From the NCBI GenBank assembly GCA_028700795.1, contig JAQVRY010000002.1:1-40787 (forward strand): a stretch of DNA of 40,787 nt. The letters are read 5' to 3'. This DNA is from Tissierellia bacterium (GTDB lineage: Bacteria; Bacillota; Clostridia; Tissierellales; Sedimentibacteraceae). A program made the position numbers and the translations under genes. The stretch's first letter is position 1; each line of letters begins with the position of its first letter. The notes below the pieces were generated by a model. It was given only the letters and a program-made list of their open reading frames with translations. It was not told the DNA's origin and made no database searches. Shown piece after piece: positions 1-40,787 of this stretch.

Positions 1-1
1 A

Positions 2-241
2 TAACTGCATAATCCTCGGAATTATCAATAAATCACATTTATCCTTTATTGAATCTACGTGCCCGTGGAAGACTTTAACAGGCAGACATGCATCATCTAC
101 ACAGTATTTTACCCCTGCATCCAAAATGTTTTTATTTGTATCCTCAGAGACAATAATTTCAGCTCCCAATTCACTGAAAAACGTAACTAAAAAAGGATGG
201 TATTTGCAATACATCAATCCTTTTGGTATTCCAACCTTCAT
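2..241 (-). CDS. Acyl-CoA dehydratase activase-related protein (DUF2229-like), N-terminal part; runs off the window start
   Basis: Not in the ORF track. Manual translation gives MKVGIPKGLMYCKYHPFLVTFFSELGAEIIVSEDTNKNILDAGVKYCVDDACLPVKVFHGHV..., with GGGAGG RBS before ATG at 241. Confidence 0.75.
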   Translation of the reverse strand, partial: MKVGIPKGLMYCKYHPFLVTFFSELGAEIIVSEDTNKNILDAGVKYCVDDACLPVKVFHGHVDSIKDKCDLLIIPRIMQL

Positions 242-258
242 AATTTCCTCCCTTAATT

Positions 259-303
259 AAAAAAATATCACAAATTATATTATTTCCTATAATTTGTGAT
301 ATT
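259..303 (-). terminator. Probable intrinsic terminator after the ECF S-component gene
   Basis: 15-bp inverted repeat atatcacaaattata/tataatttgtgatat (265-302) followed by a T-run on the minus strand. Confidence 0.7.
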
Positions 304-332
304 ATCCTTATTTAAGTTAATTTTGAAAGAGA

Positions 333-869
333 TTATTTAGATTCTTTTACTGTATTTTTAAAATATCCTCGTATTGCATAAATTAATGCAGGAATAAATA
401 CTAACTGTATAATGATTCCCGGTATGCCTGATATAATTGCACCTTTAACATACAACAATGGATTCATTTTAACTCCAAACAACTGTACTAAGACAGCTAC
501 TGTCAAACCTGCAGCAATTCTTCCGGCAATCATAGAAGTTATTAATGATGGGATTATGGACAAATTAAATTTCCGTGCTGATAGTGATGCTGTTAATCCG
601 TATGTTCCTAATTCAAATGCCATTATTACCGCCATAGGAAACATTACAGGCATTCCTGTCAGTAATCCGCTTATTAGGGGAGTAATAATGCCAAGTGCTA
701 ACGCTAATTGCGGTGATAATAAAAACCCTCCTATTAATACAGGTATATGCATTGGTAATGCAATTGGTCCTGTCATGCCAAACATGTGAAATATCATTGG
801 AATTATTATTCCACTTGCCAATAATAATCCGCCTAATACTAATTCTTTGGTTGCAAACTTTTTATTCAT
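333..869 (-). CDS. ECF transporter S component (substrate unknown)
   Basis: ~178 aa, very hydrophobic, with the PxxFH and LPMHIPVL motifs typical of this S-component group. Start moved to MNKKF (GGGAGG RBS). Confidence 0.8.
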   Translation of the reverse strand: MNKKFATKELVLGGLLLASGIIIPMIFHMFGMTGPIALPMHIPVLIGGFLLSPQLALALGIITPLISGLLTGMPVMFPMAVIMAFELGTYGLTASLSARKFNLSIIPSLITSMIAGRIAAGLTVAVLVQLFGVKMNPLLYVKGAIISGIPGIIIQLVFIPALIYAIRGYFKNTVKESK

Positions 870-923
870 ATTTTCCTCCCAATTAAAAATAACCATAAAG
901 TTTCATACTTATCACCTTCATGG

Positions 924-1340
924 TTATTTTTCTCTTAATATTTTTTTCATTTTGATTTCAAGTTCATTAAATATTGTTTTAAACTGAAGACTTTCAAGTC
1001 CAATTATATCTATATTACATTTGCTTACTGGCAGCAGTAATTTTCTTGCCGGACTGCTTGCAATTGCTTCTGAAATTTTGGGACTTATTTCTCCCATCAT
1101 TGAATTTGATGCTACAATCGCTAATGGTCCTATTATTATATCAACTTTTTGGCACATCCATGAAATCGCATTTTCTCCGGTAGCTCCTTCGTGGGCACCG
1201 GCTCTTAACATATTGGAAGTTGCTTGGGAGTTCGTTCCCAATGCAATGATTTCTAAATCATTGCTATTCAAAGACTTCAGTATTTGTACTGCTTGGCTTC
1301 CAATTCCTCCGCCCATTCCATCAATAACAGCTATTTTCAT
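924..1340 (-). CDS. DUF3842 family protein
   Basis: MKIAVIDGMGGGIG...ALGTNSxATxxMLRAGA...ATGENAI signature. Start set at MKIAV. Confidence 0.85.
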   Translation of the reverse strand: MKIAVIDGMGGGIGSQAVQILKSLNSNDLEIIALGTNSQATSNMLRAGAHEGATGENAISWMCQKVDIIIGPLAIVASNSMMGEISPKISEAIASSPARKLLLPVSKCNIDIIGLESLQFKTIFNELEIKMKKILREK

Positions 1341-1488
1341 ATTTATTGACCTTTTATTTCTTTCTCTTGTGTCTTGCACCTTATGTATTCATTATATCTG
1401 GTGTAAAGCTGATTTTGCAGCTTGCAATATAGTGTAACATAATTTTATATAAAAGTAAATATTAAAAATTTTACATCGGTTAGGGTTG

Positions 1489-1512
1489 TGGGGACACGCC
1501 TCCGTGTCCCCA
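1489..1512. repeat. GC-rich palindrome (REP-like or terminator) downstream of aor
   Basis: Perfect 10-bp stem tggggacacg-cctc-cgtgtcccca. Confidence 0.65.
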
Positions 1513-1527
1513 ATTACCGGTTGTATT

Positions 1528-3396
1528 TTAAGCTAACTCTTCTGCTCCATATAAGTCTTCAACTACTTCTTCTAAATGACCTAATCTTTTTAATGTTTCT
1601 AAATTTGGTTTGCCTGTTTCATAGTCAATTCCGGCAGCTTCAAAGAAATTCTTGCCTAACAGCTCTTCATCTACGGTTACTCCACCTAAAGGTCCTTCGG
1701 TTAACGGTGGTTTTCCTACTGCTCTTCGTGCAATGTCAAAGTCGGATGGTTTTAACCCTTCTCTTACATTAAATGCATGACGCATCAAATATATGCGATG
1801 ACCGGTCTCAAATGCTTTTTCTGCACCAAATTCCATCCCTGTTATTGCACTTATAAATTCATTTTGTATTCCTGGAGGTGATACTAAAGCGTGGAAATAG
1901 CACAGACCGCTGCAGTTCATAACTTCAGTGCCGGCTGTCAACTGTAAATCAAACATACCGGTTCCGTTATAGTCATATTTATCTGTTAATTCATTTCCAC
2001 CCATTTGAATGGAACCTATACCGCCCTTAACGTGTCGTCCCGGTGTTGGGTCAAATTGATATGTTCTGGCTAACCCCGGTGCAAATCTTGGGTCATGCAT
2101 TGGTAATTCTATTCCTGATGCTGTTTGAAGATATTCTTCACCTTTACCCCAGTATTTTGCTGCATATTTAGAACCATTTGCCAAAATCTTACCGCAGCCT
2201 TCACCTTCACACATTTTCTTAAGAATTTCTACCATTGCTGCTCCATTGCCCCAGGTTAACTCAATTCCGTCTAATTCTTCTTTTAACACACCTTCTTCAT
2301 AGCATTCCATTGCCCACGCTATTGTCATGCCTGCAGATATTGTATCGAAACCATAAATGTTGCACATCTCATTGCACATAAGAAGGGCATCTTCTTCATA
2401 ACACAAACAAGTGGAGCCAAATGAAGCAGCCGTTTCATATTCAGGTCTTTCGGTTTGCTCTAAAGGCCATCTCCCATCCTCTACCTTATATTCTGCCCCA
2501 CATCCCAAGGGACAGTTCGCGCAGCTGTATTTTTTGGTTTTATATCTGTCTATAGCTATAGCTCCCACTTTTTGTGCTTTTTCATCTTCAAAATCGACAA
2601 CTCCAACACCTCCCCAGTTTTTCACAGGTGAATCACCGCTTAGTGCCGATGCTGGCGTTCCAACTCCTGTGCCCCATGTACCAAAAGCATATGCCGTCTG
2701 GCTTTCTTTCATGGCAGCACTAATTATTTTGTTTATTTCCGTTACCTTTTCGGAATCTTTTACAGGAATATCTCCTGTGCCTCTGACAGCAATTGCTTTT
2801 AAATTTTTGGAACCCATAATGGCTCCGCCGCCGCCTCTTCCCGGAGCACGATGTCCGTCATTTATTGGACATGATATATAGGACAGCCTTTCTCCGGGAG
2901 GTCCGATTGCTGATATTCGAAGTTTTGGCTCTTTTGTTTCCTCTTTTAATACTTCCCATACCTTTTTTGTATCCATTCCCCAAATATGTGAAGCATTTCT
3001 TATTTCAACTTTGCCATCATTGATATAAATGTAAACGGGTTTTTCTGAAATACCATTTACAAACAATGCATCATATCCTGCTTTTTTTAACTCGGGTCCG
3101 AAATAGCCGCCTGAATTTGCATCATTCCATCCGCCTGTAACGGGAGATTTATGAACCGTGGTGTATCTTCCTCCAAAAAATGCCCTTGTAGCAGTAGTAG
3201 GTCCTGTTATGAAACCCACTACATTTTCAGGTCCCAAAGGATCTGCTCCTGCAGGCATCATTTTATAAAGCACCTTAGCTCCAAATCCATAAGCACCAAT
3301 GAAATTCTCTGCTAATTCTTTTGTAAGTACTTCTTCTTTAATTTCGCCATTTGTTAAGTTTATAAACAGCATCTTTCCTGCATATCCGTATAACAT
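1528..3396 (-). CDS. aor: Aldehyde:ferredoxin oxidoreductase family (W/Mo bis-pterin, 4Fe-4S)
   Basis: 622 aa with YGYAGKML, KSPVTG, GRGGGGAIMGSKNLKAI, CANCPLGC, PEYET, DTISAG, HDPR and GLC motifs; AGGAGG RBS. Confidence 0.92.
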   Translation of the reverse strand: MLYGYAGKMLFINLTNGEIKEEVLTKELAENFIGAYGFGAKVLYKMMPAGADPLGPENVVGFITGPTTATRAFFGGRYTTVHKSPVTGGWNDANSGGYFGPELKKAGYDALFVNGISEKPVYIYINDGKVEIRNASHIWGMDTKKVWEVLKEETKEPKLRISAIGPPGERLSYISCPINDGHRAPGRGGGGAIMGSKNLKAIAVRGTGDIPVKDSEKVTEINKIISAAMKESQTAYAFGTWGTGVGTPASALSGDSPVKNWGGVGVVDFEDEKAQKVGAIAIDRYKTKKYSCANCPLGCGAEYKVEDGRWPLEQTERPEYETAASFGSTCLCYEEDALLMCNEMCNIYGFDTISAGMTIAWAMECYEEGVLKEELDGIELTWGNGAAMVEILKKMCEGEGCGKILANGSKYAAKYWGKGEEYLQTASGIELPMHDPRFAPGLARTYQFDPTPGRHVKGGIGSIQMGGNELTDKYDYNGTGMFDLQLTAGTEVMNCSGLCYFHALVSPPGIQNEFISAITGMEFGAEKAFETGHRIYLMRHAFNVREGLKPSDFDIARRAVGKPPLTEGPLGGVTVDEELLGKNFFEAAGIDYETGKPNLETLKRLGHLEEVVEDLYGAEELA

Positions 3397-3442
3397 AATA
3401 TCCTCCTTTTAATTTAATAACTTTTAATATTTAAAATATCTA

Positions 3443-3679
3443 TTACCCTCCACCTAATACAGTTAAAATCATTACCTCATCCTTGTCATTTAAGATGGTA
3501 GATGTTGTTGCTTTTGATTTATTGACTAAAATTGTTGCTTTATTTAACATTTCTTTATTGTTTGGATACTGTTTAATTAAATGATTAAGAAGAACTGTAA
3601 CATCAGAACCTTCCCGGAGTACAGCTTCAGAAATTAAATTATTTGCAATCAAACCAAAATATTTTATTTTTATCACCAT
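3443..3679 (-). CDS. MoaD/ThiS family sulfur carrier
   Basis: Small ubiquitin-like protein (IKIKYFG...ILVN...DEVMIL) ending in GG. GGGGAG RBS favours the 3679 start; 3697 is the alternative. Confidence 0.88.
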   Translation of the reverse strand: MVIKIKYFGLIANNLISEAVLREGSDVTVLLNHLIKQYPNNKEMLNKATILVNKSKATTSTILNDKDEVMILTVLGGG

Positions 3680-3699
3680 ATCCAGGTTTCTCCCCATTT

Positions 3700-4434
3700 T
3701 TATTCAATTATATAAGCTGCCATTACACCTTCATTTTCATAGTTTCTTTTACCTGCTCCATAGCCAACTTTTTTAATCTTATATTTTCCAGGTAAAGAAT
3801 TTTGGGTTTTGATTGCAGCTAGAATAGCTGCTCCGGTAGGCGTAACCATTTCTCCTTCAACGTTAGTTTTTTGTAAATTTATATTATATTTTTTTGCTAT
3901 ATTTACTACAGCGGGAACCGGTACAGGAAGTATTCCTTTTCTGCACTTAATAAAACCTTTACCGTCACAGATTTCTGTAACAATTACATCTTTAATATTT
4001 AAATAATCCAAACAAATTGCTGTGCCTACAATATCTACAATGGAATCAACAGCACCCGATTCATGAAAATACACTTCTTTTATGGTTACTTTATGTGCTT
4101 TTGATTCAGCTTCTGCAGCTATATAGAATATTTTTTTTGAAATAGTTTTTGCATTATCCGATATTAAAGAATTATCTATAATATAGTAAATATCATCAAT
4201 GTTTCTTTCAATAAATGTTTCTGATTTTTTGTTATCTATTACAACTTCAAAATCACATGCTTTAATGCCATTTTTTACTATATTGGAAATTACTATATTA
4301 TAGCCTTCCACATTTAAGCTTTTCAGCCCATTTAATAATAATTCTTTATCAGCACCTAAATCTATAAGTGCAGCAACCGTCATATCTCCGCTAATACCTG
4401 AGTTGCACTGAAAATACAATGTTTGTTCAGTCAT
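3700..4434 (-). CDS. larC: LarC family nickel-insertion protein, N-terminal domain only
   Basis: SGISGDM, FHExGAVDSIVDIVG, LPVPVPA, GEMVTPTGAAI and GYGAGKR motifs. Only 244 aa, no C-terminal domain. Confidence 0.85.
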   Translation of the reverse strand: MTEQTLYFQCNSGISGDMTVAALIDLGADKELLLNGLKSLNVEGYNIVISNIVKNGIKACDFEVVIDNKKSETFIERNIDDIYYIIDNSLISDNAKTISKKIFYIAAEAESKAHKVTIKEVYFHESGAVDSIVDIVGTAICLDYLNIKDVIVTEICDGKGFIKCRKGILPVPVPAVVNIAKKYNINLQKTNVEGEMVTPTGAAILAAIKTQNSLPGKYKIKKVGYGAGKRNYENEGVMAAYIIE

Positions 4435-4452
4435 TTTCCACCTTTTTAAGTT

Positions 4453-4490
4453 TATTAAGGGCTATTATAATATAATAATAGCTCTTAATA
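4453..4490. other. Intergenic stem-loop between the DUF362 gene and larC
   Basis: 16-bp arms tattaagggctattat/ataatagctcttaata with one mismatch; no U-tract on the minus strand. Confidence 0.55.
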
Positions 4491-4511
4491 TTCTTTAATA
4501 TAGTAATGAGT

Positions 4512-5909
4512 TTATGCTAATCCCGCCTCAGCTTTTTCTTCTTCAATAGAAATTTCTTCTATTTTCCCACTTGGTTTAATATTTAATTTTTCTTCTGATA
4601 CATTTGGAACTTCATAGAAAAAATCACCTATAGTATTATCAATTTTTTTGAATGTTTCTTTATGAACAACAGGGAAAGTTTTTTCCGGAGTGTATGGTGG
4701 GAACCAGAATTCCCCTTCAGGAGACGGTTCAGATTTAACCAATACATATTCCGTAGAGCCTATACCGTTATAAACACCTGCATTTAATTGCGCCCACTGG
4801 CTCTTTTTTGCTATACTTGAACAGTTGGTAAAACGTTCTGTGTTTGGCTCACTGAATCCAAATTGTTCAGCTTTCGAGCCCGGATTTGCTGCTACTTCTT
4901 CTGTTGCTTCAATAGATGCCATATCTACTGCAACAGGGTCTTTAGATGCAAACACCCCAATATTAGGTATTAATGCCCTATCATGGAATGCGCAACAATC
5001 ACACCATGGAGATATGTCGAAAGCATAATTAAGATAAATCATTTTATCTTTGCCAACTGCGTTTATATAGCCTGCAGCTGCATCAACAATTGCCGGTGCC
5101 CAGGAAGTGATTAAATCAGGGTGAAGATTAAATAAACCGGTTAACATAAATGCCATACAGTGACCGCACAGCTTGCATTTTTCAGGCATAAATTTGAATG
5201 TATCATCTTTCCACTCAAATGCATCTTGAGGACATGAAGCAATCATATTATCAATTAAATTAGGATGGGGAGCATTAGCAGCTTGTTTTGCAGCATCCTG
5301 ATTAATTGTCCATGCTTTCAATCCTAAAGTTGGATGTAATAAAAAGTGTGTTGCAAGCTTACCTTTCGGGGAGCCCATTCCAATTCCTACGTTTTTTAAA
5401 GAACCTCCAAATACCCCCATTGGGTGACCTTTGAAATGTGTTATAACTACTACCGCATCAAATTCAAGAATTTGTTTTCCCATATAAGTATTCTTTAGAT
5501 ATACACCATGTGGAACTTCTACTTCTACTTCATCTTCACCATATTCACCATCGCAAATCCAAACAGGACACCCCATTGTTTCTTCCGTAAATCCATGTAC
5601 TGCTGCAGTTCTTAAATGGTCTGACTTTATAGTTCGAGAAGCATTAAACCCAAGTGGAGCTGTATTACAGTCAAATACTACAGGATCTCCTCCAAGCCTT
5701 TTTACTTCTTCAACAATAGCACTTACCCAATGCGGTCGTAAGTTAAGTGAATTTCCGAATTCACCGAAATGCACCTTAATTCCAACCTTATCCCCTTTTT
5801 TAAAAACTGTTTCCAAACCTGCATCCCTAAGGACTTTAACTGCCTTAAACGGCGTACTTTCACTTGAGCTTTCTGCATGGTCGTTCATGAAATAAACTTT
5901 TGATGACAT
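4512..5909 (-). CDS. DUF362 domain Fe-S protein
   Basis: MSSKVYF, GIKVHFGE, THFKGHxxxxFGGSLKN, CxxCxxC, SPxCDC and ASKDPVAVD motifs; AAGGAG RBS. Confidence 0.85.
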   Translation of the reverse strand: MSSKVYFMNDHAESSSESTPFKAVKVLRDAGLETVFKKGDKVGIKVHFGEFGNSLNLRPHWVSAIVEEVKRLGGDPVVFDCNTAPLGFNASRTIKSDHLRTAAVHGFTEETMGCPVWICDGEYGEDEVEVEVPHGVYLKNTYMGKQILEFDAVVVITHFKGHPMGVFGGSLKNVGIGMGSPKGKLATHFLLHPTLGLKAWTINQDAAKQAANAPHPNLIDNMIASCPQDAFEWKDDTFKFMPEKCKLCGHCMAFMLTGLFNLHPDLITSWAPAIVDAAAGYINAVGKDKMIYLNYAFDISPWCDCCAFHDRALIPNIGVFASKDPVAVDMASIEATEEVAANPGSKAEQFGFSEPNTERFTNCSSIAKKSQWAQLNAGVYNGIGSTEYVLVKSEPSPEGEFWFPPYTPEKTFPVVHKETFKKIDNTIGDFFYEVPNVSEEKLNIKPSGKIEEISIEEEKAEAGLA

Positions 5910-6006
5910 TTTACTTTTCTCCTTTCAAATTATTATAAAATAGCTCTTTAAGAGTTTTTAATGTAATTTATTAGGTCAAGTAAATTATCTATCCCCCTTT
6001 CAATTT

Positions 6007-6951
6007 TTAACAGCATGAACTAAAAGATTTTTGAATCATTGCAGAATCTATTTCGTCTTCAGCTATCAACACAACTACACTTTTTCTTTCTTCACTGTCT
6101 TCCCATTTTTTATCTGCTTTAGAATGATATGTTTTTCTTACTGCTTGAAACTCATATCTGTAATCATCATTTTTAAAATAGAAAAAACCCTTGCTTCGCA
6201 ACAATTTATTACCATAGGCAGTAAACAAATCTTGTATCCAATCATTGACCTTCTTCTTGTCCATAGGACGATTTTCTGATAACACTACAGTCTTTATGTT
6301 GTCCACACTATTTTTTTCCTCCTTGCAAATATTTGATAAATCTTTTAATTGCTTGTACAAGTCAATATTCATAATATTATCTAATTTTACTCTGCCGTAT
6401 TGTGTACGATAAATTTTAGCCATAGAATTTATATTATGTATACGTTTTTCTAAAACATCTATTTCTTCATCATTAACTAAGTCGACTTTATTTAATAATA
6501 TTACGTCAGCAAATGCTACTTGATGTTTAGCTACCTTGTATTCATCTAAATTTAATTGTCCGTACTCTGCATCAACGATGACAATGTAGCTGCCTAATTT
6601 GTATAAATGTTGCATATGACCTAAAAAGAATAAATGAATTAATCCTTCCGGCGTATCAAGACCGCTGGCTTCCATCAACAGATGGTCAAATGGATTTTCA
6701 ATTGTTTTATCATGAAGCTTTTGAAAATAATGGTACAGCAGAATTTGAGGGTCTTCATGAATATGCAAATTTGTAAATACATGTATGTTTTCCTTTTTTA
6801 GATTAATCAGCATATCATCTATTGACACTGCTCCATATTCACGTACTAAAACATCAACTTTCTTATCAATCATGTGTGATAAAATATAATTGACTAATGT
6901 AGTCTTTCCTGACCCTAAAAATCCTCCGATTATATTTACGGTTTTCTTCAT
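6007..6951 (-). CDS. CobW/COG0523 family G3E GTPase metallochaperone (atypical)
   Basis: GFLGSGKTT Walker A, EASG, QVAFAD, NKVD and LLRSKG (CobW_C). The CxCC motif is absent. Confidence 0.88.
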   Translation of the reverse strand: MKKTVNIIGGFLGSGKTTLVNYILSHMIDKKVDVLVREYGAVSIDDMLINLKKENIHVFTNLHIHEDPQILLYHYFQKLHDKTIENPFDHLLMEASGLDTPEGLIHLFFLGHMQHLYKLGSYIVIVDAEYGQLNLDEYKVAKHQVAFADVILLNKVDLVNDEEIDVLEKRIHNINSMAKIYRTQYGRVKLDNIMNIDLYKQLKDLSNICKEEKNSVDNIKTVVLSENRPMDKKKVNDWIQDLFTAYGNKLLRSKGFFYFKNDDYRYEFQAVRKTYHSKADKKWEDSEERKSVVVLIAEDEIDSAMIQKSFSSCC

Positions 6952-6965
6952 TGCTGCCTCCTTTA

Positions 6966-8207
6966 TTAATCTTCGCTTAAGACCAATGACGAATTATTGA
7001 TAAGCTCAGATGATTTTTTAATGGTTTTCATTGTAATTACATATGTAATTGTCCCAAGCACTGCAAATACAATTAATACAAGATCATAGCTGCCGGTAAA
7101 GTCATATGAAAGACTCATAGCAGGTGTACCTGCTGCAGCTCCTGCAGACATTAACGATACTGAAATACCGATTAAATTGCTGAAATATTCTTCTCCTGAA
7201 ACTGCAAGAACAAACAGAGGTATTAATACAGAAAGTGTGGCTAATGCAAATCCATAGCTTATGGCATACAGCCATGCAATTAATTTATTTGTCATAAAGA
7301 ACAATAGTATTGAGCTTATAATAAATGTTATTAATCCAATACTCATGGACACTTTAATATTGAACCTGTCATTCACAACACCTAAAAAAACTTTTGCAAA
7401 AGCTAATATTAGCATTATTACTCCCGATACTTCAGATGCAAATATGTAGTCAAAATTTCTGTCCGTCATATGAGCAGGTGTAATGTGAAGAAAAGGTGCT
7501 ATTAAAAATCCAAACATAAACAAACAAAATAATGCTGCTATAATACATGGTTCTTTTAATAATTCACCGGTTGTTTTTTTTGTAGTTAAAATATTATCAC
7601 TTTTGCTTATTTCCATATCCGTAATTGGTACAGTAGGCTCTTTAACCATTAATGTTACGGGTATTGAAAGTATTAGAAAAATAATTGAGCCGATTAAATA
7701 TGAGCGATTATAACCGTAATTGGTTATAATCTTAGCTACAACAGGGCTGAAAACAGCACCTCCCAATCCGCTTCCTGCAAAGATTAAACCAAGTATTAAG
7801 CCTTTATTTTCGGTAAACCAACTATTAATCAACATGGAAAATGTTAATGTTGATGTATATACCAAGCCAATTCCTAAAAAAGATGCTCCTAAATAAAATG
7901 CGGGTAGACTTGAAGCTTTATAATATATGAAATATCCGGCAGCAAATAGTAATGTTCCTGAGCCAACCATAAATCTGATTCCCATACTCTTATAAATCTT
8001 GTCATATGAAAGATTTGCTACAATTCCTACTATAGCTATAATACTGAATATAAAAGAATATTCAGACCTGGCAAATCCAAAATACTCTGTAACAGGAACA
8101 ACATAAAGGTTTTGAGTAATATTTCCTAAACCTAAATAAATAAATGACATAATAAAACATGAAAATACTATTATATATCCATAATTGAACTTTTTACCCA
8201 ATTGCAT
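6966..8207 (-). CDS. MFS transporter (OFA/monocarboxylate-like)
   Basis: 413 aa, about 12 hydrophobic segments, WFxxxKGLxLG motif and GVVNDRF motif-A-like loop. Confidence 0.85.
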   Translation of the reverse strand: MQLGKKFNYGYIIVFSCFIMSFIYLGLGNITQNLYVVPVTEYFGFARSEYSFIFSIIAIVGIVANLSYDKIYKSMGIRFMVGSGTLLFAAGYFIYYKASSLPAFYLGASFLGIGLVYTSTLTFSMLINSWFTENKGLILGLIFAGSGLGGAVFSPVVAKIITNYGYNRSYLIGSIIFLILSIPVTLMVKEPTVPITDMEISKSDNILTTKKTTGELLKEPCIIAALFCLFMFGFLIAPFLHITPAHMTDRNFDYIFASEVSGVIMLILAFAKVFLGVVNDRFNIKVSMSIGLITFIISSILLFFMTNKLIAWLYAISYGFALATLSVLIPLFVLAVSGEEYFSNLIGISVSLMSAGAAAGTPAMSLSYDFTGSYDLVLIVFAVLGTITYVITMKTIKKSSELINNSSLVLSED

Positions 8208-8236
8208 GCTCCATTTCGTTATCTTAACTTAATTGT

Positions 8237-8252
8237 AGCAATTCTTGTACCA
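8237..8252 (-). promoter_or_regulatory. sigma54 (-24/-12) promoter of the MFS-to-aor operon
   Basis: Minus strand TGGTACAAGAATTGCT has exact GG-N10-GC spacing, lies 30 bp upstream of the MFS start and is adjacent to a sigma54 activator gene. Confidence 0.85.
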
Positions 8253-8384
8253 ATATACGGATTAATGTATATTGATTAGAAGAATGTCCTCAATTCTTCA
8301 AGATTCCTCAGGCTGCTGCGCTTTCAGAACGGCCAAATGAAATACATAAAAAAAAACAGAAAAATACTACAAGTATCTTTCTGT

Positions 8385-8503
8385 TGTAAAATAATATTAC
8401 AATGATTGTTAATTAATTAATATTTATTAAATTCGTTACAATCTCTTATTTAAATTGCTGTAAAAAAATGTTACGATACTTCTTGTTGTAACATTTTTTT
8501 ACG
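8385..8503. promoter_or_regulatory. Three candidate enhancer (UAS) sites, TGTAA-N7-TTAC(A/G)
   Basis: Sites at 8385-8401, 8459-8475 and 8487-8503; TGT-N11-ACA-type palindromes typical of Fis-HTH activators. Confidence 0.65.
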
Positions 8504-10459
8504 CTTGCTTAGTTTGGGTGACCCGTCTATTTTTCTGTATAAAGTTGGGCGGCTTATACCTAAACGTTTAGCAGTATTTGTTAAATTCCAATTTTCTTGA
8601 TTTAATACATATTCTATAATTATTTCTTCGCCTGTTTTCAATAAATCTTTATTTTGTTTTGTTTCAACAACATGTGCAGATATTTTATTTTTAAGACTTT
8701 TATATTTATATGCACTTAATACTTCACGAGGAAGGCTGTCAATTGAAAGGGTTTCTTTTTCATTCAACAATACTGCTTTTTCTATTGCATTTCTTAATTC
8801 ACGGACATTCCCTCTCCAGTAATAATATTTCAAAGCTTCATAAAACTCAGGGTCTACCTTCACTTCCGGAGTGCTTGAATGTTTTACATTATAATCTATA
8901 AAACTTTTTGCAAGCAAAGGGATATCATCTTTTCTGTCTCTTAGCGGAGGTATGGATAAACTGATTATATTAATACGGAAATATAAATCTTCTCTAAATT
9001 GACCGAGCTCAATTTCCTGCAATAAATCTTTTTTTGTTGCAGCGATTATCTTGATATTTATAGGGATTTCTTTTATTCCTCCGATTCGAGTAATTCTATT
9101 GGATGACAGTGCTCTTAACAGCTTTATTTGAACGTTTAAAGGCATACTGTCTATTTCATCAAAAAAGAATGTACCACCGGATGCAATTTCTAATTTGCCG
9201 AATTTTATGCTGTTTAAGGCTCCTGTAAATGACCCCGGCTCGTAACCGAATAATTCGCTTTCAATTAATTCTGAAGGGATAGCACCGCAGTTAATTGCCA
9301 CAAAAGGTTTGTTTTTTCTAAAGCTTTCGTTATGTATTGATTGAGCAAACAATTCTTTGCCTGTACCGCTTTCACCACATATTAAAATTGCTGAAGAAGT
9401 TCGAGCGGCTTTTTTTGCTAATTCCTTTACTCGTACTATATTTTTGCAATTCCCTATTATATCATCGAAAGTATATATAGCACTGTTTTTAATATTAAAT
9501 TGCAAGTACTTGTTTGTACTATCAAATTTAAAAAGGCGGCATACTTCCTTATTTTCATTGATGATAAATTGTTTAACGGATACTAAAAATGATTTTTTTT
9601 CATTATTTATTTTTAAAATTAATTCAGTATTTTCCATTTCATCGCCCTGAATGTGTTTTTCAACCTGTCTTAATGCCATTCTAATGCATTTATCCACATT
9701 CTCATTATCTTTAGAGCTTATTTCGAACATATTGAGAAGTGATTTATTATAGCTGATAATTTTATTACTGACTAAATAAATAATTCCCGAGCTGTCATAT
9801 TCAATAATATTTTTTAAAGTATTATTTGATACGGTCAGCTGTGTTAACATATTGTCGATTTGAATTTTATCTTCAATTATTTTTGCTATTGATTGAGCAA
9901 GGCCTAACGTTCCTATAGTATGCTTATGGTCAATAATGCCGCCTATATTAATAGCACCTACTATTTTTTTATTAAATCCATGTATGGGTGCTGCCGAGCA
10001 ATTGTATTGATGTAACAATTTATTATAGTGCTCTTTACCAAATACTTGAATAGGTATATCGTATTGTAATGCTAAACAAATAGAGTTTGTACCAATACTT
10101 TCTTCCGAGCAGTTTGTAGTTATTAAATCAATTTTTTCCGAAACTGCCAATACTGATACTAAATTACACTTATTATCAAAAAGAATAAAAGATAAGTTGA
10201 ATTCATCCGCAATTTTTTGCAGAATAGCTCTAAATTCTTCATCAACAAACTTATTACATACTGAGTAAGAATCTAAATCCTTTTTTTTAAGATAATATTT
10301 TTCATCTAGTGCATAAGGATTAACATTTGCTAAAGCACTACGGTGCCAAGATTTAGAAACCACAGGGGAGACAACGTTTTCATCAACAGCTAAACTGTTT
10401 GTCATTTTTCTCCACTCCAAGCCTACAGCTTCCATATCTGTTTCTTTTGATTTATCCAT
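8471..10459 (-). CDS. sigma54-dependent transcriptional activator (AcoR-like: GAF, PAS-like, AAA+, Fis HTH)
   Basis: SWxRS, IGTN, SAAPI (GAF), GESGTGKE, ESELFG, GSFTGA, FREDLYFR, GNVREL and LGISRPTLYRK. Start moved to ATG 10459 because the annotated TTG is part of the GGAGG RBS. Confidence 0.93.
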   Translation of the reverse strand: MDKSKETDMEAVGLEWRKMTNSLAVDENVVSPVVSKSWHRSALANVNPYALDEKYYLKKKDLDSYSVCNKFVDEEFRAILQKIADEFNLSFILFDNKCNLVSVLAVSEKIDLITTNCSEESIGTNSICLALQYDIPIQVFGKEHYNKLLHQYNCSAAPIHGFNKKIVGAINIGGIIDHKHTIGTLGLAQSIAKIIEDKIQIDNMLTQLTVSNNTLKNIIEYDSSGIIYLVSNKIISYNKSLLNMFEISSKDNENVDKCIRMALRQVEKHIQGDEMENTELILKINNEKKSFLVSVKQFIINENKEVCRLFKFDSTNKYLQFNIKNSAIYTFDDIIGNCKNIVRVKELAKKAARTSSAILICGESGTGKELFAQSIHNESFRKNKPFVAINCGAIPSELIESELFGYEPGSFTGALNSIKFGKLEIASGGTFFFDEIDSMPLNVQIKLLRALSSNRITRIGGIKEIPINIKIIAATKKDLLQEIELGQFREDLYFRINIISLSIPPLRDRKDDIPLLAKSFIDYNVKHSSTPEVKVDPEFYEALKYYYWRGNVRELRNAIEKAVLLNEKETLSIDSLPREVLSAYKYKSLKNKISAHVVETKQNKDLLKTGEEIIIEYVLNQENWNLTNTAKRLGISRPTLYRKIDGSPKLSKRKKMLQQEVS

Positions 10460-10478
10460 CTTTTCCTCCAAGAATAAC

Positions 10479-10503
10479 GGGACAGCTGTGCATATTCTGT
10501 CCC
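10479..10503. repeat. GGGACAG...CTGTCCC palindrome (REP-like)
   Basis: 7-bp perfect arms; closely resembles the copy at 29554-29581. Confidence 0.5.
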
Positions 10504-10641
10504 TTCTCTCAATTGACTGATGTAATGTATTCCCATAAACAATACTATCATAAATTTAATTAATTATCAAGACCCCCGCTTCTATAACTTCTATAAGTTG
10601 TAGTTCCTTTTCGGCTTCAGGCAGGTCATAATCCAAACTTA

Positions 10642-11622
10642 TTATTTGGAGACTGCAATTACTAATTTTATGCATTCTTCCACATCGGATTTGTTAAATA
10701 TTTCACCTGATGTATGAAGGTTTCTTGTAGGTATGGATATTACTCCGCTCGGTACTCCTTCTCTTGAAGTATGTATAGGTCCTGCATCCGTTCCGCCGAA
10801 TTCCAAAATTTCATATTGATATTTAATGTTGTTTTTTTCTGCAGTATTTGTTAATAACTCTTTTACATCTGTATGTGTAATAATGGATTTGTCCATTAGT
10901 TTAATTGCTGCTCCACCGCCTAATTTGACATCCATTTTAATTCCGTCAGGTGTGTCGCCCGTTGCAGTTACGTCAACGGCGATTGCTAAATCCGGCTCAA
11001 TTGTGTACCCGGCTGTTTTAGCACCTCTACATCCCACTTCTTCTTGTACTGAAAACACATAGTATATATCATTATCAGTTTTAGGATGATTTTTAAGCGC
11101 TTCAATTAAGATATAGCAGCCAATCCTGTCATCTGCAGCTTTGCATATTACACAGTCCTCTGTTTCGTAATATTCAGTTTTAAATACACACATATCGCCT
11201 ATATGGAAATTATTTCTAATGAATTCTTCATCAGTGGAAGCAACATCCAAAAATAATTTACTTGTTAATAGCGTTTCCTTATCTTTTAATTCCTCTTGGC
11301 AAATTACTCCTTCTAATCCATTTAAAAATACCATTCGGAGTCCCAACAATTCCTTGGCATTTAATCCTCCTACATTAGCAAAGCGTAAAAAACCTTTCTT
11401 ATCAACATGGGTTATAATTAAGCCAATTTGGTCCATGTGAGCAGAAAATAATATTTTTTTGCCTGCTCCTTTTTTTCTTGCTATAAGATTACCAAGAGGG
11501 TCTATTGTTATTTCATCTGCAAAATCTTTTATTTCATCCATAATCATTTCACAAATCTTTTTTTCTCTTCCTGAAGGACTGAAACAATCGGATAATTTTT
11601 TCATTAATTCACTGTTAAACAT
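10642..11622 (-). CDS. M42 family metallo-aminopeptidase
   Basis: AHMD, DDR, QEEVG, VD and terminal H metal ligands. Confidence 0.9.
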   Translation of the reverse strand: MFNSELMKKLSDCFSPSGREKKICEMIMDEIKDFADEITIDPLGNLIARKKGAGKKILFSAHMDQIGLIITHVDKKGFLRFANVGGLNAKELLGLRMVFLNGLEGVICQEELKDKETLLTSKLFLDVASTDEEFIRNNFHIGDMCVFKTEYYETEDCVICKAADDRIGCYILIEALKNHPKTDNDIYYVFSVQEEVGCRGAKTAGYTIEPDLAIAVDVTATGDTPDGIKMDVKLGGGAAIKLMDKSIITHTDVKELLTNTAEKNNIKYQYEILEFGGTDAGPIHTSREGVPSGVISIPTRNLHTSGEIFNKSDVEECIKLVIAVSK

Positions 11623-11624
11623 TG

Positions 11625-12638
11625 CTACTCCCCTTTCTGATTTTCAATAATCACTTGTTTTGTAAGTTTTAAAGCACTATCTATGTCATTTTTGCTTGCC
11701 ACGCTTATTGATGAATGTATATATCTGCAAGGTACTGAAATCGCCACTACCTTGGCGCCTCTTTTCGTTTTATGGATAACACCGGCATCATTTCCTCCTG
11801 ATGTTGAGCGTCTGTATTGATAAGTAATATTATTGTCTTCAGCAATTTTTGCAGCACTTCTTACTGTTTCAATATCGTATATCGTTGCATTGTCCATCAA
11901 TGACAGTACTGCTCCCTTCCCGATAAAGGTGGAGCTTTCATGTTCATCTACTTCAGGCATATCTGCACATACGGTTCCTTCCAATACTATGCCTAGGTCC
12001 GGCTCTAATTGATATGCTGCTGTTTCTGCTCCTCTTAAGCCGACTTCCTCCATAACAGTAAACACACCGTAAAAATCTGCATCCAAATTTTGGCTTAGAA
12101 GCTCTAATATAATGCTGCAGCCTGCTCTGTTGTCCAAAGCTTTTGCTTTAATCATATTGTTGCCGAATTCAACATAGTCACTTTTAAAAGCTGCATAGTC
12201 CCCTATATTTACTACTTTTTCTGTTTCTTCTTTTGTACTTGTACCAATATCAATATATAATTTATCAATGGGAAGTGAGCTTCCTCTTTCTTCTTCACTC
12301 ATTAAATGCACTGCTTTAGAGCCGATAACGCCAGGAATTTTATTTTCTCCTATTACTACAACCTTTGAATTCAAAACTCTCTGGTCAATTCCTCCAACTG
12401 CTTTAAATTTAATAAAACCGTCAGAATCAATATTAGAAACTATCAATCCTACTTCATCCATGTGAGCAGAAAGCATTATGTTTTTATTTTTTTTGCCTTT
12501 ATTGTGAGCTATAATGTTTCCAAGTTTATCAACATAGAATTCGCAGCCCATTTCTGATAGTTTGCCCTTTATATAATTTCTTACTTCATATTCACAACCT
12601 GATACGCCGGAAAGTTCAGTTAATTCATTTAAAAACAT
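11625..12638 (-). CDS. M42 family metallo-aminopeptidase
   Basis: AHMDEVG, KALDNRAG, MEEVG, LEGT and RYIHS. Confidence 0.9.
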   Translation of the reverse strand: MFLNELTELSGVSGCEYEVRNYIKGKLSEMGCEFYVDKLGNIIAHNKGKKNKNIMLSAHMDEVGLIVSNIDSDGFIKFKAVGGIDQRVLNSKVVVIGENKIPGVIGSKAVHLMSEEERGSSLPIDKLYIDIGTSTKEETEKVVNIGDYAAFKSDYVEFGNNMIKAKALDNRAGCSIILELLSQNLDADFYGVFTVMEEVGLRGAETAAYQLEPDLGIVLEGTVCADMPEVDEHESSTFIGKGAVLSLMDNATIYDIETVRSAAKIAEDNNITYQYRRSTSGGNDAGVIHKTKRGAKVVAISVPCRYIHSSISVASKNDIDSALKLTKQVIIENQKGE

Positions 12639-13669
12639 AATATTTCCTCCAAATCAGAATTATCCAATTCATTTATAAACCTTGCTAATGCTTTTCCTGC
12701 AATTTCTAAATCATTTATATCTATGGTTTCCACTGATGTATGCATGTATCTAAGCGGTATCGACAATAGTATGCAGGGAATTCCGTCTCTTGATACTTGC
12801 ACTGCATCTGTGTCTGTGCCGGTTCTTGCAGGCACTGCTTCATGCTGCATTGGATAATTGTATTTTTTGCAGATTTCAACAAATTTCTTTGTAAGTTTTG
12901 TATTTAGTCTTCCTCCGTATGCAACGATGGGACCTTTGCCTAATTGAGGTGAATCAGCAGGCATATCAGGAGTTTTGCCAAATCCAACATCTAAAACTAT
13001 TCCGATATCCGGAGCAATTTTATAACTGCTTGTTTTGGCACCCCTTAAACCTGTTTCTTCCTGAGCTGTCGCAGTAAAATACACATTGCTTTTATGTGAT
13101 ATTTTCTTTAATTCTTTTGCTGCTTCAAGCATAACTGCAATACATGCTCTGTCGTCAAATGCTTTTGCACTTATAATGCTTCCCTGCAATGATAAAGGCT
13201 TTCTATTTACAGTGGCAATATCTCCGATTTTTACTAGTTTTTCAAGTTCTTCTTTTGTATATCCTGTATCTATATATAGCTCCTTTATTTTAAGAGGTTT
13301 TTTTCTTTCTTCTTCACTTGTTAAATGAGGCGGTTTAATTCCTATAACTCCAAATATATTTTCTTTTCCATATACTGTTACATCCTGAGCAACCAAGGAT
13401 GAAGAATTAAATCCACCAACTGTAGAGAAGCTTAAAAAGCCTCCCTCCAATATACTTGTAACCATAAGCCCTATTTCATCAATGTGTGCTGCAAGCATTA
13501 TTTTAGTATCATTGCTGCCGGCTCTTTTAAAGATATAACTTCCAAGCCTGTCCATTTCAAATGAATCTGTGTATGGCTTAAAATATTTTTTCAAAATATC
13601 ACCGTTAATATGCTCGAAACCTGAAACAAAATGGTTGGAGCATATATCAAACAAAAATTCTTTAAGCAT
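12629..13669 (-). CDS. M42 family metallo-aminopeptidase
   Basis: AHIDEIG, KAFDDRA, QEETG, LDV and RYMHT. Confidence 0.9.
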   Translation of the reverse strand: MLKEFLFDICSNHFVSGFEHINGDILKKYFKPYTDSFEMDRLGSYIFKRAGSNDTKIMLAAHIDEIGLMVTSILEGGFLSFSTVGGFNSSSLVAQDVTVYGKENIFGVIGIKPPHLTSEEERKKPLKIKELYIDTGYTKEELEKLVKIGDIATVNRKPLSLQGSIISAKAFDDRACIAVMLEAAKELKKISHKSNVYFTATAQEETGLRGAKTSSYKIAPDIGIVLDVGFGKTPDMPADSPQLGKGPIVAYGGRLNTKLTKKFVEICKKYNYPMQHEAVPARTGTDTDAVQVSRDGIPCILLSIPLRYMHTSVETIDINDLEIAGKALARFINELDNSDLEEILCF

Positions 13670-13685
13670 TTTTCCTCCTAATATT

Positions 13686-13719
13686 CAAAATAAAATGTTA
13701 GATCTTGCGACCTAACATT
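13686..13719 (-). terminator. Intrinsic terminator after ispH-rpsA
   Basis: Minus strand aatgttaggtc-GCAA-gatctaacatt followed by ttatttt. Confidence 0.75.
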
Positions 13720-13724
13720 AGAAA

Positions 13725-16274
13725 TTACTTTAATAAATCATCCAGTGCATCTCCTATAGATTCTCCTATAGTAAAGTTTGTATCTTCCTGTTGATAAGAT
13801 GTACTATCCGTAGTTTCTTCACCTTTGTCATCTAATATTAATGTCAGGTTAAGGTTTTTACCTTTCATATCTATGTTTTGAACTTTAGCTTCTTTTATTT
13901 CTCCAACCTTAACAACTTGTGCCGGCGTTCTTAATTTTTCTGTTGACACCTTTGCAATTGGGATGAAGCAGTCAATGTTTCCATTAGCGTCTACATGTAT
14001 GCCATCAAGCAGTATACGTGTTACTTCAACCTGTATTATATCGTCCTTATTGAGTGTTTTAGCATAAACATCAAATGGATGATCAGTCAATTGCTTTAAT
14101 CCAAGGCCTACCTTTCTGTCTTTTCTTGTAATGCTCAATATTTTTGCCGTTACTTCCTGACCTTCTTGAAGAACATCGGTAACTTTTTCTGTTCTTGCCC
14201 AGTCTAAATCTTTAATGTGTAAAAGACATTCAATCTCATCTACTTTAACGAAGGCTCCAAAGTCAACAATCCTTGTTACCAGACCTGTTACTGTATCGCC
14301 CTTTTGATATTTATCCAGGAATTTTGCCCAAGGGCTTTTTACAGTTGCTTTATAGCTTAAGGAAAGTCTTCTATTTTCCTTGTCTACATTTTTAACCTTT
14401 ACATTTATTTTGTCGCCCGGTTTTAATACTTCTGACGGGTGTTTAATCCTGGTCCATGCAATTTCATTGATATGAAGAAGTCCGTCTATGCCGTTGATTT
14501 CTACAAATGCACCGTAATCCTGAAGATTTTTTACAGTACCTTCGTAAATTTCACCTACTTGTATTTCTTCCCATACTTCCTTGTCTCTTACTTCCTTTTC
14601 CAGTTTTTCAACAGCTCTCGAAGTTAAAACCAACTGTCTTCTTCCTTTTTTGTTCTTTGTTTCTAATATTTTAACCTTCAGGTTTTTGCCTACATATTCT
14701 GAAGGGTCAACATCTCTTTTAATTGATATTTGATTTCTTGGAATGAAACCTTTAATGCCTTTTAGTTTTCCGTAAATTCCATATTGTGATGCTTCAATTA
14801 TAGGAATTTCCAGAATTTCTCCTTGAACTCTGAGGTGTTCCAGCTCATCCCAGATTTTCTGTTCTTCCAATGGTTTTCTTGTAAGAACAACATTTCCGTC
14901 TTGGTCAGAAATTCTTACTACAATTGCTTCAATTTCGTCTCCTTCTTTTACTATTTCAGTTAAATCGGAAACTTCTGTCAAGGAAAATTCGTCTCTTGTT
15001 ATAATGCCGTCAGATTTATAATTAATGTTAACAGAAACGGCATCAGGGCTTACATATATTATTTTTCCTTTAACCTTTTCACCGATTCTGATATAAACTA
15101 CTCCGCCATAATTTTCAAGCAATTCATGCATAGTGTTTACTTTTTCTGCTTGTTCAGTCTGTTCAACTTGTTCAGTCTGTTCAACTTGTTCAGTCTGTTC
15201 TGCAGGTTCTGTTTGCTCTGCAGGTTCAGGCTGCTCTGCAGGTTCTGTTTGCTCTGCAGGTTCTGACTGCTCTGCAAGTTCAGTCTGCTCTACGGGTTCT
15301 GACTGCTCTGCTTGTTCTGCTTGTTCTGTTTGTTCTGTTTGCTCAGTCAGTTCTGCTTGTTCAGACTGTTCAGTTTGCTCAGACTGTTCAACTAATTCTA
15401 CATGTTCTGCCTGTTCGTTCTTTTCATTCATGTTGTTATTTAAATTTTCCAACATATTAATAACCTCCTCAATTATCCAGTCAGGAGCTGAAGCACCTGC
15501 GGATACTCCCACAATAGTATTTTTATCAATATAGTTATAAGGTATTTCCTTATAATTTTGTATTAAGAATGTGTTTTTACACAATTCCTTGCTCAGTTCA
15601 TATAACTTTTTGGTATTTGAACTATTTTTCCCACCTACAATAAGCATTACTGTACATTTTGAAGCAAGTTCTACACAAGCCTCTTGTCTTTTCCTTGTTG
15701 CTTCACATATTGTATTATGTACAATTATATTAGAATAATTGTTTATTTCAATAGTTTTTAAAATTTCTTTAAAAATATTCAAATTAAAAGTTGTCTGGCA
15801 GACTAAGCAGTAATTCTTTGACGGCTCAATTATATTTATTAGTTCTTCAGGACTTTTAATTATGTCCGCTTCGTTGTTGCACCAGCCTGCTATTCCCTGT
15901 ACCTCAGGATGATTCTCATCACCAACAATGATTATATTGTAACCCTTATTTTTGAATTCTTCAACTATTTTATGTATTTTTTTTACTTTTACACAAGTTG
16001 CATCAATAACTTTGATGTTTTTTTCTTCCAATATGTCATATATATGTTTTCCAACACCATGACTCCTGATAAGAAGCTTTGCATCGTTGTCCTCAGGCAG
16101 GTTTTCAACTATTACCATACCTTTATCTTTTAATTTTTCAACAACATCTTTGTTATGAATTATTTCTCCATAGCTGTAGAGTTTTTTTTCGGCAGTTAAA
16201 ATCTTATCTGCTTTTAGAACGGCAGCCTTGACACCTCCACAAAAACCGTTATACTCTGAAACAATTATTTTCAT
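13725..16274 (-). CDS. ispH: Bifunctional 4-hydroxy-3-methylbut-2-enyl diphosphate reductase / ribosomal protein S1
   Basis: IspH cluster cysteines GFCGGV, DATC, TICEAT plus SSNT and AGASAP; C-terminal S1 repeats (YGAFVEI, FGAFVKV). Confidence 0.93.
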   Translation of the reverse strand: MKIIVSEYNGFCGGVKAAVLKADKILTAEKKLYSYGEIIHNKDVVEKLKDKGMVIVENLPEDNDAKLLIRSHGVGKHIYDILEEKNIKVIDATCVKVKKIHKIVEEFKNKGYNIIIVGDENHPEVQGIAGWCNNEADIIKSPEELINIIEPSKNYCLVCQTTFNLNIFKEILKTIEINNYSNIIVHNTICEATRKRQEACVELASKCTVMLIVGGKNSSNTKKLYELSKELCKNTFLIQNYKEIPYNYIDKNTIVGVSAGASAPDWIIEEVINMLENLNNNMNEKNEQAEHVELVEQSEQTEQSEQAELTEQTEQTEQAEQAEQSEPVEQTELAEQSEPAEQTEPAEQPEPAEQTEPAEQTEQVEQTEQVEQTEQAEKVNTMHELLENYGGVVYIRIGEKVKGKIIYVSPDAVSVNINYKSDGIITRDEFSLTEVSDLTEIVKEGDEIEAIVVRISDQDGNVVLTRKPLEEQKIWDELEHLRVQGEILEIPIIEASQYGIYGKLKGIKGFIPRNQISIKRDVDPSEYVGKNLKVKILETKNKKGRRQLVLTSRAVEKLEKEVRDKEVWEEIQVGEIYEGTVKNLQDYGAFVEINGIDGLLHINEIAWTRIKHPSEVLKPGDKINVKVKNVDKENRRLSLSYKATVKSPWAKFLDKYQKGDTVTGLVTRIVDFGAFVKVDEIECLLHIKDLDWARTEKVTDVLQEGQEVTAKILSITRKDRKVGLGLKQLTDHPFDVYAKTLNKDDIIQVEVTRILLDGIHVDANGNIDCFIPIAKVSTEKLRTPAQVVKVGEIKEAKVQNIDMKGKNLNLTLILDDKGEETTDSTSYQQEDTNFTIGESIGDALDDLLK
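15138..15416 (-). repeat. In-frame tandem repeat of 31 x 9 bp encoding (E-Q/P/L-x)n
   Basis: EQAEHVELVEQSEQT...EQVEQTEQAEKV with Glu at every third residue; 18-bp higher-order units are visible. Confidence 0.95.
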
Positions 16275-16867
16275 TGCATTCCTTCATTCTTAATATTATA
16301 AATATCCTTTAAAATCTCTATTCCTATTTCAGTATACTTTTCAGAATTCAACCTGCCGCTGTAATTTTCAAAGTAATCTTTTTCTTTTCCTATATACAGT
16401 TTAAGTTTTCCCCTGAATTTATAGGTTCCTTCCATATATACAGGCATTATATTAACCTTTGCTTTATTAGCTATTAACGCAATTCCCGATTTTGCATTTT
16501 TTTCATCAAATCCTGTCTTAATTCTTGTTCCTTCAGGATATATTCCTAATATACCGCCGTTATTCAAAATATTAAGAGAGTTTTTAATTGACGATAAGGA
16601 AACTCCTTTCCTGTCGACGGGAAATGCACCAAGATTTCTGAAAATAAAAGATAAAAATTTGTTTTCAAACAATTCTTTCTTGCCCATGAAGTAAATTTGC
16701 CGCTTTGTTGATATGGCTAAAATTACAGGGTCAATCATAGATCTGTGATTTCCGCAAATTATTAAGCCACCTTCTATATTATCAAGGTTCTCTTTATTAT
16801 ACACCTTTAAATCAAAAATAACAAATACCAGAACCTTCAATATAATTAACGCTATTTTATAAAACAT
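16271..16867 (-). CDS. plsC: 1-acyl-sn-glycerol-3-phosphate acyltransferase
   Basis: NHxxxxD, FPVDR and YPEGTR. Start moved to MFYK (GGAGG RBS). Confidence 0.9.
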   Translation of the reverse strand: MFYKIALIILKVLVFVIFDLKVYNKENLDNIEGGLIICGNHRSMIDPVILAISTKRQIYFMGKKELFENKFLSFIFRNLGAFPVDRKGVSLSSIKNSLNILNNGGILGIYPEGTRIKTGFDEKNAKSGIALIANKAKVNIMPVYMEGTYKFRGKLKLYIGKEKDYFENYSGRLNSEKYTEIGIEILKDIYNIKNEGMQ

Positions 16868-17507
16868 TGCTTCCTCCGATATATTGTGCAATAGTCTTTG
16901 TAACTTTAATCAAGTCCATTTTTGTAGTGTCAATCAATATTGCATCCTCTGCCGGTTTCAGTGGAGAAAACCTCCTAGTTGAATCATTTTCGTCACGTTT
17001 CTTCATATCATTGAAAACAATTGCGTAGTCAACTTTTATATTGTTTATTTTCAACTGTTCGTAACGTCTTCTTGCCCTCTCTTCCAATGATGCGGTTATA
17101 AAAAACTTATATTCTGCATCCGGAAATACTGTTGTACCAATATCACGACCTTCTAATACCGCATTTTTATTTTCTGCAGTTTTACGTTGAATTTCAACCA
17201 TTTTTTCTCTGACAACTTTTAAGGCGGATATTTTTGAAGCTGCTATAGATATAGCTTCTTCTCTAATTACATTTTCAACATTTTCTCCATCTAAAAATAT
17301 TTTATTGTCATAGTAGGTAATATTGGTCGTTTTTAACATTTCTGTAATTTCAACTTCATTTATGTCGATATTTTGTATATATGCTTTATATGCAAGAGCC
17401 CTGTACATAGCCCCTGTATCGATGTACTCAAATCCAATTTCTTTGCTTAATAGTCTTGCAACAGTGCTTTTCCCCGCTCCTGATGGTCCGTCTATTGCGA
17501 TTATCAT
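16857..17507 (-). CDS. cmk: Cytidylate kinase
   Basis: IAIDGPSGAGKST, DTGAMYRA and EGRDIGTTVFP. Confidence 0.96.
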   Translation of the reverse strand: MIIAIDGPSGAGKSTVARLLSKEIGFEYIDTGAMYRALAYKAYIQNIDINEVEITEMLKTTNITYYDNKIFLDGENVENVIREEAISIAASKISALKVVREKMVEIQRKTAENKNAVLEGRDIGTTVFPDAEYKFFITASLEERARRRYEQLKINNIKVDYAIVFNDMKKRDENDSTRRFSPLKPAEDAILIDTTKMDLIKVTKTIAQYIGGSNVL

Positions 17508-17580
17508 ATTGTTATCCTTTCATAGTTGTATATATGAATGAAGAAACCAGACGTCCCACATGTGGCTCCAACACCTTAAC

Positions 17581-17609
17581 ATTATAGTACATATTGTAAA
17601 ATATAACAA
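17581..17609 (-). promoter_or_regulatory. sigmaA-type promoter of cmk-plsC-ispH/rpsA
   Basis: TTGTTA-N17-TATAAT on the minus strand. Confidence 0.6.
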
Positions 17610-17634
17610 CAAATTTTTTTTATGGCACAGCTAA

Positions 17635-17668
17635 CAAAAAAGAGATATCTTTTACTTAAGATATCCCT
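17635..17668 (-). terminator. Intrinsic terminator after the rpiR-family gene
   Basis: agggatatctt/aagatatctct stem followed by a T-run on the minus strand. Confidence 0.7.
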
Positions 17669-17691
17669 AAATGATTTCTTTGCAAGTACGG

Positions 17692-17716
17692 GGGGGACTT
17701 TGAAGGTTTGTCCCCC
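17692..17716. repeat. GGGGGAC...GTCCCCC palindrome (REP-like)
   Basis: 7-bp perfect arms immediately after the rpiR stop codon. Confidence 0.45.
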
Positions 17717-17719
17717 ATC

Positions 17720-18574
17720 CTATAAGTTCTGATATATACTGTTATTGTCCCAGAGTTTTTCTAAAGCATTAAAGTATTCAACTATTTCCTCTTTCTCTCT
17801 CAAGCTTATATTTATTATCAAGTGATTTATCATTGCCATAGGTACTACTAAAGAGTCAACAAATGATACAATGTTGCTTTTTGCCAATAGTGACACATCT
17901 GCCAAAGCGTAGGCAGGTGATTCTTCAGTGTCGGTAATTGCAACTATTTTTGTATTGCGTCCCTTAACAAATCTTGCAGCATCAAGTGTTGTTCTGGAAT
18001 ACCTTGGGTAACTTATAATAATTAATAAATCATCTTCTTTAATTCTTATAATTTCTTCATATAAGGAATTAACACCGCTGTTATTTAGCACTTTAGCGTT
18101 ATTCAAGATTACATCCAAATAAAACCCTAAATAATTTGACATAGTCGAAGATGTTCTAAGCCCTAATACAAATACTCTTTCAGCATCTAAAATGAGCTCA
18201 GTAGCTTTATCTAATGCTTCCATATCAAAATGTTCATATAAATAACGCAAGTTGTTCATTTCATTTTTTAAATTCTTTTTATGAAGCTTTAACTTGTCAT
18301 TTACATCATCATTAAGACCTATTCTTTGAACTGTAGTTAATTTATTTTTAATTAAAACCTGTAAAGCTTTTTGCATTTCAGGAAATCCAGAATATCCCAA
18401 GGCTGATGCAAATCTGACTACGGTTGATTCACTTACTTCTACTGTTTCAGCAATCTTTGCAGCAGTCATAAATGCAGCTTTGTCATAGTGTTCAATAATA
18501 AATTGAGCTATTAGCTTTTGTCCTCTGCTGAATTTATGAAAGTTATTTTTAATAATGCTTATTAAATCATTCAT
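17720..18574 (-). CDS. MurR/RpiR family transcriptional regulator
   Basis: HTH with VSESTVVRFASALGYSGF followed by a SIS domain (ISYPRYS, AITD). Confidence 0.92.
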   Translation of the reverse strand: MNDLISIIKNNFHKFSRGQKLIAQFIIEHYDKAAFMTAAKIAETVEVSESTVVRFASALGYSGFPEMQKALQVLIKNKLTTVQRIGLNDDVNDKLKLHKKNLKNEMNNLRYLYEHFDMEALDKATELILDAERVFVLGLRTSSTMSNYLGFYLDVILNNAKVLNNSGVNSLYEEIIRIKEDDLLIIISYPRYSRTTLDAARFVKGRNTKIVAITDTEESPAYALADVSLLAKSNIVSFVDSLVVPMAMINHLIINISLREKEEIVEYFNALEKLWDNNSIYQNL

Positions 18575-18575
18575 G

Positions 18576-19112
18576 TTACCCTCTTGCTAATTTAATACCT
18601 TCTTCAAATGCATCCGTGTTTTTCTGAACTGTATGAGCTGGGACTCTTTCAGTTATGGAGCGTATCATAATATCCTTATCAATTATGCCTTCTCCCATCA
18701 ATTCATAAATTGCACCTAATGAGATTATATTAGCTACCAATTGCGTTTCAAATTTCTCCTGTGCAGTTCTCAATATGGGAAGAGTATATACTTTAAATGT
18801 TTCGTCTCCCGATAGTTTAACACTTTCATCAACTATTAGTATACCATTTGTTTCCAAAGATGAATTGTATTTATCGTATGCTTTTTGAGTAAGAGAAAGA
18901 AGTATATTTGCCCTTGTTATTTTTGGGTAATTTATTTCATCATTGCTCAAAATTACTTCCGCTTTACTTGCACCGCCTCTTGCTTCAGGTCCATACGACT
19001 GAGTTTGTATAGCATTTAATCCTTGTTCAACTCCGGCATTCGCTAATATAATAGCTGCTAATATAACTCCCTGTCCACCTGAACCGCTAAGTCTTATCTC
19101 TAACTTTTTCAT
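18576..19112 (-). CDS. 2-oxoacid:ferredoxin oxidoreductase gamma subunit
   Basis: GSGGQG and SYGPEARGGAS. Confidence 0.92.
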   Translation of the reverse strand: MKKLEIRLSGSGGQGVILAAIILANAGVEQGLNAIQTQSYGPEARGGASKAEVILSNDEINYPKITRANILLSLTQKAYDKYNSSLETNGILIVDESVKLSGDETFKVYTLPILRTAQEKFETQLVANIISLGAIYELMGEGIIDKDIMIRSITERVPAHTVQKNTDAFEEGIKLARG

Positions 19113-19123
19113 TTCATATCCCC

Positions 19124-19939
19124 CTATCCTTGAAGTTTATCAATAATAACTTGATAACTTTCTGTATATTCAGGCTGTGGATTGTTGTAAAATTCTCCAA
19201 TTATAATTTTATTCTTGCCTTTTTCAGGATCTTTATCAACTACTTTTTTATCAACACAATTTTCCTTTAAAAAAGTATGCATTTTGAAAGCACTGCCCTT
19301 TTTGTTTCTTCTTCCGTAATATGTTGGACATAAGCTTAAACCTTCTATAAACGAAAATCCTTTGTTTTGTATTCCGTTTTCTATTAATTTTTGCATAAGA
19401 GGTGCATGGTAAGCAGTTCCTCTGCCTACATAGGTAGCTCCTGCTCCTTGAGCCAAGCTGCAAAGATTAAAAGATTTATCTATATTGCCATAAGGTGTAG
19501 TGGTTGCCAGATCTCCAAAAGGAGTAGTAGGTGAAAATTGTCCACCCGTCATTCCATAAATGTTATTGTTAAAAACTACTGCTGTTATATCAATATTTCT
19601 TCTTGAGGCATGTATGAGGTGATTACCTCCAATAGCCGAACTGTCGCCGTCTCCCATGATTACAATAACGTGAAGTTTGGGATTTGCAAATTTAATACCT
19701 GTTGCAAAAGCCAATGCTCGTCCATGAGTTGTATGCAGTGTATTGAAATCTAGATAGCCTGGAGCTCTTGATGAGCAGCCGATACCTGAAACTATTACTA
19801 CTTCATCTTTATTAAGTCCTAATTTATCTACTGCCCTCACTATAGTATTTGTCAAAGTGCCATGTCCGCATCCTGGGCACCATATATGAGGAAGCTTGTT
19901 TGCTCTGTAATATTTTTTAGTTGTTTCGTTACAGTTCAT
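19124..19939 (-). CDS. 2-oxoacid:ferredoxin oxidoreductase beta (TPP-binding) subunit
   Basis: WCPGCG, SGIGCS and GDGD...NNNIYGMTGGQ. Confidence 0.93.
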   Translation of the reverse strand: MNCNETTKKYYRANKLPHIWCPGCGHGTLTNTIVRAVDKLGLNKDEVVIVSGIGCSSRAPGYLDFNTLHTTHGRALAFATGIKFANPKLHVIVIMGDGDSSAIGGNHLIHASRRNIDITAVVFNNNIYGMTGGQFSPTTPFGDLATTTPYGNIDKSFNLCSLAQGAGATYVGRGTAYHAPLMQKLIENGIQNKGFSFIEGLSLCPTYYGRRNKKGSAFKMHTFLKENCVDKKVVDKDPEKGKNKIIIGEFYNNPQPEYTESYQVIIDKLQG

Positions 19940-21075
19940 TATTTATTACCTCCTATTGCTTTAACAATTTCTTCAGGAGTGATTAATTCACCATTTACTT
20001 TATTTATACTTTTAACTGTACAATTTTTGCATGCAATCCTTTCAACTTCAAGGACATACTGTCCTAAGTTCATTTCTGCAACATATATTTCTTTTGCGTT
20101 TAATGAAACTTTGTTTACTTGTTTTTCTAAGAAAGGCCAAATGGTTATGGGTCTGAATAAACCTGCCTTAATATTTTGTTTCCTAAGATCGTCTACGGCA
20201 CTTTTAGCTGACCTTGATACTCCACCGTATGCGATTATAACAATCTCTGCATCTTCTAATTTATATTCTTCATAATATGAAAAATCATCTATATTTTTAT
20301 CAACTTTATCAACTAGTCGTCTGACTAATTTTTCAGATATTTCATTGTTGTTTGTTGGAAAACCAGTTTCATCATGAGTAAGTCCAGATACATGGTATCT
20401 GTATCCTTCTCCGAATGGTGCCATTGGAGGTATCATGTCTTCATCAGGCCTGTAAGCAACATAATCCTCAGGCTTGCATGTTGGTTTTTTTCTGTCTATT
20501 ATTTCTATTTCCGAAGCATCTTTAAAAGCCATTTTCTCCCTCATATGTCCTACGGTTTCATCCATAAGAAATATGACTGGAGTTCTGTATTTTTCTGCTA
20601 AGTTAAATGCTTTGACAGTATATTCAAATGTTTCTTGAACAGAGTTAGGAGTTAAGGCTATAGCCGGATGGTCTCCATGCGTTCCCCACTTTGCCTGCAT
20701 TACTTCACCTTGGGCAGGAGATGTGGGAAGTCCTGTACTTGGTCCCCCTCTTTGCACATTTACAACAACACAAGGTATTTCAGTAATAGCTGCATATCCT
20801 ATGTTTTCCTGCATTAAAGAGAAACCCGGGCCGCTTGTTGCAGTCATTGTTTTTTTACCTGCAAGCGAGCCTCCTATAATTGCAGCCATACTTGCAAGTT
20901 CATCTTCCATCTGTATGAATCTGCCTCCAAGCGCTGGCAGCTTTTCTGCAGATATTTCCGCTATTTCTGTTGATGGTGTTATGGGATAACCGGCAAAAAA
21001 TCTCATACCGGCAGCTAATGCACCTTCAACGCAAGCTTCATTTCCTTGAACTAATTTGTATCCCTCTTTATTCAT
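19939..21075 (-). CDS. 2-oxoacid:ferredoxin oxidoreductase alpha subunit
   Basis: YPITP, QMEDE, TSGPG and QRGGPSTG. Confidence 0.93.
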   Translation of the reverse strand: MNKEGYKLVQGNEACVEGALAAGMRFFAGYPITPSTEIAEISAEKLPALGGRFIQMEDELASMAAIIGGSLAGKKTMTATSGPGFSLMQENIGYAAITEIPCVVVNVQRGGPSTGLPTSPAQGEVMQAKWGTHGDHPAIALTPNSVQETFEYTVKAFNLAEKYRTPVIFLMDETVGHMREKMAFKDASEIEIIDRKKPTCKPEDYVAYRPDEDMIPPMAPFGEGYRYHVSGLTHDETGFPTNNNEISEKLVRRLVDKVDKNIDDFSYYEEYKLEDAEIVIIAYGGVSRSAKSAVDDLRKQNIKAGLFRPITIWPFLEKQVNKVSLNAKEIYVAEMNLGQYVLEVERIACKNCTVKSINKVNGELITPEEIVKAIGGNK

Positions 21076-21269
21076 TTTTTACCTCCAATCCAAATAGCAT
21101 TGTCCGGACATCTCAGTTCGCACTGTCCACAAAGAATACATTTGTCCCTGTTAGCTATGAAACATTTGTTGTCTTTAATTTCCAGTACTTTTGTTGGACA
21201 AAAACCGACGCATACACCACAACCTTTGCACCATGGTATATTTTGTAAAAGAATTCTTTCATCAGCCAT
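21072..21269 (-). CDS. 2x[4Fe-4S] ferredoxin-like delta subunit
   Basis: Two CxxCxxCxxxCP motifs; GGAGG RBS. Confidence 0.9.
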   Translation of the reverse strand: MADERILLQNIPWCKGCGVCVGFCPTKVLEIKDNKCFIANRDKCILCGQCELRCPDNAIWIGGKK

Positions 21270-21299
21270 ATAGCTCCTCCATATAATTTCGTTATAATA

Positions 21300-21327
21300 A
21301 TTATAACATATTCATGAATTTTTGCAA
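21300..21327 (-). promoter_or_regulatory. sigmaA-type promoter of the oxidoreductase operon
   Basis: TTGCAA-N16-TATAAT with an extended -10 TG. Confidence 0.55.
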
Positions 21328-21477
21328 GAAATATATCAAATAATACTACATATTGCAAGATATATTTCATAATCTGCATATATTTGTCAGGCAAACGTTT
21401 ATTATGACAAAATTTAGTTGTTTGAGTAAGTTTTATGCAAGAAAAGTACAAGTAGTATCAATTAAATTGACGAAGAG

Positions 21478-22188
21478 TTACCTCTTTAAATATTTTATTT
21501 CATCATCGGTTAAATATATCCATTGTCCTTCCATCAATCCGCCTAAATTTATATTACCAAAGGATATTCTTTTTAGTTTAATCACTCTGTGACCTATCTT
21601 CTCAAACATTTTTCTTACCTGTCTGTTTTTACCCTCATGAATACTTATTTGCACAGATGTATTCTTTTGGGAGCGATTTATCAATTTTACTTTGGCAGGA
21701 GCGGTTTTGTAACCGTCAATTAAAATACCGTTTTTTAATATGTTTATAGAATCCTCACTTATACTTCCTTTAATATCTGCCTCATAGGTTTTGAAGATGT
21801 GATATTTGGGATGCATTAATTTGTTGGCAAGGTCTCCATCATCAGTTAGTAACAGTAATCCGGAAGTATCGTAATCAAGTCTCCCTATGGGATAAATTCT
21901 TTCTTTAATATTAACTAAATCAAGAACAGTTTTGCGATTGAACTGGTCCTTGACAGTAGTAATATATCCCTCAGGCTTATACAATTTTATGTAGATATGT
22001 TCTTCTTTTTCCTGTATCCTTTTATTGTATACGGTAACGACATCCTTTTCAGGAGATATCTTACTTCCAAGCTCTTTTACAATTATTCCGTTAACTTTTA
22101 CATTGCCTTGTAAAATTATTTCCTCAGCTTTACGTCTTGAAGCAATTCCGCAGCGAGCTATATACTTTTGCAGCCTTTCTTCTTTCAT
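21478..22188 (-). CDS. rluB: rRNA pseudouridine synthase (RluB/RsuA family)
   Basis: S4 domain ERLQKYIA..SRRKAE, GRLD catalytic motif and EGKNRQVR. Confidence 0.88.
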   Translation of the reverse strand: MKEERLQKYIARCGIASRRKAEEIILQGNVKVNGIIVKELGSKISPEKDVVTVYNKRIQEKEEHIYIKLYKPEGYITTVKDQFNRKTVLDLVNIKERIYPIGRLDYDTSGLLLLTDDGDLANKLMHPKYHIFKTYEADIKGSISEDSINILKNGILIDGYKTAPAKVKLINRSQKNTSVQISIHEGKNRQVRKMFEKIGHRVIKLKRISFGNINLGGLMEGQWIYLTDDEIKYLKR

Positions 22189-22297
22189 AATCTCATGACA
22201 TCTCCCTTTATAGTAATCTCTTAATATTATATAATAAACATATAGATATGTAAATTAATAACCTGTCCATTATTACGAGAACGGGAATGGCGTTATA

Positions 22298-22317
22298 AAA
22301 CCCGCGAGAGCGGGTTT
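22298..22317 (-). terminator. Intrinsic terminator after dacB
   Basis: aaacccgc-gaga-gcgggttt hairpin at the stop codon. Confidence 0.75.
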
Positions 22318-23350
22318 ATTTAGTAATCAGGCATCCTGTGTGAATCTTGGTTTTCCCCAAATATATGTTGTAGGTTCCGCATGTTTTAGTATCTGAATCA
22401 TTTGACAAAAGCTCCGGTTCAATTAATGCTTCAAAACGGATTTGTTTTATTTCTTTATCCGTCAATACACATCTAAAGCTGTCTTCTATAAAGACAGGGC
22501 TTTTTTCAGAAGTATATTTTACAAACTGCTCTTTTTCAACTATGCTGTAGCATTTGTAATTTTCAAAAGCCCAATCGAAGATTTGATAACTGTCGTTAAA
22601 CCAATTGTTGTCATTGAGAAGTACTGCTATAATTTCAGTACCATCCTTTTCTGCAGATGCTACTAAACATCTTCCTGCTGCTTTTGTATATCCTATTTTG
22701 ATTCCAGTACCATATTTATACTGATAAACAACTTTATTTTTATTATAGAAAATATTGTTCATACTTTCAGCCTTATATTTTTCAGCAGTCGCAATTTCCC
22801 GGAATGTAGCATTCTTCATAGCATAGGCACTTATAAGCGCTAAGTCATATGCTGTTGAATAATGATTATCATGATGAAGACCGTTAGCATTTTCAAAATT
22901 TGTGTCTAAAGCGCCTAATTCTTCAGCTTTTTTATTCATCATTGATATAAAGCCTTCCGGATCATTTCTGCCGGCAAATTTAGATAAAGTTGCTGCTGCA
23001 TCGTTTCCGGAGCGAAGCATGGTTCCATATAGCAAATCAATTATCGACACTGTTTGCTTAGGTCTTAAATAGATGCTGGAGCCCTCTATGCCTGAACATT
23101 CAGGTGGCACCTCTATTTTTTGGTTTAAATCTTCGATGGTTTCAATTGCAAGAATTGCTGTCATTATTTTAGTTGTGCTTGCAATGGGCAGTTTTATGTT
23201 TGCATTATGGGATTTAAGAATTCTTCCCGACTGTGCATCTATCACTATGTACGCTTGTGCTGTAACACCGGGCATAGCTCCAATTTGCGTAAATTGGCAA
23301 GAAAAAATAAATATGACTATCAACAAAGCGATTATTCTTTTAAATATCAC
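22316..23350 (-). CDS. dacB: D-alanyl-D-alanine carboxypeptidase (DacB-like)
   Basis: Signal peptide, STTK, SGN and KIG (KTG variant); sits in the scpB-ytfJ-dacB-rluB context. Confidence 0.8.
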   Translation of the reverse strand: MIFKRIIALLIVIFIFSCQFTQIGAMPGVTAQAYIVIDAQSGRILKSHNANIKLPIASTTKIMTAILAIETIEDLNQKIEVPPECSGIEGSSIYLRPKQTVSIIDLLYGTMLRSGNDAAATLSKFAGRNDPEGFISMMNKKAEELGALDTNFENANGLHHDNHYSTAYDLALISAYAMKNATFREIATAEKYKAESMNNIFYNKNKVVYQYKYGTGIKIGYTKAAGRCLVASAEKDGTEIIAVLLNDNNWFNDSYQIFDWAFENYKCYSIVEKEQFVKYTSEKSPVFIEDSFRCVLTDKEIKQIRFEALIEPELLSNDSDTKTCGTYNIYLGKTKIHTGCLITK

Positions 23351-23720
23351 TATCCTTTTTCTCCCTTACTTCTTTTATGAATGACATAATGTTCATAATG
23401 GATGATGTAATATCTCCTGCGGTTGTTTCATTGTTAATATTTATAGTCCTTACATCATTATCCGGTGTTTCATAAATAAGAATTTGTGGGTTTAATTGAA
23501 GATTGACATAAGCTGCTCCTGCAAAGGGTTTTAAATCAACTGTACGAAATTTTTTGTCTATATCGCTGCCTCCTATTATGAAATTCATATTAAGCTTGGA
23601 TATTGCTAAATAATTGGTATTGTCATATAATATTTTACTGCTTATGAGCTTTTCATTTCCCGTCAAATTATTAATATTGTCCAAGGTTGTTTTAATTATA
23701 CTTTCTATGTCCTTACTCAT
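23340..23720 (-). CDS. GerW/YtfJ family sporulation protein (divergent)
   Basis: IESIIKTTLDNI and ISKLxMxFxxGGS pattern, position before dacB. Start moved to MSKD (AAGGGG RBS). Confidence 0.6.
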   Translation of the reverse strand: MSKDIESIIKTTLDNINNLTGNEKLISSKILYDNTNYLAISKLNMNFIIGGSDIDKKFRTVDLKPFAGAAYVNLQLNPQILIYETPDNDVRTININNETTAGDITSSIMNIMSFIKEVREKKDSDI

Positions 23721-23830
23721 CTTATCCCCTTTCTTTTTGGAAATCAATATAACGAGGCATACATTCACAATCGGTATCCCATGCCTCGTTGAAACTATGC
23801 TTATTGCATAGCAATTTCTTTCGATGTTTT

Positions 23831-23860
23831 AATTATGCCCCAAAAAAAAAGAATTATAAC
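23831..23860 (-). promoter_or_regulatory. Possible forespore sigmaF/G-type promoter for gerW
   Basis: GTTATA...GGGCATAATT resembles the sigmaF consensus. Confidence 0.35.
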
Positions 23861-23908
23861 AAAAAAGTATCCTTACACCCCCTAGGCATAAAGATACTTA
23901 TTGAACAA

Positions 23909-24283
23909 TTATCCGTTTAGCAGTGAGCTTTTAAGCATTCTGTTTACTACCACAAATTCAACTGCAAAGGATTGTTTTTCCAATATACATTCAGGATAGA
24001 GAAAAATATCTTTCACATAAAATATATTAAATACTTTTTTTATATGCTTAAAATATTTTAAATATTTGTTTGTCTTTTGTTTTAATTCCGGATATTTATA
24101 TCTGTCAATAATTTTTTTTGTATCAAAATAATTAATTCTTTTTTCATACTCATGTTTCTTTCTAAAAACTATTACATAAAAATAAATATGTAAAAAATAA
24201 AAAGTAATATTTATTTTAATTAAACACTTGATATTTAAATATAAAAATATAAGTCCCCCCACAAGAACTATCAATATTCCCAT
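23909..24283 (-). CDS. Hypothetical membrane-anchored protein in the YtfI/DUF2953 position
   Basis: N-terminal hydrophobic segment, AGGAG RBS, located between scpB and ytfJ. Confidence 0.55.
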   Translation of the reverse strand: MGILIVLVGGLIFLYLNIKCLIKINITFYFLHIYFYVIVFRKKHEYEKRINYFDTKKIIDRYKYPELKQKTNKYLKYFKHIKKVFNIFYVKDIFLYPECILEKQSFAVEFVVVNRMLKSSLLNG

Positions 24284-24295
24284 AAATAAGTCTCC

Positions 24296-24835
24296 TTAAG
24301 ATGACAGCTCCCCCGTCTCCTTGTCATCATGAATGTCTCCGATATTTGGTAATTCATCAATGGAACTTAAGCCGAAATGTCTTAGAAATTCATCTGTTGT
24401 GGCAAAAATTACGGGTCTGCCGGGCTTATCAAGTCTTCCCACTTCTTTTATCAGTCCCTTATCAATAAGCCCTTTTACTACCTGAGAGCACTTGACTCCT
24501 CTTATTCTTTCAATTTCAACCTTTGTAACAGGTTGCTTGTATGCAATTATGGACAATGTTTCCATTGCTGCGGTAGACAAACTTTTATTTACCGTAGTTT
24601 CCAAGAGACTCTGAATATATTCATAATTTTCTTTTTTGGTAGTCAGCTGATACGTATCACCAAATTTTTGAATATTAAGACCTCTGTCTTCATCGACATT
24701 GAATTCACTCATCATTTCATCTAAAACTAATGTGATGCTGTGAACAGGCATATCTAAAATTTTTGATATTTCATTTATGCTTAAGGGCTCTCCCCAAGCA
24801 AACATCAAGCTTTCCAAAACACTTTTTATATTCAT
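24296..24835 (-). CDS. scpB: SMC-Scp complex subunit ScpB
   Basis: LSxAAMETLSIIAYKQPVTK, IRGV and TTDEFLRHFGL. Confidence 0.95.
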   Translation of the reverse strand: MNIKSVLESLMFAWGEPLSINEISKILDMPVHSITLVLDEMMSEFNVDEDRGLNIQKFGDTYQLTTKKENYEYIQSLLETTVNKSLSTAAMETLSIIAYKQPVTKVEIERIRGVKCSQVVKGLIDKGLIKEVGRLDKPGRPVIFATTDEFLRHFGLSSIDELPNIGDIHDDKETGELSS

Positions 24836-24843
24836 TTTCTCTC

Positions 24844-25560
24844 CTATTTTGCAATTATTATATCTCCATACATATTATCCTGGTATATTTTCATTCCTTT
24901 ATTGTTTGAAAGTTCCAATATGGCTAAAAATAATGTTACAATATATTCTTTTGATATGCTTTCTTTTTCTTGGAAAGTATTGAATAATGAAACCTTCCCT
25001 AATTTCTTTATTTTCTTTACAATGTCCTCCATACATGTCTTGACACTATAACTTTCTCTGTATAATTTAAACTTTTCTTCCGGCTCAATTTTAAAATTTT
25101 GTTTTTTAATCAAAGATAAATATACATTGTACAGTTCATAAACATTTATTTCATTTAAAAAAAGCTGTTCCGTCTTGGTATCTGAGGTTAAAGCCATTTC
25201 CTCTCTGGGTTTGGAAATGTAGAAACTGCTCTCGTCTTCATATTTTTTCAATTCTTCCGAAACATCTCTAAACATTTTGTATTCCAATAGTTTAGTTATT
25301 AATTCCTGCCTCGGGTCTTCATCTTTTTCCTTCTGAGGCAAAAGCATTTGAGATTTTATTTCAATTAAGGTTGCTGCCATAAATATAAATTCGCTTGCAA
25401 CATTCATATTGAATTGCATCATTTCTTCAAGGTATTCTAAATATTGATCCGTTATTTCTGAAATTGGTATATCATAAATATCAATTTCTTTTTTCTCAAT
25501 AAGATGAAACAACAAATCAAAAGGTCCTTGAAAAACGTTTATATTTACAGAATAATTCAT
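24844..25560 (-). CDS. scpA: Segregation/condensation protein A
   Basis: FQGPFDLLFHLI, IKSxMLLP, DPR and FLAILEL. Confidence 0.95.
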   Translation of the reverse strand: MNYSVNINVFQGPFDLLFHLIEKKEIDIYDIPISEITDQYLEYLEEMMQFNMNVASEFIFMAATLIEIKSQMLLPQKEKDEDPRQELITKLLEYKMFRDVSEELKKYEDESSFYISKPREEMALTSDTKTEQLFLNEINVYELYNVYLSLIKKQNFKIEPEEKFKLYRESYSVKTCMEDIVKKIKKLGKVSLFNTFQEKESISKEYIVTLFLAILELSNNKGMKIYQDNMYGDIIIAK

Positions 25561-25573
25561 TTTCAGCCATCCT

Positions 25574-26728
25574 TTATCTTATTGTAGTTTTTAAGTAATT
25601 GTTTATAAAAAATTTAAATAAATTTTCCTTTTCAATATTTGTTTCCGGATACAATTCAAATTCGCCTAAAATCTTACCATCCTTGGATAAAATGGCTGTT
25701 CCTATTTTTGTATCCATGGTTAAAGGAGCTTTAAGATTTTCATCTATTACATATTCTAAATTAAAATCTTCAACCTTGCAATTACTTTCTGTAAAATAGT
25801 TGATATTTTCCTTTGAAACTATGTTAATTGTCTCTTCTTTTCCACAATAAACAGGTGTTGTTGTAATTACATCTCCTGTTTTATGGAAAATAATATTCTT
25901 ATAATTGGCAAATCCTTCATTCAATAATTTTGTAACTTCATTAAAACGAATTTTTGTGTTATCACATCCAAGGACTACGGCAATTAATGTAGTGTCATTT
26001 CTTTTTGCAGCTGCCGATAAGCAATATTTTGCCTCAGTTGTATAACCTGTCTTGCCCGCCAGTAAGCCGTCATAATTATTTATCAGCCTGTTTGTGTTTA
26101 CCAATACTTGCTCAGAATCCTTTTCTTTGCCTACATATACTGAATCCATCCAGGTAAGCATATATTCATCCATAAAATTATACTTCAACAGCTCCCGTGT
26201 CATTATAGCTATGTCATTTGCCGTTGTCAGATGTTCCGGGTCAGGAAGACCTGTAACATTAAGAAATATGGTATCATTCATACCTAATTCCTTGGCTCTT
26301 TCGTTCATTGCCTTAACACAGCTTTCTACGGAGCCGTACATAAATTCAGCCATAGCAACGGATGCATCGTTGGCTGAGCGCATGGATATAGCTTTAAGCA
26401 TGTTCTCTACAGTTTGAACTTCATATGCTTCAAGATATATCTGGCTTCCTCCCATACCCGCCGCATTTTCCGATATAGTCATTTCCTGGTCTAATGTCAT
26501 TTGACCATCATCCATTCTTTCGGAAATCAAAACCATAAGCATTATTTTAGTAATACTTGCAGGCTGCATTTTATCATTAGCATTTTTTTCAAACAAAATT
26601 TTTCCGTCATCTGCATTAATTAATATGGCAGAACGGGATTGCATGTCCTCAGGTTCAATTCCATATGCGGGAACAACCATTATATTTAAGATAATAAATA
26701 TAAAAAATATGGTTAAAATTTTCTTCAT
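25574..26728 (-). CDS. dacF: D-alanyl-D-alanine carboxypeptidase (DacF-like)
   Basis: PASITK, MGGSQIYLE, SAN, LVNTNRL and KTG. Confidence 0.85.
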   Translation of the reverse strand: MKKILTIFFIFIILNIMVVPAYGIEPEDMQSRSAILINADDGKILFEKNANDKMQPASITKIMLMVLISERMDDGQMTLDQEMTISENAAGMGGSQIYLEAYEVQTVENMLKAISMRSANDASVAMAEFMYGSVESCVKAMNERAKELGMNDTIFLNVTGLPDPEHLTTANDIAIMTRELLKYNFMDEYMLTWMDSVYVGKEKDSEQVLVNTNRLINNYDGLLAGKTGYTTEAKYCLSAAAKRNDTTLIAVVLGCDNTKIRFNEVTKLLNEGFANYKNIIFHKTGDVITTTPVYCGKEETINIVSKENINYFTESNCKVEDFNLEYVIDENLKAPLTMDTKIGTAILSKDGKILGEFELYPETNIEKENLFKFFINNYLKTTIR

Positions 26729-26788
26729 AAAACTACCTCCTTTTTATGTAGAATAACCATATTTTGTTGATTCATACATTAAATTGGC

Positions 26789-26795
26789 TGTCGAA
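26789..26795. promoter_or_regulatory. Candidate Spo0A box upstream of dacF
   Basis: Perfect TGTCGAA in a short intergenic region; a 7-mer can occur by chance. Confidence 0.35.
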
Positions 26796-26806
26796 AAAGC
26801 TGTTAT

Positions 26807-27994
26807 TTAGTCTATTTCCCGGTTTTTAATTATTTGGCTTTTCACACTTATCCCTTTAATGTCGTTTTCAATATCAAAAATATCCAATACAGTCTTGCCT
26901 ATGGATGCAAAAGTGTCAAGTATTCCTAAATTGTTGTTTTCCTTAATATTTTTTCCATAGAATATTAGAGGAATATATTCTCTTGAATGATCCGTACTGG
27001 AAGTTGTAGGGTCACAACCATGGTCTGCTGTAATAATCAAAACATCGTCTTCTTTCAGATTAGCTATTATTTCCGGAAGCTTTCGGTCGAAATCCATAAG
27101 GGCTTCAGCATATCCCTGAACATTGTTTCTATGACCGTAAATCATGTCAAAATCTACAAGATTTGTGAATATCAAACCTTCGAAATTTTCTTTTAAAACT
27201 TGAATTAATGCTTCGATTCCTTCTTCATTATTTTTAGTATGATTAGAATCTGAAATACCTTTATTAACAAATATATCTTCTATTTTTCCAATTGCATAAA
27301 CTTCTCTGCCGCTGTTTTTTACAAAATCAAGCATAGTATCGTTGTAAGGCTTTAACGAGAAATCTCTTCTATTGCCTGTTCTTATGAAATTACCTTCTTC
27401 ACCGATAAAAGGTCTTGCAATAACTCTACCTACTCCATGCTCACCTTGAAGCATCATTCTTGCATTTCTGCAAATATTATAGAGTTCTTCTAAGGTAACC
27501 ACTTCTTCATGAGCAGCTATTTGAAATACGCTGTCAGCAGATGTATAAACTATTATATTCCCCGTTTCCACATGCTCCTTACCTAATTCCTTGATTATTT
27601 CAGTGCCTGAAGCAGCATAATTTCCTATAACTTTTCTATCGATTTTTTTTTCGAATTCTGAAATCAGCTCCTCGGGAAATCCATCAGGATATGTAGGGAA
27701 TGGTTTATCTAAAATCAGTCCACTGATTTCCCAGTGTCCGGTTGTGGTATCCTTACCCTTTGACTTTTGATTGCATTTTGCCACAGAACCTAAAAAAGAG
27801 TCTGAGCTTTTTAAATCTTCAAATCCATCAATATTTAAAATACCTAAATTTTCTAAGTTCGGCAATGAAAAATTTTGTGCATGCTTGTATATATTTTTTA
27901 GTGTATTGCTGCCTTCATCGCCATAATCGGCAGCATCGGGAAGCTCGCCTGCTCCCACGCTGTCTAATACTATCAATACTGCTCTTTTTATCAT
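26807..27994 (-). CDS. deoB: Phosphopentomutase
   Basis: [28 protein letters not shown] and TADHGCDP. Start moved to MIKR (AAGGAG RBS). Confidence 0.95.
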
Positions 27995-28068
27995 TTGGTC
28001 TCCTTTATTCGTATATATCTTGAGAATTTTCTCTGTGATTGTCATCTTTCGCTTTGCTCAATATAGCA

Positions 28069-28938
28069 TCAACCTCGTGGGAATGTCTTTTTAAACACTT
28101 CCAGTGATTTGAATTCTACATTATTTATATAGTTTTGAGCAGCCCCTAAGCTGCTGAGTCCCATTAACTCCTGTAAAGTTCCAAGGTCAGCACCGTGAGA
28201 CAACATATGTACTGCAAATGAATTTCTTAAAGTCTGAGGGGATAATTCCTTTTTTAAATTCATTTTTTTCTTATAAGATTTCAGAATTTTCCATATTCCC
28301 TGCCTTGATATGGGCTCACCGGAAATATTTATAAATAAGAATTCATTGTCTTCAGTAGATTTAATACTCCTAAAATTGGTTAGATAGCTTTCAATTGCAC
28401 TTTTTGCATATTTGCTCAAAGGAATTATTCTTTCTTTATCTCCTTCAATATAAATCATTCCGGCGTTTAAATTTATTTGAGCAACTTTTATGCTTATCAG
28501 TTCGGAAACCTTTATTCCGGAAGAATACATCAATTCCAACAATGCCAAGTCTCTGATTCCTTTAAAAGTATTTTTATCAGGCAAAAGCATAAGCTGAGCA
28601 ACTTCTTCTTCAGCAAGAATGGAAGGTTTCTTTTTTATTTGTTTTGGGCTATGGATGCTGACAGCAGGGTTGTCCTTAATCAGCTTTTCATTCTTCAAGA
28701 AATTAAAAAAGTTCTTTAATGCAGAAATAGTCCTTGATATGGTTGATGAACTTTTGCCGTTTTTCTGCAGAGCTACAAGATATGTTAAAATATGTGCCTT
28801 CTTTGTTTCATTTAGCTCAAGGTCATAGTCTTCATGAAGGTAATTCCTAAAATTTTCAACATCATAAATATAGGATTTAATAGTATTTTTGCTTAAGTTT
28901 CTTTCACCCAAATATTTTTCATAAATTGCAATTTTCAT
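28069..28938 (-). CDS. xerD: XerD-like tyrosine recombinase with a degenerate active site
   Basis: SAM-like N-domain, RDLALLELMY and NGADL-like HGADL; spoIIM-xerD-deoB synteny; several catalytic residues substituted. Confidence 0.8.
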   Translation of the reverse strand: MKIAIYEKYLGERNLSKNTIKSYIYDVENFRNYLHEDYDLELNETKKAHILTYLVALQKNGKSSSTISRTISALKNFFNFLKNEKLIKDNPAVSIHSPKQIKKKPSILAEEEVAQLMLLPDKNTFKGIRDLALLELMYSSGIKVSELISIKVAQINLNAGMIYIEGDKERIIPLSKYAKSAIESYLTNFRSIKSTEDNEFLFINISGEPISRQGIWKILKSYKKKMNLKKELSPQTLRNSFAVHMLSHGADLGTLQELMGLSSLGAAQNYINNVEFKSLEVFKKTFPRG

Positions 28939-29519
28939 TATCTCACCATCAATCTGCTTAATACTAACACATAAAAGCTGTAAACAAAAGAATAAGCTGT
29001 TACAATCAGTAAATAAAATACAGAAACTTTAATATATCCTGCTATAATTATATCAAATTTACGCGAAATAGTCTCGATATTTTTTGCTTTTTTTGTATAT
29101 TTTGATATTGAACTCGAAATAAATGTAAAATAAAGTAAAATAGGAAAGAATATAAAATAATCCGTAAAGGTAAGCATAAAGTATTTAAATTCCATACCTA
29201 CTGTCCTGATTATATAGATTACGGACAAACCATAATATACAGAAATAAAACCGAATAAAATCATTGTTAAATTTCCTTGTCCTAAATAGGTTAAAACGAT
29301 GACTGCTAAAAAATAAATAATGTTTCTTTTAAGTGAGTTCCAAAAAATTTGTATAAAAGTCATTTTGCTTATACTTTCATAGTTAATTTCCCCCATTGTT
29401 CCTTTTCCTGTTAATGAGTAAATTAATGCTGATAAAATCAGAGCAACTATAAGAATTAATATTAATGTTAAAAACTTTTTGTTTTCAGATTTCACCAGCC
29501 TCTTTAGTGTATTATTCAT
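28938..29519 (-). CDS. spoIIM: Stage II sporulation protein M-like membrane protein
   Basis: ~193 aa multi-TM protein between nudF and xerD. Start moved to MNNT (GGGAGG RBS). The call rests mainly on synteny. Confidence 0.55.
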   Translation of the reverse strand: MNNTLKRLVKSENKKFLTLILILIVALILSALIYSLTGKGTMGEINYESISKMTFIQIFWNSLKRNIIYFLAVIVLTYLGQGNLTMILFGFISVYYGLSVIYIIRTVGMEFKYFMLTFTDYFIFFPILLYFTFISSSISKYTKKAKNIETISRKFDIIIAGYIKVSVFYLLIVTAYSFVYSFYVLVLSRLMVR

Positions 29520-29553
29520 AAAAACCTCCCATGTACTGTCTGTATCCCTCATA

Positions 29554-29581
29554 TGGGACAGAGGATACATATGCTGTCCCA
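29554..29581. repeat. TGGGACAG...CTGTCCCA palindrome (REP-like)
   Basis: 8-bp perfect arms. Confidence 0.5.
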
Positions 29582-29582
29582 C

Positions 29583-29633
29583 AAAAAAACCTCTTGTTAA
29601 GCTTTGTATAATATATGCTTGTACAAGAGGTTT
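29583..29633 (-). terminator. Probable terminator after nudF
   Basis: aaacctcttgt/acaagaggttt arms with a T-run on the minus strand. Confidence 0.6.
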
Positions 29634-29655
29634 AATTCTTTTTATGTATTCTATT

Positions 29656-30177
29656 TTAAGAATATAGCCAATGGAGAAGTCCAATTATTGTTTTGCTGTC
29701 AGTTATTCTACCGCTTTCAAGCATCTTTTTTGCTTCTTCGGCATTTACTTCTATTGTTTCTATACATTCATCCTCATCGAAATTAGTACCTTCAAATATC
29801 AGCTCCGAAGCTTTGAACAAATATACCTTTTCATTGGAAAACCCGGGTGAAGTATAAAATTCGTATATTAAATTAATTTTATCTGCTTTATATCCGGTTT
29901 CTTCTTTTAATTCACGCAATGCGCCTTCTTGAGGCTCCTCTGCAATATTTAGAATCCCTGCAGGCAGCTCTAAAATAAACTCCTCAACAGCTTTTCTGTA
30001 TTGTTTCACCAAAATTATCTTATCATTATTAACTGCTAAAATACATGCAGCATCTTTATGATCTACAATTTCTCTCTTTGCATATTTTTGGTTTTGCAGT
30101 TCAACCGTATCTACTCTTAAATTAACTATTTTGCCTTCAAATATTTTTTCGCTTTTTACCGTAATTTCCGTATTCAA
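29656..30177 (-). CDS. nudF: ADP-ribose pyrophosphatase (Nudix)
   Basis: KQYR, ELPAG, RELKEETG and SPGFSNE; TTG start with GGAGG RBS. Confidence 0.88.
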   Translation of the reverse strand: MNTEITVKSEKIFEGKIVNLRVDTVELQNQKYAKREIVDHKDAACILAVNNDKIILVKQYRKAVEEFILELPAGILNIAEEPQEGALRELKEETGYKADKINLIYEFYTSPGFSNEKVYLFKASELIFEGTNFDEDECIETIEVNAEEAKKMLESGRITDSKTIIGLLHWLYS

Positions 30178-30302
30178 TATTGCCTCCTATAATTAAACCA
30201 TTGCAATTAATGAGCAATTTTTAATAGTTGGACTTATTCTAATAACAATATATGTTTTTGTCAAGTCAATTTAAACAGTCGCAGCAATCGAATTGATTAT
30301 TG

Positions 30303-31097
30303 CTATGAAACTCTTTGCTCAAGGCGAAGTTTATCTGCTATCATTGCTACAAATTCTGAATTGGTAGGTTTGCCTTTATTATTATGTATGGTATATCCAA
30401 ATATATTGTTAATAGTTTCAATTTTTCCACGAGTCCATGCAACCTCTATTGCATGACGTATGGCTCTTTCAACTCTGCTTGGGGTAGCCGAATATTTTGC
30501 TGCTATCATGGGATAAAGTTCCTTTGTAATTGCTCCCAACAACTCAACGTTGTTTACTACATCTATTATAGACGTACGCAAATATTGATAGCCTTTAATA
30601 TGAGCTGGTACGCCTACTTCGTGCAAAATTTCGGTTATTCTAACTTCTAAGCTCAGTTCTGTGTTCATTTTATCTTTATAAACGATTTCCTTATTTTTAT
30701 TTTGTACCTTAGAAGTTTCTAATTCTGATATTTGAAGTAATCTGTCGGCAAATGATTCAAAATTAAAAGGTTTCACAATATAATAATCTACTCCCATGTT
30801 AATAGCCCTCTGAGTAACCTTGTCATGACCTACAGCAGATAAGACTATTACTTTGGGAAACTTGGTTAATTCTTTTTTGTGAAGTCTTTCTAATACACCT
30901 AGCCCGTCAAGCTGAGGCATTATTATGTCCAATATCAAAATGTCCGGCTCATGTTTTTCGACAGATTCCAATGCTTTCAGTCCATCCTCTGCCATATCTA
31001 CAACATCAAAAATTTTTTTACTTAGTAAGAAGTCTTTTAGAATTAGCCTAAATTCTTTATTGTCATCAGCAATTACAACTTTCACTTTTTTTTGCAT
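30303..31097 (-). CDS. spo0A: Sporulation master regulator Spo0A
   Basis: Receiver domain LDIIMPxLDG, [21 protein letters not shown] and KPTNSEF. Start set at MQKK. Confidence 0.97.
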
Positions 31098-31317
31098 AGT
31101 AAATCCCCCAATCATAATATTCTTTTACTAATATAATACGCAAAAGAATCAAAAAACCCTTTTTTTTTATAAAAAAATTTTAATTTAATTCTAATATTGT
31201 AAAATAATAGTATATATGTCTATTATATACTACTTTACCCAGATTATACTAAAATTTTGTCGATAAATAAAAATAAGTTGAATTGTTTATAATTTTATTT
31301 TAAAAATGTATTAAACT

Positions 31318-32400
31318 TTAATTATTCATATATATTTTTTCAAAAACCCATTCAATATATATTCCATATCCCTTTGTAGGATCATTCATGAATACATGTG
31401 TTACAGCCCCGACAATTTTATTGTTTTGTATTATGGGACTTCCGCTCATACCTTGAATAATCCCGTTAGTCATTTCTAAAAGCTCTTTATCTGTAATTCT
31501 TATAACAAAACTTTTTTCATCAGGTTTATTTTGATAAAATATCTTTGATATATCTATAGAGTATTTTTTTATTTCATTATTTACACATGAAATTATATAT
31601 GCAGGTCCTAATTTAATCTCTTCTTTCTTGCCAATTTCCATTAAATCACTGCTGAAATATCCCATGCTATCTTTATTAATTTTCCCATAAATTCCAAAGT
31701 TTGTATTATCTAAAACTGTTCCTAAACTTTCCTCATCTTTTAAAATATAACCCAAAATTTCTCCCGGCTCACCTTTTTTACCAAGCTTAATGCTTGTAAT
31801 ATTGGCTTTTGAAATAGTGCCGGATTCAATATCTATTAAATTACCTGTTTCCGAATCTGAAATACCGTGACCTATGGCACTATATGTTCCTGTTTCAGGG
31901 TCTACAAAGGTAACTGTTCCGATTCCTGCTATATCATCTCTTGCCCAAAATCCAAATTTGATTTCATCACTGCCGTATCTTTGAACGGGAGTTATGGTGA
32001 AATTGTAAATTTCTCCTGCCCTTTCAATTTTAAATATATATATTTTAATTCCCATTGTTTCAGTATAATTTATTATTTCATCGGTGCTTCCCATATACAA
32101 GGAGTCTATTTCCAATATTTTATCACCTATTTGAATTCCCGAGATTTTTGCAGGAGATGTTGATATATTTTCATTATTGATTATATCAGCCAATCCTACG
32201 ACCAATACTCCCTCGGTTTTTAGCTCTACACCAATGGTTTGGCCCCCGGGCATAATATACCTTCCATCCGTATCTACGACTTGATCGCCTTTTGCAAATT
32301 TATATGGATTTGTTTTTAAATTAAAACCAAAAAAAACGGCAGTCATTAATACCGCAATAAAAAAAATAAAGAATAAAACTCTTTTAGCGAAATTTCTCAT
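31318..32400 (-). CDS. spoIVB: SpoIVB serine peptidase
   Basis: PGGQTIG, PDZ domain, GHG, GIIQGMSGSPIIQ and THVF. Confidence 0.95.
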   Translation of the reverse strand: MRNFAKRVLFFIFFIAVLMTAVFFGFNLKTNPYKFAKGDQVVDTDGRYIMPGGQTIGVELKTEGVLVVGLADIINNENISTSPAKISGIQIGDKILEIDSLYMGSTDEIINYTETMGIKIYIFKIERAGEIYNFTITPVQRYGSDEIKFGFWARDDIAGIGTVTFVDPETGTYSAIGHGISDSETGNLIDIESGTISKANITSIKLGKKGEPGEILGYILKDEESLGTVLDNTNFGIYGKINKDSMGYFSSDLMEIGKKEEIKLGPAYIISCVNNEIKKYSIDISKIFYQNKPDEKSFVIRITDKELLEMTNGIIQGMSGSPIIQNNKIVGAVTHVFMNDPTKGYGIYIEWVFEKIYMNN

Positions 32401-32449
32401 TATGCTCTCCTAATAGTTTTATCCTTAAGTTTTCCATTTGAAACTTGTT

Positions 32450-34108
32450 CTATTCAGTTATTTTACTGTTAAATTCTATCAGTTCCTTAGCATTATTTAG
32501 AGATTTGTCAGTTATTTTCATACCGCTCAATAATCTGGCAATTTCATTAATTTTGTTTTCTTTGTCTAACTTTTTAACAGTACTTATTGTATTATTGTCA
32601 ACAACTTTTTTTTCAATCAAAAAATGATTTCTGGAAATCGATGCAATTTGCGGAGAATGCGTGACACATATAACTTGATTTTTAGCTGCAATATAATTCA
32701 TTTTCACACCGGACATCTGTGCAGTCTTGCCGCTTATTCCTATGTCTATTTCATCAAACACCATTGTTTGACCAACATCGCTTTTTATTTTTTTAAAAGC
32801 CAGCATAATTCTTGAAGCTTCTCCTCCGGAAACTATTTTTTGAACAGAATTCAAATCGCTTCCAACATTAGTTGAAATTAAAAATTCAACATTGTCAACA
32901 CCGTCTACAGATATATTCTTTTTTTCTATTTTGACTTTGAACACAATATTTTTCATATTTAGCTCGCTTAATTCGATTAAAATCTGCTTTTCAAGGTATT
33001 CTGCCGCGATTTTTCTTTTCTTTGATATAATTCCTGTTTTTTCTATCATTAATTTATATATTTCATTTTTTTCTGTATTTAAAGAATTTAATTTTGAATC
33101 AGCTTCAAGTAGTAAGCTTAATTCTTCTTGAGATGTTTTTCTGTATTCATTTATTCTTTCAATTGAAAAACCGTATTTTCTTTTTAATCGATTAATGAGA
33201 GACATTCTGTTTTCAATATTGTTAAGCTCTTTTTCATCAAGAGCCAAATTATCTGAATAGTCTCTTAAATCATAGCTTAATAGTTTTAATTCCTCTAACT
33301 GGATGTCAATCCTTGACAGAAATTCTTCAAGTTTTTCGTCATAACCTTGGATTTTGTTAATAATGCTGTATACACTGTTTATATTGTCGCTGTTAAGAAT
33401 ATGTATTGATTCATACAAAGATTTTTTGATTTCCTGTACGTTTGAAAGCTTCTTAATTTTTTTCAGCAGCTCTTCTTCTTCAAACTCTCTTAGTTCTGCC
33501 ATATCAATTTCATTAATTTCATATTGTAACTGCTCAATTTTTTTATCTTTATTCAAGAGCTTTTCATTGAGTGTATATATTTCATTTTGAATTCGGTTAT
33601 AATTCGCAAAAAGCTTATCATAAGACTGAAATATCGGTGATAACTCTTTTTGTATCAGACTGTCAAGCATTTTAATATGATTTTCTTTTTTAAACAAACT
33701 TTCATGACCGAATTGACCGTAAATGTCAATTAAAAAACTGCCTATTGCTTTAATTATGTTAAGAGGAACAGTTCTTCCATTAACCTTGTTTATACTTTTG
33801 CCGTTTTGCAATAGCTCCCTTGATATTATTAAAAAGTCATCCTTATCGTTTTCTACGTTCAGGTTTTTTAACGTCTCATAAAGGTCGTCATTTTGTCCTA
33901 TGTCAAAAATTCCTTCTATTAATGCCGAATTTTTGCCTTTTCTTATTAGCTCCTTTGAAGCTCTTTCTCCCAAAATAAGCTCAATTGCATTAATTAATAC
34001 AGATTTTCCCGACCCTGTTTCCCCCGTAAAAACATTAAAACCGGAGTCAAAACTAACAGATACACTTTCAAATACTGCAAAATTGCTTATATTTAAACTA
34101 AGCAGCAT
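32450..34108 (-). CDS. recN: DNA repair protein RecN
   Basis: TGETGSGKS, SGGE, FDEID and VTHSPQ. Confidence 0.95.
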   Translation of the reverse strand: MLLSLNISNFAVFESVSVSFDSGFNVFTGETGSGKSVLINAIELILGERASKELIRKGKNSALIEGIFDIGQNDDLYETLKNLNVENDKDDFLIISRELLQNGKSINKVNGRTVPLNIIKAIGSFLIDIYGQFGHESLFKKENHIKMLDSLIQKELSPIFQSYDKLFANYNRIQNEIYTLNEKLLNKDKKIEQLQYEINEIDMAELREFEEEELLKKIKKLSNVQEIKKSLYESIHILNSDNINSVYSIINKIQGYDEKLEEFLSRIDIQLEELKLLSYDLRDYSDNLALDEKELNNIENRMSLINRLKRKYGFSIERINEYRKTSQEELSLLLEADSKLNSLNTEKNEIYKLMIEKTGIISKKRKIAAEYLEKQILIELSELNMKNIVFKVKIEKKNISVDGVDNVEFLISTNVGSDLNSVQKIVSGGEASRIMLAFKKIKSDVGQTMVFDEIDIGISGKTAQMSGVKMNYIAAKNQVICVTHSPQIASISRNHFLIEKKVVDNNTISTVKKLDKENKINEIARLLSGMKITDKSLNNAKELIEFNSKITE

Positions 34109-34118
34109 ATTATCACCA

Positions 34119-34571
34119 TTATCTTATATTCTTTTTAAATTCCTGTAATACATTTTCTACTTGCTCCATTTTTCTGACAGCTACAAAAACATTGTCGTCT
34201 CCTGCCAATGTTCCTACAATTTCATCAATTCCCATATAATCAATGGCTGATGCACATATCTGAGCAGCTCCGGGAATAGTTTTTAGTATTATAATATTCA
34301 TTGCATTGTCTATTGAAACTACGGAATTTTCGAATATTTTATTCAATCTGTCCGTTATTCCTTCCTGGCTTTGACTTATAGTAGCATACTTGTACTTGCC
34401 ACTTTTAGCCATTACCTTTACAAGTCTAAGCTCTTTAATATCTCTTGAAATTGTAGCTTGTGTTACATCAATACCCATATTCTTTAGGGATTCAGCTAAT
34501 TCCTCCTGAGTTTCAACTTCACTCTTAGAAATCAACTCAAGAATTTTTGTTTGTCTTGTATACTTTTTCAT
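34119..34571 (-). CDS. argR: Arginine repressor
   Basis: TQATISRDIKEL and GTLAGDD. Confidence 0.96.
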   Translation of the reverse strand: MKKYTRQTKILELISKSEVETQEELAESLKNMGIDVTQATISRDIKELRLVKVMAKSGKYKYATISQSQEGITDRLNKIFENSVVSIDNAMNIIILKTIPGAAQICASAIDYMGIDEIVGTLAGDDNVFVAVRKMEQVENVLQEFKKNIR

Positions 34572-34589
34572 TTGCCACCTCTTAGTTTT

Positions 34590-35375
34590 TTATAATATTT
34601 CAAAGGCTTTATTAATTAAGTCTTTGAAATTAAATTCATTTGTTCTTCCTGTAATTTTTAAGTGTGCAAGATATTCTATGTTTCCTGCCGCTCCTTTTAT
34701 AGGAGAGTAATCAATATTTATTAAATTCAATTTGTTTATTTTACAATAATTACTTAGATTGTTAAGAACCTCCAAATGAACTTTCCTATCCTTAACTATG
34801 CCCTTTTTTCCTATATTTTCTTTCCCTGCTTCAAATTGTGGTTTTACCAATGCGACAATATCTGTATCATTTTGACTTATTTCGACAATTTTAGGTAAAA
34901 TATGTTTTAGCGAAATAAATGAAACATCAACTGATATAATGTCTATAACATCAGTAAATATAGATGTATCAATGTACCTAAAATTTGTTTTTTCTAAATT
35001 GATAACTCTAATATCATTCCTTAAAGAATCATGAAGCTGACCATTGCCAACATCAACTGCATATACTTTTTTTACTCCATGTTTTAACAGATAATCTGTA
35101 AATCCGCCGGTTGAAGCTCCGATATCTACAGCAATTTTATTTTCGATATTTATGTCAAATACATTCATTGCTTTTTCAATTTTTACATAACCCCTGCTTA
35201 CATTAAGCTGGCCTGTAATTTTAATTTTAACATCATCATTTACTGTATATGATGATTTTGTTATTAATTTATCATCCACAAATACACAATTGCTTAGAAT
35301 AAGCTCTTTTGCTTTTTCGCGGCTGCTTGCATATCCTTTGTCATGCAAATATACGTCAAGCCTGTAATCTTCCAT
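34590..35375 (-). CDS. tlyA: TlyA family rRNA methyltransferase
   Basis: S4 domain, DIGASTGGFTD, DVSFISL, KPQFE and GNIEY. Confidence 0.93.
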   Translation of the reverse strand: MEDYRLDVYLHDKGYASSREKAKELILSNCVFVDDKLITKSSYTVNDDVKIKITGQLNVSRGYVKIEKAMNVFDINIENKIAVDIGASTGGFTDYLLKHGVKKVYAVDVGNGQLHDSLRNDIRVINLEKTNFRYIDTSIFTDVIDIISVDVSFISLKHILPKIVEISQNDTDIVALVKPQFEAGKENIGKKGIVKDRKVHLEVLNNLSNYCKINKLNLINIDYSPIKGAAGNIEYLAHLKITGRTNEFNFKDLINKAFEIL

Positions 35376-35517
35376 TTCTATGCCTTACCTAATACATAAT
35401 TATTCTTTTATAAAAATAAATATTTGGATATTCAATAAAATTATAGCATAAGCATTTATTTATATCAATTAATATTTTTAATAAATATAAATATTAGGGC
35501 ATCAAAGAAAAACAGGG

Positions 35518-35709
35518 TTAGGGCATCTCATCAATAATTTTGATTTTTTTTTGAGTGTCGTCCAATTTTTTCATGCAAAAAGAATAGGCCTTCATTCCCT
35601 TTTCATAATTACTAAGAAGTTCGTCAATTGTAATATCATTTTTGTTTTCAAACTTCTGAACAATATTTTTCAATTCTTCCAAAGCACTTTCAAAGCTTTC
35701 GTACTCCAT
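35518..35709 (-). CDS. xseB: Exodeoxyribonuclease VII small subunit
   Basis: SFExALEELxxIV..YEKG pattern, directly after xseA. Confidence 0.85.
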   Translation of the reverse strand: MEYESFESALEELKNIVQKFENKNDITIDELLSNYEKGMKAYSFCMKKLDDTQKKIKIIDEMP

Positions 35710-35710
35710 T

Positions 35711-36892
35711 TTACACCTCTTTTATATCAATTGTTTCTGCTTCTATTTTAAAATCTGCAAATCTTATATGCAAAATATCTTTTAACTCTACCTGCTCTTT
35801 ATACTTAATAATATTCCCTGCATTATCTGATACCAATGTAAATCCTTTTTTTAGCTGTTTGTTGTAATCGAATGAATTTAATTTTTCGCTCATTATTTTA
35901 AGATTAAAATAATACTCATTGATAATTTTAGTCGTTTCGTTCTTTAGTAGGTTTTGATAAATATCCAACTGGTTTTTTGTTTTATAAATATCCTCCAATG
36001 GTAAGCTGCTTCTTAATAAATATTTAATTGACATAAGCTCTGCCTTTTTTAAAGATATGGCATTATTTGTTCCTGAGCTTAAGGCAAATAAAAGATTATT
36101 GAGCTTCTCTTCAACATCTTTGTAGCCTCTTATAATTCTTTCAGCTGCAGCTGTTGGAGTATGACAGTATACATCAGCCACATAATCTGTTAATGTTCTG
36201 TCCGTTTCGTGTCCGATTCCCGTAACAACTATAACCTTTGATTTATAAACTTCCATGGCTAAGTCAATATCATTAAAAACATTTAAATCTTCAAAACTAC
36301 CTCCGCCTCTTGAAATAAGAATTACATCAGTTTCCACATTGTTAAAATACTTAAACCCTTCTATTATGCTTTCTTTAGCTTTTTCACCTTGTACCAATGT
36401 ATTGTAGACAGTTATATCTATATCGGCTTTTACACTTTCAAAGGTTTTTAATATATCTTTGACGGCTGCTCCTGTTTTTGAGGTTATTATGCCTATTTTT
36501 TGCGGGAATAAAGGAAGCTCTCTCTTGCGGTCAAATAATCCCTGTGAGCTTAATTTTTCCTTTAATAACTCCAAATCAAGAAGAATTTTACCTAATCCTG
36601 TCCTTTCAATATTTCGAACAATAAGCTGGTAGTTACCCTTTGCTTCATAAACCGATAACTCCCCTTCTGCTATTATTTTGTCTCCATTTTTTGAAATTGA
36701 GTCAGCAAAAAAAGCAACACAATTTATACATGAGCTTTCATCGCATAATGAAAAGTATGTATAACCTGTCTTGCTCATTCTAATGTTTGTAATTTCACCT
36801 TCTACTCTCAAATTATTGAGCATTGAATTGCTCATTAAGTACTTCTTTATATATTGGTTAAGAACTGAAACTTTAATAGGTTTTAATTTCAT
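35711..36892 (-). CDS. xseA: Exodeoxyribonuclease VII large subunit
   Basis: RGGGSFEDL, GIGHETD and TPTAAA. Start moved to MKLK. Confidence 0.93.
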   Translation of the reverse strand: MKLKPIKVSVLNQYIKKYLMSNSMLNNLRVEGEITNIRMSKTGYTYFSLCDESSCINCVAFFADSISKNGDKIIAEGELSVYEAKGNYQLIVRNIERTGLGKILLDLELLKEKLSSQGLFDRKRELPLFPQKIGIITSKTGAAVKDILKTFESVKADIDITVYNTLVQGEKAKESIIEGFKYFNNVETDVILISRGGGSFEDLNVFNDIDLAMEVYKSKVIVVTGIGHETDRTLTDYVADVYCHTPTAAAERIIRGYKDVEEKLNNLLFALSSGTNNAISLKKAELMSIKYLLRSSLPLEDIYKTKNQLDIYQNLLKNETTKIINEYYFNLKIMSEKLNSFDYNKQLKKGFTLVSDNAGNIIKYKEQVELKDILHIRFADFKIEAETIDIKEV

Positions 36893-37820
36893 TGTACCAC
36901 CTGTCAATAATAGGGAGAAAAGCAAGACCTACAGCATTATCGGAAGAATTATTTACAGCCGGGAATAATATTTCATATCCTTTAATACTTTTCATAATAT
37001 AATTTCTTATATAGCTGTTGGATGCAACTCCTCCTGAAATAATTAAGGTTTTGTGCTGAAGATGTGATAAACTGTGTATTACTTGTACTATATATTCGGC
37101 AATATAATCAAAAAGCGAAGTTATAATTTCTTCTTTCGTATATTTATTTAGTAAATTACCGAAGTAATTTTCCATTCCGGATAAATTTATATATGAACCT
37201 TTAATTATTCTAGGTGTGGTGAGTTTTCCTACATTCTTCCCCTTTATGTATTCCTCCATATATTTGCCGCAAGGAAACGGAAAATCCATCATAATGCCTA
37301 GCCTGTCTATAAGCTGCCCAAATGTAATATCCTTTGTCTGCCCTACAATTTTTGTTTCAAAGCCTTTTATACTTTTTTTGGCGGATACAAATTCTGTGGT
37401 TCCTCCGGATATATGGACTGCAAGAAATTCATCGACACTTTTGTAATTATCAATTAATGAAGATGATATATGATTTTCTTGATGAGAATATTCAAAAAAC
37501 TCGCAATTTAAGGTATGAGAAATAACCTTTCCGAAATTTCTGCCTACAATAAATACGGGCATGTAGGAGTCTTCCTCATTGCGAGGTCTTGAACTGACTG
37601 ATACTGTATTAATCTTTGAAATGTCATGTGTAATCTTTGCGTAAAGCTCCGGCAGGTTTTTTAAATGCTGAAATACTGCCTCTTGCTGCCTTAACCCTTT
37701 TTGTCCCTGTTTTACTTCAAGTATCTTTCTTTCATCTGCAAGAATTTCATTGTTCTCTTCATTAATTAATGCAATGGATGTTGTATAAGCACTTGTATCA
37801 ATTCCAAGTATGTATGTCAT
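36873..37820 (-). CDS. TsaD/Kae1-like ASKHA protein (O-sialoglycoprotein endopeptidase-like paralog)
   Basis: LGIDTSAYTTS, HQENH, HISGGT, GQLIDR, GGVASN and DNA. ATGA overlap with nusB fixes the start. Confidence 0.8.
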   Translation of the reverse strand: MTYILGIDTSAYTTSIALINEENNEILADERKILEVKQGQKGLRQQEAVFQHLKNLPELYAKITHDISKINTVSVSSRPRNEEDSYMPVFIVGRNFGKVISHTLNCEFFEYSHQENHISSSLIDNYKSVDEFLAVHISGGTTEFVSAKKSIKGFETKIVGQTKDITFGQLIDRLGIMMDFPFPCGKYMEEYIKGKNVGKLTTPRIIKGSYINLSGMENYFGNLLNKYTKEEIITSLFDYIAEYIVQVIHSLSHLQHKTLIISGGVASNSYIRNYIMKSIKGYEILFPAVNNSSDNAVGLAFLPIIDRWYNEIKTY

Positions 37821-38221
37821 TTTTTTATACACCTTACTACAGTGCCAAGAATTCCATTAATGAATTTATGAGAATCTTCATTTGAATATTTCTTGCTTAT
37901 TTCCACTGCTTCATTAATTGATACACTTTCAGGTATTGTTTCATTAAATAATATTTCAGAAAGAGCTATACGCAAAACTGCAAGGTCAACCTTTGCAATA
38001 CGGGAGATCTTCCAGTCCCTTGAATTATCGGTAATATGTTTGTCTATTTCTTCCATATTATCAATCATATCAAATATTGTTTTATTTAAATAATCAACAT
38101 CTACGTCTTCAAGCTCAAAATGCTCTAAATACTCTGTCAAATTATTTCTGTTAAATTCTTTGTTTACATCCATACTGTATGCAATCTTTACAGCTTCTTC
38201 TCTTGTTTCTTTTCGTTTCAT
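37817..38221 (-). CDS. nusB: Transcription antitermination factor NusB
   Basis: WKISRIAKVD, INEAVE and FINGILG. Confidence 0.95.
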   Translation of the reverse strand: MKRKETREEAVKIAYSMDVNKEFNRNNLTEYLEHFELEDVDVDYLNKTIFDMIDNMEEIDKHITDNSRDWKISRIAKVDLAVLRIALSEILFNETIPESVSINEAVEISKKYSNEDSHKFINGILGTVVRCIKK

Positions 38222-38292
38222 GTTAACTCCTGATACTCAAATGAGTTTGACCTACCGGCCATTTTTTCATAAAGGGGGTAGGTCATATATGC

Positions 38293-38694
38293 TTATTCTA
38301 ATGATATGTCGGAAGCTTCCTTGTCCTTTTCTACTTTTTCCTGTATTTTTTCCTGAACAATATTAAGTACATGGACATTAACAGCTGCCACCTGCAAGTC
38401 TGTCATAGTTTCAATTTCTTTCTTTATTGCTAGTTGAACTTCTCTTGCTACTTCGTTTATTTTATAGCCATATTCAACATTGATAAAAATGTCCAATACT
38501 ACTGTTTCTTCAGTAACCTCAACTTTTATACCTTTTGAATAATTGTTTTTTGAAAATAGGTTGGTAATTCCGTCGGTTACGCCTGTACGAGCAGTATTAA
38601 CACCTTTAACTTGGCTTGCTGCAATTCCTGCAATAATTATTACAACATCATCGGATATTTTTACCTGACCAAATTCAAATTTTTCATTGTCCAT
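38293..38694 (-). CDS. Asp23/Gls24 family protein (YqhY-like)
   Basis: GQVKISDDV, SKGIKV and MTDL..VNVHV; lies upstream of nusB. Confidence 0.9.
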   Translation of the reverse strand: MDNEKFEFGQVKISDDVVIIIAGIAASQVKGVNTARTGVTDGITNLFSKNNYSKGIKVEVTEETVVLDIFINVEYGYKINEVAREVQLAIKKEIETMTDLQVAAVNVHVLNIVQEKIQEKVEKDKEASDISLE

Positions 38695-38735
38695 AGAGCA
38701 CCTCCTAAAATAATTATAGCAGATATTGTAATTTA

Positions 38736-39383
38736 TTACAAATCAATATTATCAAATTTTACTATTTTTATTTGAGAAGGTGTGTAATTTGTTTCAGAAA
38801 CAACTACATCCAAAATTATTGTGGCATCTGCCTGTTCCACGGTATCATTTGTAACAACTTTAACCATGCTTTCATCTACAATGGCAATTGATTCATTATA
38901 CCCCTTTGATTGAAGCATAAGCTCGATTCCCTGTTCTGCTTCAATAAATGAATTCTTTTTCAATAAAAGCTGCTCAAATTGGTCCTTTGTGTTATCGGAT
39001 ATCAAAGCTGAGCTTAAACTTCCTTCAAGATAGTCCAACACATCTATGTTGCCTTTTTCTTTATTCAGCTTGAAGTTAGCAAAGTTAACATTTAAAACAC
39101 CAAGGACACCTTCCGATGAAGCTTCTTCAACTGACGATAAATCGGTAATATCGCCTAAAATTTCATAGTCTGTTTCCTCCGGCAATATTTCGGCAAAATC
39201 AACTTCATTTACTCCGCCCTCAATTATTTCTGCAATGTCACCTTCCAAATCTGCCGGCTCCATCTGGCCTGTTTCAAGATCATCAAATGCATTATCCGGC
39301 GTCAAGCTCATATTTATATACCCAATAATAAATATTATTGCCAGAGATGCTAAAAATACTAATGTTTCTTTTCTCATTATCAT
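38736..39383 (-). CDS. spoIIIAH: SpoIIIAH-like protein
   Basis: N-terminal TM with GYIN, FxxxKL, IExMLxSKGY; last gene of the spoIIIA run. Confidence 0.75.
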   Translation of the reverse strand: MIMRKETLVFLASLAIIFIIGYINMSLTPDNAFDDLETGQMEPADLEGDIAEIIEGGVNEVDFAEILPEETDYEILGDITDLSSVEEASSEGVLGVLNVNFANFKLNKEKGNIDVLDYLEGSLSSALISDNTKDQFEQLLLKKNSFIEAEQGIELMLQSKGYNESIAIVDESMVKVVTNDTVEQADATIILDVVVSETNYTPSQIKIVKFDNIDL

Positions 39384-39393
39384 AATTACCCCC

Positions 39394-39939
39394 TTAGTTA
39401 ATAACTATTATTTCAATATCATTTAATTTGATATCCAATAAAGTTTTTACAGAATTCATAAGAATACTGTAAATATCTTTATTACCATTGTAATTTACTA
39501 CTACAAGCACACCGGATATTTCAGGATATTGGTAATACCGCTCAACTACTGAACTATCCCTTCCTAATATTACTTTATTTTGTTTTGTCTCTCTGTTCAC
39601 CTCTCTTCTAGTACCGTCACTCATAGATTCAATATTCGTTTCATTGCTTATGCTTTCATCATAAACAGGTTCCAGTACAGGAGTTTTCTTAGTGTAAATC
39701 ATTACATCCACACTATTAATATCGTCTACTTTTCCGAGTATTTCCTCCATTCTTTTTTCTAATGCATATACATAGCTTTCTGTTTTCACTTCACTATCTT
39801 GATAACTTACAGGGTCTTGTGCTGAGAATTGTGAAAAGTCAAGTTTCAATATTAAAGATATTATCACCAGCAATATGAAAACATTGACTGCATAGCTTAA
39901 TTTTTTGTTTTCCTTTAGCATTTTTAAAAAATTATTCAT
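39394..39939 (-). CDS. spoIIIAG: Stage III sporulation protein AG-like
   Basis: Y..LE.R...IL, VDVMI and PEISGVLVV. Confidence 0.75.
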   Translation of the reverse strand: MNNFLKMLKENKKLSYAVNVFILLVIISLILKLDFSQFSAQDPVSYQDSEVKTESYVYALEKRMEEILGKVDDINSVDVMIYTKKTPVLEPVYDESISNETNIESMSDGTRREVNRETKQNKVILGRDSSVVERYYQYPEISGVLVVVNYNGNKDIYSILMNSVKTLLDIKLNDIEIIVIN

Positions 39940-40375
39940 ATGCTCCTCCGTTTATATCTATGTTATCTGAGTTTAGTTGAAAAATTTCAGCTATATTTGA
40001 TTTCAATTTATCGAGCTCATCATTTCCAATCATCTTTCTTAGGTAGACTATGGCTGATATTTGCATGTCCTCGGTAAATCTTAAGGTAATATTTGAAACC
40101 ACTTCCTCTTGGAAATTTTCTTCATTAATTGCTTCAATAATTTCAGGAGAAATGCTTTTCACGTTTACTTCTCTCTGAAATACAGGGACATCGGTTGTTA
40201 TCGGCAATTTTACATTCATGCTCCCACTAAGAAATATATTATCCAAAATGAAAATAATGATTAAAAGTTTAATAGATATTCTGCAGAATTTCTGTGTCTT
40301 ACCCTCCGGAAAAATTATCATTATTAAATTAAAAATCAATATTAATATTAATGTGTTCACAATCGTTGTTTTCAT
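39932..40375 (-). CDS. spoIIIAF: Stage III sporulation protein AF-like
   Basis: Two N-terminal TM segments around P-x-G; synteny. Confidence 0.65.
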   Translation of the reverse strand: MKTTIVNTLILILIFNLIMIIFPEGKTQKFCRISIKLLIIIFILDNIFLSGSMNVKLPITTDVPVFQREVNVKSISPEIIEAINEENFQEEVVSNITLRFTEDMQISAIVYLRKMIGNDELDKLKSNIAEIFQLNSDNIDINGGAYE

Positions 40376-40377
40376 AG

Positions 40378-40787
40378 TTATCCTAATATGTTATTCATAT
40401 AATTTATTATTATCGAGTAGTAAACAGTGACAATTACTATTGGAGTAATAAGGCATATAAGGTAAATATAGAATATATCCGCCATTTCATAAATTAAATT
40501 GGATATATTTTCGTTAAAAGGTTCCGTCAGTACCCCTAATACCTTGTATACAATAAGTGCTATACTAATCTTTATTATTGAGCCGCCAAATGATGACACA
40601 ATGAAAATTATTACTACAATTCCAAGTACATCCTTTATCATCAATAAACTTTTCAAAAATACACCGAAGAAAGATGTTACAGCATTTCCCACAACAGGCA
40701 ATGATGCTGGTGACATTGCCTTTATTGAGCTTATAAAAATATTATCTGTTTTATATAATATATATCCTTGTACAGAAAAATTTATGA
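40378..40787 (-). CDS. spoIIIAE: Stage III sporulation protein AE, C-terminal part (5' end outside the window)
   Basis: Frame stays open to the window edge (INFSVQG...); PVVG, IKxxxG and EP motifs; synteny. Confidence 0.7.
   Translation of the reverse strand, partial: INFSVQGYILYKTDNIFISSIKAMSPASLPVVGNAVTSFFGVFLKSLLMIKDVLGIVVIIFIVSSFGGSIIKISIALIVYKVLGVLTEPFNENISNLIYEMADIFYIYLICLITPIVIVTVYYSIIINYMNNILG

What the first reader, a model, noticed from the sequence alone, without database searches (positions are those of the whole stretch)
1528..10459. Candidate new sigma54-controlled metallo-cofactor system: MFS, atypical COG0523, DUF362, half-LarC, MoaD, AOR
Seen: six co-directional genes with gaps under 100 bp follow a perfect sigma54 promoter and their own AcoR-like activator. 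Known: AOR plus MoaD is a common W/Mo-pterin pairing; LarC inserts Ni into the nickel-pincer nucleotide (NPN) cofactor and normally occurs with larA/B/E; COG0523 proteins are metal chaperones. No larA, larB or larE is in this window, and all three metal-related accessory proteins deviate from their family norms. Inference: the operon imports a small organic acid or aldehyde, transforms it with a DUF362 enzyme carrying an NPN-like or novel metal cofactor (matured by the GTPase, LarC-N and possibly MoaD as sulfur donor), and couples this to AOR redox chemistry. I do not know a described pathway with this composition.
Basis: partly seen in the sequence, partly recalled or inferred. Interest (0 to 1): 0.85.

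Follow-up and report, generated by a model that had tools for sequence, protein, structure and literature searches.

The report
Tungsten oxidoreductase paired with lactate-racemase-fold enzyme
An operon in an anaerobic digester and landfill bacterium pairs a predicted tungsten aldehyde oxidoreductase with an uncharacterised iron-sulfur protein shaped like nickel-dependent lactate racemase, a pairing kept in distant bacteria, and it likely scavenges that protein's rare nickel cofactor instead of making it.

Summary
The operon is real: six tightly packed genes, a sigma54 site and activator conserved in four relatives, and RNA-library contigs bridging most gene junctions. The six genes are not one fixed unit. 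The conserved core is COG0523-DUF362-AOR-MoaD (10 other Tissierellia-order genomes), usually with an NAD-dependent SDR and a small helical protein that this genome lacks; DUF362-AOR-SDR recurs in distant metagenome contigs. The DUF362 model has the LarA cofactor-binding fold, keeps the His174/Lys184/His200 equivalents, lacks His108 and carries a ferredoxin insert, which fits a one-way dehydrogenase. The half-LarC is present in only 2 of 11 genomes with the core. It belongs to a distinct His-poor LarC1 clade that keeps the acidic pocket, travels with an ECF S-component and DUF3842 (both just downstream here), and mostly occurs in genomes without larB/larE, some of which still encode LarA. Best reading (0.4): a DUF362/AOR redox pair using a salvaged nickel-pincer cofactor. 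MoaD most likely serves the tungsten pterin, not DUF362. Main doubt: the triad is shared by all DUF362 proteins examined, and near-complete genomes carry the core with no lar gene.

The parts
8471..10459 (-). sigma54 enhancer-binding protein (AAA+ with GSFTGA variant, Fis HTH); likely activator of the operon
   Evidence: Pfam PF00158, PF02954; all NCBIfam hits below cut-off; motif; orthologues 53-75% identical beside the operon in G573, G023, G010, and a more distant EBP in G519
8385..8401 (-). candidate upstream activator sequence TGT-N11-ACA
   Evidence: near-identical in L024; motif type listed for AorR in PMC6615313 (passages)
8237..8252 (-). sigma54 -24/-12 promoter element TGGTAC-N5-TTGCT
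6966..8207 (-). MFS transporter, nearest to bile-salt, lactate and oxalate/formate families (all below cut-off); accessory
   Evidence: in the locus in G000, G010, G573 only
6007..6951 (-). COG0523 GTPase without CxCC; relatives carry an N-terminal His-rich tail that is lost here; core gene in Tissierellia-order loci
4512..5909 (-). DUF362 protein (465 aa): LarA N-domain fold with H162/K172/H188, inserted ferredoxin-like domain (C226, C245, C248, C251), C303-D-C305 motif, C-terminal extension
3700..4434 (-). His-poor stand-alone LarC1 (244 aa): acidic pocket kept, His patch reduced, no LarC2
3443..3697 (-). MoaD/ThiS-like sulfur carrier (WorX), C-terminal GG; true start may be a few codons downstream
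1528..3396 (-). AOR/WOR-family oxidoreductase, single large subunit
924..1340 (-). DUF3842, a lar-linked small protein; start at 1340 inferred from homologues (ORF finder gives 1379)
   Evidence: inside larE-larB-larC operons in L148, L169, L170 and fused to LarC1 in L146; an RNA-library contig bridges AOR and DUF3842
333..869 (-). ECF transporter S-component (PF12822), candidate importer of a cofactor or precursor; start inferred from RBS
   Evidence: beside His-poor LarC1 in L143, L145, L146, L147, L149 and beside this operon in G010 and G573

Best explanation
This sigma54-type operon encodes a conserved pair of a predicted tungsten aldehyde:ferredoxin oxidoreductase and a LarA-fold iron-sulfur DUF362 protein, which likely works as a one-way nickel-pincer dehydrogenase whose cofactor would be salvaged from outside rather than built. 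Shown: gene content, conserved DUF362-AOR adjacency, the predicted fold and residue pattern, the His-poor LarC1 clade and its neighbours, and missing larB/larE in several near-complete genomes. Inferred steps: (1) the EBP senses a small alcohol, aldehyde or acid and switches the operon on; (2) the MFS moves an organic acid; (3) DUF362 holds a pincer cofactor on K172 with H188 on nickel, and its single base H162 lets it take a hydride from a carbinol carbon (a hydroxy acid or alcohol); lacking the second His it cannot return the hydride as a racemase does, so electrons leave through its [4Fe-4S] insert to ferredoxin; (4) AOR oxidises the resulting aldehyde, or the route runs in reverse, with the SDR of relatives doing an NAD-linked step; (5) MoaD matures the AOR pterin; (6) the ECF S-component imports a ready-made pincer scaffold, and LarC1, DUF3842 and the COG0523 GTPase reload nickel or install the cofactor. 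The substrate is not identified.
For: Fold: AlphaFold model pLDDT 92.8. All 11 Foldseek hits at E<=1e-3 are LarA-family; VIA Z 14.5-17.5, rmsd 3.0-3.8, 214-231 aligned, next unrelated Z 6.6. Residues: hhalign to 4 LarA homologues puts H162/K172/H188 on the EPH His, GGRK Lys and NH His, and Ser91 on the His108 position (E 0.0016, probability only 16%). K172 aligns with K197 of PDB 9q3j, named as the cofactor-linking lysine in bioRxiv 2025.08.19.671153. Coupling: AOR directly follows DUF362 in 10 of 10 testable order genomes and in 4 metagenome loci at about 37% AOR identity. Pincer link: larE is adjacent to this DUF362 subfamily in L039, L042, L044 and L047 in two arrangements; DUF3842 is a lar-operon gene. 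Salvage: His-poor LarC1 forms one clade (29 of 30 rows, SH-aLRT 99, quick tree). larE is in 1 of 9 genomes with it, against 4 of 4 searched with canonical LarC1. G010 (99%), G001 (97%) and G461 (98%) encode LarA homologues but no larB/larE. The ECF gene is in 35 of 44 larE-negative and 7 of 15 larE-positive family genomes (p 0.02, kin not independent). LarC1 is the proposed nickel-insertion half and accepts a dinucleotide intermediate (PMC13510736).
Against: H162/K172/H188 and CDC are invariant in all DUF362 rows that span these sites, including generic ones from genomes without larE, so the triad is not diagnostic. G519 (96%) has the core with no larA, larB, larC or larE; G461 lacks larC. LarC1 is missing from the G573 locus and genome. 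The window's LarC1 has Lys at the H160 position, where Ala nearly abolished activity in M. thermoacetica LarC, and has no LarC2 or linker, which that paper found necessary. larE absence in His-poor-LarC1 genomes (8 of 9) does not differ from the family background (44 of 59 lack it, p 0.67). The ECF gene is common (42 of 59), so its presence alone says little. Only 3 of 79 generic DUF362 loci had larE nearby (34 of the 79 were 8 kb or longer). No paper found describes pincer uptake.
Confidence: 0.4

Rival explanations
1. DUF362 is a pincer-independent Fe-S oxidoreductase or electron-transfer partner of AOR. The conserved His/Lys/His and CDC residues hold another metal centre or an ordinary pyridine nucleotide. 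COG0523 metallates it, and LarC1, DUF3842 and ECF are passengers from a separate module.
For: Triad universal in DUF362; core present in G519 and G461 without larC; generic DUF362 in 28 of 59 family genomes against larE in 15 of 59; LarC1 only in 2 of 11 loci.
Against: larE adjacent in four loci of the same DUF362 branch; three lar-linked genes (LarC1, DUF3842, ECF) gather at this operon in G000, and two each in G010 and G573; LarA itself occurs without larBE.
Confidence: 0.3
2. Ordinary NPN biosynthesis: larB, larE and larC2 lie in the unassembled part of this genome, and the split larC1 completes a standard pathway.
For: The assembly is 88.5% complete and also misses moeA; split larC1/larC2 is common; G023, G025 and G497 have lar genes elsewhere.
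Against: G010 (99%) has the same operon with only the His-poor LarC1 and no larB, larE or second larC; G001, G551, G524, G520 and G613 (94-99%) also lack larB/larE.
Confidence: 0.12
3. One reading: the operon builds a novel cofactor locally, with MoaD as sulfur donor and LarC1 plus COG0523 as maturases of DUF362 or of the AOR pterin (LarC1 acting like the MoeA/Cnx1 insertase on an adenylylated precursor).
For: LarC1, MoaD and AOR are contiguous here (gaps 2 and 46 bp). PMC13510736 itself likens the LarC intermediate to the Cnx1 one.
Against: No ThiF/MoeB or LarE-type activator in any operon examined; MoaD absent where AOR is absent; LarC1 of this clade sits beside LarA homologues and other genes without any AOR; G010, G461 and G025 have their own moeA pair.
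Confidence: 0.1
4. A patchwork: a known AorR-type aor-moaD unit that collected unrelated genes, with no functional link between DUF362 and AOR.
For: Gene order is shuffled between relatives; SDR, small protein, MFS and LarC1 come and go; DUF362-SDR loci exist without AOR.
Against: DUF362-AOR adjacency survives in every testable order genome and in loci at 37% identity.
Confidence: 0.08

Closest known systems
LarA superfamily of NPN-dependent 2-hydroxyacid racemases/epimerases (PF09861; PDB 5huq, 6d6z, 9q3j/9q3k); DUF362 is in the same Pfam clan CL0471 (PMC11770544)
   Same: N-terminal cofactor-binding fold; His174, Lys184 and His200 equivalents; Arg-Pro at the phosphate site
   Different: His108 position is Ser; no LarA C-terminal domain; ferredoxin insert and CDC motif; linked to AOR and an SDR; known single-His LarAHs lose His174, not His108
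LarC cyclometallase (Moorella thermoacetica, PDB 12bi; PMC13510736)
   Same: LarC1 domain with D15, R71, E104, E119, D124, D128, E187, H108 and H118 equivalents
   Different: H160 to Lys, H116 to Tyr, H53/H70/H72 lost, only 2 His; no LarC2 or linker; not beside larB/larE
Class I WOR with WorX (PMC13328260) and the AorR-controlled aor-moaD unit of Clostridium (PMC6615313)
   Same: single large AFOR_N+AFOR_C subunit, adjacent ThiS-like gene, sigma54 site and TGT-N11-ACA element
   Different: preceded by DUF362 and COG0523; best solved relative Pyrococcus AOR 1aor (E 4e-106); clade not assigned here
COG0523/G3E metallochaperones (CobW, YjiA, ZigA; PMC2770081)
   Same: Walker A, NKxD, CobW_C domain
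   Different: CxCC replaced by a His/Asp-containing segment in all 10 aligned members; N-terminal His tail in most relatives
Non-LarA pincer enzymes: NphT (AKR fold, PMC13524815) and NPAD ornithine cyclodeaminase (seen only as a citation)
   Same: precedent for pincer-based intermolecular hydride transfer
   Different: different folds; found beside larBCE; no Fe-S wire

Membership tests
LarA superfamily | Lar_N cofactor-binding fold | tested here: met
   (predicted model); no PF09861 hit by sequence
LarA superfamily | cofactor Lys (K184) and nickel His (H200), catalytic His174 | tested here: met
   K172, H188, H162; LarA numbering from papers read and from recalled motifs
LarA superfamily | catalytic His108 | tested here: not met
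   aligns to Ser91; no His among the four commonest residues of that column in 54 rows; low-confidence part of the alignment
LarA superfamily | C-terminal substrate-binding domain | tested here: not met
   no LarA_C Pfam hit; most structural alignments end near chain residue 270
LarA superfamily | binds NPN and transfers hydride | not testable with these tools
   needs purified protein
LarC | LarC1 acidic pocket plus H108, H118 | tested here: met
LarC | H160 and His-rich nickel patch | tested here: not met
   K166, Y122; 2 His in the domain
LarC | LarC2 CTP-binding domain, fused or adjacent | tested here: not met
   MoaD starts 2 bp after the stop; no LarC2 hit in the assembly, which is incomplete
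NPN biosynthesis pathway (larB, larE, larC) | larB and larE in the genome | tested here: inconclusive
   not found in G000, 88.5% complete; not found in G010, 99%
COG0523 | G3E GTPase domain plus CobW_C | tested here: met
   PF02492, PF07683
COG0523 | CxCC metal motif | tested here: not met
   motif defined in PMC2770081
WOR/AOR, Class I | AFOR_N and AFOR_C, four cluster cysteines, Glu/His at the active site | tested here: met
   C292, C295, C299, C499, E319, E321, H455 invariant in 11 rows; residue roles recalled
WOR/AOR, Class I | no adjacent WorS subunit; WorX nearby | tested here: met
   definition in PMC13328260
WOR/AOR, Class I | tungsten content and aldehyde oxidation | not testable with these tools
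   the PF12849 hit in the assembly reads as a phosphate-binding protein; moeA not found
AorR regulon | orthology of the EBP to Clostridium AorR | not tested
   only promoter and UAS pattern compared

The most novel reading that the evidence does not exclude
Nickel-pincer cofactor is traded between anaerobes like a vitamin. Non-producers import the scaffold through an ECF transporter and re-metallate it with a dedicated stand-alone His-poor LarC1. Here that supplies a new enzyme class: a DUF362 pincer dehydrogenase wired by its own Fe-S cluster into a tungsten oxidoreductase pathway.
Probability: 0.22. Interest if true: 0.88.

Novelty: new variant of a known kind. Interest (0 to 1): 0.63.

Why it matters
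No DUF362 function turned up in the library searches made here, and the 2026 WOR classification says only 5 of 92 clades have a defined role. This operon gives both an assay context: a partner oxidoreductase, a regulator for an inducer screen, and cultured carriers of the same DUF362 subfamily (Youngiibacter fragilis, Y. multivorans, Clostridium sp. KNHs216). A pincer cofactor re-oxidised through an Fe-S cluster would extend pincer chemistry from isomerisation and disproportionation to net ferredoxin-linked redox. Salvage would explain why near-complete genomes keep LarA without larB/larE, and would show that screens anchored on larBCE neighbourhoods miss a class of users.

Tried and rejected
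Complex prediction of AOR (3-607) with DUF362 (2-396) gave no answer (score 0.00); this is no evidence either way, and the DUF362 C-terminal extension was left out. RNA-library contigs end at 8197 and 8202, just inside the predicted start near 8226, while DNA contigs run through; both RNA runs are one sample, so this is not counted as a mapped start. The metagenome scan covered 5 of 64 parts and returned no member of the close subfamily, only 35-42% relatives and generic DUF362. The class-wide draw found the subfamily in 0 of 400 genomes and the His-poor LarC1 in 0 of 398 scored. The in-frame TAG flagged in G025 and G039 is the normal gene end. ESM Atlas gave no family for the 112-aa partner protein. 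The SDR has no close solved relative, and the representative search gave no names. The 595-aa neighbour of LarC1 elsewhere showed a weak MCR-alpha feature hit (0.78) that the fold searches did not support (best Z 5.8). Matching longest-contig lengths (P0004/P0125, P0151/P0246) could not be confirmed as shared contigs and are not counted. The sigma70 scan was at chance level (47 against 52). The NPAD paper (PMID 40976284) is not held. The WOR gene-neighbourhood table of PMC13328260 was too large to read and may list this operon. Earlier-finding searches by sequence, place and two word sets were empty.


Full report
Observation. Gaps inside the operon are 14, 97, 77, 2 and 46 bp. One sigma54-type site lies at 8237-8252; by itself it is near chance (22 of 100 shuffles). 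The same kind of site precedes the first gene in the four relatives with an adjacent EBP (L024, L027, L029, L111) and in none of four without (L026, L112, L115, L116). A TGT-N11-ACA element at 8385-8401 recurs in L024; PMC6615313 (passages) lists this motif type for AorR, which controls aor-moaD in Clostridium, and accepts the GSFTGA variant found in this EBP. The host is probably a Sedimentibacter, inferred from source names on close homologues. Runs holding the stretch are landfill, sludge and digester metagenomes. Contigs from digester RNA libraries bridge MFS/COG0523, COG0523/DUF362, DUF362/larC1, larC1/moaD, moaD/aor (a related strain) and aor/DUF3842. A contig across two genes does not prove one transcript, and the two best runs are one sample.

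Conservation. The DUF362 protein belongs to a distinct subfamily of about 460 aa (about 95 near-full-length proteins at 47% identity or more among the 120 listed). It was found in 10 of 300 genomes of the order and 0 of 400 of the class draw. Across these 10 and the window's genome: AOR follows DUF362 in 10 of 10 testable, COG0523 lies upstream in 10 of 10, and MoaD is in 9 of 9. An NAD-dependent SDR is in 7 and a 112-aa helical protein in 7; both are missing here. An adjacent EBP is in 5, MFS in 3 (G000, G010, G573), ECF S-component in 3, DUF3842 in 2, LarC1 in 2 (G000, G010). Several loci are split across contigs (G010, G023, G573) and were read as continuous. More distant members (35-42% identity) fall on the same branch (26 rows, SH-aLRT 85, quick tree). 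Four contigs show DUF362-AOR-SDR with AOR at about 37% identity (L031-L034; a ThiS gene was confirmed in L033). Six show DUF362, a small protein and the SDR with no AOR (L038, L039, L041, L042, L044, L046), and larE is adjacent in L039, L042, L044 and L047. So the oldest unit is DUF362 with SDR, AOR and MoaD join it in some lineages, and LarC1 and MFS are add-ons.

DUF362. The model (pLDDT 92.8) matches only LarA-family structures strongly, over the N-terminal cofactor-binding domain, with a ferredoxin-like insert at about 195-262 carrying four invariant cysteines. Profile alignment to four LarA homologues places H162, K172 and H188 on the His174, Lys184 and His200 positions and Ser91 on His108 (weak overall score). 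The lysine assignment agrees with PDB 9q3j (bioRxiv 2025.08.19.671153, parts 1-2 of 4). With one base and an Fe-S exit, a one-way dehydrogenase is the simplest reading (inference); PMC7583248 (passages) also expects other chemistry when one His is lost. Against a specific pincer claim, the triad and CDC are invariant in every DUF362 row examined that spans them, including generic ones in larE-negative genomes. Earlier notes of this scan made the LarA-fold point many times (89 findings), so that part is not special to this locus.

Half-LarC. PMC13510736 (parts 1-4 of 6) assigns nickel insertion to LarC1 and CMPylation to LarC2. Mapped on PDB 12bi, the window protein keeps all seven pocket residues plus H108 and H118, but has Lys for H160 and Tyr for H116. 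Of the 120 listed homologues, 44 lack both H70 and H160. Of these, 42 are 270 aa or shorter; all 44 keep D15, R71, H108, H118, E119, D124, D128 and E187, while E104 is changed in 13. On a tree of 82 rows (every second listed protein plus genome loci) 29 of 30 such rows form one clade. It is therefore a maintained subfamily, not a broken gene. Its nine genome contexts: this operon (2); a LarA homologue with an SDR (2); a LarC2-like gene, DUF1893 and an unknown 595-aa protein (3); a DUF3842 fusion (1); a CoA-transferase (1). The ECF S-component is within a few genes in 5 of the 7 non-operon loci. larE is in 1 of these 9 genomes; no true larB was found in the 7 searched. The four canonical-LarC1 genomes searched all have larE. 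The family background is also mostly larE-negative (15 of 59 positive), so the informative contrast is with canonical LarC, not with the background. G010, G001 and G461 hold LarA homologues with no larB/larE, which means either relic genes or an outside cofactor source. The ECF gene is more frequent where larE is missing (35 of 44 against 7 of 15; kin not independent). DUF3842, just downstream here, sits inside larE-larB-larC operons in three genomes.

Other parts. COG0523 lacks CxCC in all 10 aligned members and most carry an N-terminal His tail; PMC2770081 (passages) treats CxCC as defining and His stretches as chaperone marks. It is the accessory gene most tightly tied to the core, so it is the best maturase candidate (inference). 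AOR keeps cluster cysteines and active-site Glu/His and fits Class I with WorX (PMC13328260, abstract and passages), where the ThiS-like gene is assigned to pterin synthesis. The assembly shows no moeA and no clear tupA, which shows how incomplete it is.

Mechanism and rivals. I put 0.40 on a pincer-dependent DUF362 dehydrogenase coupled to AOR with a salvaged cofactor, 0.30 on a pincer-free Fe-S enzyme with lar-like passengers, 0.12 on unassembled larB/larE, 0.10 on a locally built novel cofactor with MoaD sulfur, and 0.08 on patchwork. The strongest results against the best reading are G519 (96% complete, core present, no lar gene), the universal triad, and the loss of H160 and LarC2. The substrate is unknown; MFS hits to lactate, oxalate/formate and bile-salt families are all below cut-off.

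Novelty. Ten paper searches found no functional study of DUF362 or COG2768, no AOR-DUF362 operon and no report of pincer uptake. DUF362 appears only as an outgroup in PMC11770544 (passages). The library lacks most subscription papers, including the NPAD paper cited in PMC13524815 (abstract, part 1 of 10 and passages), which could describe truncated LarC forms. The WOR neighbourhood supplement could not be read. All parts belong to known families, three fail a defining feature, and the combination looks undescribed: a new variant of a known kind, interest 0.63, with cofactor salvage as the bolder possibility.

Noticed in passing
L147:5664-7451, L145:10519-12384, L149:6478-7836: A conserved unannotated protein of about 595 aa (637 homologues at E<=1e-10, top 120 at 57% identity or more, several phyla). 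In 3 of 300 order genomes, each time directly before a LarC2-like gene, His-poor LarC1, DUF1893 and ECF. Confident model (pLDDT 93) with no fold match. Candidate new pincer or nickel enzyme.
   Followed up: partly
G010:C9:23866-24444, G461:C64 and C19, G001:C177 and C34: LarA homologues in 97-99% complete genomes with no larB/larE found.
   Followed up: partly
L169:9327-12599, L170:7591-10886: Complete larE-DUF3842-larB-larC operons in G037 and G460, which have no PF09861 LarA: unknown pincer user; beside FmdE and a peptide/nickel-type ABC transporter.
   Followed up: partly
L027:762-1100, L039:5342-5626, L038:5657-6019, L033:5877-6242: Small helical proteins (83-121 aa) beside DUF362 or the SDR, several ending in V/I-x-T; no family found. 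Possible small subunit.
   Followed up: partly
L172:1324-1671 (G573): A stand-alone CobW_C domain after moaD, in the genome that lacks LarC1.
   Followed up: no
window 1488-1507: GC-rich hairpin after the AOR stop without a T-run; an RNA-library contig crosses it.
   Followed up: partly
window 4453-4490: 16-pair AT-rich inverted repeat between DUF362 and larC1; could stabilise or process the transcript.
   Followed up: no
window 13725-16274: IspH-RpsA fusion (LytB plus S1 domains) with a long Glu/Gln-rich repetitive linker.
   Followed up: no
window 10642-13669: Three tandem M42 aminopeptidase genes upstream of the activator.
   Followed up: no
G000 C120, C30, C148: Three further AOR-family genes; the C120 copy is flanked by a small Fe-S gene and NADH-dehydrogenase-like genes, resembling a bifurcating WOR (read from N-terminal sequence only).
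   Followed up: no
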